A program made the position numbers and the translations under genes. A stretch of DNA of 64,000 nt from Eledone cirrhosa (lineage: Eukaryota), in NCBI GenBank assembly GCA_964016885.1, contig OZ024753.1, positions 46,686,001 to 46,750,000 on the forward strand, read 5' to 3'. Below, in pieces: positions 1 to 64,000 of the stretch (its first letter is position 1; the number at the start of each line of letters is the position of its first letter). The notes beneath the pieces were generated by a model, which had not been told where the DNA came from, ran no database searches, and was given only the letters and a program-made list of their open reading frames with translations.

Positions 1-172
1 TCTTCTTCCGGGGTTTCCTGGCACTTCTTCACCCAGTGATCGTCATCCATGCACATCACATGCCTGTACCAATGCAGTCTTCCCTCTTGCACACCCCATC
101 AGATTCCTCTTAAACCTAGTTTTTCCATCAGTTCATCCAAGCCCTGCCTTTCTCTCACATATACATTGCACA
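1..172 (-). mobile_element. RTE LINE 3' ORF fragment
   Basis: Reverse strand encodes GVQEGRLHWYRHVMCMDDDHWVKKCQE, homologous to 35276-35485. Confidence 0.8.
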
Positions 173-809
173 ACCAATATATATATATATATATATATAT
201 ACATACACAACATGCACACACGCACATATATATAAAGTAGAACTAGAGTTCATAAGGGAGCAGACCTAGAAAATGAAAACATCAACTTGCTCCACTCCCT
301 TGTCTATAAATTGTATTGCATTATCAACCTTATTACCTAAGATGCTGCCTGATGTTGTGGTGTTGGTTGTTGCGTAGTTGAAGCATTACGTAACCATGAA
401 TGCAATTGATGTATCACAGCTGATTATGAATAAAAGAATTATGAATATCTACATCTGACCTTTGCAATTATTATTATTCTATATGTATATATATAATCAT
501 AATAATTGTTTCTACTTTTGGCACAAGGCCAGCAATAACCCAGTGCATTACTGGTACTTTATTAGGCAGTATGTTATAATTTTATCACATTCTATTTATT
601 ACATAATCCTGTCATACATATTTCGATGGCATCTGTTATGTAATAATCAGAGACAACATTATTATATAATAATTAGTGATGTGCTTATTCATTTGATACA
701 CCAGCCGGCGGGACGAGGTGTGCTTTTTTTTTTAATCAATCAGCTTGCACATGCAAGCATCGAAAAATGGACATAAAATCGATGATGATGATATATGAAT
801 ATATTTATA

Positions 810-1700
810 TATCATCATCATCATCGTTTTTTATGTCTTTTTTTCCATGCATTGGACAGGTCCTTTCAGTACAACATCTCTCCACTTATTTGAGATCAAT
901 TCTCACCACCTCTGCCCAGGTCTTCCAAGGTCTACCTCTACTACAGCTTCCTTCAACTGGGATTTCTTGCATTTCTTCACCCATGCATATCACATGACTG
1001 TACCAATGCAGTCTTCTCTCTTGCAAACCACTTTAGATTCCTCATAAACCCAATTTCTTCCGCTATTCATTGAAGTTCTGTCTTTCTCTCACATTGTTTA
1101 TTCTAAGTTTGCTCTTAGTCCCTCTTTTTTTTAAGCAACAGTGATGCTATGTGCACCAGTATCATTTCTAACACACTTTTCCCCATCAACATCCTGATTC
1201 CCACTGACACACTGCCTTGCAATGGTGGAACAACTTTACATCTCTGATCTTCACATCACAAGACATTGGCAAACTTTCTTTCTTCAGCCTCTTTCTGAGC
1301 TATGTATACCTGTTGTCTAGCTTCTATCCTAGCTACCCAGTATTACACTCTGCTACCTCCAATTTTTCCAGTCTTTCCTTGCCTGTCTCTTGAACTTAAT
1401 GGCTCTATCCACTGTACTGTTCCAACACCAGGTCACCCCCTGGCTGATGCTTTGTTCCAGTCACAAGTCTCATCAGTAGTTTGCAATAGGTTGTCACATA
1501 AGAATTTCCAATTCCTCTGTTATATGTATCTATCTTCTCTCCCCTCTCATCATAAGCATCTCATAAAACCTTTCTAATCCTATATTCAACAGAAAGGTCT
1601 TTTACCTACCATAGCCTCCATCTCCATATTTTCCTGCATATCATGTTCCATCTTGTGTTTATTCTGATGTCACTTATAACTAACATGTGTTAGGCAGAAC
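810..1700 (-). mobile_element. Decayed RTE LINE fragments with (CAT)n tail
   Basis: Reverse strand of 840-1095 encodes LQERRLHWYSHVI..KKCKKSQL..RGRPWKTWAEVVRIDL. The remainder is degraded, probably the same class; boundaries approximate. Confidence 0.65.
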
Positions 1701-3090
1701 ATTCTCCTCTGGGGAAGGTCTTAGTATTTATTTCACTGTCTTACAAGTTAGAAAGCAATCTGGCTTGTGTGTTTACCTGATTTGTAGCAGTTTATCTTGG
1801 TGCCAGAACTAAAGAGGTTGTCATGTCTTTGACACAACTGAGGGGTCCTTCCAACCCTTTGTTTGGCAAGCTTTCTATGGTTAAAGGCCCTTCTTATCAT
1901 TCAGAATATATAAAGAATGTATATTTTAAAAAATGGGGAGCAGAATTAGAAAATTGAATTAGGTTTCCTCTTAACTTTGACTAAATAAAATAGTCTAATA
2001 ATAATGGGGCATATAAACCCACTGAACAGAAAAAGATGGACATCAGCACACATGAGAGTCAAATCCACATCTCATGATTGCTGGGCAAGTGTGTTACCAT
2101 TACCCATAAAAAATGTAATTTGAACCATTCATACCTCACTTCATGATCACACCTTAGTGACTATTCTCACCATCCCTGTACACCCCATTCACACTATATA
2201 GGATCACCTCCATCCATTTAAATCCCAATACACCAGTCATAACTCCTTAGTTACTGTTCTGATCACCCCATAAAATTTCCCTACCCTTATGACATATTTT
2301 CTCTCTCCCACAACGTCCATGACATTAGACATGTAAACTGTTCCCTCCCACCTATTAGCACTTACCCATCATATTATACTTACCTTGCTTCTTACCTCCC
2401 CACTCCCCAAAGGACACTGAGGACCCTTCAGTCGAGTCAATGACTGGAAATCTCTCTAGTGCTGGAACTACAATAAGACACACCCACCACACTCTTTAAA
2501 ATGGTGGGTGTGTGGAAGGGCTTTCACCTATAGAAACCATGCCAAAAGGGTTGAGACTTCTTCTCTTGTGTTGATGCCATACGATGCACCCAGTACACTC
2601 TGTAATGCGGTTGGTGATAGAAAGCCATTCCGCCATGTAAAAAAAAACAGATGAGGGGGGGGGGGGGGCTCTTTATTTGTGATAATGGCACAACAACCAC
2701 TCCAGTGTTTGTGACATGATAAAATGCCCCTAGTACAACTTGTTAGGCAGTTAATGATAATAAGAGCAGGCAGCAATAGAAAACATTCAAACAAAAGATC
2801 AAGTGAGTTCTTCAGTTGAGCTTGACATGACAACTTCTCTAGTGCTGGAGACCCAATAAAATGCACCCAGCGCATTCTGTAGAGTGCAGGAACATATGTA
2901 TATTTTTCTTGATACAATACTTACTTATATTAATATACTCCGTGATCTCTTCTGGACCTATATACCATATTCCTGTGCTTGGATATTTATGCTATATGAG
3001 TCAAAGGATACCATTGAGTCAAATTCTCTGGTAAGCACTCAGTCTTGATATACACAAACAAAACCTTATCTAACCTCACATATATATATA

Positions 3091-3318
3091 TTATGTAATA
3101 AACAACACAATATAATTATTCCATTACCCAAGGTTTCGTGAAGTTAGACGATTCTAACAGAAACGTCTGGTTTCATTCATCAGAAGAAATATCTTTATTA
3201 CGATATCGTAATAAATATATTTCATCTGCCCAACAAAATCCGACGTTTCAGTTAGAATCGTCTAACTTCACGAAACCTTGGGTAATGGAATAATTATATT
3301 GTGTTGCTTATTATATAA
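3091..3318. repeat. 228-bp fold-back palindrome with hammerhead-like remnants
   Basis: Arms 3091-3204 and 3205-3318 are centred on CGAT|ATCG and nearly identical except an internal patch (~3168-3185 vs ~3224-3241). Contains the hairpin GTTAGA-ATCG-TCTAAC plus GAAACCTTGGGTA and GAAACGTC motifs. Confidence 0.9.
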
Positions 3319-3380
3319 ATAGCTCTGTATTATACGTAGAGCACTCTTCTTTCCTTTACCTTTTCTACGGAAATACTTAG

Positions 3381-3414
<34 letters not shown>

Positions 3415-3634
3415 AAGGTACATGGCTTTGTGGTTAAAGAGTCATGATCATAAAGTTATGGTATGTTCTGTTCTTGAGCAAAATAGTTTATTTCACATTG
3501 CTCCTTCTGCCAGCAGTTATGACCAATAGATAGTATCAGTGATGGAAAGACCAATGGAAACATGAATTCCTCGGTCCAATCTCACCATCAGTACCTTTCC
3601 TCATTGTATCTCTGTGTTTGTCTTTTTTAATCTT

Positions 3635-3665
<31 letters not shown>

Positions 3666-3718
3666 CATCATCATTTTACGTCCGCTTTTTCCTGCTTGCA
3701 AGGGTGGGACGGGGACTG

Positions 3719-3833
<115 letters not shown>

Positions 3834-4269
3834 ATATACGTGTGTGTGTATGTGCGTTTGTGTGTGTTTCTTTATGCCGTGTAACACAAGGCAGAAATAA
3901 GCATAAGAGTTGCTATGATCAACTAAAACCATCTTAAAGATGTTGCTCCAGCATGGTTACAGTTCAACAGCTAAAAGCTAGTAAAGAGATGGAAGAATAC
4001 GAGAATACCTTTAATGCTCCACCACCCACCCTTTCTCTGTCAATCTACTTCTTTGTCTAACTCAGCCCATCACTTTCATAACATACTCCTCCTTCCCTCT
4101 CTCTCTCTCTCTCCTCTCTTGCTCTCTCCTCTCTTGCTCTCTCCTCTCTCTCCTCTCTCTCCTCTCTCTCCCCCCTCTCTCTATCTTCACTACTTTACAA
4201 AAATAGAAATAAAGACCCAACAATGTTTATAACTGTAAAGCTTTAACTGACTCAGAGGCTGGCCTAGGG

Positions 4270-6369
4270 TTGAGCAGCAGCAGCAGCACCATCATCAGCA
4301 GCAGCACCACCACCATCAGCAGCAGCACCACCAGCAGCAGCACCGCCACCACCACCACCACCACCATCAGCACCAGCACCACCATCAGCAGCAGCACCAC
4401 CACCACCACCAGCACCAGCACCACCATCAGCAGCAGCAGCACTATCAGCAGCAGTAGCACCATCATCATCAGCAGCAGCAGCACCACCACCATCAGCAGC
4501 AGCAGCAGCACTACCACCATCAGCAGTATATTGAATATAAAATACATACACACACATTTAATGGTTTCATCCATATATATATGTTTGTGTGTGCATGCAT
4601 GCATATGCACATATGTGTGTGTGTGTGCACCCCCACCCCCACACACACACAAGAATTTTCTTTATGTATTTGCTTTTGCTTCCTTTTATTATTTTCCCTC
4701 CTCCTCTCTTCTCTCCTCTTCCTCCTCCTCTCTTCTCTCCTCCTTCCAGTATCTCTCCATCTCCCCTTCCTCCTCCCCTTCAATCTCCACTAAAAGCACC
4801 ACTAATATAAAATAGTATTACATACACACACACATATATATATGTGTGTATGTGTATACATACACACACACACATATATATATATGTGTATGTGTATACA
4901 TACACACACATATATATATGTGTATCTGTATACATACACACACATATATATATGTGTATGTGTATACATACACACACATATATATATGTGTGTGTGTGTA
5001 TGTATATACATATGTATAAATATGAATATATGCATATATATATGTGTATATATACATATACACACGTATATATATATGTGTGTATATATACATATACACA
5101 CGTATATATATATGTGTGTATATATATATACATATACACACGTATATATATATGTGTGTATATATACATATACACACGTATATATATATGTGTGTATATA
5201 TACATATATACACGTATATATATATGTGTGTATATGTACATATATACACGTATATAGTGATTTATTTTATGATGGCCAAATCAACTCCCACCACTTACCA
5301 TCTCTTCTCTCCCTTTTCCTTTCACACTCCCTCATAAATCTCAACTCCTACCTCTCCTCAGGCCCTCACACTCTTCCATCACTCCCATTCTCTCATACCT
5401 CTTCTCTCTCTGCCCCTCCCACCCCTCCTATTTCTCTTTCTTTCACCATCTCTCCCTCTCTTTATATTTACTTCTTTTTTTAATTTTTTGCTGCATGTAA
5501 GGTCACACACACACACACACAGACACTCACTCACACATACATAAACACTTGTACATACACACACACTCCCCCTTCCTCTTCATCCTATCTCCCACTCTCT
5601 ATTTGTGTCAATGTGTGTGTTGTACTCATCACACACTCCATCTTTTATCACTCTTTCTCTCACTCTCGCTCTCTCTCACTCTCACTCCCGCTCTCTCTCA
5701 CTCTCACTCTCTCTCACTCTCGCTCACTTTCCCTACCACTCACTCTCGCTCCCACTCTCGCTCTCTCTCACTCTCACTCCCGCTCTCTCTCACTCTCACT
5801 CTCTCTCACTCTCGCTCACTTTCCCTACCACTCACTCTCGCTCCCACTCTCGCTCTCTCTCACTCTCACTCTCACTCTCGCTCTCTCTCACTCTCACTAT
5901 CTCTCACTCTCACTCTCGCTCACTTTCCCTACCACTCACTCTCGCTCCCACTCTCGCTCTCTCTCACTCTCACTCTCACTCTCTCTCACTCTCACTATCT
6001 CTCACTCTCACTCTCGCTCACTTTCCCTACCACTCACTCTCGCTCCCACTCTCGCTCTCTCTCACTCTCCCTACCACTCACTCTCGCTCCCACACTCGCT
6101 CTATCTCACTTTCCCTATCACTCACTCTCGCTCTCTCTCACTCCCACTCTCACTCCCACTCTCCCTCCCACTCTCCCCCCTCACCCCCCCCCCACCCCAC
6201 CTCCCACTCTTCCCCCCACTCTACAACCCCTCCACCACCTTCCTCACTCTTCTTTATCCATGCGAATCCATAGAAACATCCCAGGAAACTGTGTATGTAT
6301 GTATGTAAGTATTTCAGTGCTTATATGTATGTATGTATGGTTGGGCACACTGGCGATTACACAACCATG

Positions 6370-6415
<46 letters not shown>

Positions 6416-7920
6416 TGTATATACATATACATGTATATATATATATATATATATACATGTATATATATATATATATATGTGTATATACGTATGTATGTAT
6501 AATTGACTTCATGCATATATGTGAATACACACGTATGCATGTGTGTATACATGTGTGTATACATGTGTGTATACATGTGTGTATACATGTGTGTATAATT
6601 GCACATATGTTTGGATAGCTGGATGGATGGATACATCTGTGAGTGATGTGAGTCTGTGTGGGAGTGAGTGTATATCTATGTGTATATCTGTGTGTGTGTG
6701 TGTGTGGAGAGAGAGTGTATATATATATATATATATATATAAGTGTGTGTGTGTGTAGGCGAGAGAGTGTGTGTATGAATGTGTAGTGTATGTGTGTGCG
6801 TATTCAGCTACATATGCCCAGGTAACACTGACGTCACTGCAAATGTGCATATCATTAGCTGATGACACTGGCTACTACTACTGCTGCTACTACCACTACT
6901 ACTACTGCTGCTACTACTACTACTGCTGCTACTACCACTACTACTACTGCTGCTACTACCACTACTACTACTGCTGCTACTACCACTACTACTACTGCTA
7001 CCACTACTACTACTGCTGCTGCTACCACTACTACTACTACTGCTGCTACTACCACTACTACTACTGCTACCACTACTACTACTGCTACTGCTGCTACTAC
7101 CACTACTACTACTGCTACCACTACTACTACTGCTGCTACTACCACTACTACCACTGCTGCTACTGCTGCTACTACCACTACTACTGCTGCTGCTACTACC
7201 ACTACTATTACTGCTGCTACTACCACTACTACTACTGCTGCTACTACCACTACTATTACTGCTGCTGCTACTACCACTACTACTACTGCTGCTACTACCA
7301 CTACTACTACTGCTGCTACTACCACTACTACTACTGCTGCTACTACCACTACTACTACTGCTGCTGCTGCTTTTACTACTACTACTATTGCTACTGCTAC
7401 GACTTCTACTACTACCACCACCACAGTTACTACTACTACTGCTAGTACCACTACCACAACTGCTGCTGCTACTACTACTACTGCTGTTATAGCGAGAGAT
7501 ATCGTGGATGAGAGTGAAATACATGAAAGCCCCAGAAGGATTAAATACATCGACATTGGCATGATTTGAATTCACAACCTAAAATATACCTTACAGCATC
7601 GACTCTAGGGGAAGGGATGATTTAATTAAACCTTTTTAACCCAGGAGATAACTGGTATTTGTCTATCATTGACTCTGGCTGGATTTGATCTGGGTACATT
7701 GAGGAATGTGATTAGGCACAGGTGGCGATGGTGGTGGTGGTGGTGGTGGGGATAGGGGTGGGGGTGATGGTAGTGATGATGACGGTGGTGATGGTAATGG
7801 CAGTGATGGTGGTGATAGTAGTGGTGGTGGTGATGGTGGTGGTGGTGATGGTGATGATGGTGATGGTGACCATGGAGAGGATGATAGTAGTAGTAGTAAT
7901 GGTGGTGGTGGTGATGATGT
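4270..7920. repeat. Cluster of large compound microsatellites
   Basis: (CAG/CAC/CAT)n 4270-4525; (TA/CA/TG)n 4820-5255; (CT/CTCA/CTCG)n 5645-6160; (CTA/CTG/CCA)n 6870-7485; (GGT/GAT)n 7720-7920. Confidence 0.95.
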
Positions 7921-8001
7921 AAATAATGTATTTACCACAAGGGAATCACAAATGGAAAATATAGTAAATTAGCAAAGATGTGTTTATAATAATGTCGTTA
8001 A

Positions 8002-8032
<31 letters not shown>

Positions 8033-9605
8033 ATTACTACTACTACTACCACTACCACCACCACCACCACCACCACTATTAATAATGTTACTATTAGGCA
8101 GATCAATACATTTGCCTGGTTGGCCTCTAAGTTAAGAGTACATGGCTATAGTTAGCAGTCAGCTTCTTTACACACATACACATATACATACATATACACA
8201 CACACACTTATATATACACATACACATACACACACATATATATACATGCATATACACACACACATAACATCATCATCATCATCGTTTACCGTCTATCTTC
8301 CACGCTAGCATGGGTTTAGACGGCAATTGTCCCACTTGAGGCAAGATTGGTTGTCTTGCTCGTGTAGGACTGTCTGGATGCCCTTCCTAACACCAACCTC
8401 ATTTACAGTGTGGACTGGGAGGTTTTTACCGTGTTACCTACACGGCCACATTACAGCATGGACTGTGTGTTTTTTTTGTCGTGACACCTACACAACCTCA
8501 TTTATTTAGGACTGGATGTTGTGGTACCAGCATAACTTTACAGAGAAAGGGGTGGTGTGGATGGGGGTAGTGGTAGTGGGATGGGGGTGTATTTTTGGTT
8601 AAGAGGTGCCTACTGACTGTAGGTTTCGCTTTGTACATAGGCAAGGCGGGTCTTCTGTATTACTGCGTAATACACACACATACATTCATGTTTATCTCTC
8701 CCACCTTAAAACTAATACCTACCCTCTCCTCTTCTCTTCCTCCTACCACTATAATCATCATCATTACTGTATCATGAAGATCACCAGGGGGGTGGGTCCT
8801 TTCATAGAGAAGGAGAGCCAGTTTTTATCTGCCGGGTGGCCATGGCAAAAGAAGTCATGGACACATTTAAAAGGATTGAAGACAAGCACTTTCCTCTTCA
8901 GCGAAACCCTGATTAACTTTTTCAGGTTTCACTTGAAAAGGTACATCAAGGTGGAGGGGGTAGAGCTGCATTCCAGTCAGTTTATTGAGGGGTGGGTGAG
9001 AGTGGTGAACATAGTCTGAGTGAAAGAACCTGCTCTGAGTATGCACCTGTGCATTGGACAACTGAGAGAGGGCACTTGCCTGAACTGTCAGGGTAACCAT
9101 GGTTTTGTGGGGCTTTCTCCATCAGTGACCCTATTGGAGTGTTTTGTTTAACCTTTTTTACACACAAAACCCACACTGTATCATCCTGTGTTGTCTCTAT
9201 TGTTTGCTTAATATCAGCCCTGTGTGGCTAATAAAGAAACCATTATCACATTTGTTTTCATACATATCTTCCTTACTCAAACCTCATTACCTCTTCCACC
9301 ACCGTCTTTCTCTGGCTACTCTTCATCCTCCTACTACCCCCCCCCCTCTCTCTCTTTGTCATTTAACCTCATACTTCACCTTTCTAGTCTGGACAATTCC
9401 TTTCTCCCTACCCTCCTCTCTTTCTCTCTATTATACTCTTCACTCTCTTTTTCTCTCCATCTCCATCACTCCCTTCCATCTCTATTCTAAAATTCCCACC
9501 ACACACTCTATCTCCTTCTCACCCCTCTCTCCAGTTTCATAATATTCTATTTTGTAAATAATTATTTCTACATGTGTGTCTGTGTACACACGTGGCTTTA
9601 TATAT

Positions 9606-9636
<31 letters not shown>

Positions 9637-9784
9637 CATATATATATATGTATATATATGTATATATATATAATCATCATCATCATTTTTACTCAGACCT
9701 TTCTATGCTGGCATGGATTTGATAGGACTTTCTAAGACAACGTTTTACAGCTGGATACCCTTTCTGACACTAACCCTTTTAGTT

Positions 9785-9845
<61 letters not shown>

Positions 9846-9848
<3 letters not shown>

Positions 9849-10229
9849 GGCGCATGGCTTAGTGGTTAGAGCATTGGGCTTGCAATCGAAAGGTTGTGAG
9901 TTCAATTCTCGGACCGCGTAATGTGTTGTTTCCTTGAGCAAGACACTTTATTTCACATTGCTCCAGTTTACTCAGCTATAGAAATGAGATGATAGGGACC
10001 CACTGCAAAGTGGACATGTAGGTGCCACGGAAAAAAAGCACCCAACACTCACTGTAAATGAGTTTGGTGTTAGGAAGGGCATCCAGCTGTAGAAATCAAG
10101 CCAGAATCAGTTCCTGTATGAGCAAGACAGGGTCAGCCGACTGGACACTGCCCACAACAGAGGACAACCCATCTAACCCATGCTAGCATGGAAGAACGGA
10201 CGTAAAACGATGATGATGATGATGATGAT
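9846..10229 (+). mobile_element. tRNA-derived SINE with RTE-type 3' tail
   Basis: A box TGGCTTAGTGG, B box GAGTTCAATTC, body CCTTGAGCAAGACACTTTATTTCAC, tail AACCCATGCTAGCATGGAA..CGTAAAAC(GAT)n. Confidence 0.85.
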
Positions 10230-12119
10230 AATAAAGGTGTGAAGAATAACGCAGATATATATATACCATTTATGCTGTGTGGTTTACTAATGGCCAGAAC
10301 TGGCCATGTAATAAGTTAAAGCATTCAACGTTAAGCAAATGATTCATCAATTTATTATAAATGTGGCACAGGATACCAATCCTGTGCCACGGTAGGAACA
10401 GAGTTAAATATTAATTTAGAAACAACAGAAGGTCAGACTCAAAATATTCTTTTAAAGTTTTAATGTTACAAAAAACACTTATTTCAATGACAGTTACATC
10501 ATCTGATCATGATGTAAGACTTTGACAATTTCATCAGGTATGGATTGCAAAATTAGTCAATAACAGGATTACGGCAAACAAAGAGAATAAATTTGATTCA
10601 GAGTTAGCCTGCTAATTCGGTTTTATTGTTGTGGCAAACCATCTTCAGAGATGGAATTTACACACAAAATAGTTATATATATATATATGTCTGTATTTGT
10701 ATGTGTGCAGGTATGGATGTTATTGTATTTGTGAATCTGTATGTTTTAAATTATATAAGTGTACCTATTATTTAATATATCTACTCAAGTTTTATATATT
10801 TTTATTATTCCAATAATAACTTTTACTTGTAATCTCATTAGTTTTGCTCTTTCTGATTTTGGGAAACCCAGTTTCTCAAGATTTGTGATGAGACAGTAAT
10901 ATATCCATGGGTCCAAATGATGAGAAATCTAAAGATATAATCAGAGTGGAGTTTCTGCAGGTTCCTCATTAGTTTTACCTGAATATTCTCCTTTTCACTA
11001 AACCCTAACCTGGTTAACTAAGTCTTCTCCATCACAGCCTCCTTCTTTCCTTTGATATCTTCTGAGTTATAGTTTCTTTAGATCAACATTCACCACCTCA
11101 AGACACATCTTTCCTTGTCTTCCGCTTCCATATCTTCCCTCCACTTTATCATAAATATGGCTGAATCATCAGACAGTCAGTGGTCTGTGCCAATGCTGGG
11201 CCATGTTCACATAAAATTATACACATAAAGGCATTCACACATACACACACACATACACACACTCTCTCTCTCTTGCTTTAAGAACTTTAGGAAAATGTTG
11301 CTATATTCCAATGGAAGCCTAAATATAAAAGTACCACATTCTAAACCACTTATAAAAAATACCTCAAGCTGACAGCAAATACAACAACAATAGTAATAGT
11401 AGTAGTAGTAGTAATAGTAGTAGTAATTATAATAATTTCATTATTTGCCACAAGGGCGCCAATTGAGAAAACATTACAAAGACAAATTACATAAAATTTG
11501 GGAGTTTACAGAGAAATGGGATGAAAAAAAATAAAATAAATAAATAAATTTCAAACATATATCATCATCATCATCATCATTATTTTACGCGATGATATAT
11601 ATGCATACTAATTATAATAATAATGATAATGATAATAATACTCCCTTTTCTAAAACTTTGACCCTAAGCCCTAAATCATTCAGTAATAACAAGGGTCTTA
11701 TTCTTTTTTTCCTTCCTATCTCCCTTCTTTTCATTGTCTATGTTACTTGAGGGTTTCAAACTATATATTATACCTCAAACACCACACAACGTGTGTGTGT
11801 ATGTGTGTGTGTGTATGTGTGTGTGTGTATGCATATGTGCACACACACACACACATATATACATACATATATATATACACACACACAGAAATAGCTTGGG
11901 ACATGAATGAAAAGAAAAAAATCTCAGCTGCTAAATTGCTTCTATCTCTGCAGCTGCTTCTTTCTTACCTTCTCTCTATATATCTTTCTCTCCCTCTCTC
12001 TCTCTCTCTTTCTCTCTCCTTCTCTCTCTCTTTCTCTCCCTCTCTCTCTCTCTCCCCCCTCTCTCTCTATATATATATATCTTTCTCTCTTTGTGACACC
12101 TTTGGTGTTGTGTGTGGTA

Positions 12120-12260
12120 CTGGTGATATAAGCAGGTGGTGGTGGTGGTGGTGGTGGTGATATAAGCAGGTGGTGGTATAAGCAGGGGGTGGTAGTGATG
12201 ATATAAGCAGGTGGTGGTGGTGGTGGTGATGGTGATGATATAAGCAGGTGGTGGTGGTGG
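12120..12260. repeat. Minisatellite GATATAAGCA(GGT)n
   Basis: Five TATAAGCAGG cores separated by variable GGT runs. Confidence 0.85.
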
Positions 12261-15217
12261 TCCATTGAAGAAAAGGTATGAAATAACAATAAAAACTTTC
12301 TTGAACAGATGACAGTAAAAAGTTAATGAGTGCTTACTTGGCAGACACAATTATACATAGACACACACACATATATACTGACACACATACACAGGTATAC
12401 ACTGACACACATATACATATATAGTATTGACACATACACACAAACTAGCCATACATTCATACAGATACATATATACATATATATATATGCCCTACATCTT
12501 TACAATACCTACACTCTATTTTCCCAAGTATGGAGTACTTTGTTGAACAATGGTTTTACTAGTCTAAACTGGTAACTTTCAGTCTACACACACACACACT
12601 TATATATATATGTGTGTGTGTGTGTGTATATATGGAGTCTTTTAAGAATATTTATTTACTTTACCGGTTTCACAGTTCTTATGATTTTCAAAAGTAAAAT
12701 TGAGATGGAGGGTTTGTGTTTCTGTTGTGGTTTGACTCGCATATATATATATTTATAAAGGTACCTGGCTTTGTGGTTAAAGAGTCATGATCATAAAGTT
12801 ATGGTATGTTCTGTTCTTGAGCAAAATAGTTTATTTCACATTGCTCCTTCTGCCAGGAGTTATGACCAATAGATAGTATCAATGATGGAAAGACCAATGG
12901 AAACATGAATTCCTCGGTCCAATCTCACCATCAGTACCTTTCCTCATTTTCCTTTACCAACAAACATGAAACAAAGACTTTGTGGAACTGTATCTCTGTG
13001 TTTATCTTTTTTAATCTTGTATATATAATCACATATATATAATCACATATGCCACCCACTTCAAAATGCCTTCATATTGACAACATTCCCAAAGCAAGTG
13101 GTTACATTTGTTTATGTCTACTATCAAAAAGTTATCCCTTTGTATCATCGACCATCAATGGTACATATCATACTGAGAATAAATTCTGAATCACTGCCAG
13201 GAAATGCATGCAGTCATACAATCCATGCTGGTATGGACAAAGTAGATGTAAAAATGATGATGATGATATAAAAGTTTTAGTTTGTATTGTTAATGTCTTT
13301 AGTCAAATACTGCAAATTTTCACAACAATCTGTCCACTAGTAAAGTAACTATAAACATTTGAATCAACAAACCTATTTTTAATAATTTTCTGCTAAGTCG
13401 TTGCTGAATGTTAAGAATTTACTTGAATAATTTTACATTTACATTATGTGTCCCTGATAAGCAGCTTACAACAACGGTAATGATAATGATAATTTATGAT
13501 ATTGATATTTAACATAGACCACAAGGTCTCAGATTCAGGGCAAAAGGGAACAGAATCAAATATATCAACCCCAGTGCATGTCTGGTATTTTATTTTATCA
13601 ACACTGTAATAAATGAAAGGTGAAGTTGACATGAGGTCATATTGAAATAGAGAAAGTAATAATATTTGTAAAGTTTAGAAAGCAAAATACTGAGATGAAA
13701 TTTGAGGAAGAGCAAATGTAGGTGTTGATGAGGAGCTTTAGAACAGGTATGGAGAACCCTTCAAATCCCTGGTGTAATACATTCAAATTTCAACCTGGTC
13801 ACTGATAAAGTTTTGCTAAAACTTCCATGAAATAATGTTTTAAAATTTTAGACCCAAAACAGTAAAGTTCCATATCAATTGGTCAAATATTTAGAAAATT
13901 TAGCAGAGTTGTTAATACCTGGGAGTATTTGTTCCAGATTTCTATAATCTGAGTTCAAATCTTATCATGGTAAACTACCTTTCATCCTTTTGGGGTACCA
14001 TTTCATGGTAGTGAAATGCATTCTTAGTTGGTCTGTGATGTGACCAGTGCAAACTGTACCAGTCTTTTCCCTTGGACAACAGAAGTGATATAAAGATGGG
14101 AGACTTGTATGAATGTGTGACCTCAGGTCTTCCACAAAAACCTGTCCAGGGCTGTGCCATGGACAAGAACATTCATGGTGCTGTCTCATGGAGTCATGAG
14201 ACATACAGAGGGCCCCAAGAGATATTTTTCTCATCAATGACATATCCCCTACAGATTCTTGAAACTCACTCCTGTTTGCTCTGCTTTAAAGGGTCACATC
14301 TTGAAATCTATATCAGAGAGTAATGTTGAAAATGGGGGAATAATTTAATGATGTGGTAGTGGGGCGGGGGTCTGTCACTTCTGACAGCTGATGTTCTAGT
14401 TGTTTGATCAATGGAACAGCCTGCTTATAAAATTAAAGTTCAAGTGTCTGCTCATTCCATAGATATGTGCACACAATGTAGTTCTCAGGGAGATTCAGCT
14501 TGATACAGACTGTAGCCCTTTGAATTACAGATGCAATTCATTTTAGCCAGTTATGTTGACTGGAGCAATGAGAAATAAAGATCTTGCCCAAGAACACAAT
14601 GCACCACTTGGAATTGAACTTTTGACCTTATGACAGTAAACTGAACTCCCTAAGCCATATATCTTCACACCTCCAAGAAGGAGCACTGTAAACTCAATAC
14701 AAGCACAGTTATGTAAGGAATTGACTGTCTGCAAGTTTCTAATAAATATTGATTTTTGTTGATTTTGTAAGGGAATAATTGAAAAAATACGATAGATAAT
14801 GAGTGGTTGCAAAAATGCTAGACACAAAATGACTATAAAAACGATCGTGACGAACGGTAGTGCCACATTTTTCATCAAAACCTATGCCAATAATATAGAT
14901 TTCAACTCTCTATACTATAAATTGGTTCCCATATGTAATTGAAAATGTAAAAAAAAAATAAGGATTGCACGAACCACTTCTTCTTCTCCCCCTTCCCCCA
15001 ATATATTAATCTATAATAGGATTTCAACATCCAGATGTAAGAATTCTCTATGACAAAGCTGTAGTAGTAGCAGCAGCAGCAGCAGCAGATATTGAAGTTC
15101 TCAGTGAATACTTTACAATTGATAGCTGGGGACTTGATTGTTTACTGAGTTCTTTAAAGAATTCTGGAAAAAAATAAAAATTTGGTAAATTACTTAGAAC
15201 TTAGGTTAGTAGTTCAC

Positions 15218-15262
<45 letters not shown>

Positions 15263-16722
15263 CAGCAGCAGCAGGAGCAGCAGCACGAAATATTCAATTT
15301 GCTAGAAGCTTCTATTCTTTCCTCAAAATAGATAGAAAAAAAAAAAAGGAGCTGTAACAACAGCAGCAATAACAGCAGCGGCAACAACAACAACAGTAAC
15401 AACAGCAGCAGTAACACAATAGAAATATCTGCATTCCTTAGAATTTGTTATACCCTAAGGATAGTACTTTTCTATGTGGAATCTTCTTCAGACCTTTTAC
15501 CGTTTCCAGTACTCAACACTATTACCATCATGTGTGCACAATGGTAAAAGTATCTTCTACTTGAGTTTAATCAATGCTTTATGAGTGAAATTTGGTTGAC
15601 AGGAACTATGTAGAAGCCCATTGTATATATAATATTAAGAAAGATTTTCTGGTCAGGAACAAAGAGAACCCCAATTAAATAAGGTACTCAATACAGTAGA
15701 GATTCAACCCTCCCTAATGTACCCTTATGTCTATAGTGTCTACCCCTCTACTAGTCATTGATTAGTATCAACTCCCTTTGTGCTATCCTCTCTACCTATA
15801 TTAACAATGGTTCGATCCAGTCTGTTGTACCCCTTCTCCCATTGTGTGTATCTCCCTACCTATGTCATTAATGGGTTCATCTAATCACCTGTATAACCCA
15901 CCCTTCTCTATACTCTCCCCCAAAAAATCTGGACACCTCTACCTGTGTTAGTCATTATTATTTATTTAATTGTCATATTGTCAGTGAAAGACAGCTGTTT
16001 TGTGTTTCATGTTTCTATGCACCATATGCTGTCCCTGTATGTAATACCCACGTGTGGTGGGTCAGCACCCTCTTAACTTTTAAGCTGAAAAGTGTGCAAA
16101 AGATTAAAAACAAAAGGCTGGACAGTTTTGTTGGCATTTTTACATGTTTGTTTATTGGAATAAAGGAAGAAGGAAATGGAAGATAGGGGAATGGGTTAAG
16201 TTAGAGTGATTAGGGTTCTGTTGGTAACATATATGTGTATGAGTGTATATAGAAGGATTAAGTAAATCTCTGTGGAGGAGGGGGAATTAATGTAGGTGTA
16301 TAAGGGGATTATATAAATGTGTGTATATATATATATTATATTCAGGTGTTCTCATTTAGGTTGTATATATGCCTATATCAATATGTGTTAATGTGTTTGT
16401 TATGTGTGCATATATATGCAAGTATATACACAAACACATACATAGAAACAGACACAGGCACACATACATCTATACATAGATGCATATTTACACACACAAA
16501 CATATATATACATACATGGATATATTAAAAGTATTTATTGTTATATACTCATATGTATATAGGATTACTTATATTTATCACAACTTTCTGAACAGCTGTT
16601 TACCTTGGGTGTTGTTTTTCTTGTTGGTGTAACCCCCAGGTAAGTTCTGAATAAGGCATTCCAGCCATGGCTATCTCTTCTTAATTTCATATATTTTATC
16701 ATATACCTATATATATACACAT

Positions 16723-17069
16723 ATCATCATCATCATCATCATCATCATTTTATGTCTGCTTTTTCCTGCTTGCAAGGGTGGGACGGGAACTGATTCTGGC
16801 TTGATTTCTACAGCTGGATGCCCTTCCTAACACCAACCTCATTTACAGTGAGTGCTGGGTGCTTTTTTGCCGTGGCACCTCCACGACCACTTTACAGTGG
16901 AATGATAGGGACCACAGTCCTATCATCTCATTTCTACAGCTGAGTAAACTGGATCAATGTGAAATAAAGTGTCTTGCTCAAGGAAACAACACATCACTTG
17001 GTCTGAGAATTGAACTCACAACCTTTCGATTGCAAGGCCAATGCTCTAACCACTAAGCCATGTGCCTCC
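16723..17069 (-). mobile_element. Same SINE family as 9846, reverse orientation
   Basis: Reverse complement of the same head, body and (GAT)n tail. Further partial copies near 14540-14670, 22737-22899 and 62700-62790. Confidence 0.85.
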
Positions 17070-17111
<42 letters not shown>

Positions 17112-17248
17112 AGGTATATGTATGTGTATGTATATGTGTGTATGTACGTATGTATATATATGTATGTATAGGTGTATGTACGAATATATATATGTGTGTG
17201 CGAGTGTATGCATGAGAGTGTGTGTGCATGTGCATGTATATGTATGTA

Positions 17249-17303
<55 letters not shown>

Positions 17304-17340
17304 ATATATATGTGTATATATATATATATATGTGTTTATG

Positions 17341-17403
<63 letters not shown>

Positions 17404-18200
17404 GAAAATATAGAAATTATTGTGAGCCAGAAGCCAACAGTATTTCATAATATATAAGTGATTATATCATCAAAATGGAAAATAATTAACGCAAGATATG
17501 GGAAAATAATTCAAACTCAATTAAAAAAAAAAAAAATATATATATTATTAGAAATGTAAGCTATCGCTGTATTTTGACTAAAGATATTAAAGAAATTATT
17601 TAGCCTGATAGTGGGGTTAAGAACCCTCAGAGAAATGGAAAAAGATGAGTATTGACGTACATATATGCGTATGTGTGTATGTAAATATTTGTATATATGT
17701 ATGTGTGTATATACTATTATGTATGTTTGTTGTGTGTGTGCCTGCCTATGTGTGTGTACGTGTGTAAGTGGGCATGTGAATGTGTTTGTTGACACCTGGA
17801 ATATATATTAAGAGAAACTTCACAATAAGGGGTCTCACCCCAACACTTGAATCTGTTGATGGAACCCTTTCTGCCTTTGTTCACCCTTACTTCAGCCATA
17901 AAGAATTAGCTTCTAAAGAATTTCCCTTTTCTTTAAACCATTGAACCCCACCCATCCTGTAGACACCTGTCTTACAGGCATTGTTAGTCTAAGTATTAAA
18001 CATGGATTGGTATTCCAATTTTGAATTTGTTTACAGTATTCTTTCTGCCTTTGTTAATATTATAGCTTTTAAGAATTAGCTTTTAATGAACACCCTTTTC
18101 TTTAAATCCTTCAACCAATGTCCTACACCCATCCCAATCCCCACCCTCTCCTACCACCAGATAAGGAAAGATATAAATACTACCATTTACTTGGACAGCC

Positions 18201-18251
18201 AGCTTCCTGATGATTTCTCAGGAATGAAACAGTTCTAGTCCTGTAGAAGCT
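18201..18251 (+). ncRNA. Minimal type I hammerhead ribozyme, core apparently intact
   Basis: Stem I AGCTTC/GAAGCT; core CTGATGA (18207-18213); stem II T-TTC-TCAG-GAA-T; GAAA (18226-18229); stem III ACAG/CTGT with loop TTCTAGTC; GUA cleavage triplet ending at 18245. Confidence 0.8.
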
Positions 18252-18769
18252 CTTCTATATTAAAACTTTTATACTCTGCTATGTTTATACTCTGCTATGT
18301 ATATATATATATATATATACACATACACACACACTATATTATTATCATCATCATCATCATCATTTAACATCCATCTTCCATGCTAGCATGGGTTAGACGG
18401 TTTTGTTCCATTTGATGCGGAATAGTCGGGAGATAACTTTGATAGGCCATGTCGAACTTAATAGTATTGTCCGGCGAAGTCTTTCAGATTATGAATTCAC
18501 AACCTAGTCATATTTTGGACGCTGCTGTCCACTCTAGTAAAGAGTTGTTGTTTTCAGAGACATATCCGGGTGTAAGGGATTTATCTGGGATTTCTTGGTG
18601 GAATTTATCCAAGAAATGTTTGAATATTAAATATATCATCATCATCGTTTAACGTCTATCTTCCACGCTAGCATGGGTTTAGACATATATATATATTTAC
18701 ATATGCACAAACTTACACACCTATATATATATATGTGTACACACACACACATATATATATATACTTGAA

Positions 18770-19158
18770 CAAGATGATTTACCCGGCGTTGCCCGGGGTT
18801 TTGAATTATGCTAAGAATATGCAGCTAGGAAGTAAAAGAAGATTATTTGTCCCCAACCTGTCAAAATAAGCAGAAGTCTTCAATAATTAATGCAAACGAA
18901 TATTTAGTGCAATCTTTGTACACATAAAACTATGCTGATAATGAAGGAAAACACTGAACAGGACACTTTAGAAAAAATAATTTTGCTATTGATTTTTTAT
19001 TGCTCAACGTGGGTCGATTTGAAAATTTTTTGTCGTGTGACCATCTTAGCGACAGGTGTAACGTGCATAGAAAATTTGGTCAAATTCGGTTGGAAATTGT
19101 AAAAGCCTTAGCTGTCCACAGATACACACACACACATCCTCGCTTTGATATATATAGA
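18770..19158 (-). mobile_element. Non-autonomous Helitron
   Basis: Minus strand begins A|TCTATATATAT, has an internal (TG)n, and ends with hairpin CCCGG-GCAACG-CCGGG followed ~8 nt later by CTTG|T (CTRR-like), inserted in an AT target. Confidence 0.7.
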
Positions 19159-19345
19159 TATTTCATAAAGATATATTTTGAACTATTGAAACTAATGAGA
19201 AAATGTAACTTAGATAAAGGTTTACTCTATTTTCATATAAAAATAGATGACAGACTGCAAGAAATACCAACGAAAAGCATGTGTGTGTATATATATATAA
19301 ATACACATATATCTACACATATATATATGTGTGTATGTATGTACA

Positions 19346-19389
<44 letters not shown>

Positions 19390-19954
19390 CACACATATAT
19401 ATATAAATATACCATCAGTTAATATGTGAAATGATAAATTTTATTTGAAGTTGTAGATTTTAATGAAATATTTATTTATGAAATAGTTCATCTATTTTTA
19501 TTGTTTTATTCACTGTTTGTGGCTGTTGTTATTGTTGTGATGGTAGTGGTGGTGGGGGTGGTAACTGTTGTTGTTACTGTGATGGTGGTGGGGATTGTAA
19601 CTGCTGTTGTTGTTTTTGTGATGTTTACTATTAAGGAACACCGGGCAAGACTAATTCAGAAACTGGTACAAAAATACGTGAAATAATTAATACAACAATA
19701 TAGACAAAACAGAGAGAGAGAGTGTGTATTTTGGGATCTGAAATTGGATTATATAGATACATGCGTGTGAGGGGAGTGATATGTGTGTGTGTATAGAGTG
19801 ATATATATATATATATATATATATATTAAAGAAGGACTTATGTCGGAAATGATGGAACCTCTTCCATTTTCTCCAGCATCATCCTAATATAGCTAATTTT
19901 GCTTCCTGTGTCTTGTTTTGTTTCATTTATTAACTATATGAGTGTGTGTGTGTG

Positions 19955-20009
<55 letters not shown>

Positions 20010-20164
20010 GATAACAAGTTATCGTTATAGGTAATCCAGTTAGAGGTTGTGAGTGCTCTGCGTCGTGGATTAGCGAACTCTAGACCCACATGATCAACAA
20101 AACAATTGTCAGTACTTTAAATAAAGCCCTTATTGTACAGCCAACCATGTTAATCTTCATTCTT

Positions 20165-20209
<45 letters not shown>

Positions 20210-21020
20210 ATCTGTGTGTGAGTGTGTGTATGTATATATATCTGTGTGTGAGTGTGTGTATACACATATATATATATGTGCATTATGTGTGTGTGTATTT
20301 TCCATTTTCTTTGATTTCTGAGTATTTTTTCCAATTTTTCATTAATTTTTATGTTACTGTTGTTGTTGTTGTTTGTTTGTTTGTCCAATTCATCATCATC
20401 ATCATTTTACATCCACTTTCCATGCTGCCTTGCATTTGATGAATTGTCACTACCCAAGTCAGTGTGACATCCATCCAAGATGGTTCACTGGAGATTATCT
20501 GTCATGATAGAAACGTCTTAGGCTCTCCTGCAGTGATTCAAAAAGAGAGATTGAAAAACTGCTGATCTTTGGAAACATTCTAGAGAATTAAAAAATTAAA
20601 AAATACAATAATTGAAGAAATTATATATATATTTTTATATTTATTTATTTATACAAATATATATTCATATACATGAATATATACATATATATACATATGT
20701 ATGTGTATATGTGTATACATACACATTTGTATGTATAATGTGTGTGTATATATATATATATATATATACCCAGGGAGTGTAACGTGAAGTTACTGTAGGT
20801 TCACCTAGGTGAGCACTCGATGTTCAGGTTCACATCAGTAGCGAGGTGTAGAGCTATATATCAATATAAATATATATATATATATATTGATATATATATT
20901 GATATATATATATATATATGTATATTCTATATATATATATGTGTGTATGTATATATATATGTGAACACTGCCTGAATTGCATGCGCAAAAACTTTGCAAC
21001 TTTCAAATATATATATATAT

Positions 21021-21142
21021 AAAACAAAGAAAGTGTGGTAGGGAACTAGGTGGACCATAATGCACCAGATGACTCGAAAGTTAGAGTAGTAGAGTGGGTA
21101 ATAGGAAAAAGTCTCTTTTCCTATTACCCACTCTTTTCCTAT
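21021..21142 (+). mobile_element. Third, diverged copy of the 32296 family, palindrome core missing
   Basis: GTGTGGTAGGGAAC..GGACCATAATGCACCA..GTAGAGTGGGTAATAGGAA tail; residual inverted repeat 21091-21109 / 21116-21134; (TA)n flanks. Confidence 0.7.
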
Positions 21143-21894
21143 ACATATATATATATATATATATAATTAAACATCTTTATTATATGATCTGTACAAATTA
21201 TTGTTTAATTAATTGTGTAGGTCAAAAGATCAGGAAATAATGATGATAAATTAAATATATAAACTAATTAAATAAATAAATAATAGAATTCATTGTAACA
21301 AATAAATTGATAAACAGAAAATACAATTCTTCTTTGTTTTGCAACTTTATAAAAAATTTGACAGTCTGATTTAATGCTATATTGTTAAAAATATTTGTAT
21401 ATAACTTTAACCCTTGTCCCAGCACACAGCACAGTCTACTGTGTTTTAAAGCTACTTATGCTATATACAACATTAAAGATAGTGAAATCACAGAGTTCGA
21501 AAAGCATTGAAAAAAATACCTTGCCATATTTGTTCAAAAGTCTTTGTCTTTGGAGATTGAATACCCCTGAAGTCAATTTTGATTCTCATCCTTCGAACAG
21601 TTTGATACATAAAGTACCAGTTTAAGTCTGTGGATTGGTAAATTGGTTTGAGCATCAAAGAAAATATCTGGCTTTCTGAGTTTGAATACCATTGAAATCA
21701 ATGTTGCCGTTCATAATTTCAGCTGTGTCAAAGACAATTTCCCTAGAGATGGTTGTATGATTGAAATACATTCTGTAAAGTGTAGGAATGTATGTAAGCA
21801 AGATGTAGTCAGTTATTTTAACTATGACTATCACATAATTTCAAGAGGATATCTAGAACTACATTATCTAATGCATGTATTTCTTTTTCTTTTT

Positions 21895-22145
21895 TAAGAT
21901 GGTATAATGTGTAATATGTGAGTTAAGATGGTAGGGTGTGAAATTTGTGGGTTAAGATCGTGGAATGTAGGGGTTATTAGGGTAGAATGTATAATGTGGG
22001 AGTTAAGATGGTAAAATGTGAAATGTGTGTGCCAAGATAGTAGAATGTGAAATGTGTGGATAAAGATGGTAAATATGAAGTATATGAGTTAAGATGGCAG
22101 AATGTGAAATGTGAGGGTTGTTAAGATGGAATGTGAAATGTGTAT
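21895..22145. repeat. Degenerate ~28-bp tandem repeat (GTTAAGATGGTAGAATGTGAAATGTGTG-like)
   Basis: About 9 diverged units visible. Confidence 0.75.
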
Positions 22146-23152
22146 GAGATTTAGCTGATATCTAGCATCTTAAATGATTTGTGTAAAGGTTCCATTATTG
22201 GCTCACTTTTGTCGTTCTTTTCTTTAAGGGAGATTTAGCTGCTGTTTCTAGCAAATAAAGCAACACATGTAGAAGATCCCTCATAGACTTGCTATTGTTG
22301 TTGCTATATTTAGTTGGGTTGATCAGAGATCAGAAATGAGATGTTTAACTCTATTATTTATGACCATGTAATCTTGTTTAACAATGTATTGTAATAGCAA
22401 TCATCTGTTTTGATAGTAGAAGAGGGGGGGGAGGGGACTAGTCTTAAACCAACCAGCCAGTGTTTTGGTAGCAGAGGAGGTGGGCAGATTTATACCAACT
22501 AATCAACTGGCCAAATCAAATTATCTTCATTTGTTTTGCACTGGTTTTAAATTCAAGGCACGAGAAATAAATGATTAGCTGCAAATTCTGAACAACAACT
22601 GCTGTAACAACAATAATAACAATAATGGTTTCTGATTTAGACACAAGGCCAGTGTATTACTGGTATTTTATTTTATCAGCCCCGTAAGGATGAAAGGCAA
22701 AGCTAACCTTGGCAAGATCTGAACTCAGAACGTAAAAAAGAAAAAAAAAGGATCGATTGACTTTCGTCAAGGTAGAAGGGGCAACGTGAAATAAAGTCTC
22801 TTGCTCAAGGACATAACGCATCGTCCAGTCCAAGAATCGAACTCACAACCTGAAGATTGTGAATCCAATTCTCTAACCATTCAGCCACATGCCTTCACTT
22901 CAGAACGTAAAGAGCTGGATAATAATAATAATTTTTCTTATCTTTAATTTGCAACAAGAACTCAAGATGGTGGCATTACAGGTACCCCAAGGAGGGTACA
23001 ATACAGATACAAAATACAAAAACCTGTGAGAGTGGAGTGTAATTTACATGAAGAAAAGGGGACATCAGAAAATAATGATATTAAAAAAGATAAAGATAAA
23101 TAAGAAAAACAATAATATAATAATGAAAATGATTATTTCATTATTGATCAAG

Positions 23153-23871
23153 AAGGGATATAGAACATCATAGAGATGTGATAGGGAAGGGTTATAGAAC
23201 ATAATAGAGTGGTGATAGGGAAGGGTTATAGAACATGATAGAGATGTGATAGGGAAGGGTTATAGAACATATGATAGAGATGTGATAGGGAAGGGATATA
23301 GAATGTATGATAGAGATGTGATAGGGAAGGGTTATAGAACATATGATAGAGATGTGATAGGGAAGGGTTATAGAACATATGATAGAGATGTGATAGGGAA
23401 GGGTTAACTTTGCCTTTCATCCTTACGGGGTCGATAAAATAAAGTACCAGTAATGTACTGGGTAATTTTCTGGCCTTGTGCCAATAGTAGAAACAGTTAT
23501 AGAACTATGATAGAGATGTGATAGGGAAGGGTTATAGAACATATGATAGAGATGTGATAGGGAAGGGTTATAGAACATATGATAGAGATGTGATAGGGAA
23601 GGGTTATAGAACGTATGATAGAGATGTGATAGGGAAGGGTTATAGAACATATGATAGAGATGTGATAGGGAAGGGTTATAGAACTATGATAGAGATGTGA
23701 TAGGGAAGGGTTATAGAACTATGATAGAGATGTGATAGGGAAGGGTTATAGAACATATGATAGAGATGTGATAGGGAAGGGTTATAGAACGTATGATAGA
23801 GATGTGATAGGGAAGGGTTATAGAACGTATGATAGAGATGTGATAGGGAAGAGTTATAGAACTATGATAGG
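23153..23871. repeat. ~36-bp minisatellite GATAGAGATGTGATAGGGAAGGGTTATAGAAC(A/G)TAT interrupted by a SINE fragment
   Basis: About 17 head-to-tail units without spacers; interruption at 23401-23499. Confidence 0.95.
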
Positions 23872-24181
23872 TGTAAATAACATTAAAGCCAATAGCAAGA
23901 AATCTTAATTCTTAAGTGGAATTTTTGTAATGTTTTAGAGCCTGTCCCTCTCCATCATAGGCCTACACATTCCGGACAGCCCAGGGCTTGTCCCTCTCCG
24001 CTACAGATGTAAACATTTGAGGCAGTCTAGGGCTTGTCCCTTTTGCACTGATTGTGTCACACTGATTCAGACTGAGTATTGTATTAGAGTTATTTTTGTC
24101 TGTGGAATACTCAAACACAGAACAGAAAATAAGTCACAGTTACTAAGGTACTCAATATGTTTGTAGAGCAGGTAGATATAA

Positions 24182-24269
24182 CTTCTACAGGACTAGAACT
24201 ACTTCGTTCATTTGAAATCATGAGGAAGGATAAATACAAAAAAATGAAACAGTCCTAGCCATGTAGAAG
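24182..24269. repeat. Decayed fold-back of two copies of the 18201 hammerhead family
   Basis: Minus strand CTTC-CTCATGA-TTTCAAATGAAC-GAAGT-AGTTCTAGTCCTGTA-GAAG at 24182-24228; plus strand 3' half GAAACAGTCCTAGCCATGTAGAAG at 24246-24269. Confidence 0.65.
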
Positions 24270-24426
24270 ACATTTCTCTCTCTCTATATATATATATCAT
24301 ATAGAAATTACTTCATATATATATATAATCATAATCATCATCATCATTAATGGCTATTTTCCATGGTTGTGTATGCATACCAATCACACACACCCACTAC
24401 TATGGGATGCTGATATATATATATAC

Positions 24427-24490
<64 letters not shown>

Positions 24491-24503
24491 CATATATATA
24501 TAC

Positions 24504-24589
<86 letters not shown>

Positions 24590-25344
24590 TATACATATAT
24601 ATATACATATATATACTCTGTCTGACACCTGATGTTCTCTACCTAAGACACCCAAAAGGTTTGTTGAAATGTCAGATAAGCTTAATATGGTCAGTGGCGG
24701 TGATGCTGAGGTTAGTGATGTTGATGATGATGGTGGAGGTGATGTATGTGTCTGTGTGTCTGTGTTTTACTAATCAAAATGGAGAGAGAGGGTGGAGGAG
24801 ATAAATAATGAACAATAATCAATATTTATGAGATTTAGCTAAAGTGCACAACAAAACTAAAGTAACAACAACTACAACAACAACAGTAACAACATTAATT
24901 ACAAAATCAACAACAATTTCTATTCATTAGATTTCAACAATAAAAGCAATATTTTTAACAAAATAATATTAATAATAAATATTTCTCACATAATAATGAC
25001 TACAATGATTTTTAACGTAAAAATACTAATAATAATGATACCAATGAGAATAATAAAAATAATGGTAGTAATGATAATAATAATGATAATAATAATGATA
25101 CCAATGAGAATAATAAAAATAATGGTAGTAATGATAATACTAATAATACTGATGATAATAATAGCATTTTTAGATAACAATTCTAAATTTTTGTACAAAA
25201 GAGAAAAAATAGAAAATTGGTAAATTGTAGTGGTAGCTTCATTGTGAAGAATGTTTGAATAGAATTGTTCCCAATGAAGAACTACTAGGTGGTCATAGCA
25301 GTCTTATTGCACACCAATGCTGGACTGTAATTGTTCTTAATAAT

Positions 25345-25530
25345 AATTGTTTCTACTTTTGGCACAAGGCCAGCAATTATCCCAGTGTATTACTGGTACT
25401 TTATTTTATCGACCCCGTAAAGATGAAAGGCAAAGTTAACCTTGGCAGGATTTGAACTCAGAACGTAAAAGGCCATAACTCTGTGCTGTAAAGCATGGTG
25501 TCTGATGCTCTACCGATGCTGCCAATTCAC
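25345..25530 (-). mobile_element. tRNA-derived SINE with Nin/Deu-like central domain (representative copy)
   Basis: Domain GCCTTTCATC(C/T)TTACGGGGTCGATAAAATAAAGTACCAG, B box GAGTTCAAATCC, end GGCCTTGTGCCAAAAGTAGAAAC + (TTA)n. Other copies at ~505-560, 22625-22920, 23401-23499, 29600-29820, 36705-36870, 38450-38705, 48720-48920 and 63650-63825. The domain name is from memory. Confidence 0.8.
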
Positions 25531-25549
25531 CATAATAATAATAATGGTA

Positions 25550-25722
25550 TCAATCCCCACAGATAATGATATGTCTGCCAAGGAAATGATGAAATTATCC
25601 AAATATAAAGATTTGGAGATAAAAATAACCTAAATGTGGATGATGAAAACATAAACAATACCTATAATAATAGGTGCTTTGGGAAGGATTATAAAACACA
25701 CAGACAAATACATAACCCAAAC
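25550..25722 (+). mobile_element. R4/Dong-like LINE fragment
   Basis: SIPTDNDMSAKEMMKLSKYKDLEIKIT*MWMMKT*TIPIIIGALGRI directly after (ATA)n. Confidence 0.75.
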
Positions 25723-26029
25723 CTGTAATGCAATGATGATACAATAAACTATGACTACTACTAATAATAATAATAACAATTTCCTTTATTGGCCTCAGGG
25801 GCCGAAGACATTAGAGGGAATACAAAAGCAATGCAGAGTTTACATCAAGTAAAGGAAAGAGGACGTGACTGAAGAGAAAACAGTAGGAATAACATTTATA
25901 GAAATTGTAATAAATATACATAACAATAGAAAAAAAAATGGTTTCTAATTTAGATACAAGGTCAACAATTTGAGGTATGGGAAAGTTGGTTATATCAACC
26001 CCAGTATTTAACTGGTACTTATATATATA

Positions 26030-26200
26030 CAGGTAAAATTCCATTATAATAAATACCATTACAACGAATTTTTCAATATAACATTTTTTTCAATCCCCGG
26101 CTAAAGACTCGATATGTTAGGTCGATCTCGTAATAAAGAAATTTTCATTACAATGGATTTTTTTATACCCCGTAAATTTAGTTATAATGGAATTTCACTG
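26030..26200. mobile_element. Tc1/mariner-pogo type MITE
   Basis: Terminal inverted repeats CAG(G)TAAAATTCCATTATAA / TTATAATGGAATTTCACTG in a TA context, with internal subterminal repeats. Confidence 0.7.
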
Positions 26201-26767
26201 TGTATATATATCATCATCATTCTCATCATCATCACAACACACCACTACAACACCTCACCCCACCACTACTTCAGCTCAAATACAAACTATACAAAGACTT
26301 ATTGAAATTCATTTCTTGTTATTTCTAAATATTAACCTCTATTATTGTTGGTATTGTAGTTGTAATTGTTGTTGTTGTTGCTGTAATGGTTGTTGTTGTT
26401 GCCATTGTCAACAGAGAATTACAATTAAGTTGTTAATTAACAACCCACATTGTTTTAATTGACTTAGATAACTTGTCCACTTATAAGGAGGAGAGAAACC
26501 CTCTCTATGTATATGTGTATGTTTATACATGTTTGTGTTTATACGTGTGTGTGTATATGTGTGTGATGTTATGATGGACATCAAACTCAGTCAAGTCATT
26601 TATTGATCCACATTTTAATTAAACAATATTAAAATAATAATAACAACAACAGAAATTCATTGCCCCTCCTTACCCTTCACCCTAGTTATTATTGTTTCAA
26701 ACGAAGGGAGGAGAGTATCTTTATTTTGTAATATATATATAATCATATATATATATATATACACACG

Positions 26768-26826
<59 letters not shown>

Positions 26827-28708
26827 TTTTCTGTGATTGGTTTAGTGTTTTCATCAGAGGTAAAAAATAAACTGAAAAACTCACTCCCAAACCATTTTAC
26901 TTTGTACTACTGTTGTTCTTGATAGTTTTCTAGTGGAGATCAAATATTCTAGCAACAACAATAATTTCAACCCTTTCTTTGCTTTATTTCTAATATATGA
27001 TAAATGTTTTATTCATAAAGGCAGGAATAGGGCCTACAGATCTTATGACAATCTTTGTACCAGTCATTGGGTCCTTTTTGAAGCAATATTTTACAGTCAG
27101 ATACCCTTCTTTGTGTCAACCCTTTTTGTTGCCACTTCAAACACATAGGGTTATGGTGTACCTATTTTGAACAAGATACAAATGGCATATGACTCTATGA
27201 TTTTAAAATAATTTTGAAAATAAACAAGATTTTTGAGGATTTAATAATATGACTAACTTTTTCATTATCAAGCCAGTGTTTAAAACATATTGTAAAATTT
27301 TCTTACATAAAATTATGATGGAAGCTTAACATTTATGGCTTCAGTGACCTTCTTTAATTATACTTTACAACTTGAATTGAGTACTTTTCTTCCTGTTTGT
27401 TTCTACCAAAGTATTTACAGTAACTTTATTCACTAGCCACAGTTTCTTAATTTTCCTAAAGAACTCTTCCATGGTGAAACTCTGAGTTGTAAAGATGCAT
27501 TGCTAGGTTATATTTCTCAACTTGAAATATGTTTTATTAACTTAAATATTTAGGTACTCTCTTTGTTTCTAAAAACACCATACACTGGCTTGGCTGTTGC
27601 TGTTGATCCCGTTGCTGCTGTCTAACTTATTTCACTCTCCCTCCCATACACACACATATATACACACATGTAATATTCATTAAAATAATAATAAAAACTC
27701 ACAAAATAAACACAGAATATTGAAATTAAATCAAATTATTCATAAAATGTGTTATCATCATCACCATTATCATCAACATCTCCACCACAATCATTATCAT
27801 CATCATCATCCCAACCATGATCATCATCATAAAATTGCTTATCATATCACCATATTCATCATCATCATCATAAAGTTAACTCAGCTGTTAAGCTAATTGG
27901 AATGTTCTAGTCTAGACAATAAAACAGTGAAGAACTGATGTTTCTTACATCACACACTGGGGAAGGGGGTGGTTCTTGGAGAGCCATGCCTCCTAACAGT
28001 TATTTCAACAGGGATGCTGCTGCTGCTACTACTACTACTACTACATTGTGATAATTTAGGCTACATTGATCTCTTTACTTGCAGATTCTCATTTAGGTAA
28101 AAATCTTTAAGTGAAAGTAGAAAACCATTTTAATTAATTCAGTTTATAAAAACTGAATTTTTGGTTTGGAAACATTTTTGGCTGTTTTTACTTTTTCTTT
28201 TTTTTTTTTTTTTTTGTTCTAAAGAATTTGTGTTTCTGAATTCATGTTTTTGTTTTTATTTTATTTTTAATTTAAATCTTAAATTTGATATTAGTTGAAA
28301 TCTTAAATTAAATATTTCATTAAAGGTGTCAAATGTTATGCAATTAGGTTAATACCTCATAATTTGTTGGTGTCTTTCTTATGTGTTTAGCATATTTATG
28401 TTGTTGTTTATTTATAATTGTGTTTATGAGTCATAATTATTTAAAATGGAAGGTTTTATATATATATATATGAACAGTTTAAGCATTGAATCGTTAGAAA
28501 CTGGGATAGTGTGAAATCTGTGAATGCAAATATAAACATTGTAAAATGAGAGTGTCAAGTAGAACTTTGGCTGCAAGAGATAGATTAGAAAGAATAACAT
28601 TTATCTCATTTGACAAGGTGAAAGAACTAATACATATTAACAGTGTGTATAGCTTATTAAGTGTACAGAAGATGTGAATAAATTATAACTGTCCTCCAAG
28701 CAACCCAG

Positions 28709-28903
28709 TTATTTGAACTCATCCAGAATATCAAATTCAGAAAGAGCAGTAATCCCTTCCAGCAGGATTTAAAGAAAAGCATTAGAAAGATAAAGGGTTC
28801 TAATGCCGTGCATGTCCACTCTGATAAGTCTGATAATCTGTATCAGGCTGAAAGGAGTTCTTACCATCGATTTTTATCTAATGCCATCACCAAAAGATTC
28901 CAA
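28709..28903 (+). mobile_element. Penelope-like element reverse transcriptase N-terminal fragment
   Basis: 65 open codons, LFELIQNIKFRKSSNPFQQDLKKSIRKIKGSNAVHVHSDKSDNLYQAERSSYHRFLSNAITKRFQ. Resembles the I.F...N.FQ..L / V.ADK..NLY.....Y pattern at the start of PLE RTs. Recognised by eye. Confidence 0.65.
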
Positions 28904-29944
28904 GGAAACTGGTCATACTGAGTGTGTTTGTATGTGTGTGTTGTTGTTGTTGTAAGATATGGTGATGGAGATGGGGAGATTAGAGTCTCAGAAATTTAAT
29001 TATTCAGCTAAATAATTTACCACCAAATTAGAATTTATTTCATTTATCTGTGTTGTTGTTATATGATCACTATCATCACCATTACTATCATCATCATTAT
29101 CAATAGCACTATTATCACCATAACAATCACCATAACCATTACTATCATCATACTCTCTCCTTGTTTTCTCCTCTTCACTGCCATCATGTGTTTATGTATT
29201 TTAGCTCTGATAGTAATAATTATACAAATAATATTCTCAGTTCAAATTATGTCTAAAACTCCATAATTCTTATTCTCTTTCTCATTATTATTTTCCACGT
29301 TGATGTTCTATAAAGATTTAGTTGAGGATAAATGTGATGACATTCTTGGAGAGAATCTGGGGATCACTGAAAGTCAGCTAGTCACATTTTTCCAGAGGAC
29401 TGATTGCAGATCCCACAGATAATTTCCAGAAATCCTGGCCTAGCAGTGCTACCAGGGAGCATTGCCAGTCCAAGACAAACTCTAAAGACATCGAAGTGCC
29501 ATCAGCCAAGCCTGTCTAAGATGCATGTTGGGTAATTAAACTGTCCTGTGTGCACTCATCAAGTGCTGACTTGTGGGTTTATTATTATTATTATTATTAA
29601 GTGTGTTGGATTGGCAACAGAGTTAGTAGAGTGGCAGACAACATGCTTTGTGACATACAGTTACAGCCCTTTATGTTTTGGGTTCAAATCCCACCGAGGT
29701 TAGCTTTGCCTTTCATCTTTACGTGGTCGATGAAATAAAGCACCAGCAATGCACTGGGATCAATTTAATTGACTTTCCCCTCCCCCATATTTGTTGGCCT
29801 TGTGCCTAAATTAGAAACCATTATTATTAGTAAAGTGAAATGACATGAGAGGCAGCACTGAGTCACCTTGTGTTGTGTTTATTGATTGGTAAATGTGTTC
29901 CAAATGAGGTCAGCCTCACCTTATATCGTCATCAGTCTTACAAT

Positions 29945-30367
29945 CATCATCATCATCACTACCAACACCATCACCACCACCACCACTATCATCACTACTA
30001 CCATCATCACCTCTTCATCATCATCATCTAAACCATTACCATCATCACCGTCATCAGAATCAGCAGCCAGCAGCGTCAGCAGTTAACATCATTTTCTGTA
30101 AGTCACATACTATTAAGTCACATAAATCATCATCACCATCACCATCATCATCATCATCCACACCATCATCACCATCATCATCATCCACACCATCATCAAC
30201 ATCATCATCAACACCATCATCACTATCATCATCATCATCATCATCATCATCAACATCATCATCAACACCACCATCATCATCATCATCATCATCATCACCA
30301 TCATCAATATCATCAACACCATCAACATCATCACCACCATCATCACTATCATCAACACCATCACCAC

Positions 30368-30412
<45 letters not shown>

Positions 30413-30675
30413 TAGCATGATTAACATTATTACAATCAATATTACCACTACCATCACCAACATCAACAGTATTGTCAACACCATTACTACCATCACTACT
30501 ACTACTACTGCTGCTACTACTACTACTGCTGCTACTTCTACTACTACTACAGCTGCTACTGCTGCTACAACTACTATTACTGTAAATATCAGTCAGTCGG
30601 CAATACAATACAATTAACCACCACCACCACTATCACCACCACCACCACCACTATCACCACCACCACCACCATCAT
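29945..30675. repeat. (CAT/CAC/CTA)n compound trinucleotide array
   Basis: Directly visible; source of the poly-D and poly-M pseudo-ORFs. Confidence 0.95.
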
Positions 30676-30788
30676 AATAATCGTCATCGATCTCCAATGA
30701 CCTTGTTTTTATAATGTATTATTTATTTATTTATTCCTCCGCCTCCTTCAGATATAGTCTCCTTTCTAACTCAGATCACAGTTAACAT

Positions 30789-30802
30789 GTTGTCATGGTA
30801 AC
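30789..30802. promoter_or_regulatory. RFX X-box motif GTTGTCATGGTAAC
   Basis: 14/14 match to GTHNYYATRRNAAC inside a ~180-bp non-repetitive island between microsatellites. Confidence 0.4.
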
Positions 30803-30961
30803 ATTCACCCGTTGTCCAAAGTTTGACCATTTTCTCAAGGGCCCTGCCAGAAGCATTTCACAATTATCAGCAAATTCCTTGCGTAAATATACTCTCGTGT
30901 TTGTCTATTGATCTCTATATGTGTATATGTATATGTGTGTATGGATGGATGTATGTGCATG

Positions 30962-31009
<48 letters not shown>

Positions 31010-31019
31010 TATATGTATG

Positions 31020-31059
<40 letters not shown>

Positions 31060-31061
31060 CA

Positions 31062-31131
<70 letters not shown>

Positions 31132-31689
31132 TATGTATATATAATGTGTTTGTGTGCTTGTATATATGTATATGTGTGTATGTGTGTGTGTGTGTGTGTG
31201 TGTATAGAGAAAGGGAGAGGGGGAAAACAGATGCGTATGTATGCATTTTTGTGTGTGTGTATATATATTAAAAGTTTGCGTGCGCAGTAAATTCTCTTTT
31301 ATATTTTATTTCATTAAACTACAACTTTACATTTCTATATCCATAACAATTTGATAGGACTAACTTGTTGTAATGTGAACATTTTTCCATGTTATGCATT
31401 TTGTACATTTCATACACTATATATATACACACATACACACACATACATATATGTGTGTGTGTGTGTATTGTTGCCTGAATATGGGATTATAATCATTAAA
31501 GTTCCCTCAATATGTAAATAGTAAATAAAGGTAAACATACTATATTATATAAAATACATAGCAAACTGGCGTGTGTCTTCTTCTGTACTCAATAAGATCA
31601 GCTTGCTTCAGGAAACTGAGTACCTACAGTAATAACACCATTAGAAAATCTGGTAAACTACCCTTAGAGACAGAAAACTAAGTGGAGAG

Positions 31690-31890
31690 ATCCAAGATTT
31701 GGCTTCTGCTGTTCAGCGATCATTTTGGGTTCTGTTCAACAGACTTTCAGACCATGTCAATAACTTCCTGTGTACAATTCTTGGGTCATGTAGAGTGGAT
31801 AGGAAGGTCTTCAGACATTGTATTCAGGTTCTCTACTGTCCTATTGATCTCAAACCTTTTCATCTAGTTTTTTATTTTGGCTTTGAAAAG
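31690..31890 (-). pseudogene. Decayed Tc1/mariner-family transposase N-terminal (HTH) fragment
   Basis: Reverse strand: KN*MKRFEINRTVENLN..*PRIV..QEVIDMV*KSVEQNPK*SLNSRSQILDLS. Resembles the KFE.TGSV..RPR..R..E.I..V..SV...P..S.R.RS..L pattern; several stops. Confidence 0.55.
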
Positions 31891-32295
31891 AAATTTGTCC
31901 ATTCCAAACAGTACATGAAATTGCTCCTGGTCCTTCTTATATGAGCCACATTTATAGTAGGGTTTCACGCTGGTGCTGGGACTCACATAGGTATCATATT
32001 GTCTTCTCAGACGTATCTGCTATGTCCTGAAATTTAAGGTTGACTGGTTAGAAAATGAATATATAGTAACACAAAACATGCGTGGGGACCAGTGTTTTTA
32101 GTCACCCTGCATACACACACACACATGCATTTTAAGGGGAGTTAAATAACTTCGATTAGGAAGCAAACCACAACTAGGTAATTCAGGGAGCTAAATGTAA
32201 ATCTCTGCATAACCCTCAAAATGAATAACCTCTAGTTATTGTATGTATGTAAATATGTATGTGTATATAATGTATATGTATATATATATATATAT

Positions 32296-32488
32296 AACGA
32301 AGGAAATGTGGTAAGGAACCAGATGGACCATAACGCACCAAAGTACTCAATACTTAGGGTAGTAGAGTGGGTAATAGGAACGAGTAGGACCCCGATGGCT
32401 GAGCTCAAGCCGTTTCGACGGCTAATTCTGGACTCAGAATTAGCCATCAAAATGGCTTGAGCTCAGCCGTCGGGGTCCTACTCGTTCC

Positions 32489-32491
<3 letters not shown>
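32296..32491 (+). mobile_element. (TA)n-embedded element: unique tail plus 118-bp palindrome built from a 3' half-hammerhead
   Basis: Palindrome 32374-32430 / 32435-32491 with loop GACT. Arm consensus is AGCCGTC-GAAACGGCT-TGAGCTC-AGCCGTC-GGGG. The tail is shared with 60277-60421 and 21021-21142. Confidence 0.75.
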
Positions 32492-32543
<52 letters not shown>

Positions 32544-34399
32544 CTCTACATAATGATCATAGTTAATGACATTCTATTTTCTAAGCCATTTAATCTAACC
32601 AGCTGCTTAACTTATTTCTTCCTTCACCTCATCCCCCTCATACTCTCCCCCACCTTACCCCTCTCATACTCCCCCACCTCATCCTCTCATGCTCCCTCTC
32701 CACCTTCTTGCCCTTCCTCTTCTCTATATATCCCCATATCACACACATGCTGCACACCCACATCCTTCTACTCTCTCTCTCTCTCTCCTATGTATCTATC
32801 TATCTATCTGGATCTTTCTTCACTACTTACCCCCTTCTTCATCCCTCTCACCTTCTCTTACCCACCACCACCTTCTCCACCCATCTACATAAACAACACC
32901 TCACCACCTTCATCTCGGTTTTATTCTGTTTGCCATCACTACCACCATACACACATGTATAACTGGTATCTCTCTCTCTCTGTATAGTAAAATAATATTT
33001 AGTTTAATAATTCCTTCATTACAAAATGTGAAGACATTTGAATTTTCTTAACTTTTGTAATCTTCTTTGGTCCTTGTGGCTAATAAAAGAAGCCATTATT
33101 ATTGGCTTACGGAGTTCATATTCTACTGAGATCAACTTTTTCTTTCATCCTTCTGTGATCAATAACAGAAAATACTAGCCATGTACCAGGGTTAATTCAA
33201 TTGACTGACTCACAGCCCCAAAGGGTGCCTAAATTAGACACAATATATCATACAGAGTGGGGAAGAGAGAGATTTAGCATATGGGTTGAAAGTGGAGTAT
33301 ATATACTGAGGTGAGTGGCATGTAATGAGTGTAATAAAAGGGCAATGGATACTTACACACACACATACACATATGTATATAGTGACAAATAACTTTATAT
33401 ATGTGTATGTGTGTGTGTGTGTAATGAGTGTTTGTGCTGTTTGTTTGATAAATAAGGAAAAAATTAAAGTAATTCATAAGGTCAATGATGATGATATGTT
33501 TCAACCACTCCCTTTTATTCTCTCCCTGCTGCTAATGTAAGATAAAATAATAAGGAAGGTATGAGAAAAGGTGAGAGGGTGGAGAGAGGATAAATCTAGT
33601 AAAGGAATAACATCTATGAACATTGTAAGAAATAAGGAATGCCATGGAAACAAAAAAGACAAAAAAGACATTAATTGATAAAATGCAAAAAATAAGAAAT
33701 GAATTAAAATATATAAACAGAAAAATAATAAATGCAATAAAATGCAAAAATAAATGATACAACGAAAAAATTAAGAAAATATAAATATATTAATAAACAA
33801 CATATTTTTTTGATAGGAATCAGAATTGTGGCCTAAATTAATCTCAAAGAATTTTGTTTGTTTTTACAACCTTCAGCTTTAAATAGTAATGATGATGATG
33901 ATGATGATGATGATAATAATAATAAATTGTTTTTGTTGTTAAATATTTTTTCTTTACTTCCCCTGGCAACATTTTTCACATCATTTGTTCCTGTTAGCCT
34001 TATTAATGTTGCTTTTATTTTTCTTGTTAATGGTGGTGGTGTTGATGATGGCAGTGGTGGTGGGATGTTTTTTTAAGTCTGAGAATTATTATGTAGGAGT
34101 TGAAAGGAGGTGGAGGTGAGAAAGGAGAGCTATGTATGTATATAGGGCAAAGATTTTTTAAAATACCATAATGTAAATAATTTGGTTGATTCCTGGCAGA
34201 ATTATTAATAATAATAATGTGTTGTTAAGGGGTTTACTTTGAAGTCAAGTGGTTCTAGGTTCTTTTTTCTTGAGTGGCATCTTGGACAAATATTTTCTAC
34301 TATAGCCTCAGGTTGTGAGTGGAATTTGGTAGAGTGTTGAATAGTTACCAAAAGGGAGATAAGTATCAAAGGAGGCAGAAAAAAATGTGTTATGTGTTT

Positions 34400-34990
34400 G
34401 TACAAAGTTATCAGAATATGAAAGTCATGGTGTGCATTGGATCATGACTACATATCCATACTTGCATAAGATTAAATGGTTTCCAAGTTGATTAAAGCCC
34501 ACATTTCATTCAATGTATATATTATAAATAGAAATCTTTTAGATGGTACTATATATATACCTGGAGCAAGACCACAACACAAACCAAAACTGCATTTCAA
34601 GGATTTTGTGAAAGATTCCTTAACACAGTGCAAACTTGACCCATCTTGTTGTGAGGTCATGACTTTAGATAGAAATGGTGAACTATTATATCTAATGGTA
34701 TAAGACTTTTTCAGGTTTATAATTTGGAATGGGTTAGCATCAATTGAGCAGCTCAGAAAGGCCAATATAGGGAGACGTCTGTACCTCAGTTTGTATGCAA
34801 TGTATGTGACCGAATATGCCTGTCGAAAGCTGGCATTACAAGTCATCTATGTAAACCTGTAGAAATGCCAAAGGTCAAATATAACCAATTCCTTGCAGCC
34901 ACTCTGACATGTGGTACATGTGTCAGAGAATTTTTGGAATAAGTCAGGACAAACAAAGCATTCAAAAATACATAATCGTGGTCTGAATCA
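34400..34990 (+). mobile_element. RTE/BovB-like LINE C-terminal fragment
   Basis: GARPQHKPKLHFKDFVKDSLTQCKLDPSCCEVMTLDRN followed by a zinc-finger-like CNVCDRICLSKAGITSH. Confidence 0.7.
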
Positions 34991-35219
34991 GAATGAAGAA
35001 CTGATGGAAGAAGTCAATTCCAATTCATTTCATATGACAAAACATGCAAGTACCTAGCAGACTTTAAAAGCAACTACAGGGCTCACAACCACTGATAGAG
35101 ATATATCATTTGTCAGTAATAATCTTACTAGTCTAATGAGTTGACAGCCATTGGGCATGAGAAAAAAGAGAGCGAGATTTAAATGGTGGCAGTAATGGTG
35201 GTTATGTATACATATAACA

Positions 35220-35625
35220 TGCGATGGGCAACAACTGCAGAGGATATGTGACGACTGGAGAGAAATGAGGCAAGCATGCTTCATTGGATGTGCAATGTCA
35301 ATGTGCGTGAACGACCGAGCATGGATGTGTTGAGAGCGAAACTGTGTCTGGGAGGGATAAATTGTAGTGTGCGAGAGAGGAGACTGCGATGGTATGGACA
35401 TGTGATGTGCATGGAGGATGACCGGTGGGTAAAGAAATGTCAAAAAATCCCAGTAGAAGGAAGACGCATTAGAGGAAGACCATGAAAAAACATGGGCAGA
35501 GGTGGTGAGAGCAGACCTCAGATCGCTGAAGCTCACAGAGGAGACGATGAAGGACCGTGACAAGTGAAGAGATGCTGTGCTGAATAGGACCCGTCCCACC
35601 CTTGCAAGCAGGGAAAAGCAGACGT

Positions 35626-35660
<35 letters not shown>
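35220..35660 (+). mobile_element. RTE-clade LINE 3' end with (GAT)n tail
   Basis: MLHWMCNV...RERRLRWYGHVMCMEDDRWVKKCQKIPVEGRRIRGRP*KTWAEVVRADL, then CCCACCCTTGCAAGCAGGGAAA..CGTA(TGA)n. Confidence 0.9.
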
Positions 35661-35697
<37 letters not shown>

Positions 35698-38600
35698 GTG
35701 TGTGTGTGCATGTTAGACTAAATGACAACTTCAGCAACAGCCGTTTCTGCCCCAAATGGACTTCTCTTCATTTAAAAATCTTATTAGGACATTATAATTT
35801 AGTGTAGTAGTGTGGATAGGAAACGATGAAGTAGTGACATTTATGGGTTTCTATAACAACACATCATTCTTTGTCTATTTCTCTCTGGCATTTCTTATTC
35901 ACTTTTAAGATTTCTTCATCATCTTAAATTTGGTTCTTCATGAATTCTGATTAGTTTACTACACAGATAAATAAACCACCATGAGACCAGATTTATATAT
36001 GAAAGTTTGGTTTGTAACCTTTTAGGAATTGGCTCAAGACAGCAAGAATTATTTCTAAACAGTCTTTGAGTGTTTATTGAGGTATAGATACACATCTTTT
36101 GGTATTTCCAAAAGATGCTCTGAGCCATCTTAAGAGAAAGAAAGGAAATAAAATAGAAAAAGAAAGGAGAAAGGAAAATGAGAGAGGAAAAGTAGGAAGA
36201 GAAAGTTGCAAAAGAGAGGGAGAGAGGGGAAGAGAGAGAGATAGGTAGGATGAAAATGAGAATTTATTAACAGGAGACTGCTTCCGTAATGAAATGTCAG
36301 TATGGTACAGTGGCATCGTTGAATCTAAATATCAATGTTTAGGAAACAAAGGAATTTCTCTTGTATTACTATTAAGGAGAGAGTGCCTGGGGAGCATGAG
36401 AGGAAGGTAGAGGAAGAGTGATAGAAGGAAATAAGAAAAATGAAGGCATTCATTAAGTAAGATCTATGTATAGTGTAGTATAGGTATGTGTTGTCTGCTG
36501 GCACTTGACTGTACATGTCGTTTTGACATGTCCGCACTCTCCAAGATGGCTAGGTTCCTGCTAGACATATCTTTTAACCTTATTTATGTTTTAGTAATGG
36601 AGATAATAAAACAATCAGAAAACTTTTAATCACAAATACATATTTCAATCTTAAATTGGGTTTCATCAGTGTAATATGAAATTTTAGATTATTTATGAAA
36701 TAATTGTTTCTAATTTTGGCATAAGGCCAGCAATTACCCAGTTCATTACTGGTACTTTATTTTATCAACCCCGTAAGGATGAAAGGCAAAGTTAACCTCG
36801 ACGGGATTTGAACTCAGACCGTAAAGGGACGTAACTATGTTGGAAAGCATGACGTCCGACCCTCTAATGGTTTCTAATTCAAGCACAAGACCAGTAAACT
36901 GCTGGAAGGAAAACATTGATTAATTTGACCCTGAAATTTATTTATGAAAATATTGACCACGGCTTTTCAATTCATGCAGAAAGAGAGAGAGAAAGTGAGT
37001 GTGTGTGTCTTCACTTTACATTTGACAGTGTTAGTTGTGAAAGTATCACAGCTCCATGGTTTGGTGTGTGGAAGTCAGAATCTTACTTTAGAAATAAATA
37101 TGGACTGGTATTAGGAAAGGCATCTGAGTAAAGAACACTGCTTCAAGTAAGTCCTGTCGAACCTAAACATAAAAAAAGAAACGAACATAAGACTGATGGT
37201 GATGATCATGGAGTTGGCTTCATCAATCCTGGTTAAATAGTGACACAAATATAAGAGGATGATAGTATCAGTTCTAAACATGAGATAATGTTTGTGAAAA
37301 AGACATATTTCATTAGAGTTGGAATTGGTTTAATACAGAGAGATTGCTGATCGAGTTACAGACTCTTAGTAATTTCTATCATTGATTCATTTTATTTGCA
37401 TATTCTCAATGTATATTTTTATGTATGAGAGTGTATATACATACACATATATATGCATGTATATGTTTGTGAAAGCACATATATATATATATATATATAC
37501 ATGTGTATGAGTAAGTTGTTTTATAAGAAATTTTATGTTTTAGTTTGTATAAATATGTGTGTGATTGCTTATACATACATATTGTGTATATTTACATATA
37601 TATACATAAATGCATGAATAGATATATTCATCTCTCTCGCTCTCTCTCTCTATATATATATATATATGAGTGTGTGTATATATATATGAAAGAGAGAAGT
37701 GAGCTTTTCCATATCATCTATTAATAATGCATACTTATGTAATCTAAAAAAAATAGAGAAAAACAAAAAGAAAAGGACAACAAAAAGTGAATAAATACTC
37801 ATACACAGTCTTTCACATATACACACACTTACATCCCATCCCCACCCCACACACAGACAAGCACCCATCCACAGAAGCTGCAACACAAAAGCCATATCAA
37901 AATCAATTGATTTTTACCTAATTATTAGTATTAATTACTTAAAGAGAATTGCTATGTAGAACTGGCAAATGAGCCACTAATCATGTATTATCTAAGCTTT
38001 CTTCAGAAGACTTCTGCTATTTTGTTTCAACATTTTGGCAACCACAATATTTCACCAGAAGATGCAGCTATAAATACATCATCATCATCACCTGATAAAG
38101 TCTGTTTCTCCTGCTAGCAAGACATAGGTCATCACAGATCTCTGATCTCTCTCTACAGAGTGTACTGTGTATGTGGAATGCTCAGACACTAGTGAAGTAA
38201 TTTTACAAGGTTCCATTAATGAAACAACTGGAATACTTGTTGTGAGAAGCAATGGATGTCCAACACACACTTTACTAATAATATATAGTTTTATATTTAT
38301 AAAACATACTCACACATAGTTGAATGTTGTTCACTTTAGAATCACGAAGTTCTAAGTTTGGTCCAATTGCTTGACATTGGGTACAAATGTCTTTTACCAT
38401 AGCTTCGGTTCAACCACAGAAATTAGGTAGACAGAAACTATATAAAAGCCAAAGTCAACTTTTCTTTTCATATTTCTGGGGTCGATAAAATAAAGTACAA
38501 GTAATGCACTGGGGTCGATTTAGTCGACTTTCCCCTTTCGTTCAAATTGCTGGCCTTGTGCCTAAAGTAGAAACACTTATTATTATTAACTCACCGAGGT

Positions 38601-38729
38601 TAACTTTGCCTTTCATCTTTGCCTTTCATCCTTACGGGGCCGATAAAATAAAGTACCAGTAACATACTGGATAATTGCTGGCCTTGTGCCAAAAGTAGAA
38701 ACAGTTATTATTAGTCTTATGTATATTGT

Positions 38730-39110
38730 GTGTCACCACTGCATGACTGAGCACAACTCTGTGTTCCTTGGTTATGTGCAGTGTTGTTTTTAGTGCTATT
38801 GTTTCTATTGTATTGAGAGTACTCTTTGTAATACGTGTACAGTGTGTAGTAGAGCTATTTTCTGTATGCTGTGAGTGCTGGGTTTTGGTTATATATTTGT
38901 CTGTGTGTTTTATAATCCTTCCCAGAGCACCTAACATTATAAGTATTGTTTCAGTTTTCATCATCCACATTCGAGTTATTTCTATCTAGATCTTTATATT
39001 TGGATAGTTTCTCCATTTTCTTTGTAGATATATTATCGTCTGTGTGGGTTGATATGTCAATTAGAAGGCGTTTTTCTGGTCAGCTGGCTTTGATCTCCCT
39101 CTCTATGTGT
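38730..39110 (-). mobile_element. R4/Dong-like LINE 3' end
   Basis: Reverse strand: LLIDISTHTDDNISTKKMEKLSKYKDL.IEITRMWMMKTETILIMLGALGRI; between (TTA)n tracts. Related pieces at 25550-25722, 43725-43960, 58650-58880 and 63420-63580. Confidence 0.8.
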
Positions 39111-39202
39111 ATTGGTATATCATCATTATTATTATTATTATTATGGTCTTTTATTCTGTCAATTAATAATTCTTTCATCTTTGTTTTGTTATCTCTTTAC
39201 AG

Positions 39203-39331
39203 AAGACAGAAAGTTGTTTGTCGGCATGCTCAATAAACAGCAAACAGAAGATGACATACGTCAGTTATTTCAGCCTTATGGAACGATTGAAGAATGCACA
39301 ATACTGCGAGATCAAAATGGAAATAGCAAGG
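39203..39331 (+). CDS. CELF: Internal coding exon of a CELF/Bruno-like RNA-binding protein (CELF3-6 / bru3 type), first part of RRM2
   Basis: Pyrimidine tract + tacAG acceptor (39201-39202) and G|GTAAGA donor at 39332. 129 nt, phase 1/1. Translates (E)[42 protein letters not shown](G), with RNP2 LFVGML, matching CELF3-6 RRM2 as I recall it. The paralogue number cannot be assigned. Confidence 0.95.
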
Positions 39332-39806
39332 GTAAGATATTATGTTGTTCTTCATTTTTATTATTATCATTTTACCTCTATTTTTTTTTTCTTGGGCTCA
39401 AGTCTGGCACCTATTTTATTAGTCTTTTTTAAAGTTGTGGGATATAAGCCCATACACACACACACACAGGTATATATATTTATGATAGATCTCTGCAGTT
39501 TCTGCCTAATAAATGTCAGTCACAAGGCATTGGTCAGCCCATGGTTATTGTAGATAACATTTGCCTGAGGGGCTATGCAATATGACTGAACCCTAAAGAC
39601 CATATGGTTGTGAGATGAACACATTAACCACACAGCCATTCCCGCACTTAGATAATGGGGAAAAAAATGAAAAAGTAAGATGAATTGGAAAGACCAACAT
39701 TTGTGTCAAATTATAATTTGTGAGGGATGTGAATTGAAGTAGAACCTAAAACATTTTGAACGAAATGTTAATCTCTACTTTATCACAAACTCCACCACTT
39801 ATATAC

Positions 39807-39837
<31 letters not shown>

Positions 39838-40192
39838 CTTCTTCTTCTTCTTCTTCTTCTTCTTCTTCTTCTTCTTCTTCTTCTTCTTCTTCTTCTTCTT
39901 CTTCCATCAATAAGCCTTATAGTTCTAGTGAAACTATCATGTTGTTTTTATTTTCTCTTTTCTTACAATGTTTACTTATTTCAGTGGGGTTTTTTCTTTG
40001 TTTTATTTTATTGACTTTTTTAAAAATCTATTGTCATTGATTGATTGATTTCATTGATTTTTCTTTATTTATTATTTCTGTTTTTTTTTTTAAATGCTTC
40101 TCTCTTGTTTTCTCAATCTCTCCCTCCCTATCTTTCTCTTTGTATTTCCCTATTTCTCTATCTATCTCTCAACGTCTCTCTCTCTCTCTGTA

Positions 40193-40227
<35 letters not shown>

Positions 40228-40267
40228 CACATACACTCTCTCTCTATATATATATATATCACACACA

Positions 40268-40369
<102 letters not shown>

Positions 40370-40448
40370 CCCATCCAAATATAGTTGACATTTCTCCAAT
40401 ATATTCTAAATACACTCTTCGTCTCTCTCTCTCCCTTTCTCCTTGCAG

Positions 40449-40528
40449 GTTGTGCGTTTGTCAAGTTCTCTACTCATGCTGAGGCACAGGCAGCAATTAA
40501 TGCTCTCCATGGTAGTCAAACAATGCCA
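40449..40528 (+). CDS. CELF: Next coding exon of the same CELF/Bruno-like gene, second part of RRM2
   Basis: ccttgcAG acceptor and CCA|GTAAGT donor at 40529. 80 nt, phase 1/0, in frame with the previous exon. Translates (G)[26 protein letters not shown], completing RNP1 KGCAFVKF. Confidence 0.95.
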
Positions 40529-41631
40529 GTAAGTAGCAAATGATAGAATCATCTGCCGAAAACTAATTTCCTTTTTCTTTTGTTCTATATATTTATTGGA
40601 TTATTATTATCATTATTAGTAATATTATTATTAATAATAACATTAATAATATTGTTATTTTTGGGGATGGTCATGTTGCCAAAATTTCCAATAAAAACAC
40701 ACGCACTATTTGATTTTTCACTTCAGCTTTATTATTATCTATTCGTTAGTTCATCAAAATATTTTCATCACACATTCTGTGACCTCCTCAATGACTATTT
40801 CTTTTCCTCTGTGCCTCCACTTCTTTCTTATTTTGTTTACTCCATCTTGTCTTTCTGTGTTATTTTTTCTCGTCTGTGCATGCATTTGTATCTGTACCTG
40901 TGTGTGTGTCTATGTGTTTGGCATGTGTATGTGCGTCTTGTCTGCGTGTATGGGTTTGTATGTTCCTCTGTTTGTGGGTTCCTATGTTTTTTTTATGTTT
41001 TTATGTGTCCTATTCTATTGTCAGTCATTAGGTTGTGGGGTAGGGGTCTTACTATTCCATTCATGTTTTCCTTTAAGGTTCAGTCTTCTCTATTATATGG
41101 ATGGCCTCAGTAATTTGTCTGAGCATTGGGCTGATTCTATGTGTGGATAGAATTTTTACTTTAATGTTATCTAATGAGCCACCATGTTCTAGTTTCGTTT
41201 GTTGGTATAGCACAGATGAGCTTTTCTTCTATTTGAATTCTCACCAGTGTTCCTTCATCCTCTCTCCTATACTACAAACTGTCTCGCCTATATATGTTGT
41301 TGACATGTTTCTACACCAACCTCTGTAGACCTTATCCTATAGATTACATTCCTAGTTTTGCAGTTAACCTTTGGGCTTACCTTATATACTATACAGTTAC
41401 TATCAGTACAGGGGATTTTCTTAAAATGGTATGTCCTCCTGATTAAACTACCTGTGTTAGCTATAAAACCCTGGTTGGAAACTAAGACTGACAAAGCCCA
41501 TATCCTCCATTCCCATTATGCTAAACCCATGGCCTCCAAATACCTTGGAGCTAGTAATTTCATATAGTGTTAAGTTCAATATCTAAGTCCGCTTTCGCTA
41601 AGAAAAATGTGTCCCTCATGTGCAATCCAAC

Positions 41632-41891
41632 ATGCAGTTCTCTGGATACAACCAAAGAGACAAGATCAGGATAAATTAAAAACCATTATGAAGAATGATG
41701 TGAATGGGATTTTCCTGTTATACAAGAGCAAATCATGGAATAGTATAGAAAGAACTAAGATAGAGGAGGTGTGACAACCAAAAATGTCAGTCATGTTCGT
41801 CAATGCTACCCCAAAAGGTGAACTAGCACATCGATTTAGGAGAGCTCGAGATAGACTGGACCTTAGGATTAAAGTGGTAGAAAAGACAGGT
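41632..41891 (+). mobile_element. Penelope-like element fragment (post-RT thumb/linker region), disrupted
   Basis: Pieces MQFSGYNQRDKIRI, NDVNGIFLLYKSKSWNSIER and SVMFVNATPKGELAHRFRRARDRLDLRIKVVEKTG resemble the region between RT and GIY-YIG in PLEs. Confidence 0.6.
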
Positions 41892-42489
41892 TAAGAGGAA
41901 GAGGAAGAAGCAGGATGTGGTCTGTGATGACCCATCCAACCCTTGCTAGCAGAAAAAAACAGATGTTAACTGATGATGATGAGAGGGGTGTGATAATGAT
42001 GATGAGAGGGGTTGTGATGCTGATGATGAGAGTGGTTGTATTGGTGATGATGATGATGATAAAAATATTGATGATGTCACCAGATGGAAACCACATTCCA
42101 GTTTTTTGCATTGTATTGTTTGCCAATATATTTCCATTCTTCATTGCTGTTGCCAAAATAACATTTACAGTCTAAAATTTCCTGAAATTCATTTAAACAA
42201 TTTTCCATTAGGTAAACATGAGTGAGTATGTACACCTGATAAGCTAAGTCTATGATATATATATATATAGCACAAGTAGAAATAGCTACTGTACATACTC
42301 GAATATAAGCCAACCCTCTATTCTGTCTGAGAAATGGGCAAAAAGTGCAACCCTGTGTATAAGTTGAGGCAGTTAATCAAAACATTATGTTTAGATGGTG
42401 TAGTTTTGAAATTCTCATGACTGGAGAATATATTTACGAAGTTTTAATATTTTGAACAATCAATGAGTTCTTCCCTAACTAGTATAAGT

Positions 42490-42746
42490 GTCTGGATTAT
42501 GCATGAATGGAACAGTCAAAGGAGCTACTTTGCTCCATGCAGCCCTAATCTATTGTTTGTTTGTGGCTTTTGCATGTTGGTGATTAAAGCCTCTTTGATA
42601 CTAGAGGCAACAGAAAGGAGTGAGGGAAATTTAAATATCAAAGAGGCTCTAATCAGCAACACGCAAAAGCCTCAAATAAACAATAGATTAGAGTTACATG
42701 AAGAAGAGTGGCTCCTATGACTGCTCCATGCATGTGTAATTCAGAC
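42490..42746. repeat. Imperfect long inverted repeat (111-bp arms, 35-bp spacer); old MITE or fold-back
   Basis: 42490-42600 aligns without gaps to the reverse complement of 42636-42746 at roughly 80-85% identity by eye. Confidence 0.85.
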
Positions 42747-43724
42747 TGTGCTTAAAAAGACCTGTTCAACCCATGCAAGCATGGAAAAATGGATGTAAAA
42801 AGGATGATAATAGTGACGTCACATATACATATACCCCATACTGTGTTGTTATACCTGTTTATGTGAATGTCTGTGTGTGTCTGTGAATGTGTGTGTATGC
42901 CTGTGAATGTCTGTATGTGTGAAGTTGTATAAAATTTGATGGGGAGGGAGTTCATAGTAAGTAATGGCTTAGACAAAAGCCAAAGTTAATCTAGCCATAG
43001 TTACAATAAGGTCTGTTAATCACTTGTTAATCACTCATTAATCTCCCACATAATAATTATAATTAAACTAATCCAACAACATTTTAATGAGATTTTTCAG
43101 TGTTTTTTTTTGTTTTGTTTTTGTTGCTTTTCACATTCCCCTTCCCCACCTCATCATTTATTTCATAAAATTGGACAGCTTAATGATTTTGGGGTGGTTT
43201 GTTTTAATTCTTTTCTCCGTGTGTTTGTGTGTAGGTCTGTTTGTGTATGGGGGTGGTGCACATGTGTGTGTCTCAGTGTCAATGTGTGCACATGCATGTG
43301 TGAGTGTTTGCACATATGTGTGTGTCTGTATCTGCCTGTGTACACATTTGTATATGTACATTTGTCTGTATACACATGTGTATGTGTATCTGTTTGTGAC
43401 ACATCTGTGTGTATCTGTCTGTGTACACATCTGTGTGTATCTGTCTGTGTTTGTGTGTGTTTATGTATACATGTGTACATGTATCTATCTGTGTACACGT
43501 GTGTGTGTGTGTGTGTGTTTTAGAATTAAATTGTATCAAATACAAGGGAACAAAGCATAACAATAATGATTGCTTTTAACATAGGTACAAGACCAGAGAT
43601 TTCAATGTTTTGGGGATAGACAAAAATACTGACACCAGTGTTTCACTGGTACTTTGTTTTATTGACACCTATAAGATGAAAGGTAAATGATAATGATAAT
43701 AATTAATAATAATAATAATAATTG

Positions 43725-43960
43725 ATGTAAGCATACCATCAGATCGTAATATCTCCTCGAAAGGGTTCTGATAATTAAGATCTGATAATTAAAATTGAGA
43801 AAATGGGGCATCTTAAAACCTGTACAATACCAGTGATAGTCGGTGCACTTGAAATGATAGAAAAGGGAACTGAAAAATATTTGACCAGATACCTAAAAAA
43901 CCATCTGTGCAAGAGATACAGAAAATAGTGCTGACTGGCACTGCCCTTGTCCTGTCAATT
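43725..43960 (+). mobile_element. R4/Dong-like LINE fragment
   Basis: IDVSIPSDRNISSK..TIPVIVGAL..IQKIVLTGTALVL directly after (AAT)n. Confidence 0.7.
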
Positions 43961-46139
43961 TAATTACCTTGCAAAAACATTTACTGTTATTTGTGACCTT
44001 CTGGCATCATCTATATGACAAGTGATTGTAAAATGTGTGTATTAAGCAAATTTTGCCTCAGGTGTATGGTTGACTCTCAGCAAGATATGGAAGAGAAGCA
44101 GAATTCAAAGGAAGTTTCAAATAATAATAATAGTAATTCATTTTATTTGCCACAAGGGCACTGAATGAAGAAGATATTACCAAGACAAATTACATAAAGT
44201 ATGGTTAGTTTACATAAAAATCAGATTACAAAAATTATAATTAAAGTATATACAGTATACATGATGGTAAACAGTCCCCTTTTTACAGGAGAACCCCCAA
44301 TAGGGATGATTGAGGGGCACCACAAACTCACAATCACCCTGATCACCACGGGCAAATGTTCTCTTCCAATTTTCCTTCTGTGACCTACAAGCCCATGTTG
44401 AGATTAGAACCATTCAATCTTGCTATTTTCGCCACAGTCACCTACCTTTTATAAAATGGAGGAGAGAAAGCCCTTCTCTACTCACATGTTTTATTTTAAA
44501 TGGAACTTGACATATTCAATAAAAGTGTCAGTCCCAGTTCTTTGAACCTTCTCCACCACATGACCTCTTTTGCTCTAGCCCTCACACAAAGAAAAACTGC
44601 CAACCCTTCCCAGTTATGGGAAGCCAGTGGGATGCTCTTCACAATGAACTCAGCCAATAGCCAAATCTGTCCTACTTGTAACAGCAATCATTTGACATAG
44701 CTCCATAGGTCAGTAATGCCTGGACATTGAACAGAGCTCCACAGGTCAGTAATGCCTGGACATGTGATATTATATAATAAAGGAATGCTTGATAAGAGAA
44801 ATCAACTCATTCTTAATTGTAGTCATAAGATACTGAAAATGTTTAGCAAACTTAAAAAAGCAATAATGTAGATACTAATACCTATATGAGAGAGGAATGG
44901 TATATGCTTTGGGATTTACTTCTTCTCCATATCGGAATGTCGATATGATGCGTAAACATAGATTATGTGTAAAAAAATTGTAATTATAGGAAAGCTGTAA
45001 CAACCATAGTCTAAATAGGATTGTGATCCCTGATATAAGTAAACAATAACATGTATTACCAAGTGGAAACAGAAACCAGGGAATAGTTGGGATGCATGGT
45101 TGTACAATGATATTGATAATCTTTACATTCCTAAATCAATGTCTGCTATCTCTCCTGCCCATAAAATATCCCTTTTGTTTTGTTAGTCAGAATATATAGG
45201 TAATGTTGATTTAATCATTTTATATCTCTCATTTATTATTTTAATTAATATTAATCCAGCTAATTTTATTAGTATAATTGTTGCAACTTAAACGGCCAGT
45301 GAAATATTATTTGCATTATATATATTTTTAATCATTATTTTTATATTATTAGAAATACGTGTTTTATTATGGTCTGAGTTCCTAAGCACATAACATATTG
45401 TATCACATGAAACCACATAGCAAGACATTCTTGAAAATTACAAAATAGAACTATGACTGTATTACATTAAAAATTAAAATCTTTATTTTAATACTACAAA
45501 TTTTCACAATGATCTGCCCATCAGTAAAGATAATATAAACATCTCAATGAACGAACTTTTAAAATATTTTCTGCTAAGTCATTAATATTATGAGTTAATC
45601 TGTAAACATTTTATAGTTATATTAAATAGTCCCTTTTTATTATACACTTCTGAGGGGATTTATTGCTCTTAGGTTGCCTTATTCATCATCTTGGTGCCTT
45701 AGTTTATGTTCCTTTTATTCCCTTCTGATGAGGGACAAAGGGGGAAGCTATAAGTATTTCACCACAACAAAAACAATGAAAAGATACATTTATGCCACAA
45801 AAATGTTTGACCAACCAATGAAATGAATCTTAAACGATATTGTTGCACCAAGGGAATAATGTGGTATGGCCTGCAGAAGGGACTGAGTTTACTTACATCT
45901 TTTCTGTGTTCTCAGTTCAAATCCTGTTTATAGTTAACTCTGCTATTTATTCATTTGAGGTCAATAAAAATACCAACCAGTAATATGCTGGAGAATCAGT
46001 TAAACACACAATACTTCCTCCTTCTTCTACTTGCATCTGAGAAATGTCAACATCACCATTATTGTCATCATCATCATCATTATCATTAATATTATCATTA
46101 GTATTATTATTATCATTGTTGTTATTATTATTATTATTC

Positions 46140-46870
46140 CATTAAGTCTTTGAATGTCTTGTTTTCATCACATACCACTGGGTCCACACCATAGTCCTGA
46201 TGTTATACAAGGTATATATGTTGAGGACAGCACCTTCCTCTGTACTATGTGCTCTTTTTAGCAGGTTTGTTTTTTGAAGTTCTTATAAGGTGATGTTTTC
46301 TGAGATGCTGTATTCTTCCGGTTCCTTTTTTATTAATGCAACTCCTCTAATCCCTACTAGTATGGTTTAGGTGGCCATGACCCACAATCTGGAGATCTCA
46401 GTCTCAAGGTCTTTATATTTAGATGGTTTTTCTGTGAACTTATGTGATATGGTCTACTGTTCTTGCCATATCAATCACAACTTTTATCTTTGTAGCTTTT
46501 AATTATGATGGCTGGCCTGTTTGCTTTGATTTCCATATCTGTATGTACTTGTAAGTCCCATAGGATAGTATCATTATCCTTCTTAACAACTATTTCTGGT
46601 TTTTGGTCATACCATTTTTCCGAGATTTTGATGTTATACTCCCTGCTGATTTTCCATTGTTGGTTTACTGCTGTCTTGTGGTAGATATATTTATTTTGGT
46701 GGCAGCCAGAGATAATGTGGTCAGTAGTTTCTTCAAAGGATCCAAATATCCTACACATTTTGTCCATGCCATGTTTGATGAGGCAATGGTGATATGACCT
46801 GGTGCTAAAACTTTGATGTTCATCAACAATGATAAAACCATTTTGTCTGTTACTGGCTACCATCTGTCTC
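46140..46870 (-). mobile_element. R4/Dong-like (restriction-like endonuclease) non-LTR retrotransposon 3' fragment
   Basis: QSFSTRSY..DKMCR....ETTDHIISGC..KWYDQKPEIVV..ILWDLQVHTDMEIKANRPAII..KYKDLETEISRLW; next to (TTA)n. Confidence 0.85.
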
Positions 46871-47213
46871 TTTAAACCTTTCTCATTATTTTCCATGGAT
46901 AATGTTTTTCTTCGTAGTTTTTCCTTATTTGTTTTTTTTTTTGTTTTATTCTGCAGGCAAAAATGTTGTTGCTTCATTTTCATTCATGTTAATTCAGAGA
47001 AATTGAATTCTTGTGAGAATGTTTGTATTCTTTCATTATTGAATATAAATTCCTCTTGCTTTCCTGATAAATAAATGATTAAAGAAATCATTATTATTAT
47101 TATGGCTCATTTTTGTAAATCTCAGTCACTTAGATGTTAAATGATCTGGATATTTCAGTTAGGGAACAGTCAACAAGTTGACAAAGGTCACTCACTACAT
47201 ATTCTCCTGTGCA

Positions 47214-47720
47214 TTACATAGACAAGACTTTCCTTAAAATCCTTGCTGTACCCAGAAGTGCTGTCTTCTGCATGACCTGTAACCTTGCATCGGTTCCAAT
47301 TTTATTCACACAGTCATCAAAATGTCTGATATATATCCCAATATTCTGATCACCACCGGAATCACTAAAACCTTCTTCACCCCCCCACCCCTCATAACTT
47401 TCCAACCTCCTCCTCCAGTGGCTCCTCCTTTTCCATCTTTTCATGCTCTTCTGAAGGATTCTTGCCATTCCCAGAATGCATTTCTGCAACAGTCTATCCC
47501 AATCATCCAGGTCTCAATCCTTTCTCTTACTCTGCCAAGTCAATCAATAACAATTGCTATGATTATGACTTTCTTCAGGTTCCACTGTTCAGCTATTTCC
47601 TACTTCAATGGGTTGTAGTTGGTCAATTTTTGTTCCTTTGCTCAATTCTTATGTCAAATGGACATGATGGGTCTATGATAAGAATTTTCTTGACATTATC
47701 CTCAACTATAAACGGGAAAA
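47214..47720 (-). mobile_element. R4/Dong-like LINE 3' fragment
   Basis: Reverse strand ends in MQKTALLGTARILRKVLSM*, with an upstream RPG*LG*TVAEMHSGN segment. Confidence 0.7.
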
Positions 47721-49594
47721 CCTGGGGTGGGTCTGCAGCTTTGAACCTGGAGAGGCAGATCCATGCCATCTAACAACATCGTGGGGCACTAGTTAAATTG
47801 CTCAGGGTCTAGTTTGGTCCAGATATCCATTTGAACATAAACTAGGATGAGGTGATGAGCAGAATGGCTAGTCTCAGGTTGAGAGGAAGTTGTTCCTGAG
47901 AGTGGTGAAAGTCTACATCACTGCCATCATTTATTATTGCCTAATCACTATGGCTTACCGGAGTTCATGTCTCATTAGACTGGGATATCTGCTCTTTCAC
48001 TTTTTGTGAAAGTGATATGTTCCACAGGTCAAACAGTCTACTGTCAACACCTGCTGCACGTGCTATGGTTGATGAGAAGCAGACATGCTGAGGCTCAAAC
48101 ATCTCCAGTGTTTCCTTGATAGTTAATATCTGTTGTCACTGTCAAATGTGTCTTTCTTCAGCTCAGCTTTATAACAGAGTTGCAATAGTGAGACAAGCAA
48201 AGACAGGGCACTTGACAACTGAAATGTTATCAAATGCTCACCTTTGCCAGGTAAGCAATGATGTTAGTGAAAGTTCCACTTTGATAGTCTGTAGACTATT
48301 TGTTTGTTTTTGTTTTCATTATTTCTGTTTTACAAGTTTTCCTGTAAACCCACTCTCTATTGACCTATACCTCCCTTCATCTTGATGTAAACCCTTGTGT
48401 TTGATAAAGAAATTATTATTATTATTATGTCTGTAGGTCAATTGACAAATGGAAGAGGGCATTCGCCCTTGGTGGTTAAGATGATTATATATCCCTGGGG
48501 TTCATCAATTAGCCTTAAGTATCCAGCTTTCTATACCAGGAGGACTCAATACCTTATATAATTGTATACTATGTACAACTAACTTGTATACTTGTTACTA
48601 ATTTTATAATTTTATAATTTCTATGTAAACCTTAATTTGTCTAACTTGTCTTTGTAAAGTCTCCTTCATTTGATGCCTTTGTGGCAAGTAAAAAAAATTA
48701 TAAGGGCAATGGATTTACAGTATCAGTAGAGCATCAAACAAAATGCTTTCTGGCATATAGTTATGGCCCTTTATCTTCTGAATTCCAATTCTGCTGAGGT
48801 CAGTTTTGCCTATCATCCTTATGGGGTCGATAAAATAAAGTACCAGTAATGCACCGGGATTAATATAATCAACATTCCTCTCCCATTCAAATTGCTGGCC
48901 TTGTGCCAAATATAGAAACAATTATTATCACTATTACATGGTCTTGTGCCTATGTAGAAAATTATCTTTATTACTACTACTTCTATTTATTACTATTACT
49001 ACTAATATACATAAACAGGTTTAACATGACATATAAAAGACAGGTACACCAACATTTTTCTGGCAATTAATGGTCCAGCGCCTCTGTATAGTATCTGGAT
49101 GTAATTATGAGTGGACACATGAATTTCCCATAACCCATCAGAGTAGCTAATTCACATTAGAAGGTTTCCACAAGATAATTGAGTTAACGCTTTTGATACC
49201 AAACTGCCTGAAACTGCCCCCGGTTCTATTATACAATATTGTTTGTTTTAAATCATGTTTCAATTTAAACTTTCCATTATCATTTTTTGTAAGAACTTAA
49301 AAATAAGAAAGTTATTTAGATTACTAAATCCCTCCACATTTTTTGATATTTTAAAAATTAATTGAAAAACATTAAAAATATAGTAATCAGTTAAGAGATC
49401 TACTTGTATTATAGCTGAGGGGTACAAAGAGATTTTCTGGCATCATATGTTTCTAGGAAATTATCTAGTCTGGCAAAATGGATAATCTGACATAGAATAA
49501 ACCTGCTGGAAAATTGGTGGTGTACCTGTAGTGTGTTTCATTCAATTCTTCAGATCTTGAGACTCTGCTCGTGTCACTTATTAAATGCCAATTC

Positions 49595-49664
<70 letters not shown>

Positions 49665-49690
49665 GAAGTGGTTACACAACAGTTAGTTCA

Positions 49691-49740
49691 CCATACCGAG
49701 AACAATTGTTTCACCTTAGCGGATCTTCAGCTCGTAATGG
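49691..49740 (-). ncRNA. Minimal type I hammerhead ribozyme (left arm of a fold-back element)
   Basis: Minus strand reads CCATTACGAG-CTGAAGA-TCCGCTAAGGT-GAAAC-AATT-GTT-CTCGGTATGG. Stem I is 4 bp + 2x2 loop + 4 bp, stem III is the palindrome ACAATTGT, and the triplet is GUU. Confidence 0.7.
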
Positions 49741-49770
49741 ACATGGTTATACTGTTCCGTATAACCATGT

Positions 49771-49820
49771 CCATTACGAGCTGAAGATCCGCTAAGGTAA
49801 AACAATTGTTCTTGGTATGG
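49771..49820 (+). ncRNA. Mirror hammerhead copy with core mutation (GAAA to AAAA), probably inactive
   Basis: CCATTACGAG-CTGAAGA-TCCGCTAAGGT-AAAAC-AATT-GTT-CTTGGTATGG; the catalytic G12 is replaced by A. Confidence 0.6.
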
Positions 49821-49992
49821 TGAACTAACTGTTGTGTAACCACTTCTACCTAACTCGTCCCATGGACTGAGTGCTCTACCACTACGGATATTACCTTCCA
49901 GTGTTCTACCACTATATATATATATATACTGAAGTAAAAGTTAAGTGGAAATATCCAAGAGTAAGAGCACTCAGTCCATAGGACGAGTGTAG

Positions 49993-50220
49993 TATAAATA
50001 ATTACAACAGTGACATAAAAAGGTACTCAAGTTTCGTTGGGTTCTGGGCCCTAATTCATTCAGCCTGTCATGAGAAAAATAAAAACGAAGATGGCCGCCA
50101 TAGGCGTCCCCATGGCGGCCATCTTCGTTTTTATTTTTCTCATGACAGGCTGAAGGAATTAGGGCCCAGAACCCAACGAAACTTGAGTACCTGTTTATGT
50201 CACTGTTGTAATTATTTATA
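49993..50220. repeat. Fold-back palindrome, 109-bp arms
   Basis: 49993-50101 is the reverse complement of 50112-50220 with two mismatches seen; loop region AGGCGTCCCC. Confidence 0.95.
50141..50199 (+). ncRNA. Hammerhead-like motif with a variant 8-nt core (mirror copy on - strand at 50014-50072)
   Basis: Stem I CATGACAGG/CCTGTTTATG; core CTGAAGGA (mirror CTGAATGA); stem II TT(A)GGG/CCCAA; GAAAC-TTGA-GT-A giving a GUA triplet. Confidence 0.55.
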
Positions 50221-51008
50221 TATTTATATATATATATATATACACACTCACACACATACACACATTTCCTTCCCTCTCCCCCTTTATTTTATTGATTTTA
50301 TGTATATTTTGCTTTTTTGTTTGTATGGGTATTTCTTTTAATTTTGGAAATGTTTTTCAAATGTATTTATATTTTTTCATTGTTCTATTTATTATTTATA
50401 TATTTATTTATTTGTTTTATTTATTACATTTATTCACTGCCTCCTTCTTTGGAGTGTAAAGAATTTGGAGTAACCATGAATTAAATGATAGAGAAACATG
50501 CAAAGAGAGTGTTGGGGTGAGAGAAAAATGAGAGAGATTAATAGAAGGGAAAGAGTAAAAAGAGGTGGGAAGAAACTAGTATTGATGTAAAATTAAACCA
50601 TAGGTACAAACAGACAGACAACTAGAGAGAGAGAAGGAAGGAGAGAGACAAGAACTTCAACTATATAGAATGGATAAGAAATAGTGAGAGAAAAATATGT
50701 GAAGAAAATTAAGAGAAAGTTTAGTAGTTGAAAGATATAAAATTTTTTGTGGCAGTTGTTTTTTTCTTCCGAGGATTCTAAAATGATTTGAGTTGTGTGT
50801 GTGTGTTTACATATCTGTATACGTTTGTATAAATGAAGTGTAAATACATTCAACTATTCCTCCATACACAGAAAAATATGCACACACATGTTGCATCTAA
50901 GAAACCTTAGATATTAGCATAATGTATTAACTTTAACTCAATAAGTTATCTATACTCTACTTTGCATTCTTTTATTCATCACCATAAATGCATATATATA
51001 TATATATA

Positions 51009-51082
<74 letters not shown>

Positions 51083-51693
51083 GTCTTCCAACAAAATATC
51101 TATATATATCTATATTATTATCTATAGTTCAGAAAAAAATATTTTTCAGAGAAAGAAAAGACTCAATATTTGAGGTCAAGAGTGAATATTAATTTATTTT
51201 GTGATATTTAATTACATTTGTACAAGTGTTTCATCATCATCATCATCGTCGCCGTGATCATCATCATCGTCGTCGCCATCATCATTTTTATTTTACATCT
51301 GCCATCCATGATTGCATGGTATATTTTGAAAAGTTCTGCCTTTTCAACCTTTGAAAATAGCACCTATTCATAGAAACACTTGCAGAAATGTAAAAGAAAC
51401 ATCACACAGTAAATCATATACGTATGTGTGTGAGTATGTGAATGTGTCTCCGTGTGTGTGTTTGCATGTCTTTGTGTGTGTGCGCGCACATGTGTGTGTG
51501 TGCGCATGTGTATTAAAATCCTTCCTGCCAAAAAATAATGCAACAAAAAATACGCCTCATCTATACTCCGACTTCTAATCCTCTGGTCACTCGCCCCCCA
51601 CCACCACCACCATTACCTCCAGGCTGAACGGTGGGGACGTGGGTGACTGGATCAGTGAATTTTTTGTTTTATTTTTCCTTTTATCTGTTCCAG

Positions 51694-51732
51694 GAGATGC
51701 TGAGATTTGAAGTGGCCGAAATAGCCCACCAG
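51694..51732 (+). CDS. Candidate 39-nt cassette exon (EMLRFEVAEIAHQ) of the CELF gene
   Basis: About 30-nt pyrimidine tract + ttccAG, then CAG|GTACAT donor. Length is 13 codons. Only phase 0 is stop-free, which matches the phase of the upstream donor at 40529. No homology support. Confidence 0.45.
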
Positions 51733-51752
51733 GTACATCTTCTAGTACTAGG

Positions 51753-51817
<65 letters not shown>

Positions 51818-53823
51818 TTACTACTACTACTAACACAAATCAGCGTGTGTGGGTGAGGGTGGATGGTTGAAGAGGTGGTGGGTGGGCGGCTGTCACCAAT
51901 AAGAGTGAAGGGCAAAGGGATAAAGGGGTAAAAAAAATGAGGGCTACAATAGTTGGACAGTCCAGATTGCTGGTATTTGTGGTGGTGGTGGTGGTCGTCG
52001 TTGTTGTAGTGGTGGTGGTGGTGGTGGTGGAGGTGGTGGTTTGTTGTTGTTGTTGTCAGTGGTGGTGGTGGTGGTGGTGGTGGTGGTGGTGGCTGTTCTT
52101 GCTGTTTTCTTTAAAACAATGACGGTGGTGGTGGTGCTGGTGGTGGTGGTAGTAATTGGTGATGGTGGTGGTGGTGGTGGTGGTGGTGGTGGTGGTAGTA
52201 ATTGGTGGGCTGGTTTGTTGTTCTTGTTGTTGTTGTTGTTGCTATGGTGGTGGTTGGGATTGTGCTGAGGGTGGTGGGGGAGCAGTGGTTGTAGTGGTAT
52301 TCATTTAGTTTGTTGTTGTTGTTTATGTTGCAGTGGTGGTGGTGACCGTACCAGTTGTGGCAGTGGTGCTTGTGGCAGTGGTGCTTGTGGTAGTGGGGGT
52401 AGGGGTAGTAGTGGTGGTGGTGGAGGTAATATTGGGGAGGGTATAAGTTTAGTTCTAGATAATATGGTGGTGTTGGTTATGGCTACAGGTTTGGCAATGG
52501 GTGGTGATGGTGGTGGTGGTGGTGGTGGACCTCCACCCCTCTAGCTGTTCTTCCCCACTCCCTTTCTATCACCTCTCTGCTTTCTTGTTTTCCTGTTGTG
52601 TAAATGATTATTTTATGTGTAAAATTATTTAATATTTAATTAACCAACTAGTTTGTAATTAATTCTGTTGTCATGAGTTTTGTTTATCATTAAAAAGGTC
52701 CTTTAGTAAAAGAGACCCTCTTCATAAATATACATGTTTGAAATTGTTAATCCTATAATGATGGGTTTTCATTGATTTTGGTGATGAGCATTCATTTGTT
52801 TGATTAACTGAATGTCCAGCTTGTGAATTAATATATAAGTGGTTGAATATTCCACAGACACATGTACCCATAACATTCTCATATTAAATCAGCCTCACAC
52901 AATATGAATTACAGGTACAATTCTTCTGATTAGCTTCCATACATTTATTTAATTTCACACACAAGGCTTTGATTGATCTGTGGCTGTAGTATATACATTT
53001 TTCTAAGATGCCACACAGATAGATTGAACTTGGCACTTCATGGTTGTGAAGTAAACCTCACATCAACTTAGCCATGCTTACATTCAATACCATGATACTA
53101 TGACCTTAAACACTGTCACATTACACCTCTCTACAAAATGAAATGATTACAAAACTAAAATAAAGTTATGTCATGTCTTTAGTCATTGGTTTCTCCCCCC
53201 CCCCCCAAAAAAAAATGGGTGATCTCTGGGTATTAACTGACAACCTCCAAACTCTAGATAAAAACTGATTTAGACCTTAACAACTTATCCAACCCATGCC
53301 AGCACAGAAAAGCAGGTGTAAAATGATAATGTTACTATAGAAATAACAAAATTCTCTAAGATTAATTGAAGAAACTCAATAATGTTTTGGGAATAGTAAA
53401 TTGTAACCAGTCTAAGATTTTGTTCTTTTTAATTTTGGAGTTGTATTTGTTTGGCAAGTGCCATGATTTCAGACTGTGTTGAAACTGAAATAATTACATT
53501 ATGAGAACAAAATTAAACAAAATGTGCAGAAGGTCTATTATATATATTAACTCTTCATTTATTTCACAGTGCCAATATTTTCATTGCTCTGAAATTGTCA
53601 GTGACTAGGTCGCAAGGAGTGTGACAAAAATACTGACACCATAAAATATAAGAGAAGTAATGTAATGTAATTAAGATTTTCAATGTTCTAGCTTATTTAT
53701 TTCTGATCGCTCCTCATAAAACTCTGATGAAGACAAAAAAATGTAACATCAACAACAACAGTAATAATGATGATGATGATGATAATAATAATAATATTTC
53801 ATTTATTGGCCACAAGGTCCGAC

Positions 53824-53873
<50 letters not shown>

Positions 53874-54309
53874 GATAGTACTAATGGGAACTGCCCATAT
53901 ACTAAGGAAGATTCTGTCAATATAAGTACATCACAAGTCTAAACACCTAAAGATGCATGTGTGTGTATGTATGTTCTTTCTTGAACATGGCAGACCTTGC
54001 TGTCTCTTGAGGTCACTGGTTGTGACTTGGTGATAACTCATATGAACATAAAGCAAGATAAATGCAACTGTAATAATAATAATAATAATAGTAATAACAG
54101 TAGAAGAAAAACTACTACAATGACCTCAAATATAACATTTTGAAAGTAAGGATTGAAGTAAATATGGTAATTACTAGTACCAGTAATTATAGAAGCACTA
54201 AAATGTGTAGCAGATAATCTTGCAAAATATTTGCCACAAATAGGATTTGACCTTGTTATTGAACCTGTACAAAAAGCTTGTCTCCTTGGACAACAATACC
54301 AGCAGCAGC

Positions 54310-54340
<31 letters not shown>

Positions 54341-56309
54341 ATTTGCAGATAGGGAATGTGTCCATTGTTTCATTTGAATTGGTACCACTGGAATGATACA
54401 AAAGCAAGTAATTCTGTAAAGGTATAGGATAATTACCTATAAGAATGCAACATTTTAATTTGCACATTCCAAATATGGCAATACACGGGTGTGTAAATAG
54501 TGTTAGTGATATTCCCACGCATGCATTTGTTAACAACATTGTTTTGTGCATGTTTCTTTTTCTTCAAGATACACCTTCTAATTCTTTTTGTTAAAAAGGA
54601 AGCACTTGATGTCTTTCTCAAACTGTTAATAATAATAACAATATTAATAATAATAACAATAATAATTATAACAATAATAACAATAAAATTGCATGAAAAT
54701 AACAAAATTGTCCGTAGTAATTGAAAAAAATTACACAAGTGTGATCACTGAATATGCATACACATACACAAAATACACAACGTACACATACACTTACATA
54801 CGTGTATCAATCTATCCATATAAATGGTGATGTATGATTGTTAAAACATGCACTATATATATATATATATATATATACACATGCACACACACCATTATCG
54901 CCATCCTTTTAGGTCCGTTTTCCATGCTGGCGTCGGTTGGATGTGTTGTCACATTCTGGTTTGGGGACTAAATAAGTTAGATGACCATGTCCAATTCTAT
55001 AGCTGGATGCCCTTCCTAAAACTACTTTACAGAGAGGGATGGGTGTATTTTCTCAAGTCACCAGCAAAAACATTATAACGAGTAGACTAGGTGCATTTTA
55101 TCATGGAACCAGTGCCATCAACTGCTGAGTGTACTTGATGCATTCACCTGTAGCATTAACACTAGGGGAATCCTTGTGATCCTACCCAGATGGGGAGAGG
55201 CATATATGTACAAATATTAATAAACAGAGTCCTAATACAGCACCAGATATGAACAAATATATATATGGTAAACAAATTTATGTTTGATAAATATATATTG
55301 AGATTTAATGTGAAAATAGGCAGATGTGAACATAAAAAGTAAAATTATTAGTTCAATCCTCAGTCCATTGAAACCTTCAAACCTTATTTAATCCCAAGAA
55401 TGAATTATACAGTGAGAATGTGTTTATTAAATCTGGATATAATGGTGTATACATATTCACATACATATTTATATATATATATATCATTACAATCAACAGA
55501 TATCAAACAATGATGATGATATATAAACTTTTATTTATGTATGTATATATTTATACATGTAAAGTTATATATGTATCTATGTGTATTATAAACATATTGA
55601 TATTGTCTATACCCACCTGTAATTCTACCTTCATATATGTATATACACTCTCTCTTTAATGTTATTGATTTAGAATGTTTTTCTCTTCTTTCTCTAACAC
55701 CCTCTCTCTTTCTCCTTCTCTCTCTCTCACTATTCTGCCCTCTCTCCCTTCATTATTATATTCCTATTTTCTCCTCCTTCTTTCCTCTAGCCCTTTCACC
55801 CTGCTCTTATCACAACATCTCTAAAATGTATTGTGCCAAGACATTCTAAGACTGCTGCACACTATGATTCCAATAAATTAACCCATAAAACACAAATGTA
55901 AAGGAAACAAGGACCCAAATAGTAGCCCGAAACCTGTATAAATCTTCTAATTTAATTTCAATATACTCTAATGATTGTGTTTGTCTTTATTGCTGTTTCT
56001 CTTCAGTCTCAGTCTTTCCAGCATTTATTTAGAAATCTATTAACTTCGGAGAGTGAGAAAATATAAAATAATTAGAACAGCAGAGAAAAAAATGCAATAA
56101 AATGATGTTTGCTGTATAGAAGAAAGTTCTAAGGTTAAATTACTGAGATACTTAACACACCATTGTGTGTGTAGACATTTCTAGCAGCCATTCTGTTGGG
56201 TAGATATAGACAAAACAAGGGAACTCTACTTAACTATCAGGTTTTAAAAAAAATTTACCAGTTTCCATTCTTATGTGTGTGTGTGTGTGTATATATATAT
56301 ACATACAAA

Positions 56310-56356
<47 letters not shown>

Positions 56357-56967
56357 GAAGGTATTAACCCGACAGAACACCTAACAGTTTCAGCTTGTAT
56401 GTGGCAAGCCTTCTCGAGGGTATACGAATTTGCTACACATAAACCAAAACTGCTATGCATTGCATTTATATCTTCTTTTAAACCTACTCTGCTTCTTCCC
56501 ATGCATAGAGTTCTCCTCTGATTTATAGTCTCACCGATTTCGGCACCACAGACATATATACATATTTCTTTCTTCAGCTAACCCACCGTGTACCATTTAT
56601 TGCATCATCCAGCTTGAATAGTTTCTGTCAAGTGAACTATTTTCTCCTTCTTTCACTAATATTATTATCAATGCCATCTGGCACTCCTCTGGATTACTTT
56701 AGTTATACAAACAATCTCATTAGCCATCATCATCCAAAATCCTTTTATTAACTCTTGTCTCACAATGTGTCACACTGAATCTCCCTGAGAATTACATTAA
56801 GAGTACACGTGTCTCTGGAATACTTAGAGCCATGTCACATATTCTGTTAAGCTGATCCTGCTGAAGGAGTATGTTAAGGGAATATGTCTCTAAGGAATAC
56901 TCAACTACTCACTAATTTAAGGACTAAGCTGCTCCATTAACCAAACAAATGCTTATCCTCATATCGT

Positions 56968-57010
<43 letters not shown>

Positions 57011-57671
57011 ATCTCTCGCCCTCTACTTCCCCATCTCTCACCCTCTACTTCCCCATCTCTCTCTCTCTCTTTCATCTCTCTCCCTCCCTCTTTCTCTTCC
57101 CCCCTCTCTATCTCTTCCCCCCTGTCTCTCCCCATCTCCCATCCCTTCCCCCCACCCCATCTCTCTCTCTCTCTCTCATGGTGAATCTTTATCCCCGATC
57201 AGTGCTAGATATTTCTTACATCTGTCCCCAAGGAATTTCTTACAAGAGTAAGTTAAGGGGTTCAGGGGGTTGTGGAGGATAAATTAAAGGTTAACATTGA
57301 AGAATATTAATTAACATGGACCTCGTTAATAAAAATATTGTGGGCTTGTCTAATTATTAATTATTGCTCAATTTGTCGCTGTCACTTGGCATTGTTTCAC
57401 ATTTGCTCTGGCTGCAGTCTTGTACATTTGTGGTAAATCTTTTTTTGTGATGCAAATATATTTTTTTAATGTTCTTATTTGTTTATTTTTCCTTTATTTA
57501 TTCTCTGTTGTCCAGTGGTTGGTGGAAAAAATATAGTTTTAATATTAATGATGTTTTTGTTTTTTGTCGTTTTCACCCCAGTCCCTTAAAACACTCAGAC
57601 TAATCCTTTGAATATTGCATATACATGTATACATGCACAATAACCTAAATAATATACATACATACTTCTAT

Positions 57672-57706
<35 letters not shown>

Positions 57707-57779
57707 GAGAGAAATTTATGTGATTATGTCTATATATATATTTATGTGTATACATATATATATATATATACATACACAC

Positions 57780-57815
<36 letters not shown>

Positions 57816-58172
57816 ATGTATTTATCTATTTGTGTGTGCGTGTGTCTTCTAACTACTGTTTGATGAGTTTCAATGTTTTGCGAATAATTTCATTGTTGCA
57901 CTTGACGCTTTATTAACATTTATTAACAGTTCCTCTATATATCATTGTGTGTGATTTCGTATTACAAAAGAATGAGCTCTCAGTTTCTAAATATAGAGGT
58001 AATTTATATATATTTAATACAGAGCATTAGTAGCACACTAAAAATATTATTCCTTACATGGATACATGTACAAATTCTGATAATGAAGAATACATGCTTT
58101 TTCCTGTAATGTCTATGAAACTAGCAGTCTTTTTAGTGTATTACTTATACCATGCATTAAAATATATATGTA

Positions 58173-58231
<59 letters not shown>

Positions 58232-59169
58232 TTTTACAGGTTTCAGTCATTAGACTGCAACCATACTGTGACACCACTTTGATTTAGTTAACCATATCAA
58301 CTCCAGTATTTATTTTATTGATGTCTTTTTGTCTAACTGCTAAGTTATGGGACATAAACACTTTTATAGACATAATCATAGTCAAGGACAGACAGATACA
58401 CACACACACACACTCACACACACATATATATATGTCATTTTATCATCGTCATTTTAACGTCCACTTATATATATATTAGTGAGATAGTGATTTGATCATG
58501 ACCTCATGTGGTTTCAGCTTGTAACCTTTTCAAGCTTAAAAGAAGTTACAAGCTGAAACTGCTCAAGTTCCCAGTCAAATCTGAACCTCGCTAGTATACC
58601 CACTCTGCACCACTCTATTCATCAAGTACTTCTCTGATTTGTAGTTTTCCCAGTCCTCATAACACAAACACTCAATTAATATACAAAACCATCCCTCTGG
58701 GACTTACAAATATGTACAACATCCAAAATATAGCAATACTGGACACTACATACATATTATGAAGAATTCTTTCAATACAATAGAAACAAGAGCACCACAA
58801 CATAACACTGCACAAATCCAAATCATACAGGACTCCATTCAGTATGCTGTGAAAGCACGCAATTACATTAAGACTACTGAAGAATTCACATATAATAATT
58901 TGCTATGTGTTTTTATTTGCTGTCACACAAATGAGATACTGTGGGAGTAGGAGGCTGTTAAATGACATACAAAGTAATTATTGACTGTAGGAGAATGAAA
59001 ATGAAAGTGAGTTGTAGTATTTTGAGACTGGTTGTAGTAGGAGATATCACATGAATAAATGCAAAGGGTGGAAGGTAGAGTTAATATCAAGTGTTTTAAA
59101 AGATATTTTCAAAAAGTGTTCTAAAGAAAAGAATTTGATATTTGATTTCATATAAACTTCAGTTTATAC

Positions 59170-59226
<57 letters not shown>

Positions 59227-59507
59227 TATTTATTTTATGAAAGGTAAATTATCTCTTAACATTTTCTTATAAAGCATATTCTTTAATATAATTTTGTAAA
59301 AATATGTTGCAGATTATTATTGTTCATATTGAAAATGTTTTTATTTTTCTATGTATCAACCTTATATCTTTCTATGCCACTTTGTTCTTCTGTTCATTTT
59401 TCTTCCTATCTATCTAAAGATATTAGAAATTCTGTATTGCAAACAACTTACACTTAAGAAAATGTCTATTTACAACACAATTCTATATTCGTCAACAACA
59501 TATATAA

Positions 59508-59594
<87 letters not shown>

Positions 59595-59619
59595 AGTGTG
59601 TGTTTTTACTTTGAGTGGG

Positions 59620-60200
59620 TCATGCTGCCAATATGTACATACTTGTATTAATAGCTATAAGGATTAGATCATTGGCATGAGACTTCCCACAGGCAGCCAA
59701 TTTTAAACTCCTCTGTTATGGCCTGAAGGACAATAATAAATTGGAGGGGGCTAAGGGCAGGGCCCTGGTGGACGCCCACCAGCACACTAAATTTATCCCT
59801 ATAATCATTGTATGTACCACCCTTACCAGCCATTTCTTTACCCCTAGTTTCCTAAGAGCCCACCAGATTATGAAGCAAGGAACTCTGCCAAAAGCTTTTT
59901 CCAGATCAACAACTGCTATGTAGAGAGACTTACTTCTCCTGCAGCTGTCTCACAAGAAAGAGGGCATATGTGGTACCTTTACCTGGCATAAAGCTAAACT
60001 GCACCTTGTCTATGTTAATTCTATCCCAAATTAGTTGTGTAATAACTCTTTCAGTAGCTTTCATAACCTGAAATCTTTCATATTGATGCTTCTGTAATTT
60101 TTTGTCTTCTGCGTCTCCATTGCCTTTGTTGCAGTTGATGAAGGTGCTATTCTGATTCTAAAGTCACTTATCACTAAATTATGTTGGCTTGTACACTCCT
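59620..60200 (-). mobile_element. RTE LINE reverse transcriptase core fragment
   Basis: Reverse strand: DLEKAFGRVP..IWWALRKLGVKKWLVRVV..VGVHQGPALSP..FIIVLQAITEEFK..ANDLILIA; frameshifted. Confidence 0.85.
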
Positions 60201-60276
60201 CACAAGGAAGAGACTTTGTGTTTATATATATTTAATGTATAATGTATGTATGTATGTTTATATGTATATATATATA

Positions 60277-60421
60277 TAGGAAAATGTTTAACCCCGACGG
60301 CAGAGCTCAAGCCGTTTCGACGGCTATTTCAACATTTTCCTATTACCCACTCTACAACCCTAAGTATTGAGTACTCTGGTGCGTTATGGTCCATCTGGTT
60401 CCTTACCACACCTCCTTCGTT
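60277..60421 (-). mobile_element. Second copy of the 32296 family, palindrome partly collapsed
   Basis: Tail nearly identical to 32296-32380 in reverse. One half-hammerhead arm sits between inverted TAGGAAAATGTT/AACATTTTCCTA. (TA)n on both sides. Confidence 0.8.
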
Positions 60422-60486
60422 ATATATATATATATATATATACGTACACATATGTAAACATTGTGATTACAAAGTCGTGGAGAAAT

Positions 60487-60605
60487 TTGAAAATTGAATT
60501 AGTAGCTTTGTTGTATTTTTTTACTATTTAGTATAATAATGATTTCTTTATCATTATTATACTAAATAGTAAAAAATACAACAAAGCTACTAATTCAATT
60601 TTCAA
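60487..60605. repeat. Near-perfect AT-rich palindrome (~56-bp arms, loop TTCTTT)
   Basis: The arms differ only by one base in a T7/A6 run. Confidence 0.9.
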
Positions 60606-63600
60606 TTTAGTATAATAATAACAGAACATATAATCCCAACAACCATTATTTCCATCCTAGGGACTTATAAACTCTCTTATTATTAGACTAATTTCTGTAA
60701 AATCAAAATAGAGTTAGTAATACAATACAATATATATATATACACTGACTCAGACACACACATATACACAGCTAGATAGATAGATATATAGATAGATAGA
60801 TAAAGTATAATGTAAAATAAAAGATTTTTTTCTCTCTAATTAATAAGTCTCATAATTTTTTTATAACAAAGACACTCTATTAATAATAAGAATTACCAAG
60901 ATATAAATTCCTGATAAAGAAAATCTAAGGTACATCTATGATGTACATAAGAAATTATAATTAAAAACCAGTAATATTTCCAAGCAAATTAAATTTTAAT
61001 AATTATTCATTTCTTGGATTATTATTAAAATATAATAAACATTTGAATTTATCATGAAAATGTAATATAAGAATATTACTTTTCTTTTTAATTTGTATAA
61101 GTATTTTTAAAATTTGCAATATATATGAAAATAATTCAAAATTTCATTTGAGAAAATATGGAAATATTTTTAAAATAATTATTATAAAATATATTATTAA
61201 AAATATTATTAAGAATTTATTAAAGTATTGAAAAATTAAAAACAAAATTTTGAGAATATCATTTCTATAAATATTGTTAAAAAGATTAACATATATTTAT
61301 ATTATTTATATATTTTCTCATTTAAATATTCAAATTTATTTCACTCTGTATTTTAATTTACCATCATATTTGTTTATGAAATACACAAAAATGTATTTAA
61401 GTATTTAAATATTTTATTTCATCTTAGTTTATTAATTTCTAAAAATTAGTTTATGATGTTAATTCTATATTTTATTTAGTTGCAGTTTGTTTATACCATT
61501 TATTGAAAATTCCATTTTCATTTTAGCCTTAACAGAAATAATTTATTTTTATTTATTTATCTTTTATTTTCTAATTCAGTTATAACTCATTCACTTAGAT
61601 CAAAATTGTTATGAATAGACAATTTAGTTATTTGTTTCATATTCATTAAAATATTTGAGGTACATTTAAGAAATACACAGTTCCTCACTGCATAAATATT
61701 TCTAGTTAATTTTTCAATGCTCCATACAAGTAATATATTAACATTGACTTAACTATTGTGCAGATGGTGTATCTGTGTTAAGTATTTTCTAACCAAACCT
61801 ACCTAGAATCTTATTTACTTAGTAATTATCTCATCACTATATCAACATGTATGGTGAAGTCTATGATTCACTGATGAGGTTGGGATAAGACTAAAACATG
61901 TCCAAAGTTGCCTCTCATACTTACCAAATTAATTCAATTAACTAAGTATATTTTATATAAAGCATTGTGAATTTGCAAGTTAGAAATATAGGAGTGAAAA
62001 CAAAAGTAAAATAATACAAAAAAAACATCAGTTTACACTTTTACATTATATTTCATGCAGTGAATCTGGTACTCAGGCTACTTGGAGTAAGCCTGAGTAT
62101 GGCAACTGTCTGCTCTTATCTTTCAAACCAGAAATATCTCAGACACTACATTCAATACTTAAAGACATAACTTGGGCTGACAAGTTTCCACCTGAACAAT
62201 TAAGAATTTAAAATATTCCATCATGTTTTAATTTACTATATTTAAAGCAAATATAGCTTTCTTTTAACTTTATAACTTAAAATATTGACTTAAATTAATT
62301 TCACTGTTCATAATGGTATTAAGGTAAGTTGGGCTCATGAATATAAGTACAACCTATTTACTTCCAATGAATATAATTTTGTTAAGATTTTCATAACATA
62401 AAATGTAAATATATTTTGCTGTTCATAATACTGCTTATATGAAGAAAATTTTGTGAAGTAGGTCAGACTGATTCAATTTGGCCCGAGTCAGACTGAAGGG
62501 CTGCATAAAATTCTGGCTAGAAAGTTCCAAAGTGACAACTTTTGAAAAGCCACCTTTAATCTGTCACTGCTTATCACAAGTAACAGTAAGATAAAAATAA
62601 AAGTCACAGCTTTAACCTATGCAGGTTTAGCTAACCTTCTAATCTTATAGAAGGTTTCTTTAGTGTTTTAATGATTGAGTCTTCAGTCCTATAATGAAAA
62701 GTATTGTGACATGAAGTGTCTTGGTTCAAGAATTGAACCCACGTCTTTATGATTGTGAATCCAACACCCTAACCACTTGGCCAGGTACCTTTGCAGTAAG
62801 ATAAAGGGTACACACAAAAAAAAATCAGTGTTAGTAACTAACTTATTGTGTTTGGTTACATAATTAAATCATTATCCAGCTTTGTGTAAAGACTTTTAAA
62901 AGTATCAGTCAAATAAGCTAAGCAATGCCATTTTAGTGTTAATTCATAAACTGGGTTTCTTGTGTGCTAAGTCTGAAACTGTTAGACTAATTCAACTTTG
63001 CCTGGCCATCCCTGCAACATCTGTTGCAATCAAAAGAAGTTTCTCAGTCTTTGACAGAATTCAGCCTTTCTCAATGGTGGTTGTCTTCATGGGCTGGTAT
63101 TTCCATTGACAAACAGACATTCGTCAATTTAGAACAACAAAAAGAATTACATGACAAGATATTAGAGGAATTTGCTATAGACCAAGGCACTTGGAATATA
63201 TTTCTAAATGAAGTAAGTGTTCATTTCTCATAAAAATGTATGCCTTTTTACTTTTAAATGTACTAATGCAGTACGTGTTTCATGTAAATACATTGCTGAT
63301 TCTACTTGAGGAAAGCCTTTCAAATGTTTTTACTATAGAAATGCATTGAAGATCTTGTCTTTTCTCTTAGTTCCTACCATACTAAATAATTGTAGCTATA
63401 GCTCACTGTATTGTTGTACTTACAGCATACATAAAATAGCTCTACTTCACACTGGACACATATTACAAAGAGTATTCTCAAAACAATAGAAACAATACCA
63501 TCAAAAACAACACTGCAAATATCCAATTTGTACAGAGTTGTGATCAGTCATGCAGTGATGACACAAAAACATAAGACTAATAATAATAACAATAATAATA

Positions 63601-64000
63601 ACAATAATAATAACAACAGCAACAACAATGATAATAATAATAATAATAATTGTTTCTACTTTTGGCACAAGGCCAGAAATTACCGAGTACATTACTGGTA
63701 CTTTATTTTATCAACCCCATAATGATGAAAGGCAAAGTTAACCTCGATGGGATTTGAACTCAGACCATAAAGGGACATAACTATGCTAGAAAGCATGGCG
63801 TCGAACCCTCTACCGATACTGCCAATATAATACTAATAATAATACTAACAAAAGCATCAACAATCACTGTCTTGGAATGTGGTAGTAGTTTGATAAAAAC
63901 TAACATTTTAGTAGTTACTAACATCAGATTTGGTTGATTGTTTGGTTGGTCATATTTACTAAGTGACCAACCTAGCACTGCTACCATACAATTCAAAATT

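Follow-up and report, generated by a model that had tools for sequence, protein, structure and literature searches.

Intron sequence is rich in splice-like signals, and the locus studied here raises the question of whether a 39-nt segment far inside an intron of a CELF gene of Eledone cirrhosa is a genuine exon and, if so, what 13 additional residues would do to the second RRM (RRM2) of the protein. We address this question with a 64,000-nt stretch of genomic DNA, referred to below as the window.

The host gene and its long intron

The coding frame around the segment is set by two exons:

39203 to 39331, plus strand: 129-nt exon that codes for the first half of RRM2 in a CELF3-6 protein, phase 1 to 1, with a 100% match to P0001, P0325, P0343 and P0322 (tblastn or search)
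40449 to 40528, plus strand: 80-nt exon coding for RNP1, helix 2 and the first part of the loop that leads to β4, phase 1 to 0, ending after QTMP

By its RRM2 sequence, the gene is of the CELF3-6 type. The translation of 39203-39331 is 100% identical to the CELF3 model of O. bimaculoides, and the named proteins among the best 120 matches are of the CELF3/4/5 type, the rest being without a name. The full-length relatives P0343 and P0001 each display three RRM_1 stretches; of the gene itself, the window contains only the RRM2 exons. These relatives share the three RRMs and divergent linker of the CELF3-6 subfamily (vertebrate CELF3/4/5/6, fly Bru3 and worm UNC-75), and solved relatives of RRM2 include 2dno, 2dnk and 2dnh. 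The next exon, which begins with GASSS, is absent from the 64-kb window, and the intron after 40528 therefore exceeds 23 kb. The initial annotation had placed an insertion at the QTMP junction, before the last β-strand of RRM2. This placement holds: the upstream exon ends in phase 0 after QTMP, and the loop that receives the insert connects helix 2 to β4. The Pfam RRM_1 match stops before this junction, so the insert lies outside its reach.

Upstream of these exons, positions 30795-30905 show 67% resemblance to the N-terminus of XP_029639833.1, the O. sinensis model, which would start from a first exon inside an intron and lack RRM1. In O. vulgaris and Sepia, too, the models begin just before RRM2, each with a different N-terminus. 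These RRM1-less N-termini of cephalopod models may be annotation gaps or may reflect internal promoters.

A 39-nt segment with exon-like boundaries

The segment and its flanks comprise the following elements:

51660 to 51693, plus strand: pyrimidine tract and AG acceptor, ranked 1 of 1117 AGs and used in RNA-type contigs
51694 to 51732, plus strand: alternative cassette exon of 39 nt and 13 residues, identified from sequence, RNA-type contigs and gene models
51733 to 51738, plus strand: weak 5′ splice site GTACAT, with a junction to GASSS in four cephalopod gene models and a contig end of run X1 at 51733
51733 to 51870, plus strand: read-through region with a Thr/Ala repeat, in an open frame and covered by contigs to 51755

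Frame 0 of 51694-51732 reads EMLRFEVAEIAHQ, while frames 1 and 2 contain stops. Splice sites were ranked across 40530-63800 with a crude matrix that was not trained on the host species. The acceptor, a CAG directly before 51694 that follows the pyrimidine tract and precedes GAGATG, takes the first rank, and the donor at 51733 ranks 31st among 1466 GTs. The segment is the sole acceptor/donor pair of at most 150 nt that matches both of its scores, with no such pair on the opposite strand. The coordinates, the length, the strong acceptor and the frame, open only in the phase set by the upstream exon, thus stand as first proposed. The proposed CAG/GTA donor fares less well: GTACAT does directly follow 51732, but the site is mediocre by rank and read-through is seen. 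The 39-nt form contains no stop codon. Past 51732, the frame stays open for 45 further codons to a stop at 51868-51870, and an in-frame alternative donor at 51853, which scores above the 51733 donor (4.9 vs 2.6, same matrix, pairs up to 200 nt), would make a 159-nt exon.

The upstream exon is joined to the segment in RNA-type contigs

A search for sequencing runs yielded eight, and for none of them is RNA recorded as the source. Four small runs, from 2 samples of 1 study (organism A), were guessed to be RNA; of the others, three contain the sequence in full (organism B) and one contains part of it (organism C). Over 51510-51755 we compared X8, a run of a second species, and three of the four RNA-type runs, X1, X2 and X3, whose species label differs from that of the organism B runs and which have no library on record.

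In all three RNA-type runs, contig cover starts exactly at 51694, and the 30 nt that precede this position are the end of the 40449-40528 exon (29 of 30 identical, by eye). The 40528-51694 junction, on which the initial annotation had staked its exon, is present in 3 of 3 of these runs, their RNA status being guessed. Upstream of 51694 the contigs carry 239, 239 and 210 letters, of which 30 are displayed; these lengths would fit both upstream exons in spliced form (80 + 129) plus 30 or 1 letters.

By their length, the contigs would end 30 or 1 letters upstream of 39203, a hint that transcripts may branch between RRM1 and RRM2, where inserts are annotated in other molluscs. At 40519, all three RNA-type runs carry G against A in the window, a silent difference at the third base of a Gln codon that may be a species difference or A-to-I editing. 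Each RNA-type contig also has one further difference within 51694-51755.

At the downstream boundary, the main contig of X1 (depth 86.8) breaks off at 51733, and another X1 contig (depth 7.8) starts at 51704 and extends 380 letters beyond 51755, giving a 30-letter overlap at the donor. This break would fit a branch at 51733 if the next exon begins with G. X2 and X3 continue through the donor to 51755 plus 27 letters. A spliced branch downstream of 51732 is not displayed in the X1-X3 contigs, where a branch sharing 30 letters cannot show, and no skipping branch is seen in X1-X3, whose contigs drop variants and give no inclusion level. The junction from 51732 to GASSS appears in four cephalopod gene models and agrees with the one contig break at 51733, alongside the read-through; on the strength of the models and the break, the donor is probably used in cells.

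Read-through itself could instead be the main outcome. If the acceptor were used and the weak donor often ignored, the transcript would run to the stop at 51868 or to the 51853 donor, and the main product would be a shut-off or truncated form, destined for decay or translated into a protein that lacks the native β4, the linker and RRM3. Read-through contigs occur in 3 of 3 RNA-type runs, with no other path displayed for X2 (depth 99) or X3 (depth 25), the 23 nt past the donor are identical to the window in X8, and the 51733 donor is weak beside the stronger in-frame site at 51853. On the other side, the X1 read-through contig reaches only one tenth of the upstream depth, and the 39-nt form is found in the models of four species. 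Downstream of the exon, AATAAA is absent up to 53159 and ATTAAA up to 52689. No canonical poly(A) signal lies within 900 nt, and cDNA synthesis on pre-mRNA could have been primed internally at the A8 run at 51930. A weak search for a protein with the read-through tail found none among 8 candidates at E up to 10. We consider truncation as the main product unlikely. The read-through contigs are probably for the most part partly spliced pre-mRNA; alternatively, they may reflect splicing at the 51853 donor or a transcript end within the intron.

The exon is conserved and alternative in cephalopods

Conservation in the second species' run extends beyond the exon on both sides:

51597 to 51755, plus strand: block conserved in X8, with 0 substitutions and 1 gap in 51661-51755 and 5 in 58 in 51597-51654

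The difference between the 94-nt block at 51661-51755 and the flank at 51597-51654 gives a Fisher p of 0.007 in X8, and the exon alone gives p 0.08. A second acceptor lies at 51623, 71 nt upstream of the exon, in a region that is still about 90% conserved in X8. It ranks 7 of 1117, is uncovered in the RNA-type contigs and, paired with the 51733 donor, would make a frame-shifting 110-nt exon.

Automatic gene models from species other than that of the window contain both the included and the skipped form. The exact 13 residues stand between QTMP and GASSS in CAI9726416.1 (O. vulgaris), XP_029639833.1 (O. sinensis) and GAB1600093.1 (Argonauta hians), and Sepia pharaonis CAE1146045.1 has 12 of the 13, with a single conservative change from Ile to Leu. 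The exon is skipped in CAE1146047.1 and CAE1146051.1 (both Sepia), in one unlabelled Logan protein and in O. bimaculoides XP_052825816.1. Inclusion and skipping are therefore evenly divided over the cephalopod-type proteins (4 of 8 each), and both occur within Sepia pharaonis (1 included model, 2 skipped).

A protein search built to favour inserts at the QTMP junction gave 105 proteins with an insert, 2 without and 2 unmatched. The full set of 507 fetched proteins, insert-enriched by design, comprises 4 with the cephalopod insert, 177 with another insert, 216 with none and 110 unmatched by the pattern. All four carriers are named cephalopods, and the 13-residue insert is absent from the other 503. 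The isoform had been put forward as lineage-specific, and within this biased sample it is. In a set of 150 distant representatives, the pattern matched 70, and 63 of these have the plain loop, which makes the skipped length the family default.

The split of octopods from cuttlefish dates back some 270-300 million years. The initial annotation had named a lack of conservation as grounds for doubt; the peptide is instead kept from octopods to cuttlefish, in a set that holds included and skipped models. The exon is almost certainly real and alternative, and, judged from the aligned letters, it is frame-preserving and conserved. A single origin in cephalopods, through exonization of sequence within the very long intron, is probable. 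The idea that the exon was copied from the beginning of the next one finds no support (ungapped score -4, p 0.16). Homology to the NGH-type insert of Lineus and Pecten was considered and dropped, as no such peptide lies behind a good acceptor in the intron. A repeat origin was likewise set aside, the sole matching element within the window being a CAC microsatellite upstream of the exon.

The exon is already contained in automatic annotations, so that what is new here is the evidence and the comparison, not the sequence. In the published literature searched, the exon is undescribed and the peptide itself is without any match; the supplements of bioRxiv 10.64898/2026.09.05.749416 fell outside this search and may list it. 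The parts consulted of PMC9068888, PMC13326565, PMC4978528 and bioRxiv 10.64898/2026.09.05.749416 do not mention the exon.

The same junction receives inserts in many animals

The fetched CELF models contain 51 distinct inserts at the QTMP/GASSS junction, of which two are the cephalopod variants. The others come from bivalves, snails, a ribbon worm, a brachiopod, crustaceans, an insect, fish, sharks, a frog and a lizard, and their sequences are unrelated. As in cephalopods, the automatic models of Lineus, Pecten, Haliotis, Mytilus, Penaeus, Daphnia, a caddisfly, teleost celf4/celf5a, sharks, a frog and a lizard place 3-41 in-frame residues between QTMP and GASSS, but these inserts are unrelated to the cephalopod exon and mostly Ser/Pro-rich. 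Many begin with Val or end in Gln and are likely splice-site shifts rather than cassettes. Neither these inserts nor the read-through past the donor figured in the initial annotation.

In Drosophila, Kandul and Noor (2009; PMC2767349) describe bru-3 exon 8, a 57-nt exon that is restricted to the obscura group, is supported by RT-PCR and lies between the 80-nt exon 7 and exon 9. Like the cephalopod exon, it is a lineage-restricted, frame-preserving cassette, here in an intron of roughly 42-46 kb. Its upstream neighbor, exon 7, ends the annotated RRM and resembles the 40449-40528 exon of the window in its 80 nt and in its phases (1 to 0). Because exon size and phases match, the fly intron is likely homologous to that of the window; the paper does not give the protein junction of exon 8. 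The two exons also differ. The fly exon starts CAG/GT in a recursive-splice-like manner, unlike the cephalopod exon, and the two have no resemblance by eye; exon 8 is a minor form of one species group, whereas the cephalopod exon ranges from octopods to cuttlefish (PMC2767349 for the fly). The Drosophila and cephalopod exons were likely gained independently in what is likely the same intron.

Neural microexons offer a second comparison, being likewise short, frame-preserving, conserved and located in a domain loop. Published definitions allow up to 27 nt in the strict sense and up to 51 nt in the wide one; at 39 nt, the cephalopod exon fits the wide definition only. A study of tissue-specific exons that covers O. 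bimaculoides (bioRxiv 10.64898/2026.09.05.749416) reports recurrent gain of neural exons in the same genes across animals.

So many unrelated inserts at one junction imply that the site tolerates insertions without a specific function, and the exon might be no more than a tolerated by-product: it would provide a splice-site stepping stone across the very long intron, and its peptide would do nothing. The fly case points the same way, as bru-3 exon 8 is a minor form traced to splice sites suggested for recursive splicing (PMC2767349, as far as consulted). Against this, cuttlefish and octopods share 12 of the 13 residues and differ by one conservative change, and X8 shows no substitution in the exon. 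Recursive splicing calls for an AG with an immediate GT, and the cephalopod acceptor is followed by GA, so the junction is not of the recursive type. A by-product is improbable on this evidence, and the exon is an alternative cassette exon of a CELF3-6 gene, not a recursive-splicing exon.

The insert is predicted to enlarge a loop of RRM2

The included form was modeled with AlphaFold on the Argonauta protein, with an alignment of 40 rows of which 4 carry the insert, a composition that favours the native β4. The model retains strands at 144-148, 169-176 and 182-190 and keeps the native β4 at 230-233. Residues 210-226 fall below pLDDT 50, and the insert is looped out. The closest structural matches of this model are CELF1/2 RRM1-2. 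In human CELF1, RNA binding perturbs β1, β3 and residues in β4 and the preceding loop (PMC3201864, in part), and mutation of RRM2 in the worm ortholog UNC-75 impairs splicing regulation (PMC3585155, in part).

We propose that the 39-nt cassette exon would lengthen the helix 2-β4 loop by its 13 residues, that RRM2 would stay folded with its native β4 despite the insert, and that the insert would tune RNA binding or protein contacts at the edge of RRM2 rather than destroy the domain. Tuning appears likelier than loss because AlphaFold keeps the native β4 and loops the insert out at low confidence. A folded RRM2 with an enlarged loop, which would tune binding or add a contact surface, is the reading we prefer with moderate confidence, on account of the predicted fold, the β4 and loop shifts of CELF1 and the UNC-75 RRM2 mutant (the latter two from PMC3201864 and PMC3585155). 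The 51 distinct inserts at the QTMP junction, many of them unrelated, count against it.

A bolder possibility is that the peptide acts as an alternative β4, which would compete with or replace the native strand, create a new RNA-binding edge and complete RRM2 in read-through forms. The hydrophobic pattern of the insert is β-type and then helix-type. Its residues 3-8 score 6.4 against the β4 profile of RRM3, where the native RRM2 β4 scores 5.3; this value ranks second among the 51 distinct inserts (shuffle p 0.02, fixed register), although the idea arose post hoc and p becomes 0.16-0.26 over all registers. Residues 6-11 score 6 against the native β4 (p 0.04), a register that disagrees with the first. 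When the native β4 is removed, AlphaFold places insert residues in a strand, and residues 1-81 of the resulting model align to CELF1 106-187 (Z 13.6, rmsd 2.4, 81 aligned), with no control insert for comparison. That strand has a pLDDT of only 62-65 by block, and with the native β4 present the insert is looped out. The alternative strand is thus quite doubtful. The same low expectation applies to the scheme that could be built on it, in which splicing would switch the strand completing RRM2 and alter which RNAs the main neural CELF of cephalopods recognizes, donor read-through would give a short two-RRM competitor without linker and RRM3, and independent exonization of the same intron in flies and many animals would mark a recurrent tuning point of CELF3-6. 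Chance splice-like sequence with no exon at all, conceivable given that AG/GT pairs abound in AT-rich introns, can practically be dismissed because the exact junction is present in RNA-type contigs and the peptide in the models of four species.

Implications for cephalopod regulation

Cephalopod molecular diversity is usually framed in terms of RNA editing and gene expansion. The exon described here is a small, conserved and directly testable candidate splicing switch in a cephalopod regulator. Since CELF3-6 proteins control many splicing and mRNA-fate decisions, mostly neuronal (PMC13326565), an isoform switch in one RNA-binding domain of such a protein could shift a whole programme. With a likely homologous intron exonized in Drosophila as well, the RRM2 loop also becomes a test case for recurrent exon gain.

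Motifs and repeats around the exon

Two flanking elements are candidates for regulation of the exon:

51313 to 51468, plus strand: two TGCATG motifs (51313, 51463) seen in the sequence, candidate Rbfox-type regulatory motifs outside the compared interval 51510-51755
51950 to 52349, plus strand: GGT/TTG microsatellite tract, a putative CELF-type binding surface

Both TGCATG motifs are present where the initial annotation had reported them. Across the window this motif has no strand enrichment (30 plus vs 27 minus), and at least two copies within 400 nt upstream are found for 2.7% of window positions. The GGU-rich tract reported downstream is also present, as a GGT microsatellite; its 57 GGT in 51950-52349 are equalled by no sampled 400-nt window on either strand, but 10% of plus-strand windows reach its TGT density. 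Predicted RNA structure over 51597-51755 is nothing unusual (z -0.26).

Just past the donor, positions 51757-51835 contain ACT and CTG repeats and one ACTAAC, which are ordinary microsatellites in the window and which we take to resemble MBNL/CELF and Quaking sites. Two near-perfect fold-back repeats, at 49663-49848 (90-nt arms, 98%) and 49993-50220 (112-nt arms, 97%), lie 1.5-2 kb upstream of the exon. Both would form long hairpins in the pre-mRNA, and they are possible editing substrates or small mobile elements.
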